From Candidatus Bathyarchaeota archaeon (GTDB taxonomy: Archaea > Thermoproteota > Bathyarchaeia > Bathyarchaeales > Bathyarchaeaceae), in NCBI GenBank assembly GCA_963697165.1, contig CAVOMX010000014.1, positions 32,001-96,000 on the forward strand: 64,000 nucleotides of DNA, written 5' to 3'. The notes below the pieces were generated by a model. The model was given only the letters and a program-made list of their open reading frames with translations, was not told the DNA's origin and made no database searches. A program made the position numbers and the translations under genes. This document shows, piece after piece, positions 1 to 64,000 of the stretch (position 1 is its first letter; each line of letters opens with the position of its first letter).

Positions 1-1873
1 ACTCATGGAAAAACCCGACGATTACCTAGAATATGCAAACCGAGCAGCCAAGGCTCAACTGCAGATAGAAGAACCCGAATACGCCGAAGAAATTGGAAAT
101 GTCACAGTCCGATTTTGTGGATTACCCGAAGCCACACCTCTACGAATTCTGGGTTCCAAACACATAGGAAAATTTGTGATGCTTGAGGGCATCGTTGTAC
201 GCGCCAGCCCCGCCAGACCAATGGTTATGGAAGGAGCCTTCAAATGCAAATGGTGTGGCGCAATGTCCCATGTTACCCAATCGGGTCCTTTTCTAACAGC
301 TCCCCTTGCATGCAGCGCACCAGAATGCAGAAGAAAAAGCTCCTTTGACTTTATTCAGGAAGAATCCACATTCATTGATACACAAGATGTCCGCATCCAA
401 GAACGACCAGAAGACCTTCCTCCAGGCCAGCTTCCAAGATGGCTAGACATTAAGTTACTTGAAAGAGACCTCGTTGATGCGGCGCGACCCGGAGACCATA
501 TTGCTGTAGTAGGAGTCACCCGAGCAGTTGCCCCAACACTCCCGAAGGTTGGACGACTCAGATCATTCACATTACATTTAGATACAAACTATATCGACGT
601 GGAGAGCAAAGAGCCAGAAAAAGTCCTCATTACACCAGAAGAAGAGAAAAAGATTCGTGAACTGGCAAGAGACCCAGAGATCCATAGTAAGATCATTCAT
701 TCTTTAGCGCCTTCCGTGTACGGCTACGAACACATCAAAGAAGCAATAATGTATCTTCTCTTTGGAGGAGCTGCAAAACACTTCCCGGACATCATAATCC
801 GTGGAGACCTGAACGTTCTGATGGTGGGAGACCCAGGAACAGCCAAGTCCCAGCTCCTGCAGTACGTCGCCAAGATTGCTCCTCGAGGACTATACACTTC
901 TGGTCGTGGAACTACTGCCGCGGGATTGACCGCCGCGGTGCTTCGTGACAAAACAGGCGGAATGACCCTTGAAGCCGGAGCCTTGGTTTTGGCTGATAAG
1001 GGTGTAGCAGCCATAGATGAGATGGATAAGATGCGAACAGAGGACCGAGTAGCCATTCACGAAGTCATGGAACAGCATACAGTTTCAATAGCTAAAGGCG
1101 GTATCGTTGCGACATTAAACGCCAGAACATCCATCCTAGCCGCGGCTAACCCAACATTGGGTAGATACGACCCATACCGGACAGTTGGAGAAAACATTTC
1201 GCTTCCAGTCACGATCCTTTCAAGGTTCGACCTTATCTTCATTTTGAGGGATGTGCCAGAAGCTACTAAAGACGCGCAGATGACCGAGCACATCCTCAAC
1301 CTCCACAGAACAGGAGTATCTCCTACTGAAGCGCCCATAGAAGCTGAACTCTTCCGAAAATATGTCAGCTACGCCAAAAACGTAAAGCCAACACTTACAC
1401 AGGAGGCTCTGGATGGCCTAAAAGAATTCTATCTGCTTATGAGGGCAGCCAGCGAAACCGAGGGCACGCCCGTAGCTATCACTGCGCGGCAGCTGGAGTC
1501 TTTGGTTCGTATTGCTGAGGCTAGGGCTCGTGTAGCCCTCAGAGACAAGGTTACGTTTGAGGACGCTGAGCGAGCCATCGATATTATGAAGATTTCTCTT
1601 GAGCAGGTTGGAATTGATATTTCCTCTCACAAGTTTGATATTGACATAATAATGACGGGAAAGCCAAAGAGCCTACGTGATAAGCTTTCAATAATTCTGG
1701 GACTCATTACAACCATGGAGAAGGAAACGGGAATGGTGGACAAGGAGCGACTGCTGGAGAGGCTTCAAACCGAATATGACATACAGTCTGGAGATGCAGA
1801 ACGGTTTATTGGGCAGATGTTAAAAGAAGGAACCCTCTTTGCACCACGGGATGGTTTCCTCAAGAAGACTTGA
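1..1873 (+). CDS. mcm: Replicative helicase MCM (5' end lies outside the window)
   Basis: Zn finger CKWC...C(SAPE)C, Walker A GDPGTAKS, IDEMDKM Walker B, SRFD arginine finger, C-terminal winged helix. Confidence 0.97.
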   Translation, partial: LMEKPDDYLEYANRAAKAQLQIEEPEYAEEIGNVTVRFCGLPEATPLRILGSKHIGKFVMLEGIVVRASPARPMVMEGAFKCKWCGAMSHVTQSGPFLTAPLACSAPECRRKSSFDFIQEESTFIDTQDVRIQERPEDLPPGQLPRWLDIKLLERDLVDAARPGDHIAVVGVTRAVAPTLPKVGRLRSFTLHLDTNYIDVESKEPEKVLITPEEEKKIRELARDPEIHSKIIHSLAPSVYGYEHIKEAIMYLLFGGAAKHFPDIIIRGDLNVLMVGDPGTAKSQLLQYVAKIAPRGLYTSGRGTTAAGLTAAVLRDKTGGMTLEAGALVLADKGVAAIDEMDKMRTEDRVAIHEVMEQHTVSIAKGGIVATLNARTSILAAANPTLGRYDPYRTVGENISLPVTILSRFDLIFILRDVPEATKDAQMTEHILNLHRTGVSPTEAPIEAELFRKYVSYAKNVKPTLTQEALDGLKEFYLLMRAASETEGTPVAITARQLESLVRIAEARARVALRDKVTFEDAERAIDIMKISLEQVGIDISSHKFDIDIIMTGKPKSLRDKLSIILGLITTMEKETGMVDKERLLERLQTEYDIQSGDAERFIGQMLKEGTLFAPRDGFLKKT

Positions 1874-1890
1874 CATAAAGGGCAATCACA

Positions 1891-4126
1891 TTGAAGATCG
1901 AAGAACTGCCGCTGCATGAATCCGCAAAAAAGGTTCTAACCAGTTTAGGTATCACTGAATTGTATCCGCCTCAACAGGAAGCTGTATTAGCTGGCGCCTT
2001 GGAGGGAAAGAACCTTGTTTTGGCGAGTCCCACAGCCTCAGGCAAAACCTTGGTTGCTGAACTGTGCGCTCTCAAGCATGTTCTAGAACGGGACGGCAAA
2101 GTCCTGTATCTTTCTCCTTTGCGGGCTTTAGCCAGTGAAAAGTTTGAAGAATTCCAGAAATACACGAATATTCGCAAGGCAAACGGAAGGCGGGTCAGCG
2201 TGGGAGTCAGCACAGGAGACTACGACAGCAGCGACCCATGGATGGGGAAACATGACATTATAATCACCACAAACGAAAAAGCGGATTCTCTGCTGAGACA
2301 CCGTGCCCGTTGGGTAAACGATGTTTCTCTGGTGGTTGCCGATGAGGTGCATCTTCTCAACGACGCTGACCGTGGACCAACCCTCGAAGTGGTGCTAGCT
2401 CGTCTCATGCAAGTGAATCCTGACATCCAGCTTGTAGTCTTAAGTGCGACAATAAAGAATGTGCAAGAAGTGGCAGAGTGGCTCAAGGCAATCTCAGTTA
2501 CAACAGAATGGCGACCTGTGACGCTCAGGGAAGGCGTAATCCTCCATGACGAGGTCCACTTTAAGGACGGCGGCGCACTCAAAATAGAAAACATCACTAA
2601 AGACCCCACCCTCAACTTAGCCATTTACACAGTAAAATCTGGAAGCCAAGCATTAGCCTTCGCTGGAACCAGAAGAAACTCCATAAGTCTAGCCAAAAAG
2701 ATTGCAACAAAAATCAAGCCTCTCCTATCCAAACCCATGAAACGTTCTCTGAAGCAGTTGTCTGAGCAGATTCTCACAGCAGGAGAGAGAACCAGACTCG
2801 GCGAGCAGTTAGCCGAGGTTGTTAGCGACGGAGCAGCATTTCATCATGCGGGATTAAGCAGTGGTCACAGAAAAATAATCGAGGACTCTTTTAGGGAAGG
2901 AAAAATCAAGGTTCTAACAGCCACTCCAACATTAGCGTTTGGAATGAATCTTCCAGCAAGAATAGTTATCATCAACGAGTATCGACGATACGAGTCTGGC
3001 TACGGCTATTATCCCATTCCTGTTCTTGAGTATAAACAGATGGCTGGACGTGCCGGAAGACCCCGATATGACAAGTTTGGAGACTCCATCCTGATAGCCA
3101 AGACCGAGGATGAACGCGAGTATCTCATGGAAAGCTATGTTCTAGCTGAAACTGAGAAGATATGGTCTAAACTTGCGGTGGAAAGAATCTTGCGTTCTCA
3201 TGTTTTGGCTACGGTTGCTTCGGATTTTGCTCACACCGAGCAGGGAATCTACGAGTTCTTTGGCAAAACATTCTATGCTTATCAGTATGATTCTCGGGCG
3301 ATAAAGGGGGTTATACAGAAAAGTTTGGGTTTTCTTTTCACCGAGAAGATGATTGAGGTTAGTGGTGACAAGATTTACGCCACCAAGTTTGGACGAAGAG
3401 TCTCCGAACTATATCTGGACCCCCTCACAGGAGTTACAATTAGGGATGCTCTTACTAATCGTGCGCAGCATCTCACGGACGTCAGTTTTCTGCATATGAT
3501 TGCCCGCACGCCAGACATGTTTCCTAAGCTTCGCCCTTACTCGAACGAGATGGACGGTACTCCAGTTCTTTATTGAGGACCATAAGGACGAGTTCATGTT
3601 TGATCTTCCAGACCCATGGATGGACAGGCTGGCTTTCGAGAATTTTCTTGGGGAAACTAAACTGTCTTGGGTACTCAGGTCTTGGATGGATGAAACAAGC
3701 GAGGATGAGATGATTGAAAAGTTTAAGGTTCAGCCAGGAGACCTTTATCGACTCATCTCAACCGCTAAGTGGCTTATTCACGCATCTCATGAGTTGGCTT
3801 CGCTCTTCAATCACAAGGATTTGTTAGCTGATTTAGCTAAATTGACAGTGAGGATTGAGAAAGGAGTTAAGCCTGAGCTACTTCCGTTGGTTACGTTGAA
3901 GGGTATTGGAAGAATCAGAGCCCGCATACTATTTAATTCTGGTTTCAGAACTGTTGATGACCTCAAGAGAGCCCCATTGCCAAAATTAACTGGACTTCAA
4001 TTGATTGGTCCTAAATTGGCTAAGAAGATTAAGGAGCAGATTGGTGGCTACGTTAAGGCGGACGAGTGGCAGAATCTAAAAAATAAAAAAGAGACGGAGA
4101 AACAGCGAGCTCTAACGGAATTCTAG
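1891..4126 (+). CDS. hel308: Hel308/Hjm Ski2-like DNA helicase, split by a +1 frameshift near 3556
   Basis: SPTASGKT, DEVH, SAT and QMAGRAGR motifs in ORF 1891-3576. The C-terminal HhH region (KGIGRIRAR) continues in ORF 3500-4126. Confidence 0.93.
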
Positions 4127-5520
4127 TCAGGTAAGCCCCGAGCGTTTCTTTCCTGTTTTGTCTTTTCTATGACTAGCTCAATCTGTCGGGGGGCAGTGCC
4201 CAGATAGTTTTGTGGGTCAATTACTTTTTCGATTTCCTCAGGCAGGAGCAATTCTTTGACGGTGCAGTTTTCTGAAAGAACATCCTTGAAGGTGCGTTGT
4301 TCATTGTGGCTTTTTATTGCAAGTTCACGGATTAGCTCATGGGCTTTTTGGCGTCCCAGCCCCTTCTTTGCTAGGGCAAGCATAACCGCCTCAGACATCA
4401 TCCGTCCTTGTGTTATGTCCATGTTCTTTCGCATCCTTGTTTCGTCAACCTCCAGCCCCTTCAGTACCTTAATCATCAGAATCAGCATGTAATCGATGAG
4501 TATGCACTCTTCTGGAATCACGAATCGTTCACACGATGACTGGGTAAGATCTCGTTCATGCCACGTGGGAACATTCTCTAACGCTGGCGAAACAAGGCTT
4601 CTTAGCAGCTTCGCCAACCCGCAGATTCTCTCGCTAATCATGGGGTTACGCTTGTGAGGCATTGTTGAGCTGCCAACCTGTTTCTTCTGTTCAAAAGCCT
4701 CGAAAGCCTCGGCAATCTCGGGTCTCTGCAGTTCCCGAATCTCAGATGCAATATTATCTAGTGTAGATGCAATTATAGCTAGGACACAGGTTAATTCAGC
4801 GTAGCGGTCCCTCTGGACAATCTGTGTTGAAATGTCTGATGCACTGATGCCGAGTCGTTCCATAACAAGTTCCTGTATCTTGAGCGCTTTTGGTCCTAAC
4901 CCCGCCTGTGTTCCTACTGCGCCACTCATCTTTCCAGCCAACAATCGTCCCCTACAGTCTCGGAGACGCTGGATGTGTCTGGAGACTTCTCGTGTCCAGA
5001 CTGCAACCTTGAAGCCAAAAGTGGTCGGGAGGGCGTGCTGACCGTGACTTCTTCCCATCATGATGCTCATCTTGTGCTTTTCTGCTCTTGCAAGCAGAAC
5101 TGATTCCAGTTCGTTTAGTCGTTCTTTGATCAGGTTCACAGCTTCGTTTAGCTGCAGAGCAGTTGCGGTGTCTAGCATGTCAGAGCTTGTTGCTCCAAGG
5201 TGAACATATTCTCCGCTTGAGCCGCAGACTTCTGCTAATGCTCTGACCAACGCCATGACGTCGTGCCTGATTTCGTTTTCAATCTCCTTTACGCGTTCAA
5301 GCTTGACGTATCGAGTGGACGCTTTTTCTATGATCCTTTTTGCGTCTTCTTTTGGGATGTTGCCTACTTGGCTGTGAGCCCAAGCTAGCGCCGCTTCTAC
5401 GTCCAGCATCTTTTGTAGTCTGTTTTCTTCGTCGAAGATTCTTCTCATTTCAGGTGAGCCGTAACGGCCTGTATCTATGGGAAGAATTGGCAATTTTGTT
5501 GTCCTCCGGAAACGATACAT
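4123..5520 (-). CDS. purB: Adenylosuccinate lyase
   Basis: RYGSPEM, HLGATSSD, GRSHGQHA and the signature GSSTMPHKRNP. The true start may lie a few codons downstream. Confidence 0.95.
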   Translation of the reverse strand: MYRFRRTTKLPILPIDTGRYGSPEMRRIFDEENRLQKMLDVEAALAWAHSQVGNIPKEDAKRIIEKASTRYVKLERVKEIENEIRHDVMALVRALAEVCGSSGEYVHLGATSSDMLDTATALQLNEAVNLIKERLNELESVLLARAEKHKMSIMMGRSHGQHALPTTFGFKVAVWTREVSRHIQRLRDCRGRLLAGKMSGAVGTQAGLGPKALKIQELVMERLGISASDISTQIVQRDRYAELTCVLAIIASTLDNIASEIRELQRPEIAEAFEAFEQKKQVGSSTMPHKRNPMISERICGLAKLLRSLVSPALENVPTWHERDLTQSSCERFVIPEECILIDYMLILMIKVLKGLEVDETRMRKNMDITQGRMMSEAVMLALAKKGLGRQKAHELIRELAIKSHNEQRTFKDVLSENCTVKELLLPEEIEKVIDPQNYLGTAPRQIELVIEKTKQERNARGLPD

Positions 5521-5591
5521 AAATGTATTGAACTAACCTTTTACCAGTTTCGCCTAAAAATAATGCGTCTCTAGGGCTGGAGAATTGAAAG

Positions 5592-7061
5592 ATGGGAGCG
5601 TTGGTTGCTGCCGTAAACAAGAAAGGAGAAAACGCTATGTCCACGGTAGTTGCTATACTACGTGAGTTGGCTCATAGGGGAAACGGTGGCTACGGAATAG
5701 CAACACCCGCTTTGGCATCAAAAGCTGCGACACTTGAAGAACTGGAGCATAAAAACTGTAGTTCAAGTGTTGCTTTAGGTCACAACCTTTCATGTATCCT
5801 ACCGAGGGACCAGCCTCAGCCGGTTCTGGGCGACGGCTTCACGGTTGTCTTTGAGGGTCGACTGTTTCCTGCCCCCAATTTTCCCGATTTGTCTGAAGTA
5901 CAAGAAATTGCGGGAAAGCTGGGCTCAGACCCGTTGAGAAATGCTGGTAGTATCCTCGAAAAGATGGATGGTTCCTACGTTTTTGCCATTGCAGAATCTA
6001 ATAGGATAGTTGCAGGCAGGGATGTTTTTGGGGCGACTCCCCTCTACTATGGAGAAGATGGGACAGTTTGTGTGGTTGCGTCTGAACGTAAAGCCCTATG
6101 GAAGATTGGACTAAAGGATGTGCAATCTTTTCCTCCAGGGCAATTGGCTGTTATAGACGCAAAGGGCTTCTTTTTTCATGCAATCAAAGAGTTGCGGATG
6201 CCGCCTAGAGAAAAAATGGACATTGAGACTTCGTCGCGAGCTCTTCAGCTTCTTCTTTTGGAGTCAACCAGAAAACAGGTTTCGGACCTTGATGAAGTGG
6301 CTGTTGCTTTTTCGGGGGGCCTAGACAGCAGTGTCGTTGCGGCTCTGGCAGAAAATGTTGGCTTAAACGTTCAGCTTGTTTCTGTGGGGCTAAAGGATCA
6401 GCCTGAGGTCATGTTCACGGAGCAGGCGGCTAAAGCACTAGATTTGCCCATCCACCTCCAAACATACACTACAAGTGAGTTGGAGGAGACTTTTGCTAAA
6501 GTGCTGTGGCTGATTGAGGAGCCTAACCCAATTAATGCTTGTATTGCTGTTCCTTTTTACTGGTTGGCTGAAACCGCAGCGAAGCTGGGGCAGCCGGTCT
6601 TGTTGGCGGGGCAGGGAGCAGACGAACTTTTCGGTGGCTACCAGAGATATCTAACAGAATACGAGAAGTCAGGGGCTGAGGCTGTTGAACAAAAAATGTT
6701 CTATGACGTTAAAAACGCTTATCGCCAAAACTTTCAGAGAGACAACCAAGTCTGCTCATATCACAGTGTAGAACTTAGGATGCCATTCATTGACAGGGAT
6801 GTTGTAGATTTTGCATTACGGTTACCTCTTCGTTTGAAAATTAATTCTGTTGAAGACAAACTTCGAAAAAGAGTACTGCGGCGGGTTGCTAATAATCTAG
6901 ATATTCCCAGTTTCATGGCAGACAAACCTAAGAAGGCAGTCCAATACACGACAGGAGTAACAAAGGCTTTTCAACGCATCGCAAAAAACAAGAATTTAAC
7001 GTTACGAGAATACGTGGAACAGACGTTCAGCAGGATCTACCATTCTAGGAACAGCAACTGA
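5592..7061 (+). CDS. asnB: Asparagine synthetase B-like protein (Ntn domain + PP-loop ATPase)
   Basis: HRG, RDVFG.TPLYYG, FSGGLDSS, GQGADELFGGY, ELRMPF, K.KAVQY motifs. The N-terminal Cys is absent. Confidence 0.8.
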   Translation: MGALVAAVNKKGENAMSTVVAILRELAHRGNGGYGIATPALASKAATLEELEHKNCSSSVALGHNLSCILPRDQPQPVLGDGFTVVFEGRLFPAPNFPDLSEVQEIAGKLGSDPLRNAGSILEKMDGSYVFAIAESNRIVAGRDVFGATPLYYGEDGTVCVVASERKALWKIGLKDVQSFPPGQLAVIDAKGFFFHAIKELRMPPREKMDIETSSRALQLLLLESTRKQVSDLDEVAVAFSGGLDSSVVAALAENVGLNVQLVSVGLKDQPEVMFTEQAAKALDLPIHLQTYTTSELEETFAKVLWLIEEPNPINACIAVPFYWLAETAAKLGQPVLLAGQGADELFGGYQRYLTEYEKSGAEAVEQKMFYDVKNAYRQNFQRDNQVCSYHSVELRMPFIDRDVVDFALRLPLRLKINSVEDKLRKRVLRRVANNLDIPSFMADKPKKAVQYTTGVTKAFQRIAKNKNLTLREYVEQTFSRIYHSRNSN

Positions 7062-7227
7062 TACAGGCGTCTACAAAAGGAGACTGATCAAAACACGAAA
7101 CGGGCAATAGAACTAGTTCATATTAGGAAACTAATAACGGCTGATTATTGAAAACAGGATTTTTAAGAAAACAAAGAAAAGAATGGAAAACTTACTGTTT
7201 TCCAAGAATAGGAATCGGGTATTTTAT

Positions 7228-7410
7228 TTACTCGATAACCTGGATGGCGCCTTCTGGGCACTGCATCTCACATGCTCTACAAATGAGACAGTCCTCAACG
7301 TTTACGGCGACAGACTTTCCGTCTTTCATTTCGTAAACACCGACAGGACAAGTGTCAACACATGTTTCGCATCCATTGCATTTTCCAAGATCTATCTTGA
7401 TTTCAACCAT
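7228..7410 (-). CDS. 2[4Fe-4S] ferredoxin
   Basis: Two CxxCxxCxxxCP motifs in 60 aa; GGAG RBS-like element upstream. Confidence 0.93.
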   Translation of the reverse strand: MVEIKIDLGKCNGCETCVDTCPVGVYEMKDGKSVAVNVEDCLICRACEMQCPEGAIQVIE

Positions 7411-7481
7411 TAGTTAATCAACTCCGTTTTTTAGATTTTAATCAAAATAAAGCAACTAAATAAAAACGTTTCCTAATAAAA

Positions 7482-9029
7482 CTAATCACCGAGTCCTAGA
7501 AGAACTCCGTCGATTGTTGCTTCAGCATCTTCAATTCGGCTCTGATAATCTTCCAGAAGCTTTCCGTATGCTCCCTTGGACACTTCTCCGCGGCTGTATC
7601 TTGCTTTGATGCGTTGAATGTCTTTTTCTGCGCCTTCAAGCTTTGCTTCAGCCACCTCGATTTGCCTCAGCATGTTTGCATACTTGGAGCCTGCAGCCCG
7701 TATTGTCTCGCTGATACTGGAGAGGTTCCTAGATACAGCGGAGAGGCGTCCATCCAGCATCTTTCTTCTGATTTTGTATCTTCGTCTGGGAATTTTTCCG
7801 TTTTGCAACTGCTCTTCTAGGGCTTGAACTTCTGAGCGAATCGCCTCTTTTTCTTCGTACGCATCAACGAAACTCTTGATGTCTTTTGGCTGAACCTGAA
7901 TTTTTGGAACAGAAATTGCTTTAGGTGTGCCCCAGAAAAAGAACACTGCTGACGCGACAACAGCTATTATTCCAACCCATATAGTGGGATAGAGAGAGCC
8001 CCAGAATACGAGGTATCTGTAGTTGATGCTGAAGTTGAGGTCTTGGGACGAAGTTACATCAGAGAAAGCGAAGGAAAGAGTTTCTTGAACATCGCTTTTT
8101 GTGGTAATGTCGGATTCTGGACTAGAGGATTGTAGTGCAGCGCCTTTGGGCAGAGTTATGGAGACAGTTAATTTTCCTATTGTAGAATTGAATTGCTCAT
8201 AGAACGTAAACTGCAAATTGTAGTCAACTCCATTCTGTTGACTAATAAGCATGTTCCTTGGCATACGGTAATTAACATAGATTGTCTCGGTTCCTTTTGT
8301 TTCCACGGCTTCTCTGAAAGTCACCGTCATCAAATTATTTTCTGTTGAAGTCGCAAGTGCACCCATCTCGTCGCGCACTTCAAATCCGTAGGCGCCCTCG
8401 GGAAAAGCGATGTCAACTTCGCTTGCCTGAAATTCTAAGTTGGTTAAGTAGTAAGCGTTAGTAACGTATATGCTTCCAACCTGATCTAAGATTATCTCTC
8501 GCTTAATCTCAGTAAATTCGATTACAACAATTGGACGCTGGAATTCATCAGAGTAATACTGCTTAGACATAGACGTATCAAATAAACTATCAATCACGCC
8601 ATCAGTTTCGTTGTAAAGATTGATATCGGCAATAGTGGCAGGGTCAACGCCTGAAGCATAGATTTCTGTGCCGTTTAGGGCGAGGTCAATAACATGAATG
8701 CCCACATCAAGGTACATAGATTTCTCGGTAAACATGCCAACGAAAGCGTATGTTGAATTATAAAGTCCACCAACATCCACCTTGTATGTCGCTGGGCGGG
8801 TAATGTTAACTTCTATGCCCAAATTAAGGTAATCAAAATATCCGTCATCATCACTGTCCACTCCCACATCATGGATTACCCCAGTAAGGCTTGATGCCAC
8901 CTCGTCTTGGGCGCTAACTGGAGACAGTTGCACCAAGAAAAACAATAATGTCGAAATGATGAAAAGAGAAACCATCATCTTTGTTACTATTCGGTTGTAC
9001 GTGTACGTATTCTTCACATGAAACACCAT
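7482..9029 (-). CDS. Secreted type-I membrane protein, Ribophorin I/Ost1-like, with cytoplasmic coiled-coil
   Basis: Signal peptide (VSA-QD), DSDDDG motif, beta-rich domain with FPEGAYGFEVRDEMG and LTVSITLPKGA resembling Ribophorin I, one TM helix, helical charged C-terminus. Start placed at M31 of the called ORF. Confidence 0.6.
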   Translation of the reverse strand: MVFHVKNTYTYNRIVTKMMVSLFIISTLLFFLVQLSPVSAQDEVASSLTGVIHDVGVDSDDDGYFDYLNLGIEVNITRPATYKVDVGGLYNSTYAFVGMFTEKSMYLDVGIHVIDLALNGTEIYASGVDPATIADINLYNETDGVIDSLFDTSMSKQYYSDEFQRPIVVIEFTEIKREIILDQVGSIYVTNAYYLTNLEFQASEVDIAFPEGAYGFEVRDEMGALATSTENNLMTVTFREAVETKGTETIYVNYRMPRNMLISQQNGVDYNLQFTFYEQFNSTIGKLTVSITLPKGAALQSSSPESDITTKSDVQETLSFAFSDVTSSQDLNFSINYRYLVFWGSLYPTIWVGIIAVVASAVFFFWGTPKAISVPKIQVQPKDIKSFVDAYEEKEAIRSEVQALEEQLQNGKIPRRRYKIRRKMLDGRLSAVSRNLSSISETIRAAGSKYANMLRQIEVAEAKLEGAEKDIQRIKARYSRGEVSKGAYGKLLEDYQSRIEDAEATIDGVLLGLGD

Positions 9030-9278
9030 CAGGTATAATTCTATTTTTTGTTGGCGTAAGTATCGTAGATTACCTTTATTTATTTTTGCCAGAGATAAAA
9101 ACATATAGTTATGCAACAACGATTAGATGACCATACATCTGATTTCAGGACAGTTATAACCAGAAACAAAATAGCTCGAGGAAACAAAATAATAGGTTTT
9201 GAATGCGACTATTAATGTAAGCATGTTCAGAAGAAGCATATCATTACCATAAACATGTAACGCATAAATTTAGTTCTG

Positions 9279-10364
9279 TTAGGGGCTTTTATTCCCTAGT
9301 TTCTTTCCGAAGATTGATTGATTTGTTTTTGAGGACAGGTTTGGTGTTGATGCTTCTCTTGCGTCAGCAGCTTCGGCGCGGTCAATTGAGATGTTAGCGA
9401 TTTCGTGTGCGTGCTGCTGTATTTGTTCTAGGCTGTCGATGACTAGGCGGAGGTTTGCTAGTGCCAAACTGGAGATTTCTGCTTTCTGGTTTGATTTTAG
9501 GCAACTATTCCATAGATTTTCGAGGTCAAATGAGGCATCCAAGACATTGTTTGCCAGAGTAATGTCTTTGGACAGAAGGGCTTGCATAGAATCATTATAC
9601 AATTTTTGGATGTTGTTGCTTGTTTCGACTAAAAGTTTCATGATTGGCGACGGCAACTGGTGACCTGTTAATGAGTTAATATTTTTGGCGATTTTGTTTA
9701 GGTTCCCAGTTATTTCAGAGTTTATGTGGAGAATCTGCAGGTAGTCAACACAATCTATCAATGTTATGTCGCCATTCTGGGATGGTTTTGGGAACAAAAT
9801 TAGGCTTCTGAGGAGACGATTAGTAACCAAAAGAAGCCTCTTGATGTCCCGAGTTCTTCGAGTTAAACCTTTGACCAGATCAACGTTCTGTGTGTCTATG
9901 GCAGAAATCATCTCACAAAACATTAACAGATTTACGTTGTGAATCCGAGTTATTGCCTTGTTGACGGGCATAGTTTGTTTGAGCAAACACACGATCATCA
10001 TCATGTTTCCTGTTACCTCAATTACTTCCAAACCGAACAGGTTGTTGATTGTTTCCCGGATGGATTCATGCTGCTCTTCAGTGAATGTTGTTTCGGTCTT
10101 AAGTTCAATTGTGTCGAATCCATCCAGATATGCTGCAATAATTCCTCGCTTAAGGGATTGGCTTGAGCTGTTTTTGGTTATATCCAGAGTTATTTCTCTA
10201 CGTTGACTGTCTTCAGTTTTTGGATAAATTGAGATTGAACCGTCTTTTTGTGTAACTAACTTTACTTTTTCTCCATGATTCATCATCAATTCGTTTGTCC
10301 AAGATTTGGGAATGGAAATGTAGAGTGTGTTACCTATTTTTTGAATTTTTCTGGTCTCCGACAT
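9279..10364 (-). CDS. Phosphate uptake regulator (AbrB-PhoU fusion)
   Basis: N-terminal RKIQKIGNTLYISIPKSW AbrB domain, then IIAAYLDGFD and PhoU helical bundles. Confidence 0.85.
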   Translation of the reverse strand: MSETRKIQKIGNTLYISIPKSWTNELMMNHGEKVKLVTQKDGSISIYPKTEDSQRREITLDITKNSSSQSLKRGIIAAYLDGFDTIELKTETTFTEEQHESIRETINNLFGLEVIEVTGNMMMIVCLLKQTMPVNKAITRIHNVNLLMFCEMISAIDTQNVDLVKGLTRRTRDIKRLLLVTNRLLRSLILFPKPSQNGDITLIDCVDYLQILHINSEITGNLNKIAKNINSLTGHQLPSPIMKLLVETSNNIQKLYNDSMQALLSKDITLANNVLDASFDLENLWNSCLKSNQKAEISSLALANLRLVIDSLEQIQQHAHEIANISIDRAEAADAREASTPNLSSKTNQSIFGKKLGNKSP

Positions 10365-10763
10365 GACCCTGTACCAGCAATTTAAATTTTATTAACTTTG
10401 ATTAATCTAATAGTTAACATATATATCTTTAGACGAAAAACTTAAATCCAGCTCCCTGCCTTCAGACTCAGAAAAATAGGAAATATCAAGGCGTGTCAGG
10501 GGAAAAAATTCCAATCACAGCTACAAAAAGTACATTTTCTATGACCACATCTAGCATCTGCAATTATGAAAAGCGCCACTGCCGAGTAGCTGAAAAATGA
10601 AACAAGAAATCACGTTTTGAAGTTAACCCATGTGAACAATTAAAGAACGTTTTTTAAGGTGCAAACAATAATTGATTTTTTTACAATTAGAAAAGCTTAT
10701 AGATAATAGCCTACTGAATTTGGCTAGGTCACTTAGTAAATCAAGTTTTCTGGTGAATCCAAT

Positions 10764-11975
10764 ATGGAAATATTAGCAATTGTACCGATTATTCTGATCG
10801 CCGCATTTCTACTCGGAGAGATGTTCAAGAGAATTGGATTGCCTTCTGTTGTCGGCCAGATCCTTGCAGGGTTATTGTTTGGAGTTCCAGCCATAAAGGA
10901 ACTGCTTTTTGGCGATGGATCAACCCTGATTATAATCGATTTTCTGGCTACACTTGGAGTATTGCTTCTCCTATTTCTGGCAGGATTAGAGATTGAAATC
11001 GAGAAAATAAAGGAAACCTCAAGAGACTCAATTCTCAGTATCTCTTAGCTCTGCATTAGTCCCATTCGCACTTGGGTTTTGTGTTCATAACGGTGTTTTT
11101 CCCCGAATACGGCTTTCTGTCGGCACTGATTTTTGGAGGAGCAATGATGGTCACGTCAGAAGGAACAAAAGTTAAGGTACTCATGGACTTTAACAGCTTA
11201 AACACCCGATTAGGAGCAGTAATGCTTGCTGCAGGAGCAATAGACGACGTTTTCGAGGTCCTGTTCTTGTCCGTTGTCGTGGTTTTCGCTAAAGGAGGAA
11301 GCCTATTTGACTTGGCGATGATTCCTGTAGAAATAATTATCTTCCTCATAGTCGCGTACATATCATTCAAAGATAATGTCTAAAGTCCTGCAGCATCTTG
11401 ACAAAAAACCGGAGAAGAAACAGGATTATTCTCCATAGTAATGATATTTGTCCTAGTTCTCGCAGCTCTCTCTGAATCTTTGAATGTAGGCTACTAATCG
11501 GTTCGATTCTTGGAGGTTTTCTTTTACAAATCTCCTCTAAGAGAAATCAGCAAACGAAACAAGAGAGAAATGTTAACGTAATCAAACTTATTGCATTGGG
11601 CTTTATTGTTCCGTTCTTCTTCGTCAACGTTGGATTAACCTTTGACTCGGCACATTATCCTCCAATCTGCCGCTAATCGTAGCTACAGTACTCATCGCAT
11701 TCTTTGGAAAAATGATAGGAACATTCATTATCAAACCAGTTTCCACACTGAGCTGGAAACAGCTCTACTATGTTGGCTGGGCAATGAACTCGAGAGGTGC
11801 AGCTGAGTTGGTTATTGCGTTGATTGCAATGCAATATGGCTTGATTTCTCTAGAGATTTTTTCGGCTCTCGTTGCAATGAGTATAGTAACTACTCTCATC
11901 TTTCCGCCAGTTCTCGCCAGAGGCATAAAGAGGAATCCGGGACTTATGGATGCAAAGGTAGATAGAAAACATTAA
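10764..11975 (+). pseudogene. CPA2/NapA-type cation:proton antiporter with several frameshifts (pseudogene or sequencing errors)
   Basis: Three fragments in different frames: VVGQILAG/LLFLAGLE, TS...GAIDD and MNSRGAAEL. Further breaks lie between 11370 and 11700. Confidence 0.75.
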
Positions 11976-12049
11976 AACTTGGTTGAAGATTTAATGAACA
12001 GTAACAAGTTCTAGCATATAAAAGGGGAAACAGTAGCGGGGATAAATAA

Positions 12050-12436
12050 ATGAAAGAAAAAATGAAGATTCTAGTAGGAGTTGACGGTTCTGATTACTCT
12101 ACATGGGCGCTTATGGAAGCCATTAGTATTGCAAAAAAGTTTTCAGGTCACGTGAAAGTCATCACAGTCTACAAGCGAGGAAACATAGATGATTCGACCA
12201 AAATTCAGCTGAAAGTGAAGCAGCTTTTGGAGGAAGAAAAAATTGATTCTAGCTTATCAGCTATTCTTGGTTCCAACCCTTCAAGAGCCATGGTTGACAC
12301 AGCCAAAAACGAGAACTTCGACTTGATAGTAGTAGGCAGCAGAGGATTGGGCAGTGCTGCAGCTTTCCTGTTAGGTAGTGTCTCAAAACAGGTAGTTACC
12401 AAAGCAAGCTGCGATGTTCTTGTAGTAAAAAAGTAG
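12050..12436 (+). CDS. Universal stress protein (single domain)
   Basis: KILVGVDGS...DLIVVGSRGLG...LGSVS. Confidence 0.92.
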   Translation: MKEKMKILVGVDGSDYSTWALMEAISIAKKFSGHVKVITVYKRGNIDDSTKIQLKVKQLLEEEKIDSSLSAILGSNPSRAMVDTAKNENFDLIVVGSRGLGSAAAFLLGSVSKQVVTKASCDVLVVKK

Positions 12437-12509
12437 TTTGCTAGTTGTAAAGAAGGACAGAATTGAAATAACTGGACAATATACAAACAGAGTTAGCAAT
12501 AGTACCACT

Positions 12510-13383
12510 TTATCTGACTATCAGCACTGAACTTCTTGCATGCATACTTATGTCGTCACTGACACTTCCAAGCAGGTATCTTCTTACGCTGCTTAATCCT
12601 CTACTTCCTACAACGATAAGGTCAACATTCGCCTTTTTTGCAACCTTGATTATTATTTCTGCGGGGCTGCCGTACTCTAGCATCTTGTCAAACGAAACTC
12701 CTTGGACTTTGGTTGATGCATCGTTTAGGATGCATTCGCCGACTGTTCCAACACAATCTACGACCTGCGGTCCTCCTATACGAATGAGCTTATCTTCTTC
12801 AACATGCAACAAAGCCAAGTTTGCGCTATAGATCTGGGCTAACTGAACAGCATACTCAAGCGCCTTTTCTGCATATTTAGAACCATCAACAGCCGTGAGT
12901 ATCTTCTCAACTTTTGGTTTCTGTTTAACTATAAGAACAGGGCATTCAGCATGCCTTGCAACCTTCTCCGTGATGCTTCCCAAAGAGTAACGCGCAGATT
13001 GATGTTTAGCACGATTGCCTATAACAACCAAATTGTACCCTTCATCCTTAACTAATTGAAGCAAGAATTCTGCCGGATCTTCGTAAGTAACCAGCCTAGC
13101 ATCGACATCTATACCAGCCTCTCTGAACATTTCCTCGGCGTTTCTGATGATTTGTTTGCCAGCCTTCAAATACGACTCATCAATTTTATGCAAGATTGAG
13201 GGAGGTAACTGATACTGGGCTTTTAGTTCAGGGTGCATAAATTCGTGGGAGATAACATGAACCACTGTTACTTTTGACTTGAACTTTTTTGCAATCGAAA
13301 AAGCAAGCATTTTGGCGTGAAGACAGGAATGCGAACCATCCACAGGAACAAGAATCTTCTTAAAAAGTTGCTTATCTGCTCAT
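12510..13383 (-). CDS. Tandem two-domain universal stress protein (likely +1 frameshift just after the ATG at 13383)
   Basis: Two USP domains (FKKILVPVDGS; KILTAVDGS; GSRGLSSVRRYLLGSVS). Confidence 0.9.
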
Positions 13384-13461
13384 TATCGTCACAGATACAT
13401 CTAACTTCCATTGGATATTTTAAGTTTCTCGAGTAACAACCTTAGCATATTCTCACAGAAT

Positions 13462-14968
13462 TCACAATTGGGCACCAAGTATGTGCCATAAATCAGTCTT
13501 GGTTAATATACCAACAATTTTTTTAGGATTAGCCTCATCAACAACTGCAATTCGCCCCACATCATGTATCCTCATCTTCTTGAAGGCATCCAACGCAAGC
13601 TCTTCAGGATAAATAACAACAGGATTCTTCGGCACAATATCATCGAATAAGAACATCATCACGTTTTTCTTTTTCAACCTTCACAACATCCTCCAATGCC
13701 ACAATACCAATGAAGTCTCCAGTCTCATCAACAACAGGATATCCAGTGTGATGATGCTTCGCCATGAAATCCAAGATTTGGCTTACAGTAAAATTGGGAG
13801 ACACTGTCTTGAGATTCTTTGACATAACATCTTTCACTTTGAATTGAGAAAGAACAGCTATTTCTTTTAAGGGGCGAACCGGCACAGGCACATAAGCTTC
13901 CTTCATCTCAGAAATTTCTTTCAGGGCAGTTCTTCTCTTTTGTACAGCGGTCTCAATCACATGGGCAAAGGCGTCTGGTTCAAGTTCTATTACTCCTGTG
14001 TTTATCACCCCAGCCTCCACAGCAGAATAAAAGAAGTCCTCTCCAGCCTTTGTTCTGATAATTACTGTAGACCACTCCTTGAGAGGATATGCGCTTCCGA
14101 CAGAAATGTCAGCCAGTTCTGAGGTAAAGTCGGTGCAGGTTTCACAGCTGGTCAAGATGTGTGGTTTAACTTCGGATAGTGGAACTTTTATGTTGCCTTT
14201 GTCTGTTTGAACCGTCAGTTCCTTTACGATGTCAAGCCGTTTTATCTCGTCGGGTTTAATGTTATAATTTTTTTCCAGGTAATCAAGCAGGCGCCCAAAA
14301 GAAAGTGTCCAGAAACAGAAGAGCCCTATTATCACCTTCAGGTTTCCTGTGATTTTGTGTTCCCAAGCCTCAAGTTTACGAAGGGCTAGCACATGACAGG
14401 GAACACCCACGAATGCAATGTTTGCTTTTCCGTATTCATACACTGCGCTTCCATACGCTCTAGCCACGGATGAGGGAAAGAATTTGCTGCCGACAGCAGA
14501 AAACACGTCGTCGGGAACCACCCCAACTAAAGCTTTAGGTTTAATAGGAATGTTTGTTTCCGCCTGAGAAACAATTGCGCTGTCTATTATTCCTTTGTCT
14601 ATGGCGTTTGTTAGAAGTGTGGTGACAATAGCGCCCCCATGACCCAGTTTTCTGAGTTCGGGGTCTGCTGCTTGGGCGAGTAATATTCTTCTGTAGTATC
14701 CTAAGCCTTCTCTTTTTAAGGGCGAGTCTGAAACAAATTTTAGACTCTCAGAAATAAGTTTCTCGGAGTGTGGGCAAATCTCGTAACATATAGGGCACGA
14801 GTCAATGTGTTTTGAGCAATCAAAGTGTTCAATTTTGTCTTCCCCTATGGTTATTGCATGAACTGGACATGCCGCTTCGCATGCCCCACAGAAGGTACAG
14901 AATCCAGAGTTGATGATTTTGCTTTCTAAGTCATTGTATGCTATAAGATTGTCTTTTTTTGTTGCCAC
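13462..14968 (-). CDS. FrhB/FpoF-family F420-binding flavoprotein with N-terminal 2[4Fe-4S] and C-terminal CBS pair (+1 frameshift near 13645)
   Basis: CTFCGACEAACP and CPICYEICP clusters; GGAIVT, VGVPCHV, IGLFC, CETCTDFTSELADISVG FrhB motifs; then VKDVMS...GYPVVD and GRIAVVD...VGILTKTDL CBS motifs. Confidence 0.88.
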
Positions 14969-15016
14969 AGAATCCCCTTAAATAATTTTATCATTCAAAC
15001 AAGTTAACATTTTTGG

Positions 15017-16499
15017 TTATACAGGTAAAAATGGTGTAACTGATGATAACAAATTGAGAACTAAATCAGGATATAGCCCAAGAATGACAATTATTACAAC
15101 CAAACAGTATATGGGCACCAGCAAGTTTCTCGGCTCTTTAATGTCCACGTCGTTCTTGGGATTTTTGGAATATAAGTAGTGTATCACTCTCAGGAAGTAG
15201 GCAGATTGGAGAACCGAGTTGAGGACACCTATCAATGCTAACCAAGCAACGCTCGACTGCAGAACGGAAGTGAAAACCATATACTTAGCAATAAAGCCTG
15301 CAAACAAGGGCACCCCAGAAAAAGACAATGCCGCACAAACAAACGCAAAACTTGTCAAAGGCATCTTTCGTCCCATACCAGACAAATCCTCAAATGTTGT
15401 CAAGCCCATTCTTCTGAATACGCCGATGACCATGAAGGCTAGAGAGGTTTCCATGGCTGCAACAAAGAAGAAGAACAGGTTGCCTGAAAGCCCAATAGAA
15501 GTGATGCTGGTAATCGCTATCAGATTGTAGCCGATGTCCGCAATACAGACGTATGCAATCATTCGCTTAACGTTTTGTTGTGCTAACGCAAACAGGTTTC
15601 CGACTGTCATGGTGAGCGCAGAGAATATTGCAACAGTAAATCTCCAATCGACAACTGCTGTGGGCGTCAGAATGAACAATAGAACTCTCAGCAGCACATA
15701 GTAGCTGCCTTGGTCTACGATAGCGGACAGGAAAGCTGAGGCAGAATCGGGGGCGGCAGTGTAAGCGTCGGGCATCCACATATGAAACGGAACAATAGCT
15801 GTTTCGATGGCATACCCTGCAATGATAAAAGCAAACGCTACCAACAGAAGCTGCGGATTCGCTGTTGTCAACAGAACTTCTTTGACAGTCCAGAAGTTAA
15901 GAGAACCAGTTAGACCGTACAATAATGATAGACCAAAAAGTATGAAACCAGAAGCTATGATAACCATGACCAAATATTTTAGGGCAGCCTCAAGTGATTC
16001 TCGGGATTTTTTGTAGGCTACAAGAAAACAGGAGCCTGCCGCTGTTGCCTCCCAAAAGATGAAAACAGTAAGCAAGTCGCCTGAAAAGGTAGCCGCTATT
16101 ACTGTGCCGGTTACGATAAGCAGGAGAGCATAGTATCTTTCGGACAGACTCTCATTTGGACTTACGTGCAGGACAGCATACAGGCATGCAATCGTGCCCA
16201 CCACCATATAGGCTATTACCATGTAAACTGAAACCGTGTCTACTAGAAACACTGTTGATAGTGGTGCCAAAATCGTGTCTGTGGAAGAGATTTGAAGAAA
16301 CGATTGCGATTGACCAAAGTATTCTGTTGCTATGCGGAAAACGCCCACTGCTGCTGCGGAAAAAGTGAGAAGTATCCAAGCTACCATGAAATGTTGAGGA
16401 TTAAGTTTGGTCTTTCTCACAAGTCGTAGGAAGTGGAACGGTGAGTAGAGAACAAACCGTGAAGACTATTGTAGGTAAAAGAACGTCAATTATATTCAT
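15017..16499 (-). CDS. NuoN-like antiporter subunit of the hydrogenase complex (+1 frameshift near 16430)
   Basis: EAALKY, PFHMWMPDAY, KRMIAY, GVPLFAGFIAK. The ATG at 16499 is 79 nt upstream of the called start. Confidence 0.87.
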
Positions 16500-16514
16500 T
16501 AGTTGTAAGCCTCG

Positions 16515-17985
16515 TCATATTGATGTAACAGCATGAATCAGGTCTATGAAAATCCCAGGATAAATTCCCAATATCACAACAAAAGCTGCCAGAGCAATCA
16601 TTGCAACAATCATGTATATGGGGGGGTCTTTAATGTCATCTCTCTGGACTTTAGGAGATTCTAAGAAGACTTTCCAGAAGTACCTTAGGACATATGCTAG
16701 ACTGAAAACGGTTGCAATAAGCATCAAAACAGTAGGCAAATAATATGAACCGTCTGCGCCAGCCGCAGTAACAGCCCCAACAAAAATGTGGAACTCGCTT
16801 ATGAAGCAGGCAAATGGGGGAATGCCGCCTATGCTGAATGCTGCAATAGCAGTGGCTATCGCGGTTAGGGGCATCTTTGACGCTAAACCTCCCATGTCTT
16901 TGATGTTTCTTACGCCAGTCTGGTGCATAACTGCGCCAGCAGTCAAGAAGAGAAGCCCCTTGCTTGCTGCGTGATTAACTAAATGGAGTACACCGCCAGT
17001 GATTCCCTCGGCAAAAGGAAAGAGGGACAACGCAAACAGGACGTATCCCATGTGGCTTATGCTAGAATATGCGATTATTCGTTTGATGTCAGTTTCTGCC
17101 AACGCAAGGAAAGACCCATAAAAGGCTGATAATACTCCAAAAAAGCTTAACACTAGCAAGAATTCGTTCCCAGTGGGCATCATCGCAGAATATACGGTTC
17201 CAAGAGCTATCCTCAAAACAGCGTATCCTCCTGCCCCAATTATTACTCCACTGAGGAGTGCAGACATGGGTGCGGGTGCTTCACCGTGCGCGTCTGGAAG
17301 CCACATGTGAAGGGGAACAATAGCCATCTTCACAGCGAATCCTGCAGTGAAGGATATCAGCACCCAATTCAGGATACCAGGGTCTACATTGGCCAGAAGG
17401 ACTTGGGCTTCGAATATGTCAAGGGTGCCAGTAAGCATGTATATAGCGCCGATGCCTAAGAGAACAAAGATTGCTCCGGCATGGGTGAAGATGAAGAATT
17501 TGAAGGCGGTTTTGAAGGAGTCTCTGTATCCCCATCCACCTATGATGAAGTATGTTGGAACAAGCATGAGTTCCCAACAGAAATAGAAGAGCAGCAGATT
17601 GGATGTGATGAAAACTCCAACCAGTCCTATTGTGAGTAAACTCATTAATGCGTAGTATGCTGGAAGCGATTTTTTTTCTTCCATATAGTTTATGGAATAG
17701 ACCGTTGATGCTGCAACAAGTATTAGCGTAACAATAGCCAATGACAGGCTTATTCCGTCAACGAAAAGTGTGAAAGCGGAACCTAATGTCGGTATCCAAT
17801 AATATGATTCTATGTATTGTCCTTCATTAAGAACTGTGGGTATCAAGCGTCAGAAGAAGAGACAAACTGACTATAGAGAGTAAGGTGAGAATCAAGGCGG
17901 CGGTTTTCGCAGATTTTTTGCCAACACCATACACTATTGGAATAGCCAGAGCGGGCAACATCAGAGCAATTAATAATGTTTGCAT
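16515..17985 (-). CDS. NuoM-like antiporter subunit (+1 frameshift near 17848)
   Basis: FVDGIS, WELMLVPTY, PLHMWLPDAHGEAP, IAYSSISHMG. The N-terminal TM helices start at ATG 17985. Confidence 0.88.
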
Positions 17986-17992
17986 TTTTGTT

Positions 17993-20094
17993 TTACCTCA
18001 AAGCAGTTAATAATAGCAAAATAATGATTAGGAAGAAGCCGAGCATGGCTGCCAAAACAAAGTCAGGTAGTGGTCCACGGTGCATCTTCTTGATTTTCTG
18101 TCCGTGCTCAACCGTTTTTCCTGCAAACAGATAGACCAGATTATCCAAGAATGAATCAATATATTCATGGGTTACCCGCGCAGTCTCCACTGGTTCCACC
18201 CGCCAAAATATAGCTTAAGCGGTCTAGGAAAGATTCAAGGTGCACATGTGTGTTGTGAGCAGTAATCACGGCTCCACCAGCTATGATATAAACGAACCTG
18301 TCAAGAAATGATTCTATGTAATCGTGAGTACCATGGGCAATCCTCAAAGCCCCGCCTGCAACAAGATAAGGAAATTGTTGCAACCCAGACATTTCAATGA
18401 TACTGTATGTAACCTGCGCCAAACCCATGACTCCATTCAATAGTTTATTGTAAACGGCATCGAAGTAATAGCCGTTGGATATTAAAAGATAAAGCGGTTT
18501 GTTTAAAAAACTTCTTGCAGAAACCATGGCAGTATCTCTCTTCTTGTAGTAAAGATAGTAGGCTGTAGATAAGCCAACAGCGAGGATTATAGCTGATGTT
18601 AAACTCGCCAAAATGACGCCATTGAATGAAGCTTCAAAGGGTATCGCAAGGTAATGCTCTAAGGGAGTCTTGAAGAAACCTGCGATACAGGAGGCAGCGG
18701 CTAACAGGACAAGGGGTACAGTTATTGTTGGTTTAGGATCATGCAATTGATGGTGCTCAAGATGCTCTGATTTCTTTCCGAGGAAAACCAGAGATATCCA
18801 TCTAATACTGTAGATGGCTGTTAACACAGATGTTCCGAAAATCAAAATGAAAAGTGGAATGTTATTAGCTAAGATTATGGCTTCGAATATAGTGTCTTTG
18901 CTCCAGAAACCGCTGAAAGGCGGAATACCGGCAAGCGAAAACGCGCCGATAACACTCACTATGAAGGTTATAGGCATCTCTTTTCTTATGCCTCCAAGCT
19001 GTTTCAGATCAAGAGTGTGAGTAATATGCATTACAACTCCAGCACAAAGGAACAAAAGCGACTTGAAGAGGGCGTGGCTGAGTACGTGGAATTGACTAGC
19101 GAACCAGCCTAGTTCAGTTCCTATGCCTAGGGCGGCCATTATCATGCCCAACTGGCTTATTGTAGAAAATGCTAGAACCCGTTTCAGGTCTGAGCTGGTC
19201 AATGCCATGGTTGCTGCAAGGAAAGCCGTGATTCCTCCGATGTATGTAATTGTGGTTAACCATGGCTGCACCAAAGAGAAGAGAATGTAGATTCTTGCCA
19301 CAAGATAGATTCCCGCTTTAACCATTGTTGCACCATGGATGAGGGCACTAGTCGGTGTTGGTCCTTCCATGGCGTTCGGAAGCCAAACATGTAATGGAAA
19401 TTGGGCAGATTTGCCTATAGCCCCAATCAACATCAAAACGGACACTGCTAACATTGGAACTGAAACTTGCCCAGCTGCTATAAGATCGCGGATTTCAAGA
19501 AAGTCGAATGTTCCAGTGTTCACGTATAGAAGCAGTATTCCGAGTAGTAGAAAAATGTCTCCGATTCTTGTTACGATGAAGGCTTTCATGCCTGCCTTGG
19601 CTGATTCAGGTCTAGTGTACCAGAATCCGATGAGGGCATATGAGCATAATCCAACGGTTTCCCAGAACATGTACATCTGTAGAAGATTGTTTGCCATAAC
19701 TAAGCCAATCATTCCACCGACGAAAAGAAGCATGAAGAAAAAGAATCTGGGAGTTCCTTTTTCTTTTTCCATATAGTTAACGGAGTAAATCATGATTAGC
19801 AGTCCAACACAGGCTGCAATGTTTGCCATCATGATGCTTAACGGGTCGATGAGGACGCTAAGGTTGATTTTCATGGATTGCATCCAAGGCATAGAATACA
19901 GTTGCGCTTCGCCATGAGCGTTGATTACGCTGGGAATAAGCGAGACAGTGTTAACAGCAGAAACAAGAGTGACTAAAACTGCGTACCAGCCAACGCTTCT
20001 ACGCCGAAACTTGGCTACCAAAGGTATAAACAATGATCCGACAAATGGAATTGCCCAACATAGCCAGGCTGCGTACTCGGCTGGAATCAGAATG
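17993..20094 (-). CDS. NuoL-like antiporter subunit with repeat-extended lateral helix (+1 frameshift near 18192)
   Basis: DPLS, WETVGLCSYALIGF, GKSAQFPLHVWLPNAMEGPTP, HALFK, YYFD. The hydrophobic N-terminus appears to begin near ATT/CTG about 20094, so the start is uncertain. Confidence 0.87.
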
Positions 20095-20424
20095 CTAGTT
20101 TTCCTCCACCATTTGGTTTTCTTGTTCAGATGGCTGTTCTTTTATTTCCGACAGTTCTCTGACATCACGGATATTTAGTTTTTTGTAGATAGAAATAGCA
20201 AGTGTAAGAGCAACAGCCGTTACACAGGCGTCAACAGATAAGGCAAGAATCGAGAAAGTTTGACCTAAAGGATCCCCCATTAATGAGCCAAAAACAACAA
20301 AATTCATTGTTGCTGCCGCAGTAAGCATTTCTATTGCGATCAGCATTTTTATCAAGTCATGCTTTGTAACCAAGCCGACTATTCCAATCGCTAGAATTGT
20401 AACAGCCAGTATTATGTAATCCAC
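20095..20424 (-). CDS. NuoK-like subunit
   Basis: IKMLIAIEML, three TM helices, position in the operon. Confidence 0.85.
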   Translation of the reverse strand: MDYIILAVTILAIGIVGLVTKHDLIKMLIAIEMLTAAATMNFVVFGSLMGDPLGQTFSILALSVDACVTAVALTLAISIYKKLNIRDVRELSEIKEQPSEQENQMVEEN

Positions 20425-20425
20425 T

Positions 20426-20905
20426 TTAGTTTCTCCTCCGTTCCTCCTTCAAAAGGAGCACTACGCCAAGCGCAGCCGTCAAAACGACTAAACCTTGAGC
20501 AAGAACATCAATCGCCCTCAAGTCCCATAATGCACTTGATAGTGACAAATCCAATGAGCTAGTAAAAGTTTGGGTTGCCACAGTTCCAACAACTACTGGA
20601 ACAGAAAGAATTGCAGAAACAATTAAACCCATGAATATCGTTTTGGTGGATGTTTTCGTGTCGCTTTTCTTGGTTAACGAATCACCAGCAAGAAGAAAAA
20701 TCGCTGCAGTTCCAGTGCCTAACGCCAACTGGAAGATTGCAGCGAAAGGCGCATTTAAGCTAAAGTAGAGCAATGAAAGCAATATCATCATTGTGCTTAG
20801 AGACAAAACCGAAGACACGGTTTCCTTCAAGTATATCGCAAAAACCGCAGAGGTCACCATACCAATAGCCAGAACTGTTTCAAGCCACATACTATTTTCC
20901 CTCAT
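20426..20905 (-). CDS. NuoJ-like subunit
   Basis: LYFSLNAPFAAIFQ, five hydrophobic segments, position in the operon. Confidence 0.82.
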   Translation of the reverse strand: MRENSMWLETVLAIGMVTSAVFAIYLKETVSSVLSLSTMMILLSLLYFSLNAPFAAIFQLALGTGTAAIFLLAGDSLTKKSDTKTSTKTIFMGLIVSAILSVPVVVGTVATQTFTSSLDLSLSSALWDLRAIDVLAQGLVVLTAALGVVLLLKEERRRN

Positions 20906-21287
20906 CTGTAGTAGATTTTTGTTTAATAATAAATTCCTCTGGATTTATCAGCATCTCTTCCTTTTCTGTTGTTGACATCTCAAAATTTGTGGATAGCTTT
21001 ATTGCCTCTCTTGGGCAGCTTTCCGCGCATTGATAACAAAATACGCAGCGGTCAAGGTAAAACTTTGGCATCCGTTTCCCAGAAACTTCCACAAGTTCTA
21101 TAGCATTAGCGGGACAGTCCCGCTCGCATAAGCCGCAGCTGATGCACTTTTCAGGATAGAAAACGTGCCTGCCTCGGTAGCCTTCAGGAGCTTCTACCTT
21201 TACAGCGGGATACTCACGAGTGAAGGACTTCTTGAAGATACATGAGCCCATGTCTTTTATCAGTGATGGTAATCGTAGTTTAGTCAC
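20892..21287 (-). CDS. NuoI-like 2[4Fe-4S] subunit
   Basis: FTREYP, YRGRH, CISCGLCERDCP and CVFCYQCAESCP. Confidence 0.92.
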   Translation of the reverse strand: MTKLRLPSLIKDMGSCIFKKSFTREYPAVKVEAPEGYRGRHVFYPEKCISCGLCERDCPANAIELVEVSGKRMPKFYLDRCVFCYQCAESCPREAIKLSTNFEMSTTEKEEMLINPEEFIIKQKSTTDEGK

Positions 21288-21298
21288 ACTTTTTCCTC

Positions 21299-22291
21299 CT
21301 AACCAATCACCGACCGCAACAACGGTTCAATAATTATTGTAATAGCAAGAGATAAAATAGACAAGGGAATCATAAATTTCCAGTTGCCATGAACAACCTG
21401 ATCTATCCGTAATCTGGCAGACACATTACCGACATACTCTAGAACAAACACTACTCCAAGTGTTTTAACCATGAACCAGAAAGCATACCAGAGTTCAGGT
21501 GGTCCAATCAGCACGGGTCCATGAGCTCCACCTAAGAACAACATAGTTACAAGAGATGCACCAACCAGGAACTGAAAATCTTCTGCAAGTTTTATAAAAG
21601 CCAATTTTCTTCCACTGAACTCCGTTTCGTAACCTCCCACAATTTCGGTTTCTGCATGAGGAATATCGAAAGGATCCTTCTCTAACTCAGCCTGTAAGAC
21701 AATAATAAACAAGAAACAAGACCAAGGAATCAGAAGAGCAAAAGGAATAGATTGGCTCGCCGTAATATTCACAATGGACAAGCTTTTTGCAAGAAAAGCG
21801 GGACCAATCGCGAGAAGAATAAGAGGTATGTCGTATCCGAGAAACTGGGTCAGAACTCTGGTTGCGCCAATCCCGCTGTACGGATTCAAAGAAGCCCAAC
21901 CGGCAAGGAATATAGCAAAGTTTGCGAGAGATACAATAAGCAAAACTAGAAGCAAATCTCCCTCGAAACTCGAATTCAAAATCACATTTGAACCATCGAT
22001 CGGGATATAGAAAAGACCAAAAACATAGAGTGAAAACGCAAGAATTGGAGCTGCCACAAATAGCAGTTTGTTGGTATTCTTTGGAGTAATATCTTCATTC
22101 GAGAACAGTTTTATGTAATCGGCAATGGGTTGAAGAATACCAAATGGACCGGCATAAGAGGGACCCATACGGTTCTGAAACCGAGCTGCAACCTTTCTTT
22201 CAAACCAGTCAAAAAATAGAACTAGCACCAAGAGAAAGATGAAACCCGGAAACACCAGTGCCCTTACAATAAAAAGGAGATCAATAGCCAT
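21299..22291 (-). CDS. NuoH-like membrane subunit
   Basis: ERKVAARFQNRMGP, GILQPIADYIKL, PFDIPHAETEIVGGYETEFSG, ARLRIDQ. Confidence 0.93.
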   Translation of the reverse strand: MAIDLLFIVRALVFPGFIFLLVLVLFFDWFERKVAARFQNRMGPSYAGPFGILQPIADYIKLFSNEDITPKNTNKLLFVAAPILAFSLYVFGLFYIPIDGSNVILNSSFEGDLLLVLLIVSLANFAIFLAGWASLNPYSGIGATRVLTQFLGYDIPLILLAIGPAFLAKSLSIVNITASQSIPFALLIPWSCFLFIIVLQAELEKDPFDIPHAETEIVGGYETEFSGRKLAFIKLAEDFQFLVGASLVTMLFLGGAHGPVLIGPPELWYAFWFMVKTLGVVFVLEYVGNVSARLRIDQVVHGNWKFMIPLSILSLAITIIIEPLLRSVIG

Positions 22292-23965
22292 CTAGATCAA
22301 CGCCTTCCGGTTTATAGAATTGTTTACGTCGTCAAGGCTCCAATGCCATTTCTGACCATTTTTGGTATCAATGAATGCCATACGGTCAGTGCAAGAAAAG
22401 CATGGGTCTAAGCTTCCCATCACAGAGGGAATATCAGCGATGTGGGCACCCCTAATTGCATCTGGAAATGCCATAAGGTTAGCTAAGGTTGGAGCTCTGA
22501 CCTTAACTCTGTAAGGATAGGCGGTTCCATCACTTTTAACATAATGGATAAGCTCGCCTCTCGGAGCCTCAACACGGCTAACAGCCTCACCTTCAGGTAT
22601 TTTTCGTTGAACCCTAACCCGCAAACGACCCCCTGGAATGTGACGAAGCGCATATTCTAGTATATCCAAGCTTTCCAGTACTTCTTCAGCTCGAACCATC
22701 AGCCGAGCCCATGTGTCACACTCCTTATAGCTCACTACATTGAAAGGAATTTCCCCATACGCCGCGTAAGGGTCATCTTTTCTGACATCAACAGCAATTC
22801 CTGACCCACGTGCAACAGGACCAACAACACATAATTTCAAAGCATCTGCTCTGTTCAATACGCCGACCCCTTCGGTTCTCATCCTCAATGTCGGGTCTTC
22901 ATCGAATACCTTCTTGTAGAAAGTCGCCCGTTTCCTGACATCTTTGACTGTCTTCAGAGTCTTCTCAATTGTACTTGGGTCTATATCTCGTCTTACTCCG
23001 CCGATTGTGTTGAACCCGCACATCAGTCGGTTTCCCGTGATTCGTTCGATTATATCCATTACAGGTTCTCTGTCACGCCACACATGCTGGAATAGTGCTT
23101 CAAAACCAAGCAGGTGACCGCCAACTCCAAGCAATAGGAGGTGACTATGAACTCTGTTTAGCTCATGTATAATAGTACGTAAGTATAATGCACGAGGCGG
23201 AGTCTCAATGTTTCCGATGTCCTCAACAGCTTGACAGAAGACAGTTGTGTGAGCAGCATTACAGATACCACAAATTCTCTCCACCAAAAACACGTCTTGG
23301 AAGTACATCATGCGCTCAGCCGCTTTCTCAATACCCCTATGAACATATCCAAGACGCGGCTCAACATCCACAACCGTTTCCCCATCAACTTTGAAGTTGA
23401 ATCTTTCTGGCTCATGCAAAACTGGATGCTGAGGCCCTACAACGACGTTAATTATCGACCCAGAATCATCTTCCGCTGATTCAGTCTGCGAAGCTTTCTC
23501 AGAACTGAAAGCAATTTCTTGGTTAACCGGAGGCTTCCAATCTTTTCTAAGAGGATAATTTCCTTGAGGCCAATTCTCAGGAAGCAACAACCTTTCCAGA
23601 TTTGGATGACCCTCAAAAGCGACTCCTAAGAGGTCAAAGACTTCCCGCTCATACAAATTTGCTCCGGGCAGGATGTCAGTAATCGTTTGGGTAACAGGGT
23701 TTTCTCGAGAAACACGGTTCTTGAGGGTTATGGTTCCCGCACAAGCCATGTGATAGTTTAACTCGATCTCGTTTCCTAAATCAACGCCACTTATTGTCGA
23801 AAGCTCCACGTCCTCAACTTGTGTTAGGAGCAACGAGATTGCATCTCTGTGACGTTCAGGTTTAAGAAGAATGTAGGCTTTCCTTGGCCTAGGGACTCTA
23901 CACTCGAGAATCGAATCAGCCAAATTATTCTTGAGAACTTCTACAGCATTTTCGAACGTGTTCAT
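22292..23965 (-). CDS. Fused NuoC-NuoD-like [NiFe] hydrogenase large subunit (group 4)
   Basis: NuoC part: YEREVFDLLG...GHPNL...YPLRKD. Large-subunit part: GPQHP, HRGIEK, intact metal motifs ERICGIC and DPCFSCTDR. Confidence 0.92.
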   Translation of the reverse strand: MNTFENAVEVLKNNLADSILECRVPRPRKAYILLKPERHRDAISLLLTQVEDVELSTISGVDLGNEIELNYHMACAGTITLKNRVSRENPVTQTITDILPGANLYEREVFDLLGVAFEGHPNLERLLLPENWPQGNYPLRKDWKPPVNQEIAFSSEKASQTESAEDDSGSIINVVVGPQHPVLHEPERFNFKVDGETVVDVEPRLGYVHRGIEKAAERMMYFQDVFLVERICGICNAAHTTVFCQAVEDIGNIETPPRALYLRTIIHELNRVHSHLLLLGVGGHLLGFEALFQHVWRDREPVMDIIERITGNRLMCGFNTIGGVRRDIDPSTIEKTLKTVKDVRKRATFYKKVFDEDPTLRMRTEGVGVLNRADALKLCVVGPVARGSGIAVDVRKDDPYAAYGEIPFNVVSYKECDTWARLMVRAEEVLESLDILEYALRHIPGGRLRVRVQRKIPEGEAVSRVEAPRGELIHYVKSDGTAYPYRVKVRAPTLANLMAFPDAIRGAHIADIPSVMGSLDPCFSCTDRMAFIDTKNGQKWHWSLDDVNNSINRKALI

Positions 23966-23971
23966 AGTTTG

Positions 23972-24385
23972 CTATCCCTTCAATTTTCCAAGTAATTTCG
24001 CGACACCCTGCACTATTGCTTCGGGTTTTGGAGGACACCCCGGAATATAAACATCAACAGGAATTATCTCATCGAGACGCTTACTCACACCGTAACATCC
24101 TTGAAATATTCCTCCGGAACAGGCGCAGGCTCCTATTGCTAGAACAAATTTTGGTGAGGGCATTTGCTGATAAATCATCTCGAGTCGTGGTGCACACTGC
24201 TTAGTAACAACTCCGGTTACCACAAGAACGTCTGCATGACGAGGTGAGGGCTCAAGTTTCACACCGAAACGTTCAACATCGTATCTGGGCGTCAGCAGCG
24301 CAACAACTTCAATATCGCATCCATTGCATGCTCCGGTATTGAAGTGAAGCAGCCATGGCGAGTTTATTCTAGCCCATTTCACCAA
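23972..24385 (-). CDS. NuoB-like hydrogenase small subunit
   Basis: GACNGCDIE (CxxC, hydrogenase type), SPRHAD, GACA, IPGCPP. Confidence 0.92.
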   Translation of the reverse strand: MVKWARINSPWLLHFNTGACNGCDIEVVALLTPRYDVERFGVKLEPSPRHADVLVVTGVVTKQCAPRLEMIYQQMPSPKFVLAIGACACSGGIFQGCYGVSKRLDEIIPVDVYIPGCPPKPEAIVQGVAKLLGKLKG

Positions 24386-24402
24386 GCCTAAGTCTGGCGT
24401 CT

Positions 24403-24726
24403 TTAGTAGCCTCCCATAAGCAGTAGGTCTGCTGCTAAAATTATACCCAAATAAATTAACAAAGAGAAGGGGTTGATAATCTCTAGAGCTAAGGCTGCAA
24501 AAGCCAATATCAACGCAGGGGAGTCTATTATAACAAAGAATATGAGGTACTTATAGAGAGTAACATTAACCAACAGCCTTTTTGAGAACACTTTTTCTCC
24601 ACATGCATACATTGCGCTTTTTTCTTCGTTAGCAGGAGATTTTTTTGTTAACAAGCCGCTGGACAAGTAAATCAATGAAGCAATGAACAAGATAATTAGA
24701 AAAGCAACAAGAGACTCTACAAGCAA
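24403..24726 (-). CDS. NuoA-like subunit
   Basis: YACGE loop motif, YLIFFVIID, three TM helices, first gene of the operon. Confidence 0.82.
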   Translation of the reverse strand: MLVESLVAFLIILFIASLIYLSSGLLTKKSPANEEKSAMYACGEKVFSKRLLVNVTLYKYLIFFVIIDSPALILAFAALALEIINPFSLLIYLGIILAADLLLMGGY

Positions 24727-25248
24727 AACTTATTCTCACCCATTCAGAAAGACTGTAATGTATATTCAGCATCTATCACTGGAATCATGTTTACTACGTT
24801 TATAGCATTTATCGGTCTTCGTGCCTCAAAATGTTGTTTCGATTTCAGTTGGGACAAACAGCAAGCTAACAAGACAGCTAAAACCGACGAGTTGGTAAAT
24901 GTGAAAAGCATTAGTTTTGTATGCGTTTCTGAATACCTCCGCCTTTGAGACGGGAAGTAAAAACTTAGGATTTAAGGATTCCGTATAATAAAATAGAACT
25001 AAAATAAAAAATTATATTCAATTAAATATAATTAAGTTCATTTGTTGCATATAAGCTTTTTTTGCGTACACATGAACATCCACTAGGAAATCCTGAAGAA
25101 CCAAAATCAGAAAAGCACATAGACTAACACCGAACAAAACCACACAAAATAATAAAAGAAGGGGGTAACAAAAAAATTCAAAAAATCAAGTTGGTTCAGC
25201 GTTTTATCTCTTCTAGAATGTTATTTTCCGAGCACTAGCCCGTAGTGG

Positions 25249-26037
25249 CTAATTTGAAAGAGATTCAATCACACCTTTCATTGCTTTGGTGTTGTGCATA
25301 AACTCTAATTTGATTGGCGTAACAGATACACAATTACCATTCTTGATGGCATGTAAATCCGTTCCTGGTTCTCCGTCGGGATAGTGTCTTAACGCCCAGC
25401 TTTTGATTCTGTATCCATTCTTTACTTTTGTGTGTATGTCGCCGTAACCATCATAACACAAACTTGTAAGTTTTACATTCTTGCAGTCAGCGTTTTCTGG
25501 CACATTTATCGAGATAATGTCCACGTCCGGCGGCATCCCCTCTTCTATCACATGTTTAGCGGCTTTATAGCCCAAAGAGGCAGCTAGTTCCAAGTCCGTC
25601 ACCGATACTTTATTTTTCTCAGGGGATTTATCGGTGATTTCGGATATACAATAAGAAACGGCGATGGCGGGTATGTTGTGAATAGCGGCTTCAAAGGCGG
25701 CTCCGACAGTGCCTGAAGTCAGCACGTCATCTATTCCAAGGTTTGGACCTATGTTTATTCCGGACACAAGCAAGTCCGGCATCCTTTTCATGATTTTGTT
25801 CACTGCTAATAGAAAAGAGTCGGCTGGTGTACCTGTTATTGCGTAAGCTTTTGTTCCGTCTCCAAAACTAGCCTCTGATATTTTCACTTGACCGATACTG
25901 ATGGCTTTTCCGACACCGCTCCTTTCGTCTCCTGGAGTAACAACTATCACATCTCCCAGTTTTTTTAGTTGTTTTACGAGAATGGATAAGCCAATAGAGT
26001 TGATTCCGTCGTCGTTGATTACTAGGATTGTCGGCAA
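25249..26037 (-). CDS. surE: 5'/3'-nucleotidase SurE
   Basis: ILVINDDG, GTPAD, SGINIGPNLG, SGTVGAA. Confidence 0.95.
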   Translation of the reverse strand: MPTILVINDDGINSIGLSILVKQLKKLGDVIVVTPGDERSGVGKAISIGQVKISEASFGDGTKAYAITGTPADSFLLAVNKIMKRMPDLLVSGINIGPNLGIDDVLTSGTVGAAFEAAIHNIPAIAVSYCISEITDKSPEKNKVSVTDLELAASLGYKAAKHVIEEGMPPDVDIISINVPENADCKNVKLTSLCYDGYGDIHTKVKNGYRIKSWALRHYPDGEPGTDLHAIKNGNCVSVTPIKLEFMHNTKAMKGVIESLSN

Positions 26038-26253
26038 AGTGATTCCTCAGTTTGCTTTAGATACGATGTTCCGTTATTTTAGGGTATTCTTGCGTCCAGG
26101 AGAGTTTTCTTTTTATTGTGTAATTGTTTTTGTCGTGATTGGCATTCTAGTGTATATGTTGTCCAGTGGACATATATCGGTTTTTGTTACATATTATCGA
26201 ATGAAATAGTGTATATTAAGTAATAAGATATAGATATGTAGTAGGGTAGAACA

Positions 26254-26751
26254 ATGGAACAATTGAACAGAAGAACAACAGTAACAAAACCAACACCCAT
26301 ATTCACAACTAACTGGTACCTATACAAAACACACTTACACCCAATCTCCGCAAAACCACAAGAACAAAAAACTGGAACAAAAACCAACAGTTACAGGACA
26401 AAAAGAAAAAATAATGAAGATCAAAAAAACAACATTCATCAAAAAACAACTAATTTTGAAGAACTTTTGCTAAAAGCAATAGATGAAGGACTCTCTGTAA
26501 TCGGAGAATCAGCAAAAAAAATAGTCTACATCTATTTAGAAAAAAATTTCAAAATGAACAGACTAGACATACCACACAGAATTGACGAATTCACCAGAGC
26601 TATCGAAAGTATCTTTGGAAACGGAGCGAAAATACTTGAGATACAAATAATGAAAAGTCTCTTCAACAAAGTGGGTCACACAGTCAAACAGTATTCGGGA
26701 CAAAAGAACCTAACATTTATCGAATACATAGCAGCGATCAAATTGGAATAA
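26254..26751 (+). CDS. Small helical protein, DUF3227/NitrOD5-like domain (start uncertain)
   Basis: C-terminal LLKAIDEGLSVIGESAKKIVYIYLEKNF...FTRAIESIFGNGAKILE pattern. The N-terminus is low-complexity and A-rich. Confidence 0.55.
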   Translation: MEQLNRRTTVTKPTPIFTTNWYLYKTHLHPISAKPQEQKTGTKTNSYRTKRKNNEDQKNNIHQKTTNFEELLLKAIDEGLSVIGESAKKIVYIYLEKNFKMNRLDIPHRIDEFTRAIESIFGNGAKILEIQIMKSLFNKVGHTVKQYSGQKNLTFIEYIAAIKLE

Positions 26752-26883
26752 TAGAACCGCCCAAACACCAATAAGCAACAGTCAAACTAAAATCGCAAAA
26801 AAACGGGCAAAAACAACAACTACACGCAGATACCAGAGAAAAACAAAAACCTCAAAAGCAAATACATATTGCATTTGCAATAA

Positions 26884-26895
26884 CTTTATATTATA
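26884..26895 (+). promoter_or_regulatory. TATA-box-like element upstream of the candidate ncRNA
   Basis: CTTTATATTATA about 25-30 nt upstream of a GC-rich structured segment. Confidence 0.4.
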
Positions 26896-26918
26896 TGATG
26901 CTTTTTGACGCTCTTGAT

Positions 26919-27032
26919 GGATGGTGAGGGGACAACGAGAAAATACCCCCTGTTCTCCATTCGCCAAGAGACATACCCTCTCCTTGTGCGATCGACGGTG
27001 CATATGCGCGCATGCGCCATGTCCCCCCATCC
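26919..27032 (+). ncRNA. Candidate structured ncRNA (four-way junction, 114 nt)
   Basis: GC-rich island in an AT-rich intergenic region. A 13-bp closing stem with a UGA bulge encloses three internal hairpins; upstream TATA-like element. Confidence 0.55.
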
Positions 27033-27090
27033 TTAGTTCTGGCATAAAACTACAGATAAAAAAGAGAATTAATGATAGAATGAACGACCG

Positions 27091-27390
27091 TTAGATTATT
27101 ACGGTTCTACGGATTTTGAAGCCATCAAACACTCCAGTGTATTCTTCCCATTTTATATCTATCTTCAAAACTCGGGCGCCTGAAGGTCCAAGTCCACAAA
27201 AATCAATCAGCTGCTCCACATCTCCTTTCTCCCCCTCAAAGATTGCTTCCACTCTACCATCAGATGCGTTTCGAACCCAACCTGCAACGCTTCTTTTCAG
27301 AGCCTCACAGCGAGTTTCCACCCTAAAGAATACTCCTTGAACCATACCGCTTACAAAGATATGGGCTCTAACATTCATGTTTCTCATCAA
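27091..27390 (-). CDS. acyP: Acylphosphatase
   Basis: VSGMVQGVFFR, GWVRNASDGRVEA, GPSGARV. Confidence 0.93.
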   Translation of the reverse strand: MMRNMNVRAHIFVSGMVQGVFFRVETRCEALKRSVAGWVRNASDGRVEAIFEGEKGDVEQLIDFCGLGPSGARVLKIDIKWEEYTGVFDGFKIRRTVII

Positions 27391-27452
27391 GCAGTAGCAA
27401 CTTAAACATATTTAACTAGCAGGCAAGAAGATTAAAAGTAAATAAGATTGTG

Positions 27453-27791
27453 TTAAGATGTTTTTTTGAAGTTTATAGATTGCCCTGATAGATCTACCTC
27501 GTAAATTTGATTCACATCAAAGTCTATACCAAACCTTTCATATTCACTCTCAGTTAGAAACAAAATCATTTTCGGGATAGCAAACTGAGTTGCTTGGGTA
27601 GCAAGCATTGGGAGTTGCTGCTGTAGACTTTTCATAACCTCCTGAACCATTTGTGCCTCTTCTGTTGCAGGTCTAACCGCAAACCGGGGAATAACCCGAT
27701 CTTCAATAAGCTCGATCCGTTTACCAAGGTTACCTTCAGGATCTTTGATAGATTCAATCTTCTGAACCCTGACACGTGTCACAATAACCAC
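27453..27791 (-). CDS. Arcadin-1-like protein
   Basis: DPEG...KRIELIEDR and PKMILFLTESEYE patterns resemble Arcadin-1, recalled from memory and not searched. Confidence 0.55.
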   Translation of the reverse strand: MVIVTRVRVQKIESIKDPEGNLGKRIELIEDRVIPRFAVRPATEEAQMVQEVMKSLQQQLPMLATQATQFAIPKMILFLTESEYERFGIDFDVNQIYEVDLSGQSINFKKTS

Positions 27792-27831
27792 TTCACATAC
27801 CCAGTAGAATCCCAGAAGCCTTTATACATTT

Positions 27832-28225
27832 CTTAACTAGAAGATACTCATTCCATCTCAGCAGTTTTGCTCAAGACCCTGTAGAAGATTTCCCTGAATT
27901 TTTCCCGCTTTTCTTCAGCATCTCAGGATCCCGCAACTCCTTCATTTCACTTAAGAAACGTTCCTGCGAATTCACCAATTCATAGGTAAATTCAGGGGAG
28001 GCTGAGACAATATCTGTGCAACAATTTCAGGTTCTCCGTCTCGCATGAAGACTGTGTCAAGGATGAGACATAGAAGATTATTACTAGAGCACAGTTTGTG
28101 AGTACGGCATATATTGTGTTTTCTACACATCCTGAAACTGCTATGAGGGCTCGTTATTCTATGACAATTTTCTTGACGGCTTTTGTCTGCAGTTCCCCAA
28201 AGTTTTTCGGATCAAATTGCTTCAA
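27832..28225 (-). pseudogene. Truncated, degraded GMP synthase ATPPase subunit (guaAB) fragment
   Basis: Manual translation: MKQFDPKNF...E*RALIAVSGCVENT...LILDTVFMRDGEPE...QERFL...DAEEKREKFREIFYRVL. In-frame stop, frameshifts, degenerate SGGVDS motif; not in the ORF track. Confidence 0.75.
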
Positions 28226-28677
28226 GGTTCTGCACAGCCCTCTGAAAGTAGTTGGTGTGCCATTTTTTCTGTTAGGTACATGCCCATCTGGGGCATTCTT
28301 TCTTTTCTGATAATTTTTGCCATTGCTTTTGTTGTGACAGGTTTTGTGAGTTCCTTTAGGTTTCTGAACCTAACGAAGGTAGCTTTTTTTCTTCCCTGCA
28401 GAAAATCTTGATATTCGTCATATGAGTTTAGTAAAGATTCATGTCCAAGAGATTTCCAGAGGTCTTTAGCGTTTCCGGTGACTCGTTCAATGAATTCTGC
28501 ATATCCTTGGATTTCTTTTCGGGGATGTGTCACATAGAAGAAAAGTTGTTTTGCATTTTTAGGGCCTACTACTCCTCTGCGGACAAAGGCGTGGATGGGC
28601 TTTCCTGTTCGACTTTGGTTGCATAATCGGGTCCAAAATTTTTCTAGATTCAAGACGATGAAAGCATATTTTTTCAA
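28222..28677 (-). CDS. PUA/EVE/ASCH-like domain protein (DUF365-like)
   Basis: LFFYVTHPRKEIQGYAEF...DLW...F.NLKEL.KPV pattern typical of PUA-fold nucleic-acid binders. Confidence 0.6.
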   Translation of the reverse strand: MKKYAFIVLNLEKFWTRLCNQSRTGKPIHAFVRRGVVGPKNAKQLFFYVTHPRKEIQGYAEFIERVTGNAKDLWKSLGHESLLNSYDEYQDFLQGRKKATFVRFRNLKELTKPVTTKAMAKIIRKERMPQMGMYLTEKMAHQLLSEGCAEP

Positions 28678-28986
28678 CTTTTTTCACACACCCTCTGAAT
28701 TTATTGCTAATTATTTACATTCTTTATCTTTATAAACAAAAGAGGCAAAAAACATGAGATAATGGTCAATACTAGACAGAAAAGAACCTTGTTCCCAACT
28801 AACACAGAATAAGGGTTTCCTGAGGTCGAAACTGTTAAGTTATTTGTCATGGATGTAAAACTAGATGTTTAGGCTTACCTCCAAGAAGATTTGCTATACA
28901 CAGAAACATAGAAAAGTAACCCAACACGTTTGATAAAATCGGTTTAGAAGAAATTATTTTTATAATCAGACGTGAGTTGATAAATT

Positions 28987-29394
28987 TTGGAAGCTGTTGG
29001 CGTTGTTGTTGCAATAGTTACAAGGGGAAACAAGTTTTTGGTTGAACGCCGTCGATGGGATGAAAGGATTGACCCAGGTATAGTATGCTTGCCCGCGGGT
29101 CATGTTAAACCCAACGAAAGCCTAGAGGAAGCATTGAAAAGGGAGATGATGGAGGAGCTGGGTATCCAAGTTAAGGAGATACAGTTTGTATGCAAGAACT
29201 TCTATGTTGCAAGTAACGGCGAGAGACAGAATGCATATTGTTACCGTATTATTGACTTCGAAGGGGAACCCGTCTGTAAAGAGGCTGAAAATATTTTCTG
29301 GGAAGACGAAATCAATAAGATGAGTTTAGATGTTGACAGGAAGACACTTGAAAAAATGAGAGAAATCCAAAAAGAATTAGGTCAAGACGAATAA
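28987..29394 (+). CDS. NUDIX hydrolase
   Basis: PAGHVKPNESLEEALKREMMEELG Nudix box. Confidence 0.9.
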   Translation: MEAVGVVVAIVTRGNKFLVERRRWDERIDPGIVCLPAGHVKPNESLEEALKREMMEELGIQVKEIQFVCKNFYVASNGERQNAYCYRIIDFEGEPVCKEAENIFWEDEINKMSLDVDRKTLEKMREIQKELGQDE

Positions 29395-29428
29395 ACGACT
29401 AAACTGGACACCGAGGGAAAATTCAAAA

Positions 29429-30001
29429 GTGGACAATGACAGAAAAATGGAAAAACTGGCCAAGCCTCTGAAACAAACTTCAGAAAGTCTAAATGCAAAC
29501 GCCGCCGTTGTTGTGCTTTTGAGAGCAGCAGGTCAGGCCTTTCATGTCTTATTGGTGAAAAGAGCAGAAAACCCAACAGATAAATGGTCAGGACAGACTG
29601 CGTTCCCTGGAGGAAAACGAAATCCTGAAGACATAGACATCAAGGCAACTGTTGTTAGGGAAACTTCGGAGGAAACCAGCATAAATCTTCTGGAGGACTG
29701 CCGTTTTCTGGGAACAATGGAGCCTCTGAGCTCAGTAGAGAAACCTGAGATGAAAATTCTTCCATTCATTGTCATGCAGGAAAAGGAACAGGCAATAAAA
29801 CTGAACCATGAGTTAACGGAATACTTCTGGACCCCACTAAAAGAACTTGGCAGTAATAATGGAACAACCAAGTTGAGTCTCGGAGAATTCCCCGCCTACA
29901 AAATAGGTAAACATGTTATCTGGGGATTAACATACAATATTTTACATAACCTTCTTTCATTACTATCAGATATCGAGAAAGAAGAGTCAAAAGAAAACTA
30001 A
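29429..30001 (+). CDS. NUDIX hydrolase, CoA pyrophosphatase family
   Basis: AAV, WSGQTAFPGGK, RETSEE, IWGLT. Confidence 0.88.
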   Translation: MDNDRKMEKLAKPLKQTSESLNANAAVVVLLRAAGQAFHVLLVKRAENPTDKWSGQTAFPGGKRNPEDIDIKATVVRETSEETSINLLEDCRFLGTMEPLSSVEKPEMKILPFIVMQEKEQAIKLNHELTEYFWTPLKELGSNNGTTKLSLGEFPAYKIGKHVIWGLTYNILHNLLSLLSDIEKEESKEN

Positions 30002-30045
30002 TTATTGTCATGGAAGGTATTCCAGTTTTTACTGGACAATACTGG

Positions 30046-31149
30046 TTATTTTTTGAAACTTTTGGTGGCATTAGAAACGCGTCTCAAGCACTCAAGTGCA
30101 TTCTCGTATGTTGGGTATCCCTTTAGTCCACATTCAGGCCCAGCATATAGAACCCTGTCTGCACCAAACCGCTCAACCACTTTAACCAGCCGATTCTTCA
30201 TTGTCACTACACTTTCCAGAAATATCTCTGGATCAACTGTTCCATTGTTCATGCAGGTCCAAGCGTCAGCAATCTGTTCGTTTGTATCTGATTCAGCCAG
30301 TTTTTTGTCTGGCGAATTTGTAATGATTCTTTTTTTGATCAATGCATCGAAGTCGTTAACGGTTATACTAGCCTTCAGAAACTTGTCTCTTGATTCTAGC
30401 AGTTCTCCAGTTTTCTTCATCTGGTGGAGGGGGTCATCAACATGCGAATCAATAATTTGTAAGGATTTTACATCCCAGAAAAGAGGGTTTGCTGTACTGT
30501 GAAGATGCATCATTGTCTGGGCGTTCTTGGATTTGACTTTATGACAAATGGACTCCCAAGTGCTTCGAAGGTTTTCTCTTCCTTCGGAACCAAAGTCGAT
30601 TAATTGGTCATCAAGCAACCCGAAGAGTGGCTCATCAATTGAAACCAAGCTTGTTTTGCCGTGTTTGTTGTTGAAAAGGGTGTTTTCCAAGATTTGGGAG
30701 ATGACGCTTCCGAGTCTGCTGAAGATACTTTTGTTTCTGTAAGAAAAGAAGGAGGCGAGTGTGTATGGTCCTGTGACACAAACCCTGACTTCGAAGGGTT
30801 CTCCCGTCTTTTCCTGAATCATTTGTGAGTTCTTTTCGATAGCTAGAACTTCAGGCATCTGACGTTTATCGGTCTTCAAAGAAGGAATCTTTGTTTCCAA
30901 GTAGCCTCCCGTAGTTTTTTCTAGCCCATTCATCATCGACATAAACATCGCGTTCATGTCTCTGAATTGAGGATAATTTGGAACATCGATGCTAACTCGG
31001 ATTTTGTCGAGAAAACTTTCAATCACACATTTCTCGAAATATTCGGCTAACTCGTCTGTTCGTTGGAGACTGAAACGTTTTGCTCCCTCCAAAAACTTTG
31101 CAGAATCACCCACAACTGGTAAGCTACCTGAATCGCACGATTTTATCAT
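30046..31149 (-). CDS. Single-barrel cobalamin-independent methionine synthase/URO-D superfamily protein
   Basis: GSLP, VTGPYTL, SIDEP, HLH, GPECGL motifs. Confidence 0.72.
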   Translation of the reverse strand: MIKSCDSGSLPVVGDSAKFLEGAKRFSLQRTDELAEYFEKCVIESFLDKIRVSIDVPNYPQFRDMNAMFMSMMNGLEKTTGGYLETKIPSLKTDKRQMPEVLAIEKNSQMIQEKTGEPFEVRVCVTGPYTLASFFSYRNKSIFSRLGSVISQILENTLFNNKHGKTSLVSIDEPLFGLLDDQLIDFGSEGRENLRSTWESICHKVKSKNAQTMMHLHSTANPLFWDVKSLQIIDSHVDDPLHQMKKTGELLESRDKFLKASITVNDFDALIKKRIITNSPDKKLAESDTNEQIADAWTCMNNGTVDPEIFLESVVTMKNRLVKVVERFGADRVLYAGPECGLKGYPTYENALECLRRVSNATKSFKK

Positions 31150-31182
31150 TAAACTATCTCCCTCACTTTTCTTGTCTTCCTT

Positions 31183-32171
31183 CTATTCTGTTTTAAAGTG
31201 TTCCCATCCTCGAGCGTCTACAGAAACAGTTTTTTCACCTGTTTTTAGCAGACATTGTTTCTCTTTGGTAACTATTCCAATCTGTGTGAGATTTCCTCCC
31301 ACTGATTCCACAGCTTTTTTTGCTTCCTGCCAAAGACTTGGTTTAATTGTTACAACAAGCTCATATTCCTCTCCGCCATACAAAGCTAACTCCGCAGAAT
31401 CAAAACCATGAATATCCGCAAACATTTCCACTTCATGAGCTATAGGAAGATTGTTAATACAAAAGCCCACGTTACTCGCTTTAGAAAGCTCATGAAGACT
31501 CCACGCTAAGCCATCGCTAGAGTCTATGGAGGCAGTTGCGACCTGCGATTGAGCCAAAGCTATTCCTTCATTGACCCTTGCATTGGGCATGAGGACAGAC
31601 TCAACAAGCACTCCCATTATATCAGGAGCTGAAAGCCCATCTTCAGAATCTTCAATCCAGAGGTTGTTTTTCCGAAATAACCAGTTACTGCAATGTAATC
31701 TCCGGCTTTTGCGCCACTACGCTTTATCAAGTGATGCCTGTTGCATACTCCTAAGGCGGTGCAACTTATTATTAACTCAGAGGCTTCGTTTGTGTCGCCT
31801 CCCAGTATGTATGTGTCGTATTCGCGGGCGCCAGCATTTAGTCCCTTGCTCATCTGTTGTATGTCCGTTTCTGTAAAGTTTGGAGGTACTCCGATAGAGG
31901 CCAATAGAGCTAGAGGCTTTGCTCCCTTTGCTGCTAGATCACTTATGTTCATTACTACTGCTTTGCGGGCGGCTTGCCAGAGGCTCATGGTTCGCGGAAC
32001 ATCTGTTTTTCTGACGAGCATATCAATGTTTATTACTGCAATTTTGTCGTGTCCCATGTCTATTGCTGAGGCGTCGTCTCCGAATGGAAGTGGCGTATTG
32101 GGCATCTGGTCCAGGCAATCTAGAATGAGTTTTATGATTTTTCTTTCGCCCAGATCCTTGGCTGAACTCAA
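31183..32171 (-). CDS. thiL: Thiamine-monophosphate kinase (-1 frameshift near 31640)
   Basis: GERKII, FGDDAS, NISDLAAKGA, GGDTN in the first ORF; SIDSSDGL, GGEEYEL, GWEHF in the second. Confidence 0.92.
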
Positions 32172-32192
32172 CGTGAGACCCTCATCATGTAA

Positions 32193-32218
32193 TGTTTGCT
32201 CCCGAATGTCTTAAAAAT
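32193..32218. repeat. Direct repeat, copy 1 (26 bp, 1 mismatch to 34356-34381)
   Basis: TGTTTGCTCCCGAATGTCTTAAAAAT versus TGTTTTCTCCCGAATGTCTTAAAAAT. Confidence 0.85.
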
Positions 32219-32513
32219 ACCTGTTAATGTTAACGAGGGCATATTGATGAGCACAGGGAACAAGCGTCGCTCCTAAGATAGCCATGGGTTACTATCTGAG
32301 ATCATCTGGAAAAACTGAATAAATGCAACAGCAATGAGAATAATATAGGAATTAACCTAGAATAACTTGGGATAAAAAGAGAATAATTCTGAAAAATCCT
32401 TTTATAATATATAGGGCGCTGAAATTATCAGAAAATATGTCAAAAGGTTAAAAGAGATGGGTGATGTGGCAGGTTCTGTTTTTGAAACAAATATATATTA
32501 CATCTAAAGGCTC

Positions 32514-34218
32514 TTGTACAACAATAACTGGAGAGGAAACGGCGTGAATGCAAACAAAGTTGTGTTTTTAATTTCTTTATGTGTAATAGTTTTATGTGCA
32601 GTTAATATTCAACCGATTAGAGCACAAGAAACTACAATTGTCTATATTTTAAGCGATGGAAGCTTTCAATCTTCAACAGGAATTGGAGCACCTATCCAAA
32701 AAGAGGGAAATGTATACACTCTCACAGACAACCTTGTCGGTTATTCTTTGGCGGTTCAATGCGCAAACATTACAATTGATGGTGCGGGCTTTAGCCTCTC
32801 AGGAGATGGTGAAGTAGGAATAGATTTGTCAAACATAAATGATGTAACGATCAAGGATTTGCTTATACAAGGTGCTTATTACTACGGCATCCGCATGATG
32901 GTATCCTCTGACATCACAATCCTGGGAAATACCATAACTGGAAACAATTTTGGCATTTATATAAGCAACTCTACACGAAATACAATTTTGGGAAATACAA
33001 TAAAGAACAATGGTGTGGGCATTAACATAATGTCGTCATCAAATCTAGTGTTTAGAAATAACGACATAGAAAATAATCAAAATATAGCGGTTTATGGCAC
33101 ATTGCTTTCACACTTCGCTAATGATATTGACGTTTCAAACACAATCAATGGAAAAAAAGTCTATTATTTGATCAATGAAAAAAATCTAGTTATAACTCCA
33201 GATACATTTCCAGACGTAGGAATGCTTGCACTCGTAAGCTGTACGAACATAACGGTTCAAAATATACAACTAACTGATAATGGACAAGGATTATTATTGG
33301 CATACACGACAAACTCGAAAATAGTAGACAACACAATAACTGAAAATTATAATGGAATATTGATTTTTAGCGCTTCCAACAACGAAGTTACAGGCAACAC
33401 AATAATCAACAGTTATAGAGCCCTCCAAATTAGCAAGTCTTCAAAAAACAACAGGATAAATAATAATAATATAACTGACAACAAGGAAGGGATTCTTTTA
33501 TTCGATTCTTCACTGAACACTTTTGTTGGCAACATCTTCCAAAATAACGAGATGGCCATGGGTTTCAGTTCGTCATCAAGCAACACAATTTATGGCAACT
33601 ATTTCATCAATAATAATGAACAGTTTTATGACACTAGCATGCAGGATTCTTCAATAAGTAACTCGATGAATTATTGGTACTTTGATTATCCTATAGGCGG
33701 CAATTATTGGAGTGATTACATAGGTTTTGACCTAAAGAGTGGGGTCAATCAAGATCAAGAGGGCAGTGATAACATAGGAGATACACCCTACATTATATAC
33801 GAAAACATAAAAGATGAATACCCACTTTTGCCATATGGAAGTCCTCTCGCGGTGTCCATTGTTTCGCCTGAAAATAAGACATACAATTCAAACTCTGTTC
33901 TCTTAAAATACACGACGAGTAAAACAGAGTTAGTGATAGGTTACAGTTTAGATGGATCAAACAAACATCACAGTCAGTGAAAGCATAACATTATCTAGCT
34001 TGTCTGATGGTCCACATAAACTGACGGTTTATGCAAAAGATACAGATGGAAATGGAACTTCTGACACAGTTTACTTCACTATATCCGAAGAAGCAGAAAC
34101 ACCAACGGATAATGAAGAAACAGAGGAGTTACCAATAACATTGATTGCTGCAGCAATAGGAGTATTGGTTGCAATTGGAGTGTCTCTTTTATACTTCCTG
34201 AAGATAAAGAAAAAATGA
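32514..34218 (+). CDS. Cell-surface NosD/CASH parallel beta-helix protein with Ig-like domain and C-terminal TM anchor (+1 frameshift near 33965)
   Basis: Signal peptide, ITIDGAG, N-rich NTIxxN repeats, GGNYWSDY, DEYPL, SIVSPENKTY, LSDGPHKLTVYA, TM helix + KIKKK. Confidence 0.87.
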
Positions 34219-34355
34219 GTCTCATAAAAGGGTGATCCCAATTTAAGTTCACATACAGGGTTGTAGACGCTGTAGCCACCCACCAGCGGATGATGCACAA
34301 GCACATTTTTATTTCAATAACAGAATAGAAAATTTTTAGGTGCACCTCTGTTGGC

Positions 34356-34381
34356 TGTTTTCTCCCGAATGTCTTAAAAAT
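34356..34381. repeat. Direct repeat, copy 2; contains the probable TATA box of tRNA-Thr(CGT)
   Basis: Matches 32193-32218. TTAAAAA lies about 30 nt before the tRNA. Confidence 0.85.
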
Positions 34382-34408
34382 GCGTATTTCGCTCAATTCA
34401 CTGCAAAC

Positions 34409-34485
34409 GCCTCGGTGGCTCAGCCCGGTAGAGCGGCAGCCTCGTAAGCTGTTGGTCGCGGGATCAAATCCCGCCCGAGGCTCCA
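34409..34485 (+). tRNA. tRNA-Thr(CGT), CCA encoded, no intron
   Basis: Acceptor GCCTCGG/CCGAGGC-T-CCA, anticodon arm GCAGC-CTCGTAA-GCTGT, T arm GCGGG-ATCAAAT-CCCGC. Confidence 0.96.
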
Positions 34486-34653
34486 TTCTTGAATTATAGA
34501 CTTGTAGCCAGTTTATGAAATTTCTGAGGTTTCTGAAACATGTAGCGCATGTTCAAAAGAAGTTTAGGTATAGAAAACTTTTCAGGGCACAAAGAGTATA
34601 TATTGTATCGTAAGTAACCATATTAGAACAATAGTTTTTGGAGGAAACAATCA

Positions 34654-35534
34654 ATGGTTGAAAAAAAATTCATAGCAATCGTACTGGTTTGTGTTGCTCT
34701 ATCGGTTGGATTAATTGGAACTACAATGGCACTTGACCAGAAAGACAAGGAGACAGCAAATCAAAACGTGATCAAATCTCGGGACTTGAAAACGAAAAAC
34801 TTACTTTAGAAGCTCAAGTTTCAACCATTCAATCTGAAAAGGTCATTCTGGAAATCCAAGCTTCAAACATCCAATCCGAAACCACGTCACTAAACGACGA
34901 AAAGAATGCTCTTGAAACTCAAGTTTCGAGCCTCCAATCCGAAACAACTGCATTAGAAAACGAAAAAAGCACACTAGAAACACAAGTTTCAGATCTGCAA
35001 GGTAACGTTTCACGTCTCCAATCCGAAGTATCCTCATTAGAAAGCGACAAACTTTCTTTAGAAACACAAGTTTTGAAACTTCAAGCTGATGTCACGTCAT
35101 TGGAAAATGAGGTTATTCAAAGCTTCAGCTCAGGTTATGCTGACGGCAAATCTGACGGTTACCAACTCGGCTACGATGATGGATATGTTCAAGGCACAGA
35201 AGAAATGTCTGGAAGCGGCTGGTACTTAAGAGACCCAACATATGATGAGGCGATTGTTTTCATAAATTCGGACACAACAGATCAAAATGAGTGGACCCCT
35301 ACGTATGTTTGTTATGACTTTACAGCCGACTTCAACTACAACGCCCTTCAGGCGGGTTACAGATGCGGATTTGTGTATATCGAATTTGACGACGGGGCTC
35401 ATGCAATAACATGTTTCAACACTACAGACAGGGGACTAATCTACATAGAACCCCAAACTGACGAAATAGTTCCAGTAGCAATTGGTCAACTCTATGACGT
35501 CTACATCATAGAACGTTTGGGCATTATCTGGTGA
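34654..35534 (+). CDS. Membrane-anchored coiled-coil protein with C-terminal transglutaminase/cysteine-protease-like domain (-1 frameshift near 34770)
   Basis: N-terminal TM helix from ATG 34654, LETQVSSLQSE-type heptad repeats, GYxDG repeats, then YVCYDF...HAI...IEPQTD. Confidence 0.68.
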
Positions 35535-35596
35535 TTCGGGAACCAAAAAACAGCTCTAAACCCCCCTTTTTATTCCTGACCAGCGAAAAGGCAGGT

Positions 35597-36070
35597 TTAT
35601 GTTGTTAGAGCGTTCTTGAGGGGATCTTCAGGTTTGTCTTTGATTATGCTGTGAATGATGAAAGTTTCTGTCTCTTTGACACCGTTCAAGTCATGAATTT
35701 TTTTGACCAAGTCAGTTAACTCTTTGTTGTTCTTTACTAACACTTTTGCGATACTGTCATATTTGCCAAAGATTCTTTGAAACTCAGACACCTGCGGGAA
35801 ACTTTTCACAATGTCTTCAGTCTCTTTTCTATAATCATTTCGTGGGTCTTCTCGCATCAATATGTATGCTTGAATAGTCAGACCTAAAATTTCGGGTTCT
35901 ATTTTTGGAAAAAAGGAGATTAGCAAACCAGAGTCATGCATTTTTTCAATCTTTTTTGCTACAGTTTGCCGTGTGACGCCTATATCTTCGGCTATTTTTA
36001 GAATTGGACGTTGTCCCTTCTCTAATAAATTGAGTAGAATCTTTTTTTCCAAATCTTTGACACTTAACAT
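35597..36070 (-). CDS. Lrp/AsnC family transcriptional regulator
   Basis: N-terminal HTH (IAEDIGVTRQTVAKKI) and RAM domain (IFGKYD...GVKETETFII). Confidence 0.9.
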   Translation of the reverse strand: MLSVKDLEKKILLNLLEKGQRPILKIAEDIGVTRQTVAKKIEKMHDSGLLISFFPKIEPEILGLTIQAYILMREDPRNDYRKETEDIVKSFPQVSEFQRIFGKYDSIAKVLVKNNKELTDLVKKIHDLNGVKETETFIIHSIIKDKPEDPLKNALTT

Positions 36071-36078
36071 TTTGTTAA
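36064..36078. promoter_or_regulatory. Perfect 15-bp palindrome overlapping the Lrp start codon (candidate operator)
   Basis: TTAACA-TTT-TGTTAA in the divergent lrp/pckG region. Confidence 0.5.
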
Positions 36079-36153
36079 CGTAACCTTTAAAAGTGTTAGC
36101 AATTTTTAAACTTTTCTAACGATTAATCAACACGGAGTAAAAGAGGCTAAACC

Positions 36154-38031
36154 ATGAACCCATACATTGAAGCATTACGACCTAAACTAAGCAAATCGGA
36201 CTACGAAAAACTGTGTGCAATAACAATTCCCAAAGTCCATGAATTCATCGCCAAATCTGCTGACCTTTGCAACGCCGAACATGTATTCATCTGCTGCGAT
36301 TCTGCTGAAGACAAAAATTACATCCGGCAACAAGCAATCGCCAGCAAAGAAGAAACCGCATTGGACATCCATGGACACACCATCCACTTTGATGGCTTTT
36401 ATGATCAGGGACGAGATCGAAAAGCCACAAAATACCTTGTACCTAAAAGAATTTTTCTCAGCAAAGCTCTCAACCAAATTGACCGTCAAGAAGGTTTAGC
36501 AGAAGTAAAAGGGCTACTCAGAGACTCCATGACAGGTCGAACATTGATTGCACGTTTTCTTTCTTTAGGACCCGCCAACTCAGTATTCACAATTCTTGGA
36601 TTACAATGCACTGATTCATGGTATGTAGCCCACTCAGAAGACCTCTTATACAGGCCTGGCTACAAAGTTTTCAGCCAATCAGGCTCGGACACAGACTTTT
36701 TACGAGTCTTACATTCAGCAGGGAAACTAACCGAGAATATGGTCAGCGCAGAACATACCAAAAAATGTATCTACATAGACCACATGGACAACACAATCTA
36801 CAGTCTCAACACCCAATACGCAGGCAATTCGATAGGTTTTAAGAAACTCGCCTTTCGCTTAGCTATCCGAAAAGCAAACACTGAAGGATGGCTAGCCGAG
36901 CACATGATGTTAATGGGTGTGCATGGTCCTAATGGGCGCAAAACATATTTTGCTGGTGCGTTTCCCAGCGCCTGCGGAAAAACATCTACAGCTATGTTGC
37001 CAGGCGAAACCATTCTAGGCGATGACATTGCATACATTCGTGAGATTGATTCAGTTGCAAAAGCAGTAAATGTTGAAGCAGGCATTTTTGGAATTATGAA
37101 AGATGTTAACCCTATAGATGATGCGTCAATCTTTAAGGTGCTTCATAATCCAGGCGAAATCATCTTTTCTAACGTGTTGATTAAAGACGGAAAACCATAC
37201 TGGTTGGGCATGGGCAGTGAACTTCCTAAAGAAGGAATTAACTTCTCAGGAAAATGGTACGAAGGCAAGAAAGACGAAAAAGGTAACGAAATTCCAGCTG
37301 CCCACAAGAACGCGCGATACGCAGTAACTCTAAAAGCACTGGAAAATTGTGACCCCGAATTAGAAAACCCGTTAGGAGTTGAGTTGAAAGGCATAATGTA
37401 TGGCGGACGGGACACTAAAGCCTATGTTCCTGTGCAACAAAGCTTTGATTGGGAGCACGGAATTATCGCTTACGGAGCATCTTTGGAAACGGAAACAACT
37501 TTTGCTACAATAGGTAAAGAAGGAGTGCCTGAAATTAACATGATGAGCATTCAGGACTTCATTTCCATTCCATTAGGAAAGAATGTGCGGAATAACGTTG
37601 AGTTTGGAAAGAAGCTCGAGAAACCGCCCGTTGTTTTTGGAGTTAACTATTTCTTGCAGGACAAAAAAGGCAACTACCTCAATGACCCGCGGGACAAACA
37701 TGTTTGGGTAAAATGGATGGAACTACGAGTCCACGACGAAGTTGATGCAATAAAAACACCCACTGGATACATCCCAAAATATGAAGATTTATGCAAGCTC
37801 TTCAAACAGTTACTAGATAAAGACTACAGCAAAGAAGATTATGTCAAACAGTTCAGCATTCGGGTTCAAGAAAATATGGCTAAAATCAAGCGAGTCAGAC
37901 AGTTCTATAAGAAGAATGTCACGTATACGCCAGAAGCGGTGTTTTGGGTACTAAACGAGCAGTACGAGCGCATCCTTAACGCCAAAGAAAAATATGGCAA
38001 CTACATTTCACCCGAAGAATTCAAAGAATAA
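36154..38031 (+). CDS. pckG: Phosphoenolpyruvate carboxykinase (GTP)
   Basis: YAGNSIGFKK, WLAEHM, AFPSACGKTS, GDDIAY, AHKNARY. Confidence 0.95.
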   Translation: MNPYIEALRPKLSKSDYEKLCAITIPKVHEFIAKSADLCNAEHVFICCDSAEDKNYIRQQAIASKEETALDIHGHTIHFDGFYDQGRDRKATKYLVPKRIFLSKALNQIDRQEGLAEVKGLLRDSMTGRTLIARFLSLGPANSVFTILGLQCTDSWYVAHSEDLLYRPGYKVFSQSGSDTDFLRVLHSAGKLTENMVSAEHTKKCIYIDHMDNTIYSLNTQYAGNSIGFKKLAFRLAIRKANTEGWLAEHMMLMGVHGPNGRKTYFAGAFPSACGKTSTAMLPGETILGDDIAYIREIDSVAKAVNVEAGIFGIMKDVNPIDDASIFKVLHNPGEIIFSNVLIKDGKPYWLGMGSELPKEGINFSGKWYEGKKDEKGNEIPAAHKNARYAVTLKALENCDPELENPLGVELKGIMYGGRDTKAYVPVQQSFDWEHGIIAYGASLETETTFATIGKEGVPEINMMSIQDFISIPLGKNVRNNVEFGKKLEKPPVVFGVNYFLQDKKGNYLNDPRDKHVWVKWMELRVHDEVDAIKTPTGYIPKYEDLCKLFKQLLDKDYSKEDYVKQFSIRVQENMAKIKRVRQFYKKNVTYTPEAVFWVLNEQYERILNAKEKYGNYISPEEFKE

Positions 38032-38079
38032 AATAGAAAAAAGGGGGAATTCCCCAATTTTTCTTATTTTGCTTTTTTT
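38031..38079 (+). terminator. Hairpin plus T-tract terminator after pckG
   Basis: GGGGAATTCCCC core flanked by A-rich/T-rich arms, followed by TTTTTTT. Confidence 0.55.
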
Positions 38080-38142
38080 GAAAACGGAAAATCTATAGGC
38101 TAGTCCTAATAAGAACATTAAATAATCCGTTAAGTATGGCGT

Positions 38143-38219
38143 GCCTCGGTGGCTCAGCCCGGTAGAGCGGCAGCCTTGTAAGCTGTTGGTCGCGGGATCA
38201 AATCCCGCCCGAGGCTCCA
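38143..38219 (+). tRNA. tRNA-Thr(TGT), CCA encoded, no intron
   Basis: Identical to 34409-34485 except the wobble base (loop CTTGTAA). Confidence 0.96.
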
Positions 38220-38319
38220 TTTACATATTCTGAACTTTTTGAAACATTTTTTAAGTGTAATTTAGATACGTTACTTTTCAAAGACTTTGCCTTGAGTAAT
38301 CTGGATGTGAAAGAACGTT

Positions 38320-39096
38320 ATGGTGTCGCTTATCGAAATTTTGATTCTAGCGGTTATTCAGGGTTTAACAGAGTGGTTACCCGTCTCTAGTTCGGGTCAT
38401 CTCATAATCATCCAAAAAGTTCTCGGATTGAACCTTCCACTAATCTACAGTGTAATGTTGCATGTTGGCACTTTGTTCGTTGTTCTCACAGTTTTTCGGA
38501 AAGATATCTTAGACATTATCAAAGCTTTGGTTAAACGCGATTTTGGTACTGAAGAGGGAAAACTTGGGTTATTCATAACCGTTGGCAGCGTGCCAATTGC
38601 CATTATAGGCTTCGTTTTCTACGATGTATTCGAATCTCTATTCTATAACCTCCCTGTCGTAGGTTTAGCCCTATTAATCACGGGTTGGATAATCTTCGTT
38701 TCCGAAAAAAGATTAGGCAACAGAAAAATGGGCATCCTAGATTCACTTATAATGGGACTGGCTCAAGGAGTCACCATAATCCCAGGCATCTCCAGAAGCG
38801 GCATAACAATAGCCACAGGATTACTAAGAAAAATTGACAAAGCAACCGCTTTTAGGTATTCATTCTTGTTATCTGTGCCCGCCGTAATAGGAGCAACAGT
38901 CATGGAATCAAAAGACTTGGTGACGGGAAACGTGGACGCGGTTCCGTTGTTTCTGGGAGCAATAATTTCCATGGTAGTGGGTTACACATCTCTTAAACTT
39001 CTTCAGAAGATAATTATGAACGAGAAATTCCACCTATTTGCATATTACTGTTGGACAGTAGGAATAGCGATAATTCTTTTCACAATCTTTCAATAA
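38320..39096 (+). CDS. uppP: Undecaprenyl/polyprenyl-diphosphate phosphatase (BacA/UppP)
   Basis: IQGLTEWLPVSSSGHL, PGISRSG, FSFLLS-like YSFLLSVP, FAYYC. Confidence 0.93.
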   Translation: MVSLIEILILAVIQGLTEWLPVSSSGHLIIIQKVLGLNLPLIYSVMLHVGTLFVVLTVFRKDILDIIKALVKRDFGTEEGKLGLFITVGSVPIAIIGFVFYDVFESLFYNLPVVGLALLITGWIIFVSEKRLGNRKMGILDSLIMGLAQGVTIIPGISRSGITIATGLLRKIDKATAFRYSFLLSVPAVIGATVMESKDLVTGNVDAVPLFLGAIISMVVGYTSLKLLQKIIMNEKFHLFAYYCWTVGIAIILFTIFQ

Positions 39097-39220
39097 AGTA
39101 GGTATATGTTCTCTCTAAAAAAGAGGGAAACTTCTTAAGGTTGATCGAGATTTTTGAAAAGGAAGACTAACGTATTTAAGCTATGTAACCAATATTGAAA
39201 AAGAATGTAGAGGGGATATC

Positions 39221-39520
39221 GTGGGAAGGAAGGTCAAACGCGAAGACTATAATGCAATCAAAGTGCCAGCAGGAAACGATGTAATAGGCATAGCCAAAAC
39301 AATGCTTGGGTTCGACAGACTAATGGTGAGCTGCCAAGACGGACATGAACGCCTCTGTAGGATACGCGGAAAAATGAAACGCAGAATGTGGATAAGAGTA
39401 GGAGATATCGTTTTGGTTTCTCCCTGGGATTTTCAATCTGACGAGCGGGGTGACATAATATGGCGTTACAAGAGAAATCAGGGAGACTGGTTGAGAAGAA
39501 AAGGCTACATGAAAGTTTGA
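39221..39520 (+). CDS. eif1a: Translation initiation factor aIF-1A
   Basis: MLGFDR...CQDGHERLCRIRGKMKRRMWIRVGDIVLVSPWDFQ. Confidence 0.96.
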   Translation: MGRKVKREDYNAIKVPAGNDVIGIAKTMLGFDRLMVSCQDGHERLCRIRGKMKRRMWIRVGDIVLVSPWDFQSDERGDIIWRYKRNQGDWLRRKGYMKV

Positions 39521-39612
39521 CATAACCTGTAACTATCATCTTTTTGATTAACAGTAGGATTTAAAAGAGAGTCTATCCAACAATAACAGCACAAATATCG
39601 GAGAATCGAAAA

Positions 39613-39909
39613 ATGAGCAAAAAAACTAGTGACTCAAACATTATATACGTAGGAAGAAAACCTCCCATGAATTATGTGTTAGGCATCGTAACCGCTTTCA
39701 GCGGATCCGAAACAAAAGATGTTACTGTGAAGGCGAGAGGACAAGCTATAACAACAGCAGTTGATGCAGTCGAAATAGCTAGGCGCAGATTCGTAAAAGA
39801 AATGAAAGTAGACAAAATTGCCATCGGAACCGAAGAGATGCCGCCAAGGGAAGGAGAAAGTAACTCAAGGATGATTTCAACCATTGAGATCACCTTGAAA
39901 CGAAGCTAG
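39613..39909 (+). CDS. albA: Chromatin/RNA-binding protein Alba
   Basis: IYVGRKPPMNYV, KARGQAITTAVDAVEI, ISTIEITL. Confidence 0.95.
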   Translation: MSKKTSDSNIIYVGRKPPMNYVLGIVTAFSGSETKDVTVKARGQAITTAVDAVEIARRRFVKEMKVDKIAIGTEEMPPREGESNSRMISTIEITLKRS

Positions 39910-39947
39910 ACAACAACTGCTAGCGTATTCTCTACGTATTTCGGAAA

Positions 39948-40045
39948 ACGGACAAAATCTCGACTAAAGGTCGCAGTGTCTGGAGCTCCCTAGATGGAGT
40001 TCTTTGTGGTTCACTGCAGCAAATGGGTGTTCGCAGATAGTCCGT
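39948..40045 (+). ncRNA. Candidate structured RNA element in or after the alba 3' UTR
   Basis: Nested stems ACGGAC/GTCCGT, ATCT/AGAT, GCAGTG/CACTGC, GGAGCTCC/GGAGTTCT, followed by a long T tract. Confidence 0.4.
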
Positions 40046-40057
40046 AATCTAATCGAA

Positions 40058-40077
40058 TTTTTTTCTTTTTTTTGTTT
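40058..40077 (+). terminator. Oligo-T terminator
   Basis: TTTTTTTCTTTTTTTTGTTT downstream of alba. Confidence 0.6.
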
Positions 40078-40167
40078 CCAATTAACGTCTTTGTTAATTA
40101 TTTAACTTATTATTATACCGTAAGACTTAAGACTTGATATAGTTTAATAGATAAATAGGGAAAGCGC

Positions 40168-40734
40168 TTGGGAAAAGCCACCTTACTAACACCGGTGTAC
40201 ATCTCCGTAGCATGGACATTGATGACCAGCTACCAGCTTTTTACTCAAACAACAGTAGATACAGTTACGACATACATCTACACGTATTTGCCTACAGTAG
40301 GCGCTTGGATGGCTTCCAGAATAGACATGCTCGTATTCATCCATTCATTCGCATGGATCTTCCTTTTGTCATCATTTATTCCTTCATTACTTCTGGGAAA
40401 GCAGAGAGGCGTCCTTGTCCAATTCGGTCTATGCTTAACATTGGCAGTTTTGGCAAATATTGTTCAAGGTGCTGTGGCCGACATCAGCCAAGGACCACTA
40501 GATCAAATCCTAGGCGTAGCACCATTGTTCCAAAATCCAGTATTGGCCGCAGGTTATATGTCGTTACCATATCTTTTGATGGTTTGGTTCGATATTCGGG
40601 GTAAACGCAAAAAGATAGAAATGTTAAATTTTAAAATGGAAAGTAACGATTTTCCAGAAGACGTTTTCATTGTTGAAAACGATTTTAGAGAAGAGGAAAA
40701 AGCACAAGAATACGAACAAACACATCCACAATAA
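40168..40734 (+). CDS. Hypothetical membrane protein (about 4 TM helices, acidic tail)
   Basis: Hydrophobic segments; its stop overlaps the next start (TAATG). Confidence 0.7.
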   Translation: MGKATLLTPVYISVAWTLMTSYQLFTQTTVDTVTTYIYTYLPTVGAWMASRIDMLVFIHSFAWIFLLSSFIPSLLLGKQRGVLVQFGLCLTLAVLANIVQGAVADISQGPLDQILGVAPLFQNPVLAAGYMSLPYLLMVWFDIRGKRKKIEMLNFKMESNDFPEDVFIVENDFREEEKAQEYEQTHPQ

Positions 40735-41363
40735 TGCATGCTCGTAACAAAAATCCAAGTATTGTCTACTGGCTTGGTAACAGCATATACTTGAACGTAA
40801 CCAACAGGTGTTCCAACAATTGCTATTTTTGTTTCAGAAAATTCAAGAACGGCATTCAAGAATTTAACCTAAAGTTGCAAAAGGAACCGACCACAAAAGA
40901 AGCGATGGAAGAACTGGGAAAGGTCATAAACAGAAAAAACTGGAGCGAAGTTGTCTTCTGCGGCTTCGGTGAACCCTTGGAAAGGCTGAATCTTGTTTTG
41001 GAAGTAACCCGACGGGTAAAGAAGCAGTATTGGAAGACAGTCAGGGTTGACACTAATGGTCAAGGATACTTACTTAACAAAGGAATAGATGTAGCGCGGG
41101 AGTTGAAGAATGCTGGCGTAGACAAGGTGAGCGTAAGCTTGAACGCTGACGACAAGGAAACATACAACCAAATCTGCAAACCTGTCTTCGAAGAGGCCTA
41201 TGAAAACGTTTTGGAGTTCATAAAAAGGGCTAAAGACGTGGGTTTAGAAACAGAGGCAACAGCCTTAACGATCCCCGAGGTGGATATTACAAAAGTTAGG
41301 GAACTGGCTGAAAGTCTGGGAGTTAAATTTGCAGTACGAGAATATATTCCATTCTTCTGGTAG
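40734..41363 (+). CDS. TatD-associated radical SAM protein
   Basis: YLNVTNRCSNNCYFC (CxxxCxxC), VVFCGFGEP, DTNGQG, SVSLNA. Confidence 0.88.
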   Translation: MHARNKNPSIVYWLGNSIYLNVTNRCSNNCYFCFRKFKNGIQEFNLKLQKEPTTKEAMEELGKVINRKNWSEVVFCGFGEPLERLNLVLEVTRRVKKQYWKTVRVDTNGQGYLLNKGIDVARELKNAGVDKVSVSLNADDKETYNQICKPVFEEAYENVLEFIKRAKDVGLETEATALTIPEVDITKVRELAESLGVKFAVREYIPFFW

Positions 41364-41460
41364 AACACCCAACAACGTAGATGATGTGAACGTTATAACA
41401 AGTTAGCGAACTGAAAAACTAATCTTCGAGACTGAAGTCTAAATCTGAAGAGTATTCATT

Positions 41461-41730
41461 TTAGGGAATATTGAATCCTACTAAACGGATTTTGCTGTTA
41501 CACTTGTTACACTGAATTTCCAATTCTTCTAGATTGTCACCACTAACTATGGTGTCGAGTATCATGTAAACGTCCTCGGTTTCATCTTCAGGAGATATGA
41601 TTGTTCCACAACATGGACACGGGAAGTCTCCTTCTCCTTGAAGTTCGGTCAGGTCCATTTTATACACCAGAGGTGGTTGCATAGATTCCATCTTCCTTTG
41701 AGTATTGATTCTTTCTGTGTTTCTATTCAA
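41461..41730 (-). CDS. Small acidic zinc-ribbon protein
   Basis: CPCCG and CNKC pairs. The real start may be at the MESM or MDLT Met. Confidence 0.7.
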   Translation of the reverse strand: MNRNTERINTQRKMESMQPPLVYKMDLTELQGEGDFPCPCCGTIISPEDETEDVYMILDTIVSGDNLEELEIQCNKCNSKIRLVGFNIP

Positions 41731-41903
41731 TAAATAACGTTTATGAACGCCTCATCCATTTCCATTTTACATATCTAACTTAATGTTGATTCGTCTGGAT
41801 TCTTATTTCGGAAAATGAATTTAATATATCACTGCAGGATTCGGGATACGAAACATATAAAATATGCCTAAGAGCATAAGTGGTATAGTATAGAGGGAAA
41901 AAA

Positions 41904-42440
41904 TTGGCCCCAAAAGAACGTTCAGTTAAAAGAACTACAATAATTCTGGATGAAAACGAACGTGAATACATCGATTTGCTCATACAAGAAGGTAGAGAAC
42001 CGGGAATAAAACCCCTCATCTCAAAGATGCTTGACGTTTACCGAAGCATGAGCATCTACGACTGGAAATTCCCCGGAGAATACTATATTGGAATCAGTCG
42101 CGTAGCCTTTCTAAACGTCGAATTTATCGACATTCTTCTCAATTATATCCCCGAAAATAAATGGAAAGAAGTTGGACGAAAGATTGGAGAAATGGCTAAA
42201 GTTTCTCTGGAGGCAAGCATCGACATAGAAACCACAAACAGGGAAAGATGGCCTGAAGTGTTTAAGAGGTTGCGGGTCCAAGGTTTCGGAGACTTTTATC
42301 TTAAAAACAAATTTGTGATAATTAGAACACCACTTATAAGTAATTCCGAGTTTTTATGTGGATTCATAGAAAGTTTGCTTGGAATTAGCTTGGAAGCGAG
42401 AACCCTAACACCTCCCCTCGTCTTAGAGATCATCGGCTAA
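41904..42440 (+). CDS. Putative regulator: RHH-like N-terminus + V4R-like domain
   Basis: KRTTIILDENERE beta-alpha start; SRVAFL...EVGRKIG...QGFG...FLCGFIESLLG pattern. Confidence 0.55.
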   Translation: MAPKERSVKRTTIILDENEREYIDLLIQEGREPGIKPLISKMLDVYRSMSIYDWKFPGEYYIGISRVAFLNVEFIDILLNYIPENKWKEVGRKIGEMAKVSLEASIDIETTNRERWPEVFKRLRVQGFGDFYLKNKFVIIRTPLISNSEFLCGFIESLLGISLEARTLTPPLVLEIIG

Positions 42441-42698
42441 ATGTATCTTAAGGATGAGGAGCAGAATCTTTGGAGATTCTATTTTTAAAAATAGTTTGGC
42501 AAAAATAGTCACAGTTGATGAATTTTTTAATGTGATTCGTATAACAAATAGCCAAATAATAAGTGGGTAATGGCACAATCAATATTATTTTTATATATTT
42601 ATATTCTGAATTGAATGGTTATTTGCAGTATATATTCTGGTTTCATATGTGTTAAATATTTTGTCTTCAGAGTTTCTTGACACAGGAGAAGTCTAATA

Positions 42699-43130
42699 AT
42701 GAAGAACATCCTAAAATCGAAGAAGGGAATTTCGCCAATCCTCGCTACACTCCTCTTAATCGTAATTGCCGTAGCAGCAGTCATAGTAACCTACGCTTGG
42801 GTCATGACATTCACAGGATCCACCACAAATCAGGCAGGAGCTGTACTAAAAGTTGATAACGTAAGATTCTACAATGACGGAGCTAACATTGAAATTATAA
42901 TAAGAAACTCTGGAACAGGTGATGCACAGGTCGACACGGTATATGTAGGTACTACAGTCTCAAGCCTTGCTACACAAACGGGGGTAGCATATAGTCCAAT
43001 TTCGCAAATTGTCGCAGCAGGTTCAACACTTAACGCCACAATCACATACGATTGGACAGATGGAACAACATACTACTTCAAAATAACCACTGAAGAAGGA
43101 TTTGAAATTCCATTCAGCAGAGAAGCATAA
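42699..43130 (+). CDS. Major type IV pilin
   Basis: Class III signal peptide KKG/ISPILATLLLIVIAVAA, IRNSGTG; pyrimidine tract downstream. Confidence 0.92.
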   Translation: MKNILKSKKGISPILATLLLIVIAVAAVIVTYAWVMTFTGSTTNQAGAVLKVDNVRFYNDGANIEIIIRNSGTGDAQVDTVYVGTTVSSLATQTGVAYSPISQIVAAGSTLNATITYDWTDGTTYYFKITTEEGFEIPFSREA

Positions 43131-43234
43131 CATCAACTTCCTCTCTTTCCCTTTCGTTACGAATAAAACGTAAGTTTTACATCTGAATTTTTATACCCCA
43201 TTTTTTACAAACATAAACGGCAGATGATCTTAGC

Positions 43235-44029
43235 GTGAACCAAATACTAGATGGTGCTCGAATTATCATATGTCTAAGTTTCTTGTTTTACGCTTCTTGG
43301 AGCGACTACAAAACCAGAGAAGTAAGTAACAAAGTTTGGATCATCTTAGGACCATTAGCCCTAGCACTAACAGGGTTTCAGTTTTTAGTATATTCAGCCC
43401 AACCGCTTCAACTTGTAACAACCTACGTCCTATCTTTTGCAATAACTTCAGGTTTAGCCATAGCCGTCTTCTACGCTGGAGGCTTCGGAGGAGCAGACGC
43501 AAAAGCTTTCATGTGCATCGCTCTTGCTTTACCTGTTTATCCTGACTATCTTCTTCCACAACCCCCGGGTTTTGTTTCCCCTCTTTTTCCAATAACAATC
43601 TTCACCAACAGTGTTCTATTAGGTGCCCTCAGCGTGTTCTACGCTCTCTTCCGAAATCTTCTATGGATAGTTAGAAACAGAGGAAACGTCTTTGAAGGCT
43701 TGAAAACAGAGTCTTTTGGGCACAAAATTCTGGCACTTATAAGCGGCTACAAGGTCAAAATGGCTAAACTAGAAAAGGGACACATGTTTCCTCTTGAAGA
43801 CGTTGAGCTGAAGGATGATGGTGAGAAAAAGAGAAAGTTGCTAGCGTTTCCGAAATATGAGGAGCGCGAAGATATTATTGCAAGAATCCGAGAAAACGTA
43901 ACAGATGAAAAACGTGAAGTATGGGTTACCCCGGGTTTGCCTCTCCTCATCTTTATCACAGCAGGTTTAATCATTGCTTTGGCTTACGGAGACATTGTGT
44001 GGGTCCTGCTCGGATCACTCATCACCTAA
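43235..44029 (+). CDS. Prepilin/preflagellin peptidase (A24, FlaK/PibD family)
   Basis: ASWSDYKTREV, GFGGADAK, VWVTPGLPLL. Confidence 0.93.
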   Translation: MNQILDGARIIICLSFLFYASWSDYKTREVSNKVWIILGPLALALTGFQFLVYSAQPLQLVTTYVLSFAITSGLAIAVFYAGGFGGADAKAFMCIALALPVYPDYLLPQPPGFVSPLFPITIFTNSVLLGALSVFYALFRNLLWIVRNRGNVFEGLKTESFGHKILALISGYKVKMAKLEKGHMFPLEDVELKDDGEKKRKLLAFPKYEEREDIIARIRENVTDEKREVWVTPGLPLLIFITAGLIIALAYGDIVWVLLGSLIT

Positions 44030-44128
44030 AAAATTGAACTGTTACAAGTTTGCGAGAAAACAGATTTCTTTTTCTCCAGTGTTACACTTGAAGAATTTGT
44101 ATTGGAAAATCTAAAGTTTAATTATTCT

Positions 44129-44425
44129 TTAGAAGTAAAGACTGTCTTTGTATAGAAGCCTAGCTTGTAAGAGAACAGTTAGGCCCTTAGCGGTTACTGT
44201 GGATGCTATCCAACCCATCACTCCAAGGTATAGGATGCGGATGGCGGCTTCTATTAGAGGGGACAAGGCTTCTCCGAAGGATGACAAGAGGTTAGGAACG
44301 GGCAGGATATTGATTTCTCCATAAAGATGAATAGATGCCATAGTGAATGTGATTAATAGGAGAGCGATTCCTGTGAGAAGAATAACTATTCCTGAAGTTT
44401 CAGAGGACTTTATCCGCACCCACAA
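44129..44425 (-). CDS. Small 2-TM membrane protein at the end of the pilus operon
   Basis: Two hydrophobic helices, YLGVMGWIAS; 5 nt from the upstream gene. Confidence 0.65.
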   Translation of the reverse strand: MWVRIKSSETSGIVILLTGIALLLITFTMASIHLYGEINILPVPNLLSSFGEALSPLIEAAIRILYLGVMGWIASTVTAKGLTVLLQARLLYKDSLYF

Positions 44426-44430
44426 TCACA

Positions 44431-46359
44431 TCAGTCTACTGTAACACTTGGGGGATATTCCACCATCACCCAAAGACCATTGGATCCAGAGCTTGGGTAG
44501 ATCGGCTCACCATTAAAGGTTACGACTGCGCCATACCAAGTCACATCCAAAGGATCTTTAAAGGGAGATACTGAAATTTGTTCCACTGGATTAAACTCGA
44601 TACGTGAAGCAGTTACGTTTAGAGCTCCTGTTTTGTCGTCCACGATAGAATCGAAAGTGTAAAGTTTCTGGTTATATAAGTCAGTGAACATTAGCCCTGC
44701 TCCCGAGTTTCCTGAACTGACTTGGCTCCAATGATGATCCCAACCTGTTGGTGAACCGTCATAGAAGAGAACTGTGGAACTGGAAGTTTCAGGGTAGACT
44801 CCATCGGTTCCGTCTTCTGTTAGTGGCGTTCCACTGAGACCTGAAATTTGGATGGCGCTAAGATCAGAAACGATCCTGCTCTGGGAGGAGTTTACGAAAA
44901 TTGTTCTTGCTGCATAGGTATAATATGGTGTGTTTGCCGGTAATGTCAAAAAGACCTGTGAATAAAAGTTAGGACTACCTGCAACTCCGCCACTGTATTC
45001 TGGTTCTTGTTGAATTATGTCTCTGACTACGCCGTTGTAGATTACATACGCAGGTTGTGCCCCGTACGTAGGCAGTTCATCATTGACACGTAGAAAATCC
45101 GCTCTATAGCTAGTTGAGTTGCCTAAAACACGTGAAACTACATAGAAATTATTTATGTCTAGTCTTAGAAATCCGTTTCGTAAAATTCCAGAAGACGGAT
45201 TGTCATTGAAGTAAACGTTTTCCCAAGCATAGGACGTCTGGATTGCTCTGTCGTTCCCATCCCACCATAACGTAACCTCGCTAATAGCATTATTAACTAA
45301 AAATACTAACATTCTATTGTTGTTGAGTAGGCTATTGTTTCCAGCAAGTCCAAGAGGTATCTGGTAGGAAGATGCCCAATTTTCCACTTGGAAAGGCACC
45401 TCTTGGTTAACACCATTGATGGTTGCGTTAACATGAAGACCTTTGACTGAAATTGGAGGAATCGGTTTCGTCTGAGGGGTTAGTTCCAGATTTTGGCCAA
45501 GCCATCTTAAAGTGCCGTTTTGGAGAAGCTCAATAACCATTGTATCCGTGGACAAAGACTCATAAATTGTTTGCATGCCATTAACGTTCCAGTTAAAAGT
45601 GTAAGTGTAATGGGGAATTCCTGAGCTAACAGAGTTTTGTGAATAAAAAGCGGTTACTATTATACCTCTATTGTCTTCAACTTGAACCGAGTATGCATCT
45701 TGGTCTACTCCTGAAGGAATTGTTAGGGTATAAACTCCGTTAGAAGAGATTATAAGGTTAGTTGGATTGACTAGCTCCCAAGTTGAGTCATCATAGTTGT
45801 ATTTGTAGAACCAGAAGTTTTCTTCGCTTAATCCTAGTTCAGGCTCGGTATTATCACGAATGACCTTGATTTGGGCTACACCAGAACCTGAGGATAGCAT
45901 TGTGACTTTCAGGGCTGAAGATGTTTCATATGTTACTCCCTCGATTCCGAGACTCCCCAATGAATAAGTTAGTGAAATGTTTCCCACACTGTAGCTCTCA
46001 GGCATATACCAACGGGTGGAGACTTGGTCAAAACTGAGTGAGAAGGATGGGTTCCATTCAGGATGCGAATGCGCAATATGGACAAGCCCGCTCGAAAGAT
46101 AACTGTCAGTGAGGCTCTGGGCGTATGTTGAGTTACCGGTAACTTTCAGTATTGAACCGTAATATCCAACTGTATGATCCAATATTCGTTTGATATCCGC
46201 ATTCATTTCTCCCATAGCTGTTAGGACTGTGGGTGAGTTCTGTATCGGAGCGTAGCGGACCATACTATAAGTGGATATAACTGCAGTTACTAGAATCACA
46301 GATACAAGTAACGCCGCGATTATGGAGAACTGCCCCTTATTCGCTCTACTACCCTTCAT
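44431..46359 (-). CDS. Large pilin-like/adhesin protein
   Basis: Class III signal NKG/QFSIIAALLVSVIL; S/T/N-rich beta domains. Confidence 0.75.
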   Translation of the reverse strand: MKGSRANKGQFSIIAALLVSVILVTAVISTYSMVRYAPIQNSPTVLTAMGEMNADIKRILDHTVGYYGSILKVTGNSTYAQSLTDSYLSSGLVHIAHSHPEWNPSFSLSFDQVSTRWYMPESYSVGNISLTYSLGSLGIEGVTYETSSALKVTMLSSGSGVAQIKVIRDNTEPELGLSEENFWFYKYNYDDSTWELVNPTNLIISSNGVYTLTIPSGVDQDAYSVQVEDNRGIIVTAFYSQNSVSSGIPHYTYTFNWNVNGMQTIYESLSTDTMVIELLQNGTLRWLGQNLELTPQTKPIPPISVKGLHVNATINGVNQEVPFQVENWASSYQIPLGLAGNNSLLNNNRMLVFLVNNAISEVTLWWDGNDRAIQTSYAWENVYFNDNPSSGILRNGFLRLDINNFYVVSRVLGNSTSYRADFLRVNDELPTYGAQPAYVIYNGVVRDIIQQEPEYSGGVAGSPNFYSQVFLTLPANTPYYTYAARTIFVNSSQSRIVSDLSAIQISGLSGTPLTEDGTDGVYPETSSSTVLFYDGSPTGWDHHWSQVSSGNSGAGLMFTDLYNQKLYTFDSIVDDKTGALNVTASRIEFNPVEQISVSPFKDPLDVTWYGAVVTFNGEPIYPSSGSNGLWVMVEYPPSVTVD

Positions 46360-46362
46360 GAA

Positions 46363-47688
46363 TTATGTTCCTCCTTGCTGACCTAGTTGGAGGGTGACAA
46401 GTCTTGAAGTGCCATCCGCTCCGAACTCTGATTGATAGATGGTGGGTCTGAAGTGCATTAAGAGAGCCAAGCCGGTGATCCTTATGTCAGGAATCCTTGT
46501 TAGCCCGATTGCAGTGAAAGCTCCACCTCGTTGGTGAGTGAAAGTTGCGCCTGCAATCCATCCTGGGGATACAGTTTCGAAAACATAGTCGTTTGGTTGA
46601 ACAGTGAGGTTGTATGTATTCAGGATTGAGTCTGGAAGGGCTCGGGTGGCTGTTTGGTATGGAGAAGGAAATATCCCATAATAATTTGAACTCTCATATG
46701 CGTAGGAACTGAATTGTACTACTCCCCCTCCTGGTGGTGTTCCGGCAATTCCGCTATCACTGAAGCTAGTTGGTGGTGGATTTTGGTATTCGTGATCTAA
46801 ACCTTCCAGAAACGCATTGAGCCCTGACTGTCCTACCATCATCATACCATAGATTCCCCATGTGTTGTCGCTCCCTGAGAATTTTACAGTGTTAGTAACG
46901 TAATACAAAGGGTAACCTACGATGCTGACGTATGTCCAATTGTATTGGTTTATTTTTTGTCCTAGAACATAGCAATATTGTGCATATGAATCAGCAGAAT
47001 AAAGGTCTGCATAAGCTGAAGGAATTGGAATAGCCTCACCACATGTGTTGATTATAACTCCATTTTCCAAAGTCTCACCAACTAAGGGTGTTCCATCTAG
47101 TAGGTTTCCAAACTGAGCGGTAGAGTTCACGAGAATAGTTGTGCTAAAATATGGAGAGAGAAGATGGTAGAGGTCTAATGCAAGGGTTTGCAGGGAGTAT
47201 CCTGTAATCCACCATCCGTTTGCGTCATTGCAGTTCAGGATATACAGCGTGATGTTTTGTCCTGTGCTTTCTCCCACTTTTTGTGAATCTTGGGCGAATG
47301 TAACATCGGGTGATGCCACCATTAATGATGCAGCCTCAGAATCTGCTCCGAAACTTGCATCTGATTTCGATGTTGCTAATTGATATGTTACAACTTCATC
47401 AGTGTCTGAAAGAATGTCATAAACTGTAAGGTTATACACTACGTTGGGTGGAAGAGAAGCTGAAAGAGCTTTTTGCAGGTCACTCCATGCAACATCAGAT
47501 GAGTCTTTGAAAACTGTCTCACTTAAAATACCCTTTTCATCCAAAGTTTCAAGAGTTGATTGAGAAAGCCCTCGCAGATTAGTTCCGAAAGCTTGGCGTG
47601 GCGTAGGCAAAACAGCAAAATATGATGTGATAACGAAGGCTCCAAGTAGGATTACGATTACGAATAGCACTTCAACAGTTCTCATCAA
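46363..47688 (-). CDS. Minor pilin-like protein
   Basis: N-terminal MRTVEVLFVIVILL hydrophobic helix with early Glu; LPPNVVYNLTV. Confidence 0.68.
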   Translation of the reverse strand: MMRTVEVLFVIVILLGAFVITSYFAVLPTPRQAFGTNLRGLSQSTLETLDEKGILSETVFKDSSDVAWSDLQKALSASLPPNVVYNLTVYDILSDTDEVVTYQLATSKSDASFGADSEAASLMVASPDVTFAQDSQKVGESTGQNITLYILNCNDANGWWITGYSLQTLALDLYHLLSPYFSTTILVNSTAQFGNLLDGTPLVGETLENGVIINTCGEAIPIPSAYADLYSADSYAQYCYVLGQKINQYNWTYVSIVGYPLYYVTNTVKFSGSDNTWGIYGMMMVGQSGLNAFLEGLDHEYQNPPPTSFSDSGIAGTPPGGGVVQFSSYAYESSNYYGIFPSPYQTATRALPDSILNTYNLTVQPNDYVFETVSPGWIAGATFTHQRGGAFTAIGLTRIPDIRITGLALLMHFRPTIYQSEFGADGTSRLVTLQLGQQGGT

Positions 47689-47701
47689 CGCTCATCACCA
47701 C

Positions 47702-48922
47702 CTAATTGTCCAATTTCCATGTAGAAACCTTCACATTATATGATAAACCGTCGATAGTGACCGCCCTAAGTTCAGTAGCAACAAAATTGTGACCACTAGA
47801 ATCAAGACCTTCACTAAAGGAAGTTGATGCTCCAAGGACTCCAAGACCCCAGGGCATCGAAACACTTCCTAGTTTATTATTCCACCTATATGTAATGAAT
47901 AGAAATCCTACTTCAGAAGCGGGAATTTGTGTAGTTTCAAAATCTTTAGAGCCATAATTTAGGTGACCTGTAGAATTATCTACCACAACCTGCTCTAACT
48001 GAAAGTCGGGAGTCAAAACATAAAAGGTGGCGTTATAATTAACGCTCGGCACTGGATTTTGTGTATACTCGTGAACACCCCAGCTATGGGCAATCATAAT
48101 TATTCCTTCATTGTAGTCTTTAATCAGCGGTACAACATATTCAGGATAATCACCAATATCATCCTGAGAATAATATCCTACACCAGTAAGCCCACTTAGA
48201 CGAGCATATACCATGAACTGGTATGCATCATCCTCATCATCAATATCCTCAAATTCTAGTAGAACTGAACCTAACGAGTCAGTTTGACTAACTCCCGAAT
48301 AAGGGACAATTGTAGAAGTAGAACCTCCTCCCTTGTCGACTTGAAAAAGATAATAATTCAAGGTTGCACCACTCAAAGGATATCCTGACCCACTTACATC
48401 AACTTCAAGAGCAAGATGACCAAAACCCAGAACCTTTGAAATGCTAACGTTCACAATTGGCCTAATATCCAAACTGAAGCCATATGTCCCATTTATCCCC
48501 AGCAACTTCGAAGCCGTGGAGTAGTTTATACAATCACCCAGGGGAGTTAGTATCGAATTTCCAAAGTTTGCAGTAATATTGTTATAGAAATTACCAGAGT
48601 CAGGAGGGTATTCAACAAGTTGGCTACCAGTAGAATCAACTCTCAATCGCATCATCGAATACGGACTAAGAGAATATCCACCAGCCACAGGATCTTGAAG
48701 ACCAAAACCTAAAACAGAACTGTTTGTTGCCCCCCAATCTACAGGACTTCCAGGAGACAGACATATTGTATTCATTATATCTACGGCTTTTGTGGCAACT
48801 TGAGTGTTGGTTTCATAAGCAACTGCGCTGCTGAACATCTGATTGAAGCTGGTCATGGCAAAAAGCAATGCAGCTATAAGAATTATAAGTGATACCATGT
48901 GGTCTATTGTAGCTCCAGCCAT
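47702..48922 (-). CDS. Minor pilin-like protein
   Basis: ATIDHMVSLIIL N-terminal helix; SPGSPVDWG...FGL motif. Confidence 0.68.
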   Translation of the reverse strand: MAGATIDHMVSLIILIAALLFAMTSFNQMFSSAVAYETNTQVATKAVDIMNTICLSPGSPVDWGATNSSVLGFGLQDPVAGGYSLSPYSMMRLRVDSTGSQLVEYPPDSGNFYNNITANFGNSILTPLGDCINYSTASKLLGINGTYGFSLDIRPIVNVSISKVLGFGHLALEVDVSGSGYPLSGATLNYYLFQVDKGGGSTSTIVPYSGVSQTDSLGSVLLEFEDIDDEDDAYQFMVYARLSGLTGVGYYSQDDIGDYPEYVVPLIKDYNEGIIMIAHSWGVHEYTQNPVPSVNYNATFYVLTPDFQLEQVVVDNSTGHLNYGSKDFETTQIPASEVGFLFITYRWNNKLGSVSMPWGLGVLGASTSFSEGLDSSGHNFVATELRAVTIDGLSYNVKVSTWKLDN

Positions 48923-49404
48923 TTAATTAACCTCCAAAAGAAAAAATAAGAGGTACTGTTAGAAAATTTTTGGACATTAATTGAAGCACCAGCAGAATTG
49001 CTCCTAAGAGTCGAATCTATCCATTCAACATTAGGACCAAGCAAAGCCGACGCCGACAAAGTGTTACCTAATTCATCCAATGTTATTGTGACAATGAGAA
49101 TCTTAACCGACCCGGGTTCGGAGATGCTACTTAACGACGCCGTGGCTGTGTAAGGATAAGAAGCAACAGTTACTGGAAGTGTTGAAGCTTGATTAACGTT
49201 TCCCGCCAATATTTCATCCCGATTTACTGTCAGATAAAGCTGCTGAATAGTACTCGCTAAATGGTTTGCTACATCCTGCAAAGCAACATCCCTTTGAGAA
49301 TCCTGCCAACTGGAGGTCATTGTACTCGCCACAAAAGGAAACACTATCACCTGACTGAAAAGCAAAGGAATCAAAATCACATACTCAATCGTAACACTTA
49401 CCAT
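48904..49404 (-). CDS. Minor pilin-like protein (possible frameshift at the extreme 3' end)
   Basis: SVTIEYVILIPLL N-terminal helix; LPVTVASYPY. Confidence 0.68.
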   Translation of the reverse strand: MVSVTIEYVILIPLLFSQVIVFPFVASTMTSSWQDSQRDVALQDVANHLASTIQQLYLTVNRDEILAGNVNQASTLPVTVASYPYTATASLSSISEPGSVKILIVTITLDELGNTLSASALLGPNVEWIDSTLRSNSAGASINVQKFSNSTSYFFFWRLIKWLELQ

Positions 49405-49432
49405 CTATGAACTATCTCCTGTTTTGTTGTTT

Positions 49433-50317
49433 CTAGTAATTAATTCCAAATCCAACTGACACCTCGCTTAAGTAAAGCTCCAAAACCACATTGTCGAACC
49501 CGGAAGTTGGAACTGGAATATCCTCAGAATCAAAGGGAAAATTGAAGAATGTGGAATTGAAATTCTCGGGTGAATCTTCTCGAGGAAAATCAACACTAAC
49601 AGTTATGCCTGTAACGCTGTCTATAGTGTTGGCCGTGAAAGAGTCCCCAGTTAAAGTAAGGGATTGAGAAAATCTTGGCGATTCTCCTGCACTAAGAACC
49701 GGGAGGTACATTCTAACATAGTATGTTGAACCTAAAGAAGTGTTAATGGAAGAATAAAGAACTCTAACTGCCGGGGCTACAACCACTCGTATGTAACTTC
49801 CGTCAGCCATAGGCAACTTTTCAACAGCAAACACGCGGGCGACCGGAGCAGAAGTACCCTTCAATGTAAGAGATTCGTTTTGAAGTGGAGAGATGTTTTC
49901 CCAGTAATCATTGGTTATAGTGTACTTAGAAGTTGGAAGATTAAAGAGGAGAGCTCCAGTCTCAATAGTAAAGTCATGATATGGCACATCATTACGTTCA
50001 ACAGAAACTGTGTAACGTAGTACCGATGGTTCAAACACAACTTCACCATACTGGCTCGCGTAATTTGTCGTCTCAGTACGTCCCATAGTCCAAGATACAT
50101 CGTCTATTTGAAGACCTACAGTCTGCATCAACTGTTTTGAAGAGTTAAAGTCGCCTTCCGCAACTCTGGCCCACAAGAAATTGTTTGCAAAAACCACAGT
50201 AACGCTCAGTATAGCAATCATAGCTCCGGTCATAATTACCGAGGAGATAACTGGACTAAGCGCCTTTTTACCTGATCCTTTTTTGTTAATCTTGCCAAAC
50301 ATCACTAAAGTCTCCAC
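49433..50317 (-). CDS. Pilin-like protein with class III signal peptide
   Basis: KKA/LSPVISSVIMTG followed by a hydrophobic helix. Confidence 0.78.
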   Translation of the reverse strand: METLVMFGKINKKGSGKKALSPVISSVIMTGAMIAILSVTVVFANNFLWARVAEGDFNSSKQLMQTVGLQIDDVSWTMGRTETTNYASQYGEVVFEPSVLRYTVSVERNDVPYHDFTIETGALLFNLPTSKYTITNDYWENISPLQNESLTLKGTSAPVARVFAVEKLPMADGSYIRVVVAPAVRVLYSSINTSLGSTYYVRMYLPVLSAGESPRFSQSLTLTGDSFTANTIDSVTGITVSVDFPREDSPENFNSTFFNFPFDSEDIPVPTSGFDNVVLELYLSEVSVGFGINY

Positions 50318-50329
50318 CTATTTTTCCTC

Positions 50330-52018
50330 CTAACCCAGTAACGCCGGAACAACCTTTGATGCAACGATGGCAATAAGGACCAGCAATGCAGCATGCTTGA
50401 AACCAGCAGCCAAAGACTCTTCACTGATTTTTCCACAAACCAATCCAATCAAGTAACAGTGGGTAATTACTGACACAGTAAAGATCAGACTAAGCATGCT
50501 TGTGTCGGTGGAGGTAGCCACAGCCTCACCACCCATAGCAATTGTATTGGTAGTGAAAAGAAGAGTCATGAGAGTTGTTGATACTAGCAATATAGCACCG
50601 AAGTAGGGCATGATCATGTAAGGTCTAACGCTCATCTTCTTCTCTTTCTCAACTTCTTGAGTCATGTTGTTGAATCTTGCAAGAGACTCAATCATTGATA
50701 TTGTACCGCCCCCCACATCAACCGCTTCCAAGAGCAAAAACATTACAATCTGGGACATCCAACTCTTGGTTTTCTTCACAAAATCCATGATAACTTTTCT
50801 CATGGGAATACCCCAACCAATATCAGAGGACATCTTCCGCAATTCATTAGAGAATGCCCCGTAATCCCTACCCGAAAGATTCGAAATACACGCTTCTGGA
50901 GAAAGCCCAGTCTTTCGAGTTTCGGTTAGGTCCCTAAGAAAGTTGGATATACCCTTCTCCATGCTCGCTTTTCTACCCGCAATCTTTTGGTGCACAAGAG
51001 CGGGAGGCACAACAGAGACTATCAAAGTGATAGAAACCGCGATTGGCAGATCAACAAGATTTTGGAACGGTGTTGGGATCATGCCAAAGAATCCGGTGAG
51101 AAGCATTAGAATTAGAACTCCTATAGCTGACGAGATAGCATACACCTTGTAGGGCCTATTCTCGCTGAGTGGACTTTTTGGTTGCATGCCGTGAGCCATC
51201 CATATGAAAACAATAGAGAGCAGAGGAGTGAAAACGTATGTATACATAATCACTCCGGAATTCATGTCCAGTCCTGTGCTGTATATAGCCTCGACACTGA
51301 AAAGTATGTACATACAGAGGGACATGAGAACCATTACAATGATAAATGATTCCAGAAGCATACCCATACGCTCGGCAGCAGCCTTAACCTTCATTGATCC
51401 TGCCTTGAAGATTTCCTGCGCCTTTGTTTCAAGGAAGTGAATAACGTCACCACCTATAATAACTGTAGAAGCATATCCCGAAATGAAATCTCTAAAGATA
51501 TCCAACGGATTGTACTTAGCCATTTTTTCCAGAGCACTAAGCGGGTCTACCCCAAAAATTTCCACATCACGGATTAGAGCTCTAGCTTCTCTACGTGTAG
51601 AAGGCAACAATTCAACACCTGTAAGGCGTTTAAAACTCATGTAAGGGGGTATACCTCCTGACGCCATGACAGTAACGTATGTTGCTGCGAAAGGCATCTC
51701 CCGATCCAAGGCACTAGCCCGTTCGCCGGCTTTTGAACTAGGAACAACCAGGAAACCAATCATAACATAGATTGGCATTGGCACCAAAAAAATAAGAAAG
51801 AGAATTTTGGTAAAGTATACGAGAACAAGTGCTGCGATGGATATAGGTATAGTTAGTGTGGCCATCAAAAACATTAAGGAAATGTAAGTTTCAGGATAGA
51901 TTTTGATTCCTGCTTTCGCTAAGTGACCCTTAAACTCGAAGACTCCATTTAGGAACTTTGGAGCAATACCGCCGAAAAGGCGGTAGGAAACTCCTTCAAG
52001 AGTTTTTAATAGGGGCAT
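50330..52018 (-). CDS. TadC/FlaJ-like pilus membrane platform protein (two T2SSF domains)
   Basis: EMPFAATYVTVMASGG, FLRDLTE..KTG, DVGGG, multiple TM helices. Confidence 0.92.
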   Translation of the reverse strand: MPLLKTLEGVSYRLFGGIAPKFLNGVFEFKGHLAKAGIKIYPETYISLMFLMATLTIPISIAALVLVYFTKILFLIFLVPMPIYVMIGFLVVPSSKAGERASALDREMPFAATYVTVMASGGIPPYMSFKRLTGVELLPSTRREARALIRDVEIFGVDPLSALEKMAKYNPLDIFRDFISGYASTVIIGGDVIHFLETKAQEIFKAGSMKVKAAAERMGMLLESFIIVMVLMSLCMYILFSVEAIYSTGLDMNSGVIMYTYVFTPLLSIVFIWMAHGMQPKSPLSENRPYKVYAISSAIGVLILMLLTGFFGMIPTPFQNLVDLPIAVSITLIVSVVPPALVHQKIAGRKASMEKGISNFLRDLTETRKTGLSPEACISNLSGRDYGAFSNELRKMSSDIGWGIPMRKVIMDFVKKTKSWMSQIVMFLLLEAVDVGGGTISMIESLARFNNMTQEVEKEKKMSVRPYMIMPYFGAILLVSTTLMTLLFTTNTIAMGGEAVATSTDTSMLSLIFTVSVITHCYLIGLVCGKISEESLAAGFKHAALLVLIAIVASKVVPALLG

Positions 52019-53618
52019 CAGCTAAAACCTCCTTCGCGTAGAACTCTTCAGGTTTGGAGTTGTATTCGGTTATGACCCCCGCAACATCTTTGTAACTTCT
52101 AATGTTACGTTCCCGCATCCAACGCAACACGTTCTCTCGACGTTTCATCTCGTCCATCAATTCTTTCCAAGATATCCCTCTACTTTCGGTTATGGCATTA
52201 AGCATTATACCGTTTTTTAAATGGGAATCATGAATGTCACCAGCGGCTTTCCATTTGAAAGTGTTTCTGTAATCCTCGTAATCTGCAATTTCGTCCACAG
52301 AAAGTATTCTTCGGTAAGCGGTCATTTCACCAGTTTTCGACTGGGGCAAGTGTACTCTCTGAATGGATGCAACAACGTTCATAAGAGGCATGTATGCAGG
52401 TGCGATGTCCATTGGCTTCTGGATCAAACGCTTGACAGCTGATTCTATAGAATCTGCGTGCATGGTAGCCATACCACCGTGCCCCGTTGCCAAGGCTTGG
52501 AACAAGGTATATGCTTCGCTACCTCGAATCTCACCAACTACAATCAAATCTGGACGGTGTCTCATCGAGGTCTTAACTAGATCGAAGAGTGTTACTTCTC
52601 CGGTGAGGTTTTCTCCTAGACCATAACTTCTCCTCGCGATAAGTGATACCCAGTTTTCATGAGGTAGATTAAGTTCTGCGGTTTCCTCAATTGTGATTAT
52701 CTTGCTGCCCGGCTTAACCAAGCAGGCCACGGCGTTTAGGAATGTTGTTTTTCCGGAGGCTGTTCCGCCTAGCACCATGAGGGAGGCTCTGTTCTCTAGA
52801 CAAGTCCAGAAATAGGCTGCCATTTCCTCGGATAGGGTGCCCAGGTTTATTAGATCAATAATTGAGTAGGGATCATCTCGGAACTTCCTAATGGTGAAAG
52901 CTGTCCCGAACGGTGTTACTTCACGTCTGTAACAGACAGCGAGTCTGTGTTTTCCGGGTAAAGATGCGTCAACTATTGGGAAGGCTGAGCTTACGTGCTT
53001 TCCAGCCATGTGAACCAGTTTAACCACGGCATCGTCTACTTCTTGATCGTCGTGAAAGACCAAATTTGTTTCAAGGTTCTCATATTTTCTGTGCCAAATG
53101 TAGACGGGCTTTTCGACACCGTCACATGAAATATCTTCTATGTTTTGGTCTCTCATCAAGGCGTCGATTGTGCCAAAACCGACAAGGTTTCGTTGAGCGT
53201 GATAAAGGATTTTGGACCAAGAAACGTCAGGTAACCAACCTAAACTAATTCGGTATTTGCCAACGATCTTTTCAGCTTCAGTAACAAAGAATTGTCGAGG
53301 GTCATCGATTTCGTGTTCGGGTGAAGCAATCTCAGCTAGAAGGATGTCTAATATTCGGTCGTACACGTTTCGTTCTAGTATGTCTAAACGGAGTTCATCT
53401 AGAATGTATTTGTACTCACCGCTTACGGAGTTTCGGGCAATTGCTGCGTGAGCGAAGGGTTCGTATAGTGGGTACCTTTCAACGATTTTGTAACCCCTTT
53501 CCAATGGTCTTGGGGGAGGTGTTGGAGGTATTGCTTTTAGTTTAGTTTTTTTAAAAACTCTACCTGCAGACTTTAGTCCTGATGTAACTTTCTCATTAAA
53601 TCCCTTTATCCGTTGCAT
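51996..53618 (-). CDS. Type II/IV secretion (FlaI/VirB11-like) assembly ATPase
   Basis: IEDISCDG, GGTASGKTT, IEETAE, RHRPDLIVVGEIRG, TGHGGMATMHA. Confidence 0.95.
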   Translation of the reverse strand: MQRIKGFNEKVTSGLKSAGRVFKKTKLKAIPPTPPPRPLERGYKIVERYPLYEPFAHAAIARNSVSGEYKYILDELRLDILERNVYDRILDILLAEIASPEHEIDDPRQFFVTEAEKIVGKYRISLGWLPDVSWSKILYHAQRNLVGFGTIDALMRDQNIEDISCDGVEKPVYIWHRKYENLETNLVFHDDQEVDDAVVKLVHMAGKHVSSAFPIVDASLPGKHRLAVCYRREVTPFGTAFTIRKFRDDPYSIIDLINLGTLSEEMAAYFWTCLENRASLMVLGGTASGKTTFLNAVACLVKPGSKIITIEETAELNLPHENWVSLIARRSYGLGENLTGEVTLFDLVKTSMRHRPDLIVVGEIRGSEAYTLFQALATGHGGMATMHADSIESAVKRLIQKPMDIAPAYMPLMNVVASIQRVHLPQSKTGEMTAYRRILSVDEIADYEDYRNTFKWKAAGDIHDSHLKNGIMLNAITESRGISWKELMDEMKRRENVLRWMRERNIRSYKDVAGVITEYNSKPEEFYAKEVLADAPIKNS

Positions 53619-53773
53619 TGGGAGCTCACATATACAGTAGGATTTGCAACTAAGTATTAAATCTTGTGTCTCAATAAAGCATAGTATAAATAAAGTATTT
53701 ACAAGTCAAACCAACACACTCCAGCAACACCACACAAAAACAGTAACCAAAAAGAAGCCTAATGTTGGGAAGC

Positions 53774-54330
53774 CTAAAAACTGGGCATACATGCAATCTC
53801 CATTAGCTTCAAATCAAAAAAAGCATTCGTGTTACTTAGCCTCAAAACAACAGCAGCGTCTGCTCCACTCCAAAGAGCCACCGATCACAATAACCTCCTC
53901 ATCCGTTCTGATAAGACCTGCATCAGCCGCCATGCAAGCAATCTCGCATCTAACCTTCACAACCTGACAGAAGAGACGAAGAACACCGGTAACAATTAGG
54001 TCAATTTGAATGCCTCCAAACTTTTTGTTGACAGCTCTCCCTAGGGAACCAAATGCATGTGCCGATGTCATGATTTTCGCGCCGCTATTTTCAATAATGT
54101 TGCGGTTCTTGGAACTGAGTTGTTGAACGTCAGGTTTTGTGAATCTAGTAAAACGTATTACCCCCCACCAGAGTGTAACCTTTGAAAATCTGGGAGGCTT
54201 TAACTCCTGTTTCACCGGTAGAATAAGCCACAACAATGCTTTTTATGTCAACTTTTTCAGCCCACTCTTTTGCTAATTTGAGGGCTTCCTCAGTGTTTTC
54301 AGGACCATGATTCTCAAAATAAACAATCTA
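53774..54330 (-). pseudogene. Degraded pyruvate-kinase alpha/beta-domain (COG1751-type) protein
   Basis: Manual translation IVYFENHGPENTEEAL...IVVAYSTGETG...MAADAGLI...GADAAVVL...EIACMP needs at least 3 frameshifts. A TAG precedes the start region and conserved motifs are substituted. Confidence 0.75.
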
Positions 54331-54566
54331 CAAATGATGTTCGTTACACCAAACAGCTTCAATCAACTTTTTTCGACGTGAAAATGCAATAATAGTAAAC
54401 CAAGCGAACCCATATCTGTTATAAACGTGTAAACAGTTGTTCTGCTGGTTTTCTGTTTCAGAACATATCAAATTTATAAACGTGGCAGGCGATTTTATCT
54501 GAAAGGCGCTGTGGAATGAAGACAAGTTTCATCCGTTCCTCTTTGAGATTAAGTGTGGTTTAGGAT

Positions 54567-55652
54567 TTGGTTTACGCCGAAAAAAACGAAGTCTTTAGCA
54601 TCCAGACAATAAATCTGACTAAAAGATTTGTCAAAAAAAAGCATAGGGGTGTTTTCGGTGTTCTACGAAGAAATCAATCGAAGAATAACCATAAAGAAAA
54701 CGATCATGTTACAATAGCCTTGAACCAAATCAACATCGAAATTCGTCCCGGAGAACTTTTTGGGCTTCTTGGACCAAACGGATCTGGAAAAACTACAATG
54801 ATTAAATGCTTATCCACAATCTTGATTCCAGACGAAGGCACTGCCATAGTGAACGGTTTTGACATCAACAAAGAAACAACCATGGTCAGAGCGAGTTTGG
54901 GAATGGTTGTGGGTGGGGAGAGAACATTATATTGGAAACTTACAGCCAGAGACAACCTCATGTACTTCGCTTCATTGTACAAAATGCAAAAAAAACACGC
55001 AAAAGAAAGAACTGAGGAACTCCTAGAAACTTTTCAGCTCTCTGACAGGGCAGACGAGAGGCTTGAGGACTATAGCACAGGCATGCGGCAAAAAGTCTCG
55101 ATAGCTCGAGCACTACTTCATGATCCATCGATTCTGCTGTTGGATGAACCCACCTTAGGTTTAGACCCAAATTTTTCGAGACAGATTCGCAGTCAAATAA
55201 AAGAGCTTTCAGAGAAACGCGGAAAAACGATTCTTTTGACCACACACTACATGGACGAAGCAGACCAATTGTGTGATCGTGTAGCATTCATAAACAACGG
55301 CAACATAGTCGCAGTTGACACACCAAACAAGCTCAAGTCCATGGTAAAAGAGACAGAGCTAGTAGAGGTTACTGTTTATCGTCCACCTGTAGACATTGAA
55401 AAGCATATCCATTCCCTGTTGCCAGACGTAGAAGTTGTCAAGCTTATTCCCGGCGATGAAGGTGAAGGATGTCCTTCGAGAATTAAGGTAATCGGAGGAA
55501 CCGCAGAAGAACATGTGGGAACAATAATTGATGCTCTTAGACAGAAGAACGTTCGAATTGGCAGTTTAAACGTTGGTGTGCCTACACTCGAGGATGTCTT
55601 CATCAAGTTAACCGGCACAAAACTCACGGAGGACGAATGCAATAGATGCTAA
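54567..55652 (+). CDS. ABC transporter ATP-binding protein (DrrA-like)
   Basis: GPNGSGKTT, YSTGMRQK, LLLDEPT, TTHYM, PTLEDVF. Confidence 0.93.
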   Translation: MVYAEKNEVFSIQTINLTKRFVKKKHRGVFGVLRRNQSKNNHKENDHVTIALNQINIEIRPGELFGLLGPNGSGKTTMIKCLSTILIPDEGTAIVNGFDINKETTMVRASLGMVVGGERTLYWKLTARDNLMYFASLYKMQKKHAKERTEELLETFQLSDRADERLEDYSTGMRQKVSIARALLHDPSILLLDEPTLGLDPNFSRQIRSQIKELSEKRGKTILLTTHYMDEADQLCDRVAFINNGNIVAVDTPNKLKSMVKETELVEVTVYRPPVDIEKHIHSLLPDVEVVKLIPGDEGEGCPSRIKVIGGTAEEHVGTIIDALRQKNVRIGSLNVGVPTLEDVFIKLTGTKLTEDECNRC

Positions 55653-56500
55653 AAAGCGTCTATCATCAGTCTCCGTTACGAAGCAACTTCTACATTGTCT
55701 GGAACGAACTAGTTAAAAACATAAAGTCTCTGCTGGCATATCCAACAATCATAGTTTTCTGGGCTATATTTCCCATTTTCTGGTTTATTCCATTCATTCT
55801 TCAGGGGCAAGCTTTTGTAGGAGGTTTAGAGAGCTCAAATTTTGCACAAATCGCTGGCACTGGAGAATACATTCCTTTCATTGTTATAGGCGCAGTCCTC
55901 AACAGTTACGTAAACACTCTACTTCATGGCATGGGAGAAAACATAAGACGTGAATCATACCAAGGAACCTTGGACTACATACTCGCAGCTCCATGTAACA
56001 AGGCTTATGTACTAATTGGAAAAGCCCTAAGTGAAAGCGTATCCAGCACAATCTTCGCCGCTAGCCAACTTGCCATCTCCGTAATCCTTTTTGGAATGAA
56101 CATAACTTTGGGAATGATACTTCCGGTATTTTTCATAGTTATTCTGCTTATATTGGGATTGTATGGCATGTCCCTAATGTTGGCTGCTTTATCTCTCATG
56201 TACAAACAATCTTATGACATCGCAGATAGCATTGGATATGTTTTTTACATTTTTGCTCCTGTACGCTATCCGATTGAGAGCCTACCAACTTGGGCGCAAA
56301 TCTTCAGCAAGCTCATTCCTCTTACGTACGCGCTCATTATTGTGAGAAGCATCATGCTTCTAGGAGCAAACTTTTCAACAATCTACGTGGATGTTATAGC
56401 GCTCATAATCATTGATATCGTCTTGTTAATCGCTGGCTTCTACCTGTTCAGTTGGATAGAGAAGAAAACGAAGATATCTGGAACAATAAGCCATCACTAA
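55646..56500 (+). CDS. ABC-2 type permease
   Basis: ESYQGTLDYILAAP, YPIESLPTW, PLTY. Confidence 0.9.
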   Translation: MLKSVYHQSPLRSNFYIVWNELVKNIKSLLAYPTIIVFWAIFPIFWFIPFILQGQAFVGGLESSNFAQIAGTGEYIPFIVIGAVLNSYVNTLLHGMGENIRRESYQGTLDYILAAPCNKAYVLIGKALSESVSSTIFAASQLAISVILFGMNITLGMILPVFFIVILLILGLYGMSLMLAALSLMYKQSYDIADSIGYVFYIFAPVRYPIESLPTWAQIFSKLIPLTYALIIVRSIMLLGANFSTIYVDVIALIIIDIVLLIAGFYLFSWIEKKTKISGTISHH

Positions 56501-56512
56501 GGAGAAAACAAA

Positions 56513-57409
56513 TTGGACAAAAACAATAAAGAATACAGGTTGCGGGAAGTCAACTGTCCAACCGGATTCAACTGGAGCAACTTAAAGGCTGAACTAGAAG
56601 CCGTCTGGGAATCCAACATCAAAGATTGGAAGATCGAGTTTGCTTACCCAGTAAGTTTCATCCGGCAACTGATTTCTCCAGTTGTATTCCTGTTGCCTTT
56701 TCTCATCTATGGCATTGTCTTAGTTGGAGAAGGAGGATACAGCGAGAATTTGGCAAAGCTTGTGGGAACAGGAGATGTGGTAGCCTTCATCTTCACAGGC
56801 TATATGATGATAGGGTTCATTGGAACAGCCGTTTGGGCAATGGGATTTAGCATACGAAGAGAACGTTGGTTTGGGACGTTAGAGGCAATTTACGTGACGC
56901 CTACAAGCCGATTGGTCCAAGTATTAGGGATGGCGCTACACAGCACAGTTCATCAAATCTTGGGCACAATCATCCAGTTAATTGTCATATACCTCACCTT
57001 CGGTTTAGCACTAAAAATGGATGGAGTATTGCCTGCTCTAGGGATTTTTGCTCTAATGATGCTTGCATTATACGGCTTTGGAATAGTAATCTCTGCCTTG
57101 GGTTTGCTTCTAAAGGAAGGGTGGGTAGTCTCTGACATTCTCTACAGCACCATGACAATTCTCTCGCCGGTAGCTTACCCGCTAATTGTGCTTCCCACCG
57201 TGGCTCAACAGGCAAGTGCCCTCTTTCCAACGGCACCAGCTCTGATTGGAATGAGAAGTTTCCTTATAGAAAATTATCGGGCAGAGGCTTTCGGCAACGT
57301 TTTCCTACACCTGTTAGTTCTGGGCGCAGCTTGGATTCTCTTTGGCGTATTTGTGTTCAAATTGACAGACAAATATGTACGAAAGAGGGGAATGCTCAAC
57401 AAATTCTAA
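56513..57409 (+). CDS. ABC-2 type permease
   Basis: RERWFGTLEAIYVTP, YPLIVLP, six TM helices. Confidence 0.9.
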   Translation: MDKNNKEYRLREVNCPTGFNWSNLKAELEAVWESNIKDWKIEFAYPVSFIRQLISPVVFLLPFLIYGIVLVGEGGYSENLAKLVGTGDVVAFIFTGYMMIGFIGTAVWAMGFSIRRERWFGTLEAIYVTPTSRLVQVLGMALHSTVHQILGTIIQLIVIYLTFGLALKMDGVLPALGIFALMMLALYGFGIVISALGLLLKEGWVVSDILYSTMTILSPVAYPLIVLPTVAQQASALFPTAPALIGMRSFLIENYRAEAFGNVFLHLLVLGAAWILFGVFVFKLTDKYVRKRGMLNKF

Positions 57410-57453
57410 CCATCATAAAAACAAGAGGATAAGAACAAACGGGGGGTGTTTAG

Positions 57454-58053
57454 ATGATACGTGTCTGCTATCAAAAAAGAAAGAACATTTGGTTTGGTGC
57501 AGCGGTTCAGAATGAACAGGTTGTTGCCGCTGACTTTTCCCTTGAAGAACCAGATTTGAGGCAACTAATAAGAAAGCTTCCACAGGATACTCCGTTTCAT
57601 TTTATTGAAGAACCTGATCAGTTTCTAGCAGATGTTCTGAGCGCTTTGGAGACGGCTTTCAACGGAAAGGGCAACAAAGTCTATGGGTTCAAAATAGACA
57701 TGACTCATCTTTCCAGTTACACACGAAAGGTGCTTAACTGCACGCGTCTGGTTCCTGTTGGATACGTGACAACATATGGTAACTTGGGCAAGGTTGCTGG
57801 TGGAATTGCAAGATCGGTGGGGCGCGTTGAGGCATCAAATCCGTTTCCTTTGTTGATTCCCTGCCATAGGGTTGTGTGTTCTGATTTGAGTTTAGGCGGC
57901 TACGGATACGGAGAGCAGACAAAGAGGGAAATTCTTCAACGGGAAGAAAGAGGCTACGAAGAGTCAAAAAGACTAAAAGTGGATGACAGGGAACTGGTTC
58001 TGTTTCCAGCAAAATGGGTTAAACAAAAACATGGAGAGCTTTTAAGAGGCTAA
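57454..58053 (+). CDS. ogt: O6-methylguanine-DNA methyltransferase
   Basis: VPVGYVTTYG, ARSVG, NPFPLLIPCHRVV. Confidence 0.93.
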   Translation: MIRVCYQKRKNIWFGAAVQNEQVVAADFSLEEPDLRQLIRKLPQDTPFHFIEEPDQFLADVLSALETAFNGKGNKVYGFKIDMTHLSSYTRKVLNCTRLVPVGYVTTYGNLGKVAGGIARSVGRVEASNPFPLLIPCHRVVCSDLSLGGYGYGEQTKREILQREERGYEESKRLKVDDRELVLFPAKWVKQKHGELLRG

Positions 58054-58101
58054 GGAACATCATATACACCAATAAAGGTTTAGGCTCTTCAGTGGGGAAA
58101 A

Positions 58102-58629
58102 ATGGTGAAACGCGGGGTCTTTGTGGGAAGATTTCAGCCATTTCACAATGGACATTTGGAAGTTATAAAAAAAATTGTGGAAGATGTTGACGAACTTGTT
58201 ATAATTGTTGGGAGTGCCCAGTACAGCCACAGGCTAGATAATCCATTTACTGCAGGCGAACGCATCACCATGATACGAAAAGCCCTAGAAGAAGAGGGCA
58301 TCCAGTTGTCAAAAATTTGGATCATACCGGTGCCGGACGTCCATCAACACTCACTCTGGGTCGCCCAAATTGTTGGTTACTCCCCAAAATTTCATTTTGT
58401 CTACGCTAACGAGCCGTTAACTAGTAGACTCTTTATCGAAGCTGGATTCAAAGTCGAGCCAATGCCGCTCATAAAGCGGGAGATTTACGGGGCTACAGAA
58501 ATTCGGAAAGGCATGATTGCTGGAGAAAAATGGGAAGAACGTGTCCCAAGGAGCGTTGCCAACTTCATAAAAGAGATAGAGGGCGACGTGAGGCTTAGGG
58601 ACCTTAATAAAACTGACAAAGTGAACTAA
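58102..58629 (+). CDS. nadM: Nicotinamide-nucleotide adenylyltransferase
   Basis: GRFQPFHNGH, GSAQYSH, NPFTAGER. Confidence 0.94.
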   Translation: MVKRGVFVGRFQPFHNGHLEVIKKIVEDVDELVIIVGSAQYSHRLDNPFTAGERITMIRKALEEEGIQLSKIWIIPVPDVHQHSLWVAQIVGYSPKFHFVYANEPLTSRLFIEAGFKVEPMPLIKREIYGATEIRKGMIAGEKWEERVPRSVANFIKEIEGDVRLRDLNKTDKVN

Positions 58630-58740
58630 AGTTTTGCTTCATTTTAGAACCGAATAAGCCAATGGTGTCTTGGTCCAAGAGCAGTTAGCAATTCACTGAC
58701 AACAAAAACGGAACATCAAGGTATACATAAATACGTCGGG

Positions 58741-59352
58741 GTGTTTGCTTTTGACGATGTTTCTAAAATGAGAACTTCGCTTAAGTTAACACCAACAACC
58801 CTTCTGGTAACCGTGAACGTGTTGGTTTACATTTATACTTCGCTGGCTGGTGGAAATTTAATCACAACAAACACCAGCGTCCTCCTTCAGATAGGGCAAT
58901 ACAACATCGGCGTATTGAATGGTGAGTACTGGCAGCTCTTAACATCTATTTTTGTTCATGTGGATATACTTCATATTGCACTAAACATGCTATTCCTGAT
59001 CATATTCGGCTTAAGAGCCGAAGAACTTTTCAAAACAGAAGAATATTTTTCTGTCTATATTATCTCGGGGCTCACAGGCAGTCTATTGACCCTTGTTCTG
59101 ATGTCCCCATATACGCTCTCCGCTGGGGCTTCAGGAGCAATATTCGGAATGTACGGCGCAGGCATCATATACATGCGAAAAACATTCGGTCAATCCATTG
59201 TAGGAGCCCTGCTCTATTCATTTCTGTTTTTAATGCTGTCCACAGGCTCAGGCGTAAACGTAGTCGCTCACTTCGGGGGCCTCGCAGCTGGATTGATAAT
59301 TGGTTACGCATTGGCAAAATCCCGCAGAGACATTTACTGGATAGAAAACTAG
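58741..59352 (+). CDS. Rhomboid intramembrane serine protease
   Basis: WQLLTSIFVH, HIALNM, GASGAIFG, AHFGG. Confidence 0.93.
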   Translation: MFAFDDVSKMRTSLKLTPTTLLVTVNVLVYIYTSLAGGNLITTNTSVLLQIGQYNIGVLNGEYWQLLTSIFVHVDILHIALNMLFLIIFGLRAEELFKTEEYFSVYIISGLTGSLLTLVLMSPYTLSAGASGAIFGMYGAGIIYMRKTFGQSIVGALLYSFLFLMLSTGSGVNVVAHFGGLAAGLIIGYALAKSRRDIYWIEN

Positions 59353-59375
59353 TGGCACCAGAAAGTTGAGTTCAA

Positions 59376-60179
59376 CTAGCGGGAAATCACTCCAGAGATA
59401 CGAAAAGCATCTCCAACATTTACATCAAAAATTTTGAGAGCAGTTCCTTGATTAACTGCTACTTCAAGAAAGTTGCTACTGCCAATTAATGCCAAGAGAG
59501 CGCCAGCGTGAACCTCGCCGTATGCTGAACAGAACGGTAGGTTCAAGGTTTTGTTGCCGAGCGTGACCAGAAGAGAGTCCCCTTCATGAAAGCCTGCATC
59601 CTTAATTGTTTTTTGCGAAATGTTACAGATGATGTTGCCAAAGTCGTCTATGTGAAGAATTTCTCCAAGCAGTTCTCCCCCCTTCGACTGTGCTTCAGCG
59701 AATTCAGGAAAAACGTAATCACGTATTGCAGGTCCAAAATCAGACGGCTTTATTCCTGTTGATAGATGCGCGGCTGCTGGGGCGAATATGTCTCTTCCGT
59801 GAAAAGTTTTCGATATTTTGGTTAGCATGTATTTTGTGTTGCATATTGTGTAAACGTTTGTTATGTCTTCTTTGTGTGCAGCCAGCATGAGAAGCCCGTT
59901 GTCTGGTCCAACATAGATGCCATGGTTGGTTTCTGCAATTATTGAGCGTCTTTTTGTTCCGACGCCCGGGTCTACGACTGCCACGTGAATTGTTTTTGGA
60001 AGAAAGTATGGGGCTGCTGAGGCTAAAACATAGGCGCCCATGCGGACGTCAAACTTTTCAATTTCATGACTTATGTCAACGATCTGGGCTTGTGGGTTAA
60101 TTGAGAGGATAACAGCTTTCATTTCCGCTACGTATGGGTCTTTATGACCGAAATCAGAGAGCAAAGATATTATGGACAT
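59376..60179 (-). CDS. SAM hydroxide adenosyltransferase (DUF62, chlorinase/fluorinase family)
   Basis: LSDFG, VVDPGVGT.R, GPDNG, TFHGRDIFAP, IDDFGN, LEVAVNQG. Confidence 0.93.
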   Translation of the reverse strand: MSIISLLSDFGHKDPYVAEMKAVILSINPQAQIVDISHEIEKFDVRMGAYVLASAAPYFLPKTIHVAVVDPGVGTKRRSIIAETNHGIYVGPDNGLLMLAAHKEDITNVYTICNTKYMLTKISKTFHGRDIFAPAAAHLSTGIKPSDFGPAIRDYVFPEFAEAQSKGGELLGEILHIDDFGNIICNISQKTIKDAGFHEGDSLLVTLGNKTLNLPFCSAYGEVHAGALLALIGSSNFLEVAVNQGTALKIFDVNVGDAFRISGVISR

Positions 60180-60258
60180 TTATTCTGCCCTGAATCCAAA
60201 TGTTGAATTGCCATATTTAATAACTGTTCTTTGAGAAGTAGTTTCTGAGTGAGAATGT

Positions 60259-61035
60259 TTGAAAGCGGGTGAAGTGATCTTCCTGAAGGGACTATTTGAA
60301 AGAAAGCACTGCAAAGTTCTTTGTTATCCAAGATGTGATCAAGAAGAATTGGAGAGACGCCTCAAGGAGTTGGAGAAGCTCGGAGTCCAATCTCTAGAAT
60401 TCGCGGGAGAGAAGAGCATTTTTGATGTGCCGGTTCTGGGGAAGGGCTGCGTAGGCGTCGTTGTTGTAGCATACACGAATTTGGGGAGAGCCGCTTTGAA
60501 GATTCGCAGAGTCGACGCTGACCGGAAGGGAATGTTCCATGAAGGCGAGATGCTACAGAGAGCTAATGCAATAGATGTGGGACCAAAACTGCTTGAAATC
60601 AGCGAAAATTTTCTTCTTATGGAGTTAGTTGAAGGAACCCACTTTCCAGAATGGATCGAATCAGTAGAAGGAAGAGAAACCCATTTGCGGATTCGCATGG
60701 TTTTAGAGGATGTTTTGGAGCAGTGTTACAGGCTTGATGAATCTGGCTTGGACCATGGAGAACTGAGCAAAGCGCCAAAACACATTATCGTTGACGCGGA
60801 CGACATTCCATATTTGATTGACTTTGAGACAGCCAGCATCAATAGAAGAGTGTCAAATGTCACTTCAGTCTGCCAATATCTTTTCTTGGGAAGCCAGATT
60901 GCAGACAAAGTAAAGGATAAACTTGGGAAAGTTAACGAAAAAGAACTGATAAACGTTTTACGAAATTACAAAAGGGAACGGACAAGAGAAAACTTCGAAA
61001 AAATCGTAGAAAATATTGTAACAGAAAAAGCATAA
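60259..61035 (+). CDS. Atypical Ser/Thr protein kinase (RIO/Bud32-related)
   Basis: LGKGCVGVV, ALKIRR, LMELVEG, DHGELS, IDFETAS. Confidence 0.85.
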   Translation: MKAGEVIFLKGLFERKHCKVLCYPRCDQEELERRLKELEKLGVQSLEFAGEKSIFDVPVLGKGCVGVVVVAYTNLGRAALKIRRVDADRKGMFHEGEMLQRANAIDVGPKLLEISENFLLMELVEGTHFPEWIESVEGRETHLRIRMVLEDVLEQCYRLDESGLDHGELSKAPKHIIVDADDIPYLIDFETASINRRVSNVTSVCQYLFLGSQIADKVKDKLGKVNEKELINVLRNYKRERTRENFEKIVENIVTEKA

Positions 61036-61054
61036 AACAAGATGCTTTTGTGAA

Positions 61055-61654
61055 TTATTTTTCTCCAAAAACTAGGCGGTCAGTAACTAAACATACAGCA
61101 TAAAAGACATCTTCGGGATCAAGTTCGTCTGTTGCAAGAACAAGATTGAAGGGTGTAAGGTCGTGACCTAAATCGAAGCCGTAGAGGTTCTTGTATATCT
61201 GCCTAGTTTGTTCATCTTTTTCTGTTAGAGCTTTTAATGCCTCTTCATTGCTGATGTGGTCCCGAGTTACCACCCGCGTGGCTCTAACCTGAGGCGAACC
61301 CTCCAACCATACTTTAAATCCTTCATTTAAAAGCCAAGGTATTGTCCAACTGTCAAGAACAATGTTCCCTTCCTTCGCCAGCTCCAACAACGTTTCGTCA
61401 ATTCTCTTGTCAAAGGCAGGGTCTCCCATCCTCTGTTGTAGAAAATTTAGACCCCCAGCGGTTTCCCACCATCCTCTTACCTCAGAGTTGTACCCCTCTT
61501 CTTGCGCTAATATTCTCAAAGCGTTCCCTCCAGAAAAGTAGCCAAGTCCATACTTGTCGGCTAGCCTCTTCGCCACTGTGCTCTTTCCGGAGCCAGTCAT
61601 TCCGCTAATACAAATTACAACTTTTTTATTCTCGTCTCTATCACGGTCTTTCAC
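61055..61654 (-). CDS. cmk: Cytidylate kinase
   Basis: ISGMTGSGKST, SGG..LR, R..LYG; conserved position after L34e. Confidence 0.9.
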   Translation of the reverse strand: MKDRDRDENKKVVICISGMTGSGKSTVAKRLADKYGLGYFSGGNALRILAQEEGYNSEVRGWWETAGGLNFLQQRMGDPAFDKRIDETLLELAKEGNIVLDSWTIPWLLNEGFKVWLEGSPQVRATRVVTRDHISNEEALKALTEKDEQTRQIYKNLYGFDLGHDLTPFNLVLATDELDPEDVFYAVCLVTDRLVFGEK

Positions 61655-61677
61655 AGTCTGACAGCCGCCATATCAGC

Positions 61678-61947
61678 TTAAAGATTTCTTGCCGCTGGTT
61701 TTAAGAGGCTTCGGAGACAACCGTGCCACAGATTACTGCTGTGCATATGTTCAACTCGTCTTTGATTTCTGGGAATATTGCTTTTTTTAAATGAATCTTG
61801 CCGTGGAAGCCCAGCTAGTTTTTGACCAGAACTGGAAAAATATGGAAAACTTGCTTTTCCGGTTCCATATTGGATAACTGTTTGTGGATCAGAAGATTTT
61901 GGTTGACAACGTTTCTTGTTTCGAGCTAGCCTAGAAGAGTTTGACAT
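61678..61947 (-). CDS. rpl34e: Highly diverged ribosomal protein eL34 (L34e), possibly decaying
   Basis: Syntenic between DUF106 and cmk. TVIQY...GQKLAGLPR...RRVE...CL matches the L34e pattern, but most Zn cysteines are lost. Confidence 0.65.
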   Translation of the reverse strand: MSNSSRLARNKKRCQPKSSDPQTVIQYGTGKASFPYFSSSGQKLAGLPRQDSFKKSNIPRNQRRVEHMHSSNLWHGCLRSLLKPAARNL

Positions 61948-62475
61948 CTAATCGGTTCCTCCTGTCAATCCAAAGATACGCGAGAATAGTGTCCCGAACA
62001 GGAAAGAGCAGATGAGGTACCAATAGAACAGGCTTAGTTGCATTACCCCACCCAACCATGGAAGATAGGCCACAGGGTCGGGTCCAATGAATGGGCTTTC
62101 GAACAATTTAATACCGAGAATACTTCCAGTTAGCAAGAGCCAAACAACGAAAAAAACTCCCATTGTAATAGGTAAAACTCTAAACTGCTTAGATGATAAG
62201 GAAAGGACTTGAGATTGAAGTTGAAGAAGCTGTTTCTCCTGTTTCTCAGCCTTCTTGAGCAGTTTTTTGTCGCCAGTGCTCTTCGCCTGTTTCATGTTTT
62301 GATTTTTTTCCGCCTTTAAAGCAGCAACCTTACGGTTCAAATCCTTGACTTTTTCGCGGTGCTCCTTAGGCATGAAACGGCTGTTAATGAACGATGAGGC
62401 GAAGGACATGGTTATGGAAACAAAAAGAATAATCAGTGTTACATAGGGAGGTTGTGCCAAGAATGAACTCATCAT
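61948..62475 (-). CDS. DUF106 / EMC3-TMCO1 (Oxa1 superfamily) membrane insertase
   Basis: TM-coiled coil-TM, WYLICSF motif, position downstream of secY. Confidence 0.88.
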   Translation of the reverse strand: MMSSFLAQPPYVTLIILFVSITMSFASSFINSRFMPKEHREKVKDLNRKVAALKAEKNQNMKQAKSTGDKKLLKKAEKQEKQLLQLQSQVLSLSSKQFRVLPITMGVFFVVWLLLTGSILGIKLFESPFIGPDPVAYLPWLGGVMQLSLFYWYLICSFLFGTLFSRIFGLTGGTD

Positions 62476-62606
62476 TTACTCCTCCAGTAAATTTGAATTC
62501 CTGTGTTAAATTCTTTTCCCGCGTCTTCTTCGAGTTTTGATGCCTCACAGTAAACAAACGTTTCCACTGGTCTGTTCATTCCTGTGATGCTAATAGGTCT
62601 ACTCAA
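62472..62606 (-). pseudogene. Probable internally deleted adenylate kinase (adkA) remnant, 44 codons
   Basis: TTG-started frame MSRPISITGMNRPVETFVYCEASKLEEDAGKEF... sits where adkA usually lies. Its stop overlaps the DUF106 start (ATGA). Confidence 0.45.
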
Positions 62607-62612
62607 CTTTTA

Positions 62613-64000
62613 TCATCCCAATACACGACCGAAAGCGGGATACATCTCGGCAACTTGTTCCTGCACAAGTAGTTGATAATATTGATATAATATACCCACG
62701 GCAAGCAGTATACCCATACCTGTTCCGAACACTCCAAAGAACCCTGCAACCGAGGCTATCAATCCTATTATTGCGCCTCCAAGGACTGTGACTACAGGTA
62801 TGTAGCGTTTGAGAATTATTTCTATGGATTTACTTGACCTACGGAACCCTGGAACTTGCATGCCTGAATCAACAAGCTGTTTTGCAACGGTGCTGGGTCC
62901 TAAACCTCCTACTTCTAGCCAAGTTATCGAAAAGATTACGGCGAATGTGACCATGATGCCTACGAAAATTAAGGCTCTATATGGATCGGCGGCGACTTGT
63001 CCCAGACTTCCAGGGGCAGTCACGTAATATGCAAGACCTCCGGTGGGAGCTCCTCCTTCGCCTCCGAAGGTACCTATAAGGTTGACCCAAAAGTTGTTCG
63101 TGCCAAATTGGCTTGATAGGAGTTGTGCGACGACATAGATGTTAGCGAAGAGGGCAGACGCGAATATTACAGGCAGGTTAGAGACATAGAGAAGTTTGAT
63201 TGGATATTTGCCTCGGAATCCTCGATAATTAGCGTGTGAAATTGGAAGTTCAACTCTAACGCCTTCAATGTAAATTACTATAACGAAAACGACAATTGTG
63301 GTTATGAAACCTAACATAGTTGGAAGAGTTGTAAGTGCACCAGCGGAATCATACCTGAAAAAAGCGTTGGTTAAAGATTGTCCACCCATAATAATCTCGC
63401 CAAGAGCAATGAAAGCCCCATAGGTGTGCCCATCTGCCATACTAGGCGTTATCCCAATGCTGTCCCACATGATACCTTGTGCTACTCCGGCTAGAATAAA
63501 AAGGCTGATTCCGCTTCCAATTCCCCAACCTTTCTGCATCATTTCGTCCAAGAGCATAAGCACTATACCAGCGACCAGAAGTTGACAGAAAATTATTACG
63601 GCTGTAAATAGATCCAGAGAACCATACACTCCGCCTATGAGGTAGGCAGAAGCTTGGACTCCAGTGAGAAGTATAGAAAAGAATTTGGTGGCTGCTGTGA
63701 AGAGAGCCCGATCTTCGGTGTTTCCTAGATCAGCTGATATAATGTTGGAGCCGATGAGCAACTGCAAAATGAGGCCACCCGTTACTATAGGACCAATTCC
63801 GAGTTCAGTGAGAGTTCCTCGGTTAGAAGCAAAAATTATTCGAAGGTTTTCGAGGTCCCAGCCTCCACCTCCAACATTGAATAGGGCTATCTCGCTCATG
63901 ACAAGAAAGATTATCAGCGCCATGGCGGTCCAGAAGAGTTTTTCGTTAAAGCTCACTTTCCGGGTTGGTGAACTTACTTCAGGCATAAATCTTGATAGTG
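62613..64000 (-). CDS. secY: Preprotein translocase SecY (5' end at or beyond the window edge)
   Basis: GTLTELGIGPIVT, KGWGIGSGISLFI, YPIKLLYVSNLPVI, PGFR, GTGMGILL. Confidence 0.97.
   Translation of the reverse strand, partial: LSRFMPEVSSPTRKVSFNEKLFWTAMALIIFLVMSEIALFNVGGGGWDLENLRIIFASNRGTLTELGIGPIVTGGLILQLLIGSNIISADLGNTEDRALFTAATKFFSILLTGVQASAYLIGGVYGSLDLFTAVIIFCQLLVAGIVLMLLDEMMQKGWGIGSGISLFILAGVAQGIMWDSIGITPSMADGHTYGAFIALGEIIMGGQSLTNAFFRYDSAGALTTLPTMLGFITTIVVFVIVIYIEGVRVELPISHANYRGFRGKYPIKLLYVSNLPVIFASALFANIYVVAQLLSSQFGTNNFWVNLIGTFGGEGGAPTGGLAYYVTAPGSLGQVAADPYRALIFVGIMVTFAVIFSITWLEVGGLGPSTVAKQLVDSGMQVPGFRRSSKSIEIILKRYIPVVTVLGGAIIGLIASVAGFFGVFGTGMGILLAVGILYQYYQLLVQEQVAEMYPAFGRVLG

What the first reader, a model, noticed from the sequence alone, without database searches (positions are those of the whole stretch)
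13462..24726. Fpo-like [NiFe] energy-converting hydrogenase with its own F420-binding (FrhB/FpoF) subunit fused to CBS domains
Seen in sequence: gene order A-B-CD-H-I-J-K-L-M-N as in complex I/Fpo. The large subunit keeps both NiFe motifs (RICGIC, DPCFSC) and the small subunit has CxxC. About 48 nt after N, co-oriented, is an FrhB-family gene with 2[4Fe-4S] and a C-terminal CBS pair, then a tandem USP. Established: FrhB/FpoF proteins bind FAD and F420; CBS pairs bind adenosyl ligands; Fpo-like group 4 hydrogenases occur in Bathyarchaeia and are usually assumed to use ferredoxin. Inference: an ion-translocating H2/F420 oxidoreductase whose input module is gated by adenylate energy charge. F420H2 and H2 have close redox potentials, so directional control would be useful. 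I know no characterised complex with this architecture.
Basis: partly seen in the sequence, partly recalled or inferred. Interest (0 to 1): 0.82.

Follow-up and report, generated by a model that had tools for sequence, protein, structure and literature searches.

The report
Archaeal hydrogenase with extra flavoprotein subunit
A known but never purified complex-I-shaped membrane hydrogenase of Bathyarchaeia (Hfo) appears to carry an overlooked extra iron-sulfur flavoprotein subunit with a nucleotide-sensing tail, but whether that subunit really uses coenzyme F420 is doubtful and can now be tested.

Summary
The operon is real. It is Hfo, the 11-subunit [NiFe] hydrogenase of Bathyarchaeia described in 2021 (PMC7886697). 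This scan has noted it, and the neighbouring flavoprotein gene, before on other DNA.

The ferredoxin-FrhB-CBS gene is frameshifted between its two CBS domains here, but intact in 27 of 29 relatives.

Evidence that it is a hydrogenase subunit:
- It lies beside hydrogenase genes in 43 of 61 loci, in five layouts; paralogues 0 of 18.
- 96 of 101 genomes that have it also have the large subunit.
- A co-fold docks it on HfoI (0.64, best control 0.01) through a family-specific W-x-H-K loop.

Evidence against the F420 reading:
- Four FAD/F420-site motifs are missing in 60-61 of 61 orthologues but kept in 15-19 of 19 paralogues.
- Only cofE was found, not cofC, cofD, cofG or cofH.
- The gene probably has its own promoter.
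- 83 genomes with a related large subunit lack it.

Verdict: an optional twelfth subunit is likely (about 0.75-0.8). F420 as its substrate is about 0.4, and adenylate gating is untested. New variant of a known kind.

The parts
24403..24726 (-). hfoA (NuoA-like membrane subunit)
   Evidence: Pfam Oxidored_q4, 30.5 bits, above cut-off 23.3
23972..24385 (-). hfoB, small subunit with CxxC (CNGC)
   Evidence: Pfam Oxidored_q6, TIGR01957
22292..23965 (-). hfoCD, fused C domain and [NiFe] large subunit; L1 RICGICNAAH, L2 DPCFSCTDR, 29-residue tail
   Evidence: best solved relatives are E. coli HycE (7Z0S) and P. furiosus MbhL (6CFW), ahead of NuoD
21299..22291 (-). hfoH (NuoH-like)
   Evidence: Pfam NADHdh
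20892..21287 (-). hfoI, 2x[4Fe-4S]; residues 47-56 and 90-94 form the predicted docking site
   Evidence: TIGR01971 best match; co-fold interface
20426..20905 (-). hfoJ
   Evidence: Pfam Oxidored_q3, E 1e-7, just under cut-off; 69% to the intact relative
20095..20424 (-). hfoK
   Evidence: Pfam Oxidored_q2
17993..20102 (-). hfoL, antiporter-like; frameshift near 18190 in this assembly
   Evidence: TIGR01974 above cut-off; frame change
16515..17985 (-). hfoM, antiporter-like; frameshift near 17850 in this assembly
   Evidence: TIGR01972 above cut-off
15017..16499 (-). hfoN, antiporter-like; frameshift near 16420 in this assembly
   Evidence: TIGR01770 best match; frame change
15002..15016 (-). 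conserved BRE/TATA-like motif in the 48-nt gap; probable own promoter of the FrhB-like gene
   Evidence: strict pattern in 13 of 18 genus loci with upstream DNA, at a fixed distance from the downstream gene, 0 of 9 in other families; genome-wide TTWAW peak 35-44 nt before starts; BRE/TATA consensus recalled
13640..14968 (-). ferredoxin (8 Cys) + FrhB-fold domain (4 Cys, remodelled FAD/F420 site, W202-x-H204-K205 loop) + first CBS domain
13462..13650 (-). second CBS domain, out of frame in this assembly, in frame in most relatives
12510..13391 (-). tandem universal stress protein; follows the FrhB-like gene in this genus only, not shown to belong to the complex
   Evidence: Pfam Usp x2; directly downstream in 21 of 21 genus loci and 0 of 9 other-family loci

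Best explanation
The ten genes encode Hfo, an 11-subunit ion-translocating [NiFe] hydrogenase (shown by sequence). The next gene encodes an optional twelfth, peripheral subunit. Its ferredoxin domain and a family-specific W-x-H-K loop dock on HfoI at the outer Fe-S cluster, where NuoG or ferredoxin feeds complex I (predicted, not shown). This extends the wire from the NiFe site through HfoB and HfoI to two ferredoxin clusters, the FrhB cluster and a flavin (inferred). The flavin most likely exchanges hydride with coenzyme F420 that the cell salvages and re-glutamylates with CofE (inferred; the weakest step). With three antiporter subunits the complex cannot pump on F420H2-to-H2 energy. It would therefore run backwards: ion influx drives H2-dependent F420 reduction at very low H2, at the cost of ATP, and the CBS pair would switch this drain off at low energy charge (inferred).
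For: Linkage: within about 7 kb of hydrogenase genes in 43 of 61 orthologue loci, in five layouts (after N 20, after I or H 7, before A 11, divergent from A 3, near L/M 2); paralogues 0 of 18. Gaps of 6-21 nt after hfoI in 5 of 7 loci of that layout. Co-occurrence in 272 genomes of the order: 96 both, 5 FrhB-like only, 83 large subunit only, 88 neither (kin are not independent). Co-fold: score 0.64, best control 0.01; runs agree in at least 60% of contacts; partner pLDDT at least 81; the mark was reached by 116 of 157 solved and 2 of 215 mismatched pairs. Interface residues W202 (60/61) and H204 (61/61) are near-invariant in orthologues; at those columns 0 of 19 paralogues have W or H. This loop aligns with the start of the Fsr loop 171-189 that binds ferredoxin domains. 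HfoI C91 corresponds to the N6a ligand (PMC9783039). Same ferredoxin+FrhB build as the F420-reductase subunits of ethanotroph CODH and Fwd (8RIU is the best sequence hit). Flavin-side residues G112 (58/61), K162 (54/61), D287, S289, G291 (61/61) and the cluster cysteines are kept. cofE in 10 of 10 genomes tested; Mtd in G000. In G004, G005 and G016, which have Mer, it is the only FrhB-family protein found.
Against: The motifs QxGG, CxE, the GK turn of IGKGK and GS.G occur in 0, 0, 1 and 0 of 61 orthologues, against 19, 15, 18 and 19 of 19 paralogues. All four F420-active structures seen in alignment (8RIU, 9R51, 3ZFS, 6QGR) keep them. cofG 0 of 5, cofH 0 of 41, cofD 7 of 41, cofC 1 of 5 over cut-off, none of these in G000. 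G000 has a second, canonical FrhB fused behind nuoE/nuoF-like genes that could handle F420 instead; G004 and G005 have Fno. Eight bearer genomes had neither Mer over cut-off nor Mtd (G007, G009, G021 excluded as partial; e.g. G009, G026, G037, G040). About one ion suffices to reduce F420 at 10 Pa H2, so a 3-4 ion machine would be wasteful (ion number recalled from complex I). 17 of 61 loci show no hydrogenase gene nearby. Like ferredoxin-FrhB interfaces have been solved (Fsr, FwdG-FwdI, FrhG-FrhB), so the co-fold may pass by likeness.
Confidence: 0.4

Rival explanations
1. The subunit docks on HfoI and keeps its flavin, but the remodelled pocket serves a substrate other than F420: another carrier or a small molecule reduced with low-potential electrons from reverse ion flow. 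The FrhB-fold enzymes HCAR and BciB work this way with ferredoxin (their chemistry is recalled).
For: Family-wide loss of four canonical motifs and a bulky residue plus proline (A-Y-P) where FrhB has V-G-S. No de novo F420 pathway found. Reverse flow of 2-4 ions reaches -450 to -600 mV, which suits a lower-potential acceptor better than F420. HCAR shares the fold (Z 21.7, rmsd 4.2, 311 aligned). CBS-less members occur outside Bathyarchaeia in genomes where cofD was not found (0 of 8).
Against: No candidate substrate gene travels with it. cofE is present in 10 of 10 bearers tested. Closest sequences and folds are F420 enzymes. I could not see the same motifs in FdhB, FpoF or HCAR, so I do not know how well their loss predicts loss of F420 use.
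Confidence: 0.25
2. The protein is a soluble ferredoxin-linked flavoprotein, like free FpoF/FqoF, that is merely co-regulated and clustered with Hfo. Hfo stays an 11-subunit ferredoxin/H2 enzyme, as Loh et al. proposed, and any electrons pass through free ferredoxin.
For: Probable own promoter. Unlinked in 17 of 61 loci and in 13 of 13 loci from the non-Bathyarchaeia families f27/f50 and close metagenome relatives. 83 of 179 genomes with a related large subunit lack it. A soluble ferredoxin:F420 role for FqoF is cited in PMC10667645.
Against: Co-fold pass with controls near zero, and a near-invariant family-specific loop at the interface. Linkage is kept through several rearrangements, including 6-nt gaps after hfoI. 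HfoI keeps R93 in 36 of 37 linked sequences against 2 of 11 I subunits of other group 4 operons (confounded by ancestry).
Confidence: 0.2
3. The protein docks on HfoI but does no hydride chemistry. It is an Fe-S relay or electron buffer, or a regulatory cap that opens or blocks the ferredoxin site according to the nucleotide bound to its CBS pair.
For: The G-x-K-Y flavin loop is variable in deep branches (G160 in 42/61, replaced by D or E in 19). The interface loop is better conserved than the flavin pocket. The first FrhB cluster cysteine is His in 4 of 61.
Against: All 12 cysteine positions and D287-S289-G291, K162 and W299 are strongly kept. CBS-less orthologues exist near the hydrogenase (L102, L103, L201, L202), so regulation cannot be the only role.
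Confidence: 0.15

Closest known systems
Hfo, Fpo-like 11-subunit group 4g [NiFe] hydrogenase of Bathyarchaeia (Loh, Herve, Brune 2021, PMC7886697; also noted for Ca. Bathyarchaeum tardum, PMC10477458)
   Same: Same 11 subunits in Fpo/Nuo order, with L1 and L2 motifs intact. The named record L044 (Ca. B. tardum) has the same operon including the FrhB-CBS gene.
   Different: Loh et al. state that the F420 module FpoFO is absent and leave the source of F420H2 open. Neither paper's passages that I saw mention an FrhB-fold or CBS gene at the cluster. In the large genus g19 the large subunit is in 72 of 81 genomes but this gene in 23 of 81, which could explain why it was missed (inference).
Ehi-1 of Methanonezhaarchaeia (PMC12700198)
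   Same: A group 4 [NiFe] hydrogenase flanked by frhB, proposed to oxidise F420H2. The general idea is therefore in print as a hypothesis.
   Different: Its Table S4 lists an Mbh/Mrp-type cluster (MnhF, MnhG, MnhC, MbhK) with two frhB genes; no CBS is mentioned; the host makes F420. I did not compare the sequences.
F420-reductase subunits zeta (CODH, 8RIU) and FwdI (8RJA) of Ca. Ethanoperedens; N-terminal half of Fsr (PMC11493965, PMC10229431)
   Same: Ferredoxin (2x[4Fe-4S]) + FrhB domain docked on a normally ferredoxin-dependent enzyme; best sequence hit, E 9e-50; fold Z 27.4, rmsd 4.1, 320 aligned.
   Different: Those are soluble and shown to use F420; 8RIU keeps QxGG, CxE, the GK turn and GS.G. 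None has a CBS pair. Here the partner is a membrane pump.
Fpo/Fqo with FpoF/FqoF (F420H2:phenazine or quinone oxidoreductase)
   Same: Same core subunits, with an FrhB-fold input module at the NuoI position (recalled).
   Different: FpoD has lost the NiFe ligands and the acceptor is a membrane carrier. The protein here scores 102 against the FpoF cut-off of 475.

Membership tests
Hfo (Loh et al. 2021) | 11 subunits A-B-C-D-H-I-J-K-L-M-N in Fpo/Nuo order | tested here: met
   L, M and N carry probable assembly frameshifts and are intact in relatives
Hfo (Loh et al. 2021) | L1 C[GS][ILV]C[AGNS]xxH and L2 [DE][PL]Cx[AGST]Cx[DE][RL] in the D subunit | tested here: met
   RICGICNAAH and DPCFSCTDR against the patterns; closest solved chains HycE and MbhL
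Hfo (Loh et al. 2021) | large subunit in HydDB subgroup 4g (lineage next to 4g-6) | not testable with these tools
   no HydDB or reference set held
Hfo (Loh et al. 2021) | no true FpoF or NuoEFG in the cluster | tested here: met
   the adjacent gene is far below the FpoF cut-off; nuoE/F-like genes lie on another contig
[NiFe] hydrogenase maturation | Hyp proteins and an endopeptidase in the genome | tested here: inconclusive
   HypF over cut-off in 5 of 5 including G000; other hyp genes recognised by eye only; HycI in 3 of 5, not found in G000, which is 81% complete
FrhB/FpoF F420-binding flavoproteins | FrhB fold with PC...C...CxxC [4Fe-4S] ligands | tested here: met
   Pfam PF04422 and PF04432 above cut-off; C191 57/61, C218, C275, C278 61/61; Z 28.8, rmsd 2.6, 274 aligned to 6QGR
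FrhB/FpoF F420-binding flavoproteins | curated family cut-offs (TIGR03289, NF006807, NF040616, NF006808) | tested here: not met
   165/331.5, 185/269, 102/475, 107/444 bits; note that a canonical-motif paralogue also stays just below
FrhB/FpoF F420-binding flavoproteins | conserved FAD and F420-channel motifs: QDGG, loop 131-138 (CxE), 163-IGKGK turn (PMC3930138, PMC3591093), and the GS.G loop (my own pick from the alignments) | tested here: not met
   0, 0, 1 and 0 of 61 orthologues vs 19, 15, 18 and 19 of 19 paralogues and 91, 68, 75 and 79 of 106 library representatives; no F420-bound structure was seen in the papers read, so these motifs are proxies
FrhB/FpoF F420-binding flavoproteins | FAD content and F420 oxidoreductase activity | not testable with these tools
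   needs purified protein
F420-producing organism | cofC, cofD, cofE, cofG, cofH | tested here: inconclusive
   G000: cofE over cut-off; the other four not found. G000 is 81% complete, but the pattern holds in near-complete relatives (cofH 0 of 41, cofD 1 of 24 in the genus), and PMC10477458 reports F420-synthesis deficiencies in Ca. B. tardum
Adenylate-binding CBS pair (Bateman module) | two CBS domains with G-h-h-[TSA]-x-x-D sites (motif recalled) | tested here: met
   in 50 full-length orthologues at least one site in 50 and both in 22; here the second CBS is out of frame
Adenylate-binding CBS pair (Bateman module) | ligand identity and allosteric effect | not testable with these tools
   structural neighbours bind AMP, ATP, SAM or c-di-AMP alike
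Ehi-1 (Methanonezhaarchaeia) | Mbh/Mrp-type membrane module (MnhF, MnhG, MnhC) with flanking frhB | tested here: not met
   Table S4 of PMC12700198 against the J-K-L-M-N module here

The most novel reading that the evidence does not exclude
Hfo in about half of its bearers is a 12-subunit machine in which an FrhB-fold flavoprotein with a rebuilt active site sits where NuoG or FpoF sits in respiratory complexes. It uses the ion gradient to drive electrons from H2 straight into a two-electron acceptor that is not F420 and not yet known, and a CBS pair switches it by energy charge. That would be a membrane hydrogenase with its own nucleotide-gated reductase head, and a living intermediate between ferredoxin-linked hydrogenases and Fpo/complex I.
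Probability: 0.2. Interest if true: 0.82.

Novelty: new variant of a known kind. Interest (0 to 1): 0.56.

Why it matters
Bathyarchaeia are abundant in anoxic sediments. No group 4g hydrogenase had been characterised as of Loh et al. 2021, who left open where these cells get F420H2. A docked flavoprotein head names a concrete electron partner for Hfo and gives residues to test (W202/H204 on the head; C91-R93 on HfoI). It also bears on how an input module was added on the way from hydrogenases to Fpo and complex I. The remodelled pocket warns that automatic 'F420 hydrogenase beta subunit' labels on this family may be wrong. A soluble 56-kDa protein and a cultivated member of the class make the test feasible.

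Tried and rejected
RNA evidence: no RNA holder was listed for the region, so no reads were laid; this says nothing on expression or on the frameshifts.

The bacterial promoter/terminator scan gave chance-level counts (19 vs 24.8; 14 vs 11.0) and does not cover archaeal promoters.

AlphaFold2 models were of moderate quality (pLDDT 64 and 66; ferredoxin domain under 50) and were used only for fold searches.

The tree is the quick version, as the careful search did not finish. A script slip put the second, paralogous FrhB of L097 into the row named L097_afterN; that row should be ignored. The tree puts 16 of 17 unlinked loci in one 32-row clade (100% SH-aLRT) that also holds linked ones. That is compatible with secondary loss of linkage, but no root test was run. 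5 of 5 unlinked genomes tested still hold the large subunit elsewhere.

I could not view FdhB, FpoF, Fsr or HCAR residue by residue over the F420-channel loops, so the motif test is calibrated on four structures only.

Linkage outside Bathyarchaeia failed in families f27 and f50, though it holds in f47 (L199, L200).

Mer, Mtd and Fno profiles did not track the gene. G019 has Mer but no FrhB-family protein, Fno or Hfo was found, so 'only FrhB in the genome' is a weak argument.

The tandem USP was rejected as part of the complex because it is genus-specific.

A word search of earlier scan findings gave nothing.

Literature searches for the architecture: (FrhB + CBS domain + energy-converting hydrogenase) 0 papers; searches showed no report of it. 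Subscription papers are largely missing, and I saw only parts of two papers' supplements.

Full report
Observation. The minus strand from 24726 to 15017 carries ten genes matching NuoA, B, CD, H, I, J, K, L, M and N. The CD protein keeps both nickel motifs, and its closest solved relatives are HycE and MbhL, ahead of NuoD. HypF is in the genome. 48 nt after N begins a 442-codon ORF with an 8-cysteine ferredoxin domain, both FrhB Pfam domains and one CBS domain; the second CBS is in another frame. One extra base near 13645 explains this against 4 of 4 aligned relatives. L, M and N are also frameshifted in this 81%-complete assembly, while the second CBS is wholly in frame in 18 of 20 genus relatives and 9 of 9 others. 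I read the breaks as assembly errors; no reads were available.

What is known. Named relatives are Bathyarchaeia, the nearest named ones Ca. Bathyarchaeum. The operon is Hfo of Loh et al. 2021 (PMC7886697; I saw passages, the whole section on hydrogen, and hits in Table S2). They state that FpoFO is absent and that the source of F420H2 is unclear. Qi et al. likewise say fpoFO is lacking (PMC8407382, passages). The Ca. B. tardum paper notes Hfo, deficiencies in F420 synthesis and dependence on a methanogen (PMC10477458, passages). A group 4 hydrogenase flanked by frhB and proposed to oxidise F420H2 is in print for Methanonezhaarchaeia (PMC12700198, passages and part of Table S4), with a different membrane module. 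Passages of PMC11237513, PMC10667645, PMC11697101, PMC10321748, PMC8518648 and PMC9723716 did not report the FrhB-CBS neighbour. A search for FrhB + CBS domain + energy-converting hydrogenase gave 0 papers. Three earlier notes of this scan reached the Hfo reading on other genomes and two flagged the flavoprotein gene; they came after my reading was formed and are not counted as support.

Does the gene belong to the hydrogenase? The scan of species genomes kept the best 80 of 181 confirmed stretches (79 loci). Of 61 orthologue loci, 43 have hydrogenase genes nearby: after N (20), after I or H of a differently arranged operon (7), before A (11), divergent from A (3), near L/M (2). 17 have none in the DNA held and 1 has no upstream flank; 0 of 18 paralogue loci have any. 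Some loci are near-copies or repeat genomes already seen. 5 of 5 unlinked genomes tested have the large subunit elsewhere. Over 272 genomes of the order, 96 have both, 5 only the FrhB-like gene, 83 only a related large subunit and 88 neither. So the gene rarely occurs without the hydrogenase, while the hydrogenase often occurs without it: an optional module. Kinship inflates any test on these counts, and the large-subunit threshold also takes in other group 4 enzymes. In this genus a motif resembling BRE-TATA (consensus recalled) sits at a fixed distance from the gene in 13 of 18 loci, where the genome's TTWAW peak lies. The gene thus probably has its own promoter, which does not exclude read-through.

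Does it touch the complex? Co-folding HfoI (1-122) with residues 5-365, each with a 37-row alignment, scored 0.64, 0.64 and 0.60; the best of three controls scored 0.01. Runs agreed in at least 60% of contacts, with partner pLDDT at least 81. The mark was reached by 116 of 157 solved and 2 of 215 mismatched pairs. The contacts join HfoI 47-56 and 90-94 to the ferredoxin domain (33-36, 54-60) and to W202-E203-H204-K205. C91 corresponds to the N6a ligand of complex I (PMC9783039, passages); that N6a is the entry cluster from NuoG is recalled. W202 (60/61) and H204 (61/61) are near-invariant in orthologues and absent from paralogues. The loop aligns with the start of the Fsr loop that binds ferredoxin domains (PMC10229431, passages). 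Similar interfaces are solved, so the pass may reflect likeness; it supports binding and does not show it.

Is it an F420 enzyme? The fold is FrhB (Z 28.8, rmsd 2.6, 274 aligned), and the domain build is that of the F420-reductase subunits of ethanotroph CODH and Fwd (PMC11493965, passages). But the motifs that surround FAD and line the F420 channel in FrhB (PMC3930138, PMC3591093, passages) are rebuilt. QxGG is in 0 of 61, CxE in 0, the GK turn in 1 and GS.G in 0, against 19, 15, 18 and 19 of 19 paralogues (the 61 rows are the window plus 60 locus ORFs aligned over more than 270 residues at more than 42% identity). G112, K162, D287, S289, G291, W299 and the cysteines are kept, so a flavin is still likely. 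G000 has cofE and a contig-end mtd; cofC, cofD, cofG and cofH were not found. The same holds in most near-complete relatives (cofH 0 of 41, cofD 7 of 41, cofG 0 of 5, cofC 1 of 5), which fits salvage of F420. G000 also has a second FrhB with all four motifs, fused behind nuoE/F-like genes 8 kb from cofE, an alternative route for F420. CBS-less members of the subfamily occur in two other families of the phylum, unlinked to a hydrogenase; cofE was found in 5 of 5 tested and cofD in 0 of 8.

Energetics. With E0' of -414 mV for H2 (recalled) and -340 to -380 mV for F420, F420H2-to-H2 yields 9-22 kJ/mol at 1-10 Pa, or 0.6-1.5 ions at 150 mV. A tightly coupled pump with three antiporter subunits cannot run forward on that. 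Run backwards, one ion already reaches -371 mV and 2-4 ions reach -446 to -596 mV. If the partner is F420, the likely direction is gradient-driven reduction, an ATP drain for which a CBS switch makes sense. The overshoot is also an argument for a lower-potential, unknown acceptor. The CBS pair keeps at least one G-h-h-[TSA]-x-x-D site in 50 of 50 and both in 22 of 50 full-length orthologues (motif recalled). It is absent in some hydrogenase-linked orthologues, so it is an add-on.

Verdict. Hfo is known. A docked, optional FrhB-fold subunit is likely (about 0.75-0.8). Its use of F420 is my single best guess (0.4 overall), ahead of a non-F420 substrate (0.25), a soluble co-regulated enzyme (0.2) and a non-catalytic relay or cap (0.15). 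New variant of a known kind; interest 0.56.

Noticed in passing
genus relatives G000-G024: Mer and Mtd are nearly mutually exclusive in this genus: Mer only in 13 genomes, Mtd only in 6, both in 3, neither in 3 of 25 (partial Mer matches in G002 and G021 counted). This suggests a split methyl branch of the Wood-Ljungdahl pathway.
   Followed up: no
L216:2544-6393 (G000:C17:46544-50393): nuoE-like, nuoF-like and [2Fe-2S]-ferredoxin-FrhB genes in a row, with canonical F420-site motifs, 8 kb from cofE: a candidate soluble NAD(H):F420 oxidoreductase, possibly bifurcating.
   Followed up: partly
G000 and relatives: cofE is found in 10 of 10 genomes tested while cofC, cofD, cofG and cofH are mostly not found: F420 salvage, or another role for CofE.
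   Followed up: partly
L186-L189, L193-L198, L205: CBS-less members of the same divergent FrhB subfamily outside Bathyarchaeia (one cluster member is labelled Ca. Methanomethylicus), unlinked to a hydrogenase, several beside queC/queT-like genes; in G060 it is the only FrhB-family protein found.
   Followed up: partly
L033, L034, L038, L039, L079, L081, L082, L204: A second operon layout, B-C-D-H-I followed by the FrhB-CBS gene with separate C and D; where flank allows (L033, L079) the K, L and N genes lie on the opposite strand. In L204 the hyp genes lie next to it.
   Followed up: partly
L035:11762-12235, L069:11578-12075, L059:11564-12073, L093:7265-7717: A small DUF1622 membrane gene sits next to FrhB-CBS, between it and hfoA in L035 and L069, and stays beside it in L059 where no hydrogenase gene is near.
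   Followed up: partly
L054, L056, L057, L058, L060, L063, L091: Where unlinked from the hydrogenase, the gene is often followed by an aconitase and often preceded by an Mrp/NUBPL Fe-S carrier ATPase gene (families confirmed on L058 and L056).
   Followed up: partly
window 10764-11975: A Na+/H+ exchanger gene in several pieces; with four frameshifts in the operon, this shows how indel-prone the assembly is.
   Followed up: partly
L036, L037, L041 (alignment A1): One lineage has His in place of the first FrhB cluster cysteine (P-H-Q for P-C-H); 4 of 61 rows.
   Followed up: no

Follow-up and report, generated by a model that had tools for sequence, protein, structure and literature searches.

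A conserved, structured RNA of Bathyarchaeia defines a new family of non-coding RNA genes

The window analyzed here, a 64,000-nucleotide stretch of DNA from a Candidatus Bathyarchaeota archaeon, carries on its plus strand an element with complementary ends: a purine-rich strand made up of GGATGG (26919–26924), TGA (26925–26927) and GGGGACA (26928–26934), and a pyrimidine-rich strand made up of TGTCCCC (27020–27026) and CCATCC (27027–27032). In RNA letters these give a 13-bp closing helix (P1), GGAUGG[UGA]GGGGACA / UGUCCCC-CCAUCC, that encloses three hairpins. P2 (26937–26957) pairs GAGAA (26937–26941) with TTCTC (26953–26957) around an 11-nt loop, AATACCCCCTG (AAUACCCCCUG in RNA letters); P3 (26961–26991) has an interrupted 11-bp stem and the 7-nt loop CATACCC (26972–26978); P4 (26997–27018) joins GGTGCAT (26997–27003) to ATGCGCC (27012–27018) around the loop ATGCGCGC. 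The arcadin-1 gene (PF18653) lies downstream, at 27453–27791 on the minus strand.

The original prediction had described this closing stem and the three hairpins from the letters, and both direct reading and an unconstrained minimum free energy (MFE) fold of 26915–27036 on the plus strand (ViennaRNA) agree with it; the MFE structure is the same four-way junction, at −44.5 kcal/mol, with the P2 and P3 loops unpaired. The segment had also been called a GC-rich island read from the plus strand, and here too the prediction holds. The G+C content of the element is 0.55, as compared with 0.414 for the genome, and the plus-strand fold has a z-score of −4.53, with 0 of 200 dinucleotide shuffles equally stable, versus −1.95 and 10 of 200 for the reverse strand.

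Ahead of the element, at 26877–26891 on the plus strand, a BRE-like GCAATAAC is followed by the TATA box TTTATAT (26885–26891), 28–34 nt before P1; the pair is a putative promoter, judged from its motif. The TATA-like box of the original prediction is well conserved: 20 of 21 orthologues have TTTATAT and the remaining one TTTATAA, and CAATAAnTTTATAT is conserved among all 21. Sibling copies and relatives from other genera are each preceded, equally far upstream, by a AAAnnTTTAnAT box, and a AAAnnTTTAAAT box accompanies every real sibling copy. With the TATA-to-start spacing customary in archaea, which we take to apply here, transcription would begin within 26908–26918 (plus strand), the position of a predicted single-stranded 5′ leader, GACGCTCTTGAT, that is conserved within the genus and reads GGYTTTGTT in other genera. 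Beyond P1, the alignment places a 3′ tail at 27033–27045 (plus strand) as a possible terminator, weak here (TTAGTTCT) and CCTTTT in the orthologues. A 6-2-6 palindrome, ATTGCATTTGCAAT (26866–26879), abuts the BRE and TATA box in this genome and is kept only partly in orthologues; it could be a regulator site or a product of chance.

Signs of expression were sought in Logan contigs from RNA libraries, which are unstranded and in which uncovered parts are uninformative. Parts of the stretch are present in three estuary metatranscriptome runs, and two studies supply RNA-library contigs that overlap the RNA. One of these, from run X1, spans 26948–27027 and comes from a relative (7 differences, contig depth 18.8); the other, from run X2, spans 26928–27158 with 2 differences and extends past the element into the neighboring gene region. 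Next to no sequence words of the stretch occur in runs X4–X7. Viewed across 20 kb, contig cover is sparse and patchy (15 of 30 bins in X1, 19 of 30 in X2) and falls on coding and non-coding DNA alike, and DNA carry-over or read-through is therefore possible. A transcript had been expected by the original prediction; because the contigs that cover the element are unstranded, we regard them as a weak hint of its transcription.

BLAST searches covered 61 related genomes, among them 24 other members of the genus and 36 members of other genera. Strong matches, promoter included (E ≤ 7e-26, 78–93% identity), were found in 20 of the 24 genus members; in the 36 genomes of other genera the best E value was no better than 0.046. 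The locus is syntenic: in 20 of 21 genus loci acylphosphatase and arcadin-1 genes (Pfam) follow the RNA and point toward it, a 165-aa open reading frame lies upstream in 16 of 21, and the flanking proteins share 51–88% amino-acid identity within the genus. The loop core UACCC of P3 is invariant in the 21 orthologues and the P2 loop is nearly so within the genus; the GGATGGT of the 5′ strand of P1 is kept family-wide. Arcadin-1 is missing from the same four genus genomes as the RNA (G002, G003, G022, and G024). The gene is near-universal family-wide (35 of 41 genomes, as against 13 of 41 for the RNA) and adjoins the RNA only inside the genus; we have for these reasons dropped a functional link between the two, and the joint absence probably means that a whole block is missing in one sublineage.

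A covariance model built from the 21 orthologues (R1) finds weaker full-length matches, two of them near-identical in the window's own genome and others in four genomes of the genus. With a second model, R2, which adds the siblings to the R1 set, full-length siblings or relatives are detected in 13 of 41 genomes of the family, spread over 9 of 20 genera (8 beyond the window's own). A class-wide sample of 151 genomes yields matches in five, four of the genus, the fifth match being a weak one. When a core pattern was run over the GTDB species representatives it matched 82 stretches, of which 80 were fetched and 19 pass R2; the titles of the 19 read Bathyarchaeota, Bathyarchaeia, Ca. Bathyarchaeum or Thermoproteota, and none of the pattern matches in bacteria, Thorarchaeota, Methanomassiliicoccaceae or Sysuiplasmataceae passes. 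Of 80 loci fetched from JGI metagenome contigs, 35 score within E ≤ 1e-5; relatives in GTDB and metagenome contigs come under the titles Bathyarchaeota or Bathyarchaeia. In all, more than 60 member loci were gathered. Viral contigs gave 0 matches to the core pattern, and a phage or viral origin is rejected on that ground. Judged by these searches, and as far as they extend, the RNA family is restricted to one family of Bathyarchaeia, in which its distribution is patchy and some genomes hold sibling copies.

Several of these copies deserve comment. The two siblings in the window's own genome (G000) lie outside the window, at C12:184700–184830 (minus strand) and C14:123178–123308 (plus strand), within some 3 kb of almost identical sequence present on both contigs, where they share flanks encoding an AHSA1-domain protein, an 82-aa coiled-coil ORF and an ABC ATPase; either the duplication is genuine or the assembly has doubled the stretch. 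A genus-type copy scoring 157 bits occurs in a genome of another family (G131), on the roughly 3-kb contig C165 (L035/L117), and is likely a binning error rather than a transfer. Two weak relatives, L067 1501–1608 (minus strand; G030) and L069 1501–1613 (plus strand; G028), score 18–21 bits and sit directly after uL2-uS19 ribosomal protein genes (by Pfam in L067, by eye in L069); each has its own TATA box, a 3-nt P1 bulge (GAC or UAC), and a P3 without a C-rich loop. One of the weaker R1 matches, on contig C224 of G021 (L058), was dropped as false; it sits in coding DNA. Scores near 20 bits are unreliable, since an antisense match in L005 reaches about that value, and we therefore treat the five weakest relatives (G030, G028, G289, G041, and the second G036 copy; 18–21 bits) as tentative and left them out of alignment A5.

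Covariation was assessed in two alignments, A4 (35 members, one spurious antisense row included) and A5 (29 deliberately diverse members), both fitted to the covariance model, a procedure that favors the model's structure. Changes on both sides of a pair are found at 24 of 34 pairs in A4 and 18 of 34 in A5, and 0 of 500 shuffles reach either figure; when partners are slid by 1–3 columns as a control, the number of two-sided pairs is 3–11, and paired cells, at 91–94% in the real alignments, fall to 43–58%. All 11 pairs of P1 vary, 10 of them in A5 and 9 in A4 with two-sided changes, and P3 has such changes at 4 of 11 pairs in A5 and 9 of 11 in A4. P1, P3, and P4 covary. Within the genus alone the signal is weak because the RNA varies too little there; a genus-only alignment has just one pair in which both sides change, and its observed covariation score is reached by 13 of 500 shuffles. 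Since A4 and A5 were fitted to the model and an independent check was wanted, we also folded the 29 sequences singly. The closing helix forms with at least 10 pairs in 29 of 29 of these MFE structures and P2 in 27 of 29, and six relatives have fold z-scores of −4.91, −2.36, −1.88, −4.92, −3.31, and −4.23. Homology and covariation across Bathyarchaeia, by which the original proposal was to be judged, speak for the structured RNA that it posits.

The family does vary around this common plan. The single-sequence folds carry three hairpins in 17 of the 29 members, two in 10, and one in 2, and the four-way junction of the original prediction, present in the MFE fold of this genome, therefore does not stand as the shape of the family: 10 of 29 diverse members are three-way. 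The register given for P1 likewise exists here and is peculiar to this genome. The UGA bulge is private to it, and most orthologues read GGA-[U]-GGUG-[A]-GGGGAC, with single-base bulges in its place. P4 is a lineage-specific arm, possessed by genus-type members and shorter or absent in relatives. By eye, P4 (26997–27018) contains three GCGC blocks with 4-nt spacing, the first being GUGC in this genome; its loop holds the palindrome GCGCGC, with which alternative hairpins or loop-loop dimerization would be possible, and the alternative P4 hairpin in three orthologues would carry a GCAA tetraloop. The most conserved unpaired parts are the C-rich loops. A core of the YACC(C) or ACC(C) type recurs in P2 and P3 across the family, which extends the loop conservation on which the original prediction laid weight, and some distant relatives lack the C-rich loop of P3. 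The stem of P2, GAGAA/UUCUC, hardly changes: four of its five pairs are identical in 29 of 29 diverse members and the fifth is kept in 28 of 29.

A further contact may exist in the three-way relatives. In L062, L064, L174, L211, L215, and L236 the P3 loop contains CUAC, which complements the GUAG of the junction strand GGAUUGUAGCC, and in L160 and L221 our reading by eye finds CCAC and GUGG, the two having changed jointly. This one covarying event suggests a possible 4-bp loop-junction pseudoknot in the three-way relatives.

The element matches no RNA family that we searched. At gathering score, Rfam 15 finds nothing in the window except two tRNA-Thr genes (34409–34485 and 38143–38219, anticodons CGT and TGT, 3.7 kb apart; ARAGORN finds the same two). 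At E ≤ 10 in 26700–27200 it reports two miRNA models upstream on the minus strand (E 1.6 and 3.6), which are taken as chance, and at E ≤ 5 it finds nothing at the element in the loci of 14 relatives. The original statement that tRNA, 5S, SRP, and C/D patterns are absent is upheld by the silence of both Rfam and ARAGORN at the element, and comparison with the features of each class points the same way. A tRNA would have a cloverleaf with a 7-bp acceptor stem, conserved D and T loops, and a 7-nt anticodon loop with U33; here the closing helix is 13 bp and the loop CAUACCC has A at the U33 position. Identity with 5S rRNA (RF00001), SRP RNA (RF01857), or RNase P RNA (RF00373) is rejected because the real genes are elsewhere in the genome, scoring 74 bits (on another contig), 171.1 bits, and 207.7 bits, respectively; none of the three families matches at the locus, 5S at E ≤ 10. 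The genome also has an ordinary 16S rRNA, and 5S genes were found in three relatives. Box C/D RNAs carry a C box (RUGAUGA), a D box (CUGA), a K-turn, and guides of about 12 nt; this RNA offers only TGATGG (26916–26921), with no conserved 3′ CUGA and no C/D match at E ≤ 10. In box H/ACA RNAs a stem with a pseudouridylation pocket is followed by an ACA box, and a K-turn or K-loop is present; here no ACA is conserved after any stem and P2–P4 contain no internal pocket. A K-turn, the L7Ae site, is a 3-nt bulge followed by tandem sheared G·A pairs; the bases opposite this bulge are C or CC, not GA, and the bulge is unconserved. A bulge-helix-bulge motif has two 3-nt bulges on opposite strands, 4 bp apart; P1 has a single bulge on its 5′ strand, and single-base bulges in most orthologues.

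Coding potential was examined in the same spirit. In this genome ORFs of 40–87 aa overlap the element on both strands, and translation of the 87-aa minus-strand ORF would have counted against the original prediction. One- and two-base indels vary among the orthologues, however, and in each of the six frames the longest stop-free stretch drops to 17–28 aa; because no frame is open in all orthologues, this ORF and the ATG at 26921 were both discarded as conserved coding frames. The 87-aa product has no Pfam match.

Taken together, the conserved promoter motif and sequence, the covarying structure, and the lack of a conserved ORF or Rfam match establish the novel RNA that was originally proposed: the element is a real, conserved, structured non-coding RNA gene of a new family. 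Across 27 loci, no neighboring gene recurs beyond close orthologues, and none is shared outside the genus. Its own putative promoter, the convergent downstream gene, the lack of a shared neighbor, the patchy distribution, and the siblings argue for a free-standing accessory RNA.

What such an RNA might do can be sketched from its form. We picture a stand-alone gene for an RNA of about 115–130 nt, probably transcribed as a discrete molecule from the TATA box, in which a long imperfect closing helix carries three hairpins and the junction would serve to display the two C-rich loops. These loops may be the working parts, binding mRNA rather than protein; their ACC(C) cores would pair with G-rich, Shine-Dalgarno-like sites, and the start of translation would be hindered. 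A trans-acting small RNA of this kind is our leading proposal, and a tentative one, held at somewhat less than even confidence. The host uses Shine-Dalgarno signals: GGTGA occurs 97 times upstream of starts versus 11 times in controls, and the 3′ end of its 16S rRNA is GGAUCACCUCCU. As a lead, the P2 loops of relatives (ACACCC, ACACCU, AUCAUCCUC, and AAUCCUCCU), and in some orthologues the 3′ strand of P1 (CACCUCC), appear to resemble the anti-Shine-Dalgarno sequence.

The search for targets, with which the original prediction proposed to follow up its C-rich loops, gave a single positive sign. GGGGTA, the exact complement of the UACCCC loop, is found in 13 start regions versus 4 in-gene controls, a weak hint of anti-RBS action. 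Loop duplex energies computed against 4579 candidate start regions, however, show no shift from in-gene controls (means for starts versus controls of −6.72 versus −6.87 for the P2 loop and −6.81 versus −6.40 for the P3 loop), and the best target of the P2 loop, an Ogt-like gene at window position 57454 with −22.8 kcal/mol here, is not conserved, the values being −4.0 to −16.0 in the 15 other genomes in which both partners could be compared. Exact complements of at least 11 nt occur at about chance level by a rough, informal expectation, and a listing of 9-mer complements has no standout target. Because these tests are unsupportive, and because the invariant stem and the junction suit the rival explanations about equally, we keep our confidence in base pairing below even and take the alternatives seriously.

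Foremost among these is that the RNA binds protein, as a scaffold, a decoy, or the subunit of a ribonucleoprotein (RNP), with the P2 hairpin, GGAUGGU, and the ACC(C) loops as its contact sites; one or two copies of an RNA-binding protein would then be titrated or carried by it. We consider this only slightly less probable than base pairing. The P2 stem is invariant in sequence across 29 diverse members while P1, P3, and P4 covary, and 5′ GGAUGGU is retained even opposite a mismatched partner strand; to judge from this pattern, both look more like a protein or tertiary contact than mere scaffold. The YACC core shared by the P2 and P3 loops, the conserved multi-helix junction, and the failure of the scans to bring out an mRNA target also speak for a protein partner. 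Against it, no candidate partner was found, no gene recurring beside divergent members. Arcadin-1, a neighbor in the genus only, is much more widespread in the family than the RNA, and L7Ae is unlikely since K-turn features are absent.

The RNA could instead be a self-contained fold, acting in trans as an aptamer or small ribozyme whose ligand or active site is built from the junction and unpaired bases. The three- or four-way junction with its conserved junction and loop bases, and the joint change from CUAC/GUAG to CCAC/GUGG in one lineage of the three-way subfamily, would suit such a fold. We nevertheless think it improbable: the Rfam riboswitch and ribozyme models are silent both at the locus (E ≤ 10) and in the 14 relatives (E ≤ 5), no downstream gene is conserved, the distribution is patchy with sibling copies, and relatives can do without P4 and without the P3 loop. 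The lack of a conserved downstream gene also means that the element is not a cis switch. A broader form of the last two ideas, in which the RNA does not regulate by base pairing and is instead the subunit of an undescribed RNP, or else an aptamer or catalytic fold that stands by itself, and in either case belongs to one family of Bathyarchaeia only, we rate as unlikely, if still worth keeping in mind. The P2 hairpin, GGAUGGU, and the ACC(C) loops would in that case form a specific binding surface, with which the translation machinery itself might be engaged; the ACC(C) loops resemble both the 16S anti-Shine-Dalgarno CACCUCC and the NCCA end of tRNA.

It is very improbable that the element is a cis-regulatory leader or a 3′ element of a neighboring gene. 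One sibling subfamily does precede a MoaA-type radical-SAM gene by about 70 nt, and one RNA-library contig continues from the RNA into the neighboring gene region; yet the gene that follows faces the element both in the window and in 20 of 21 genus loci, each copy is preceded by a TATA box of its own, and the neighbors change from one subfamily to another. The convergent downstream gene, together with the lack of any neighbor shared among 27 loci beyond close orthologues, rules out a riboswitch or leader. The MoaA-type gene (Radical_SAM plus Mob_synth_C) is co-oriented and stands behind a T5 run after L048 1501–1622 (G009), a sibling that has a metagenome twin, L235, with the same placement; a local effect in cis is possible there. 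A small protein gene, whether the 87-aa minus-strand ORF or one starting at the ATG at 26921, has in its favor that ORFs cover the element on both strands in this genome, and we give it hardly any credence in view of the differing indels, the product without a Pfam match, and the conservation of pairing instead. No more credible is a diverged housekeeping RNA (tRNA, 5S, SRP, RNase P, or a C/D or H/ACA guide), as a size near that of 5S, a cloverleaf-like outline, and the faintly C-box-like TGATGG are outweighed by normal 5S, 16S, RNase P, and SRP RNAs elsewhere in the genome, by the ARAGORN and Rfam results, and by the lack of a conserved D box, ACA box, or G·A pairs.

Bathyarchaeia rank among the most abundant archaea of sediments, and to our knowledge almost nothing is known of their RNA regulators. 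A search of the literature for non-coding or small RNAs of Bathyarchaeia or Bathyarchaeota returned nothing relevant, and one for archaeal structured-RNA motifs returned nothing that fits the element. The family described here can enter RNA catalogues and serve in the annotation of metagenome-assembled genomes (MAGs). If the RNA binds a protein, it points to an undescribed RNP.

Three known systems invite comparison. Y RNAs, which are bound by Ro60/Rsr, are about 100 nt long and have a bulged terminal helix, pyrimidine-rich loops, and a U-rich 3′ end. The present RNA recalls them in its size of about 100 nt, its bulged end-to-end helix, its pyrimidine-rich loops, and its U-rich 3′ end; it differs in that no Rfam Y RNA or YrlA model matches at the element, and we reject a Ro RNP because a TROVE gene (PF05731) was found in 0 of 3 genomes searched, a Deinococcus control being positive. 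RsaE/RoxS are bacterial small RNAs with C-rich loops whose motif is UCCC. Like them, the present RNA carries a short C-rich motif twice, each time in an unpaired loop, and has siblings in some genomes, but RsaE/RoxS are bacterial, show no homology to it, carry UCCC where the motif here is ACC(C), and have no counterpart to the invariant stem and junction of the Bathyarchaeia RNA. The closest parallel to the proposed anti-RBS action is offered by the intergenic small RNAs sRNA154 and sRNA41 of Methanosarcina mazei, for which anti-RBS loops are a described mode of action (PMC5867862). All are archaeal and lineage-restricted, with stem-loops whose exposed, pyrimidine-rich loops would be able to cover ribosome-binding sites; independent transcription, a trait of the M. 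mazei pair, is predicted here from the promoter motif. The RNAs are unrelated in sequence and by Rfam, the phyla differ, and the loops of the Bathyarchaeia RNA are mounted on a three- or four-way junction that is conserved and closed by a helix of 13 bp. If these loops do bind ribosome-binding sites, anti-RBS control by small RNAs would extend from methanogens to Thermoproteota.
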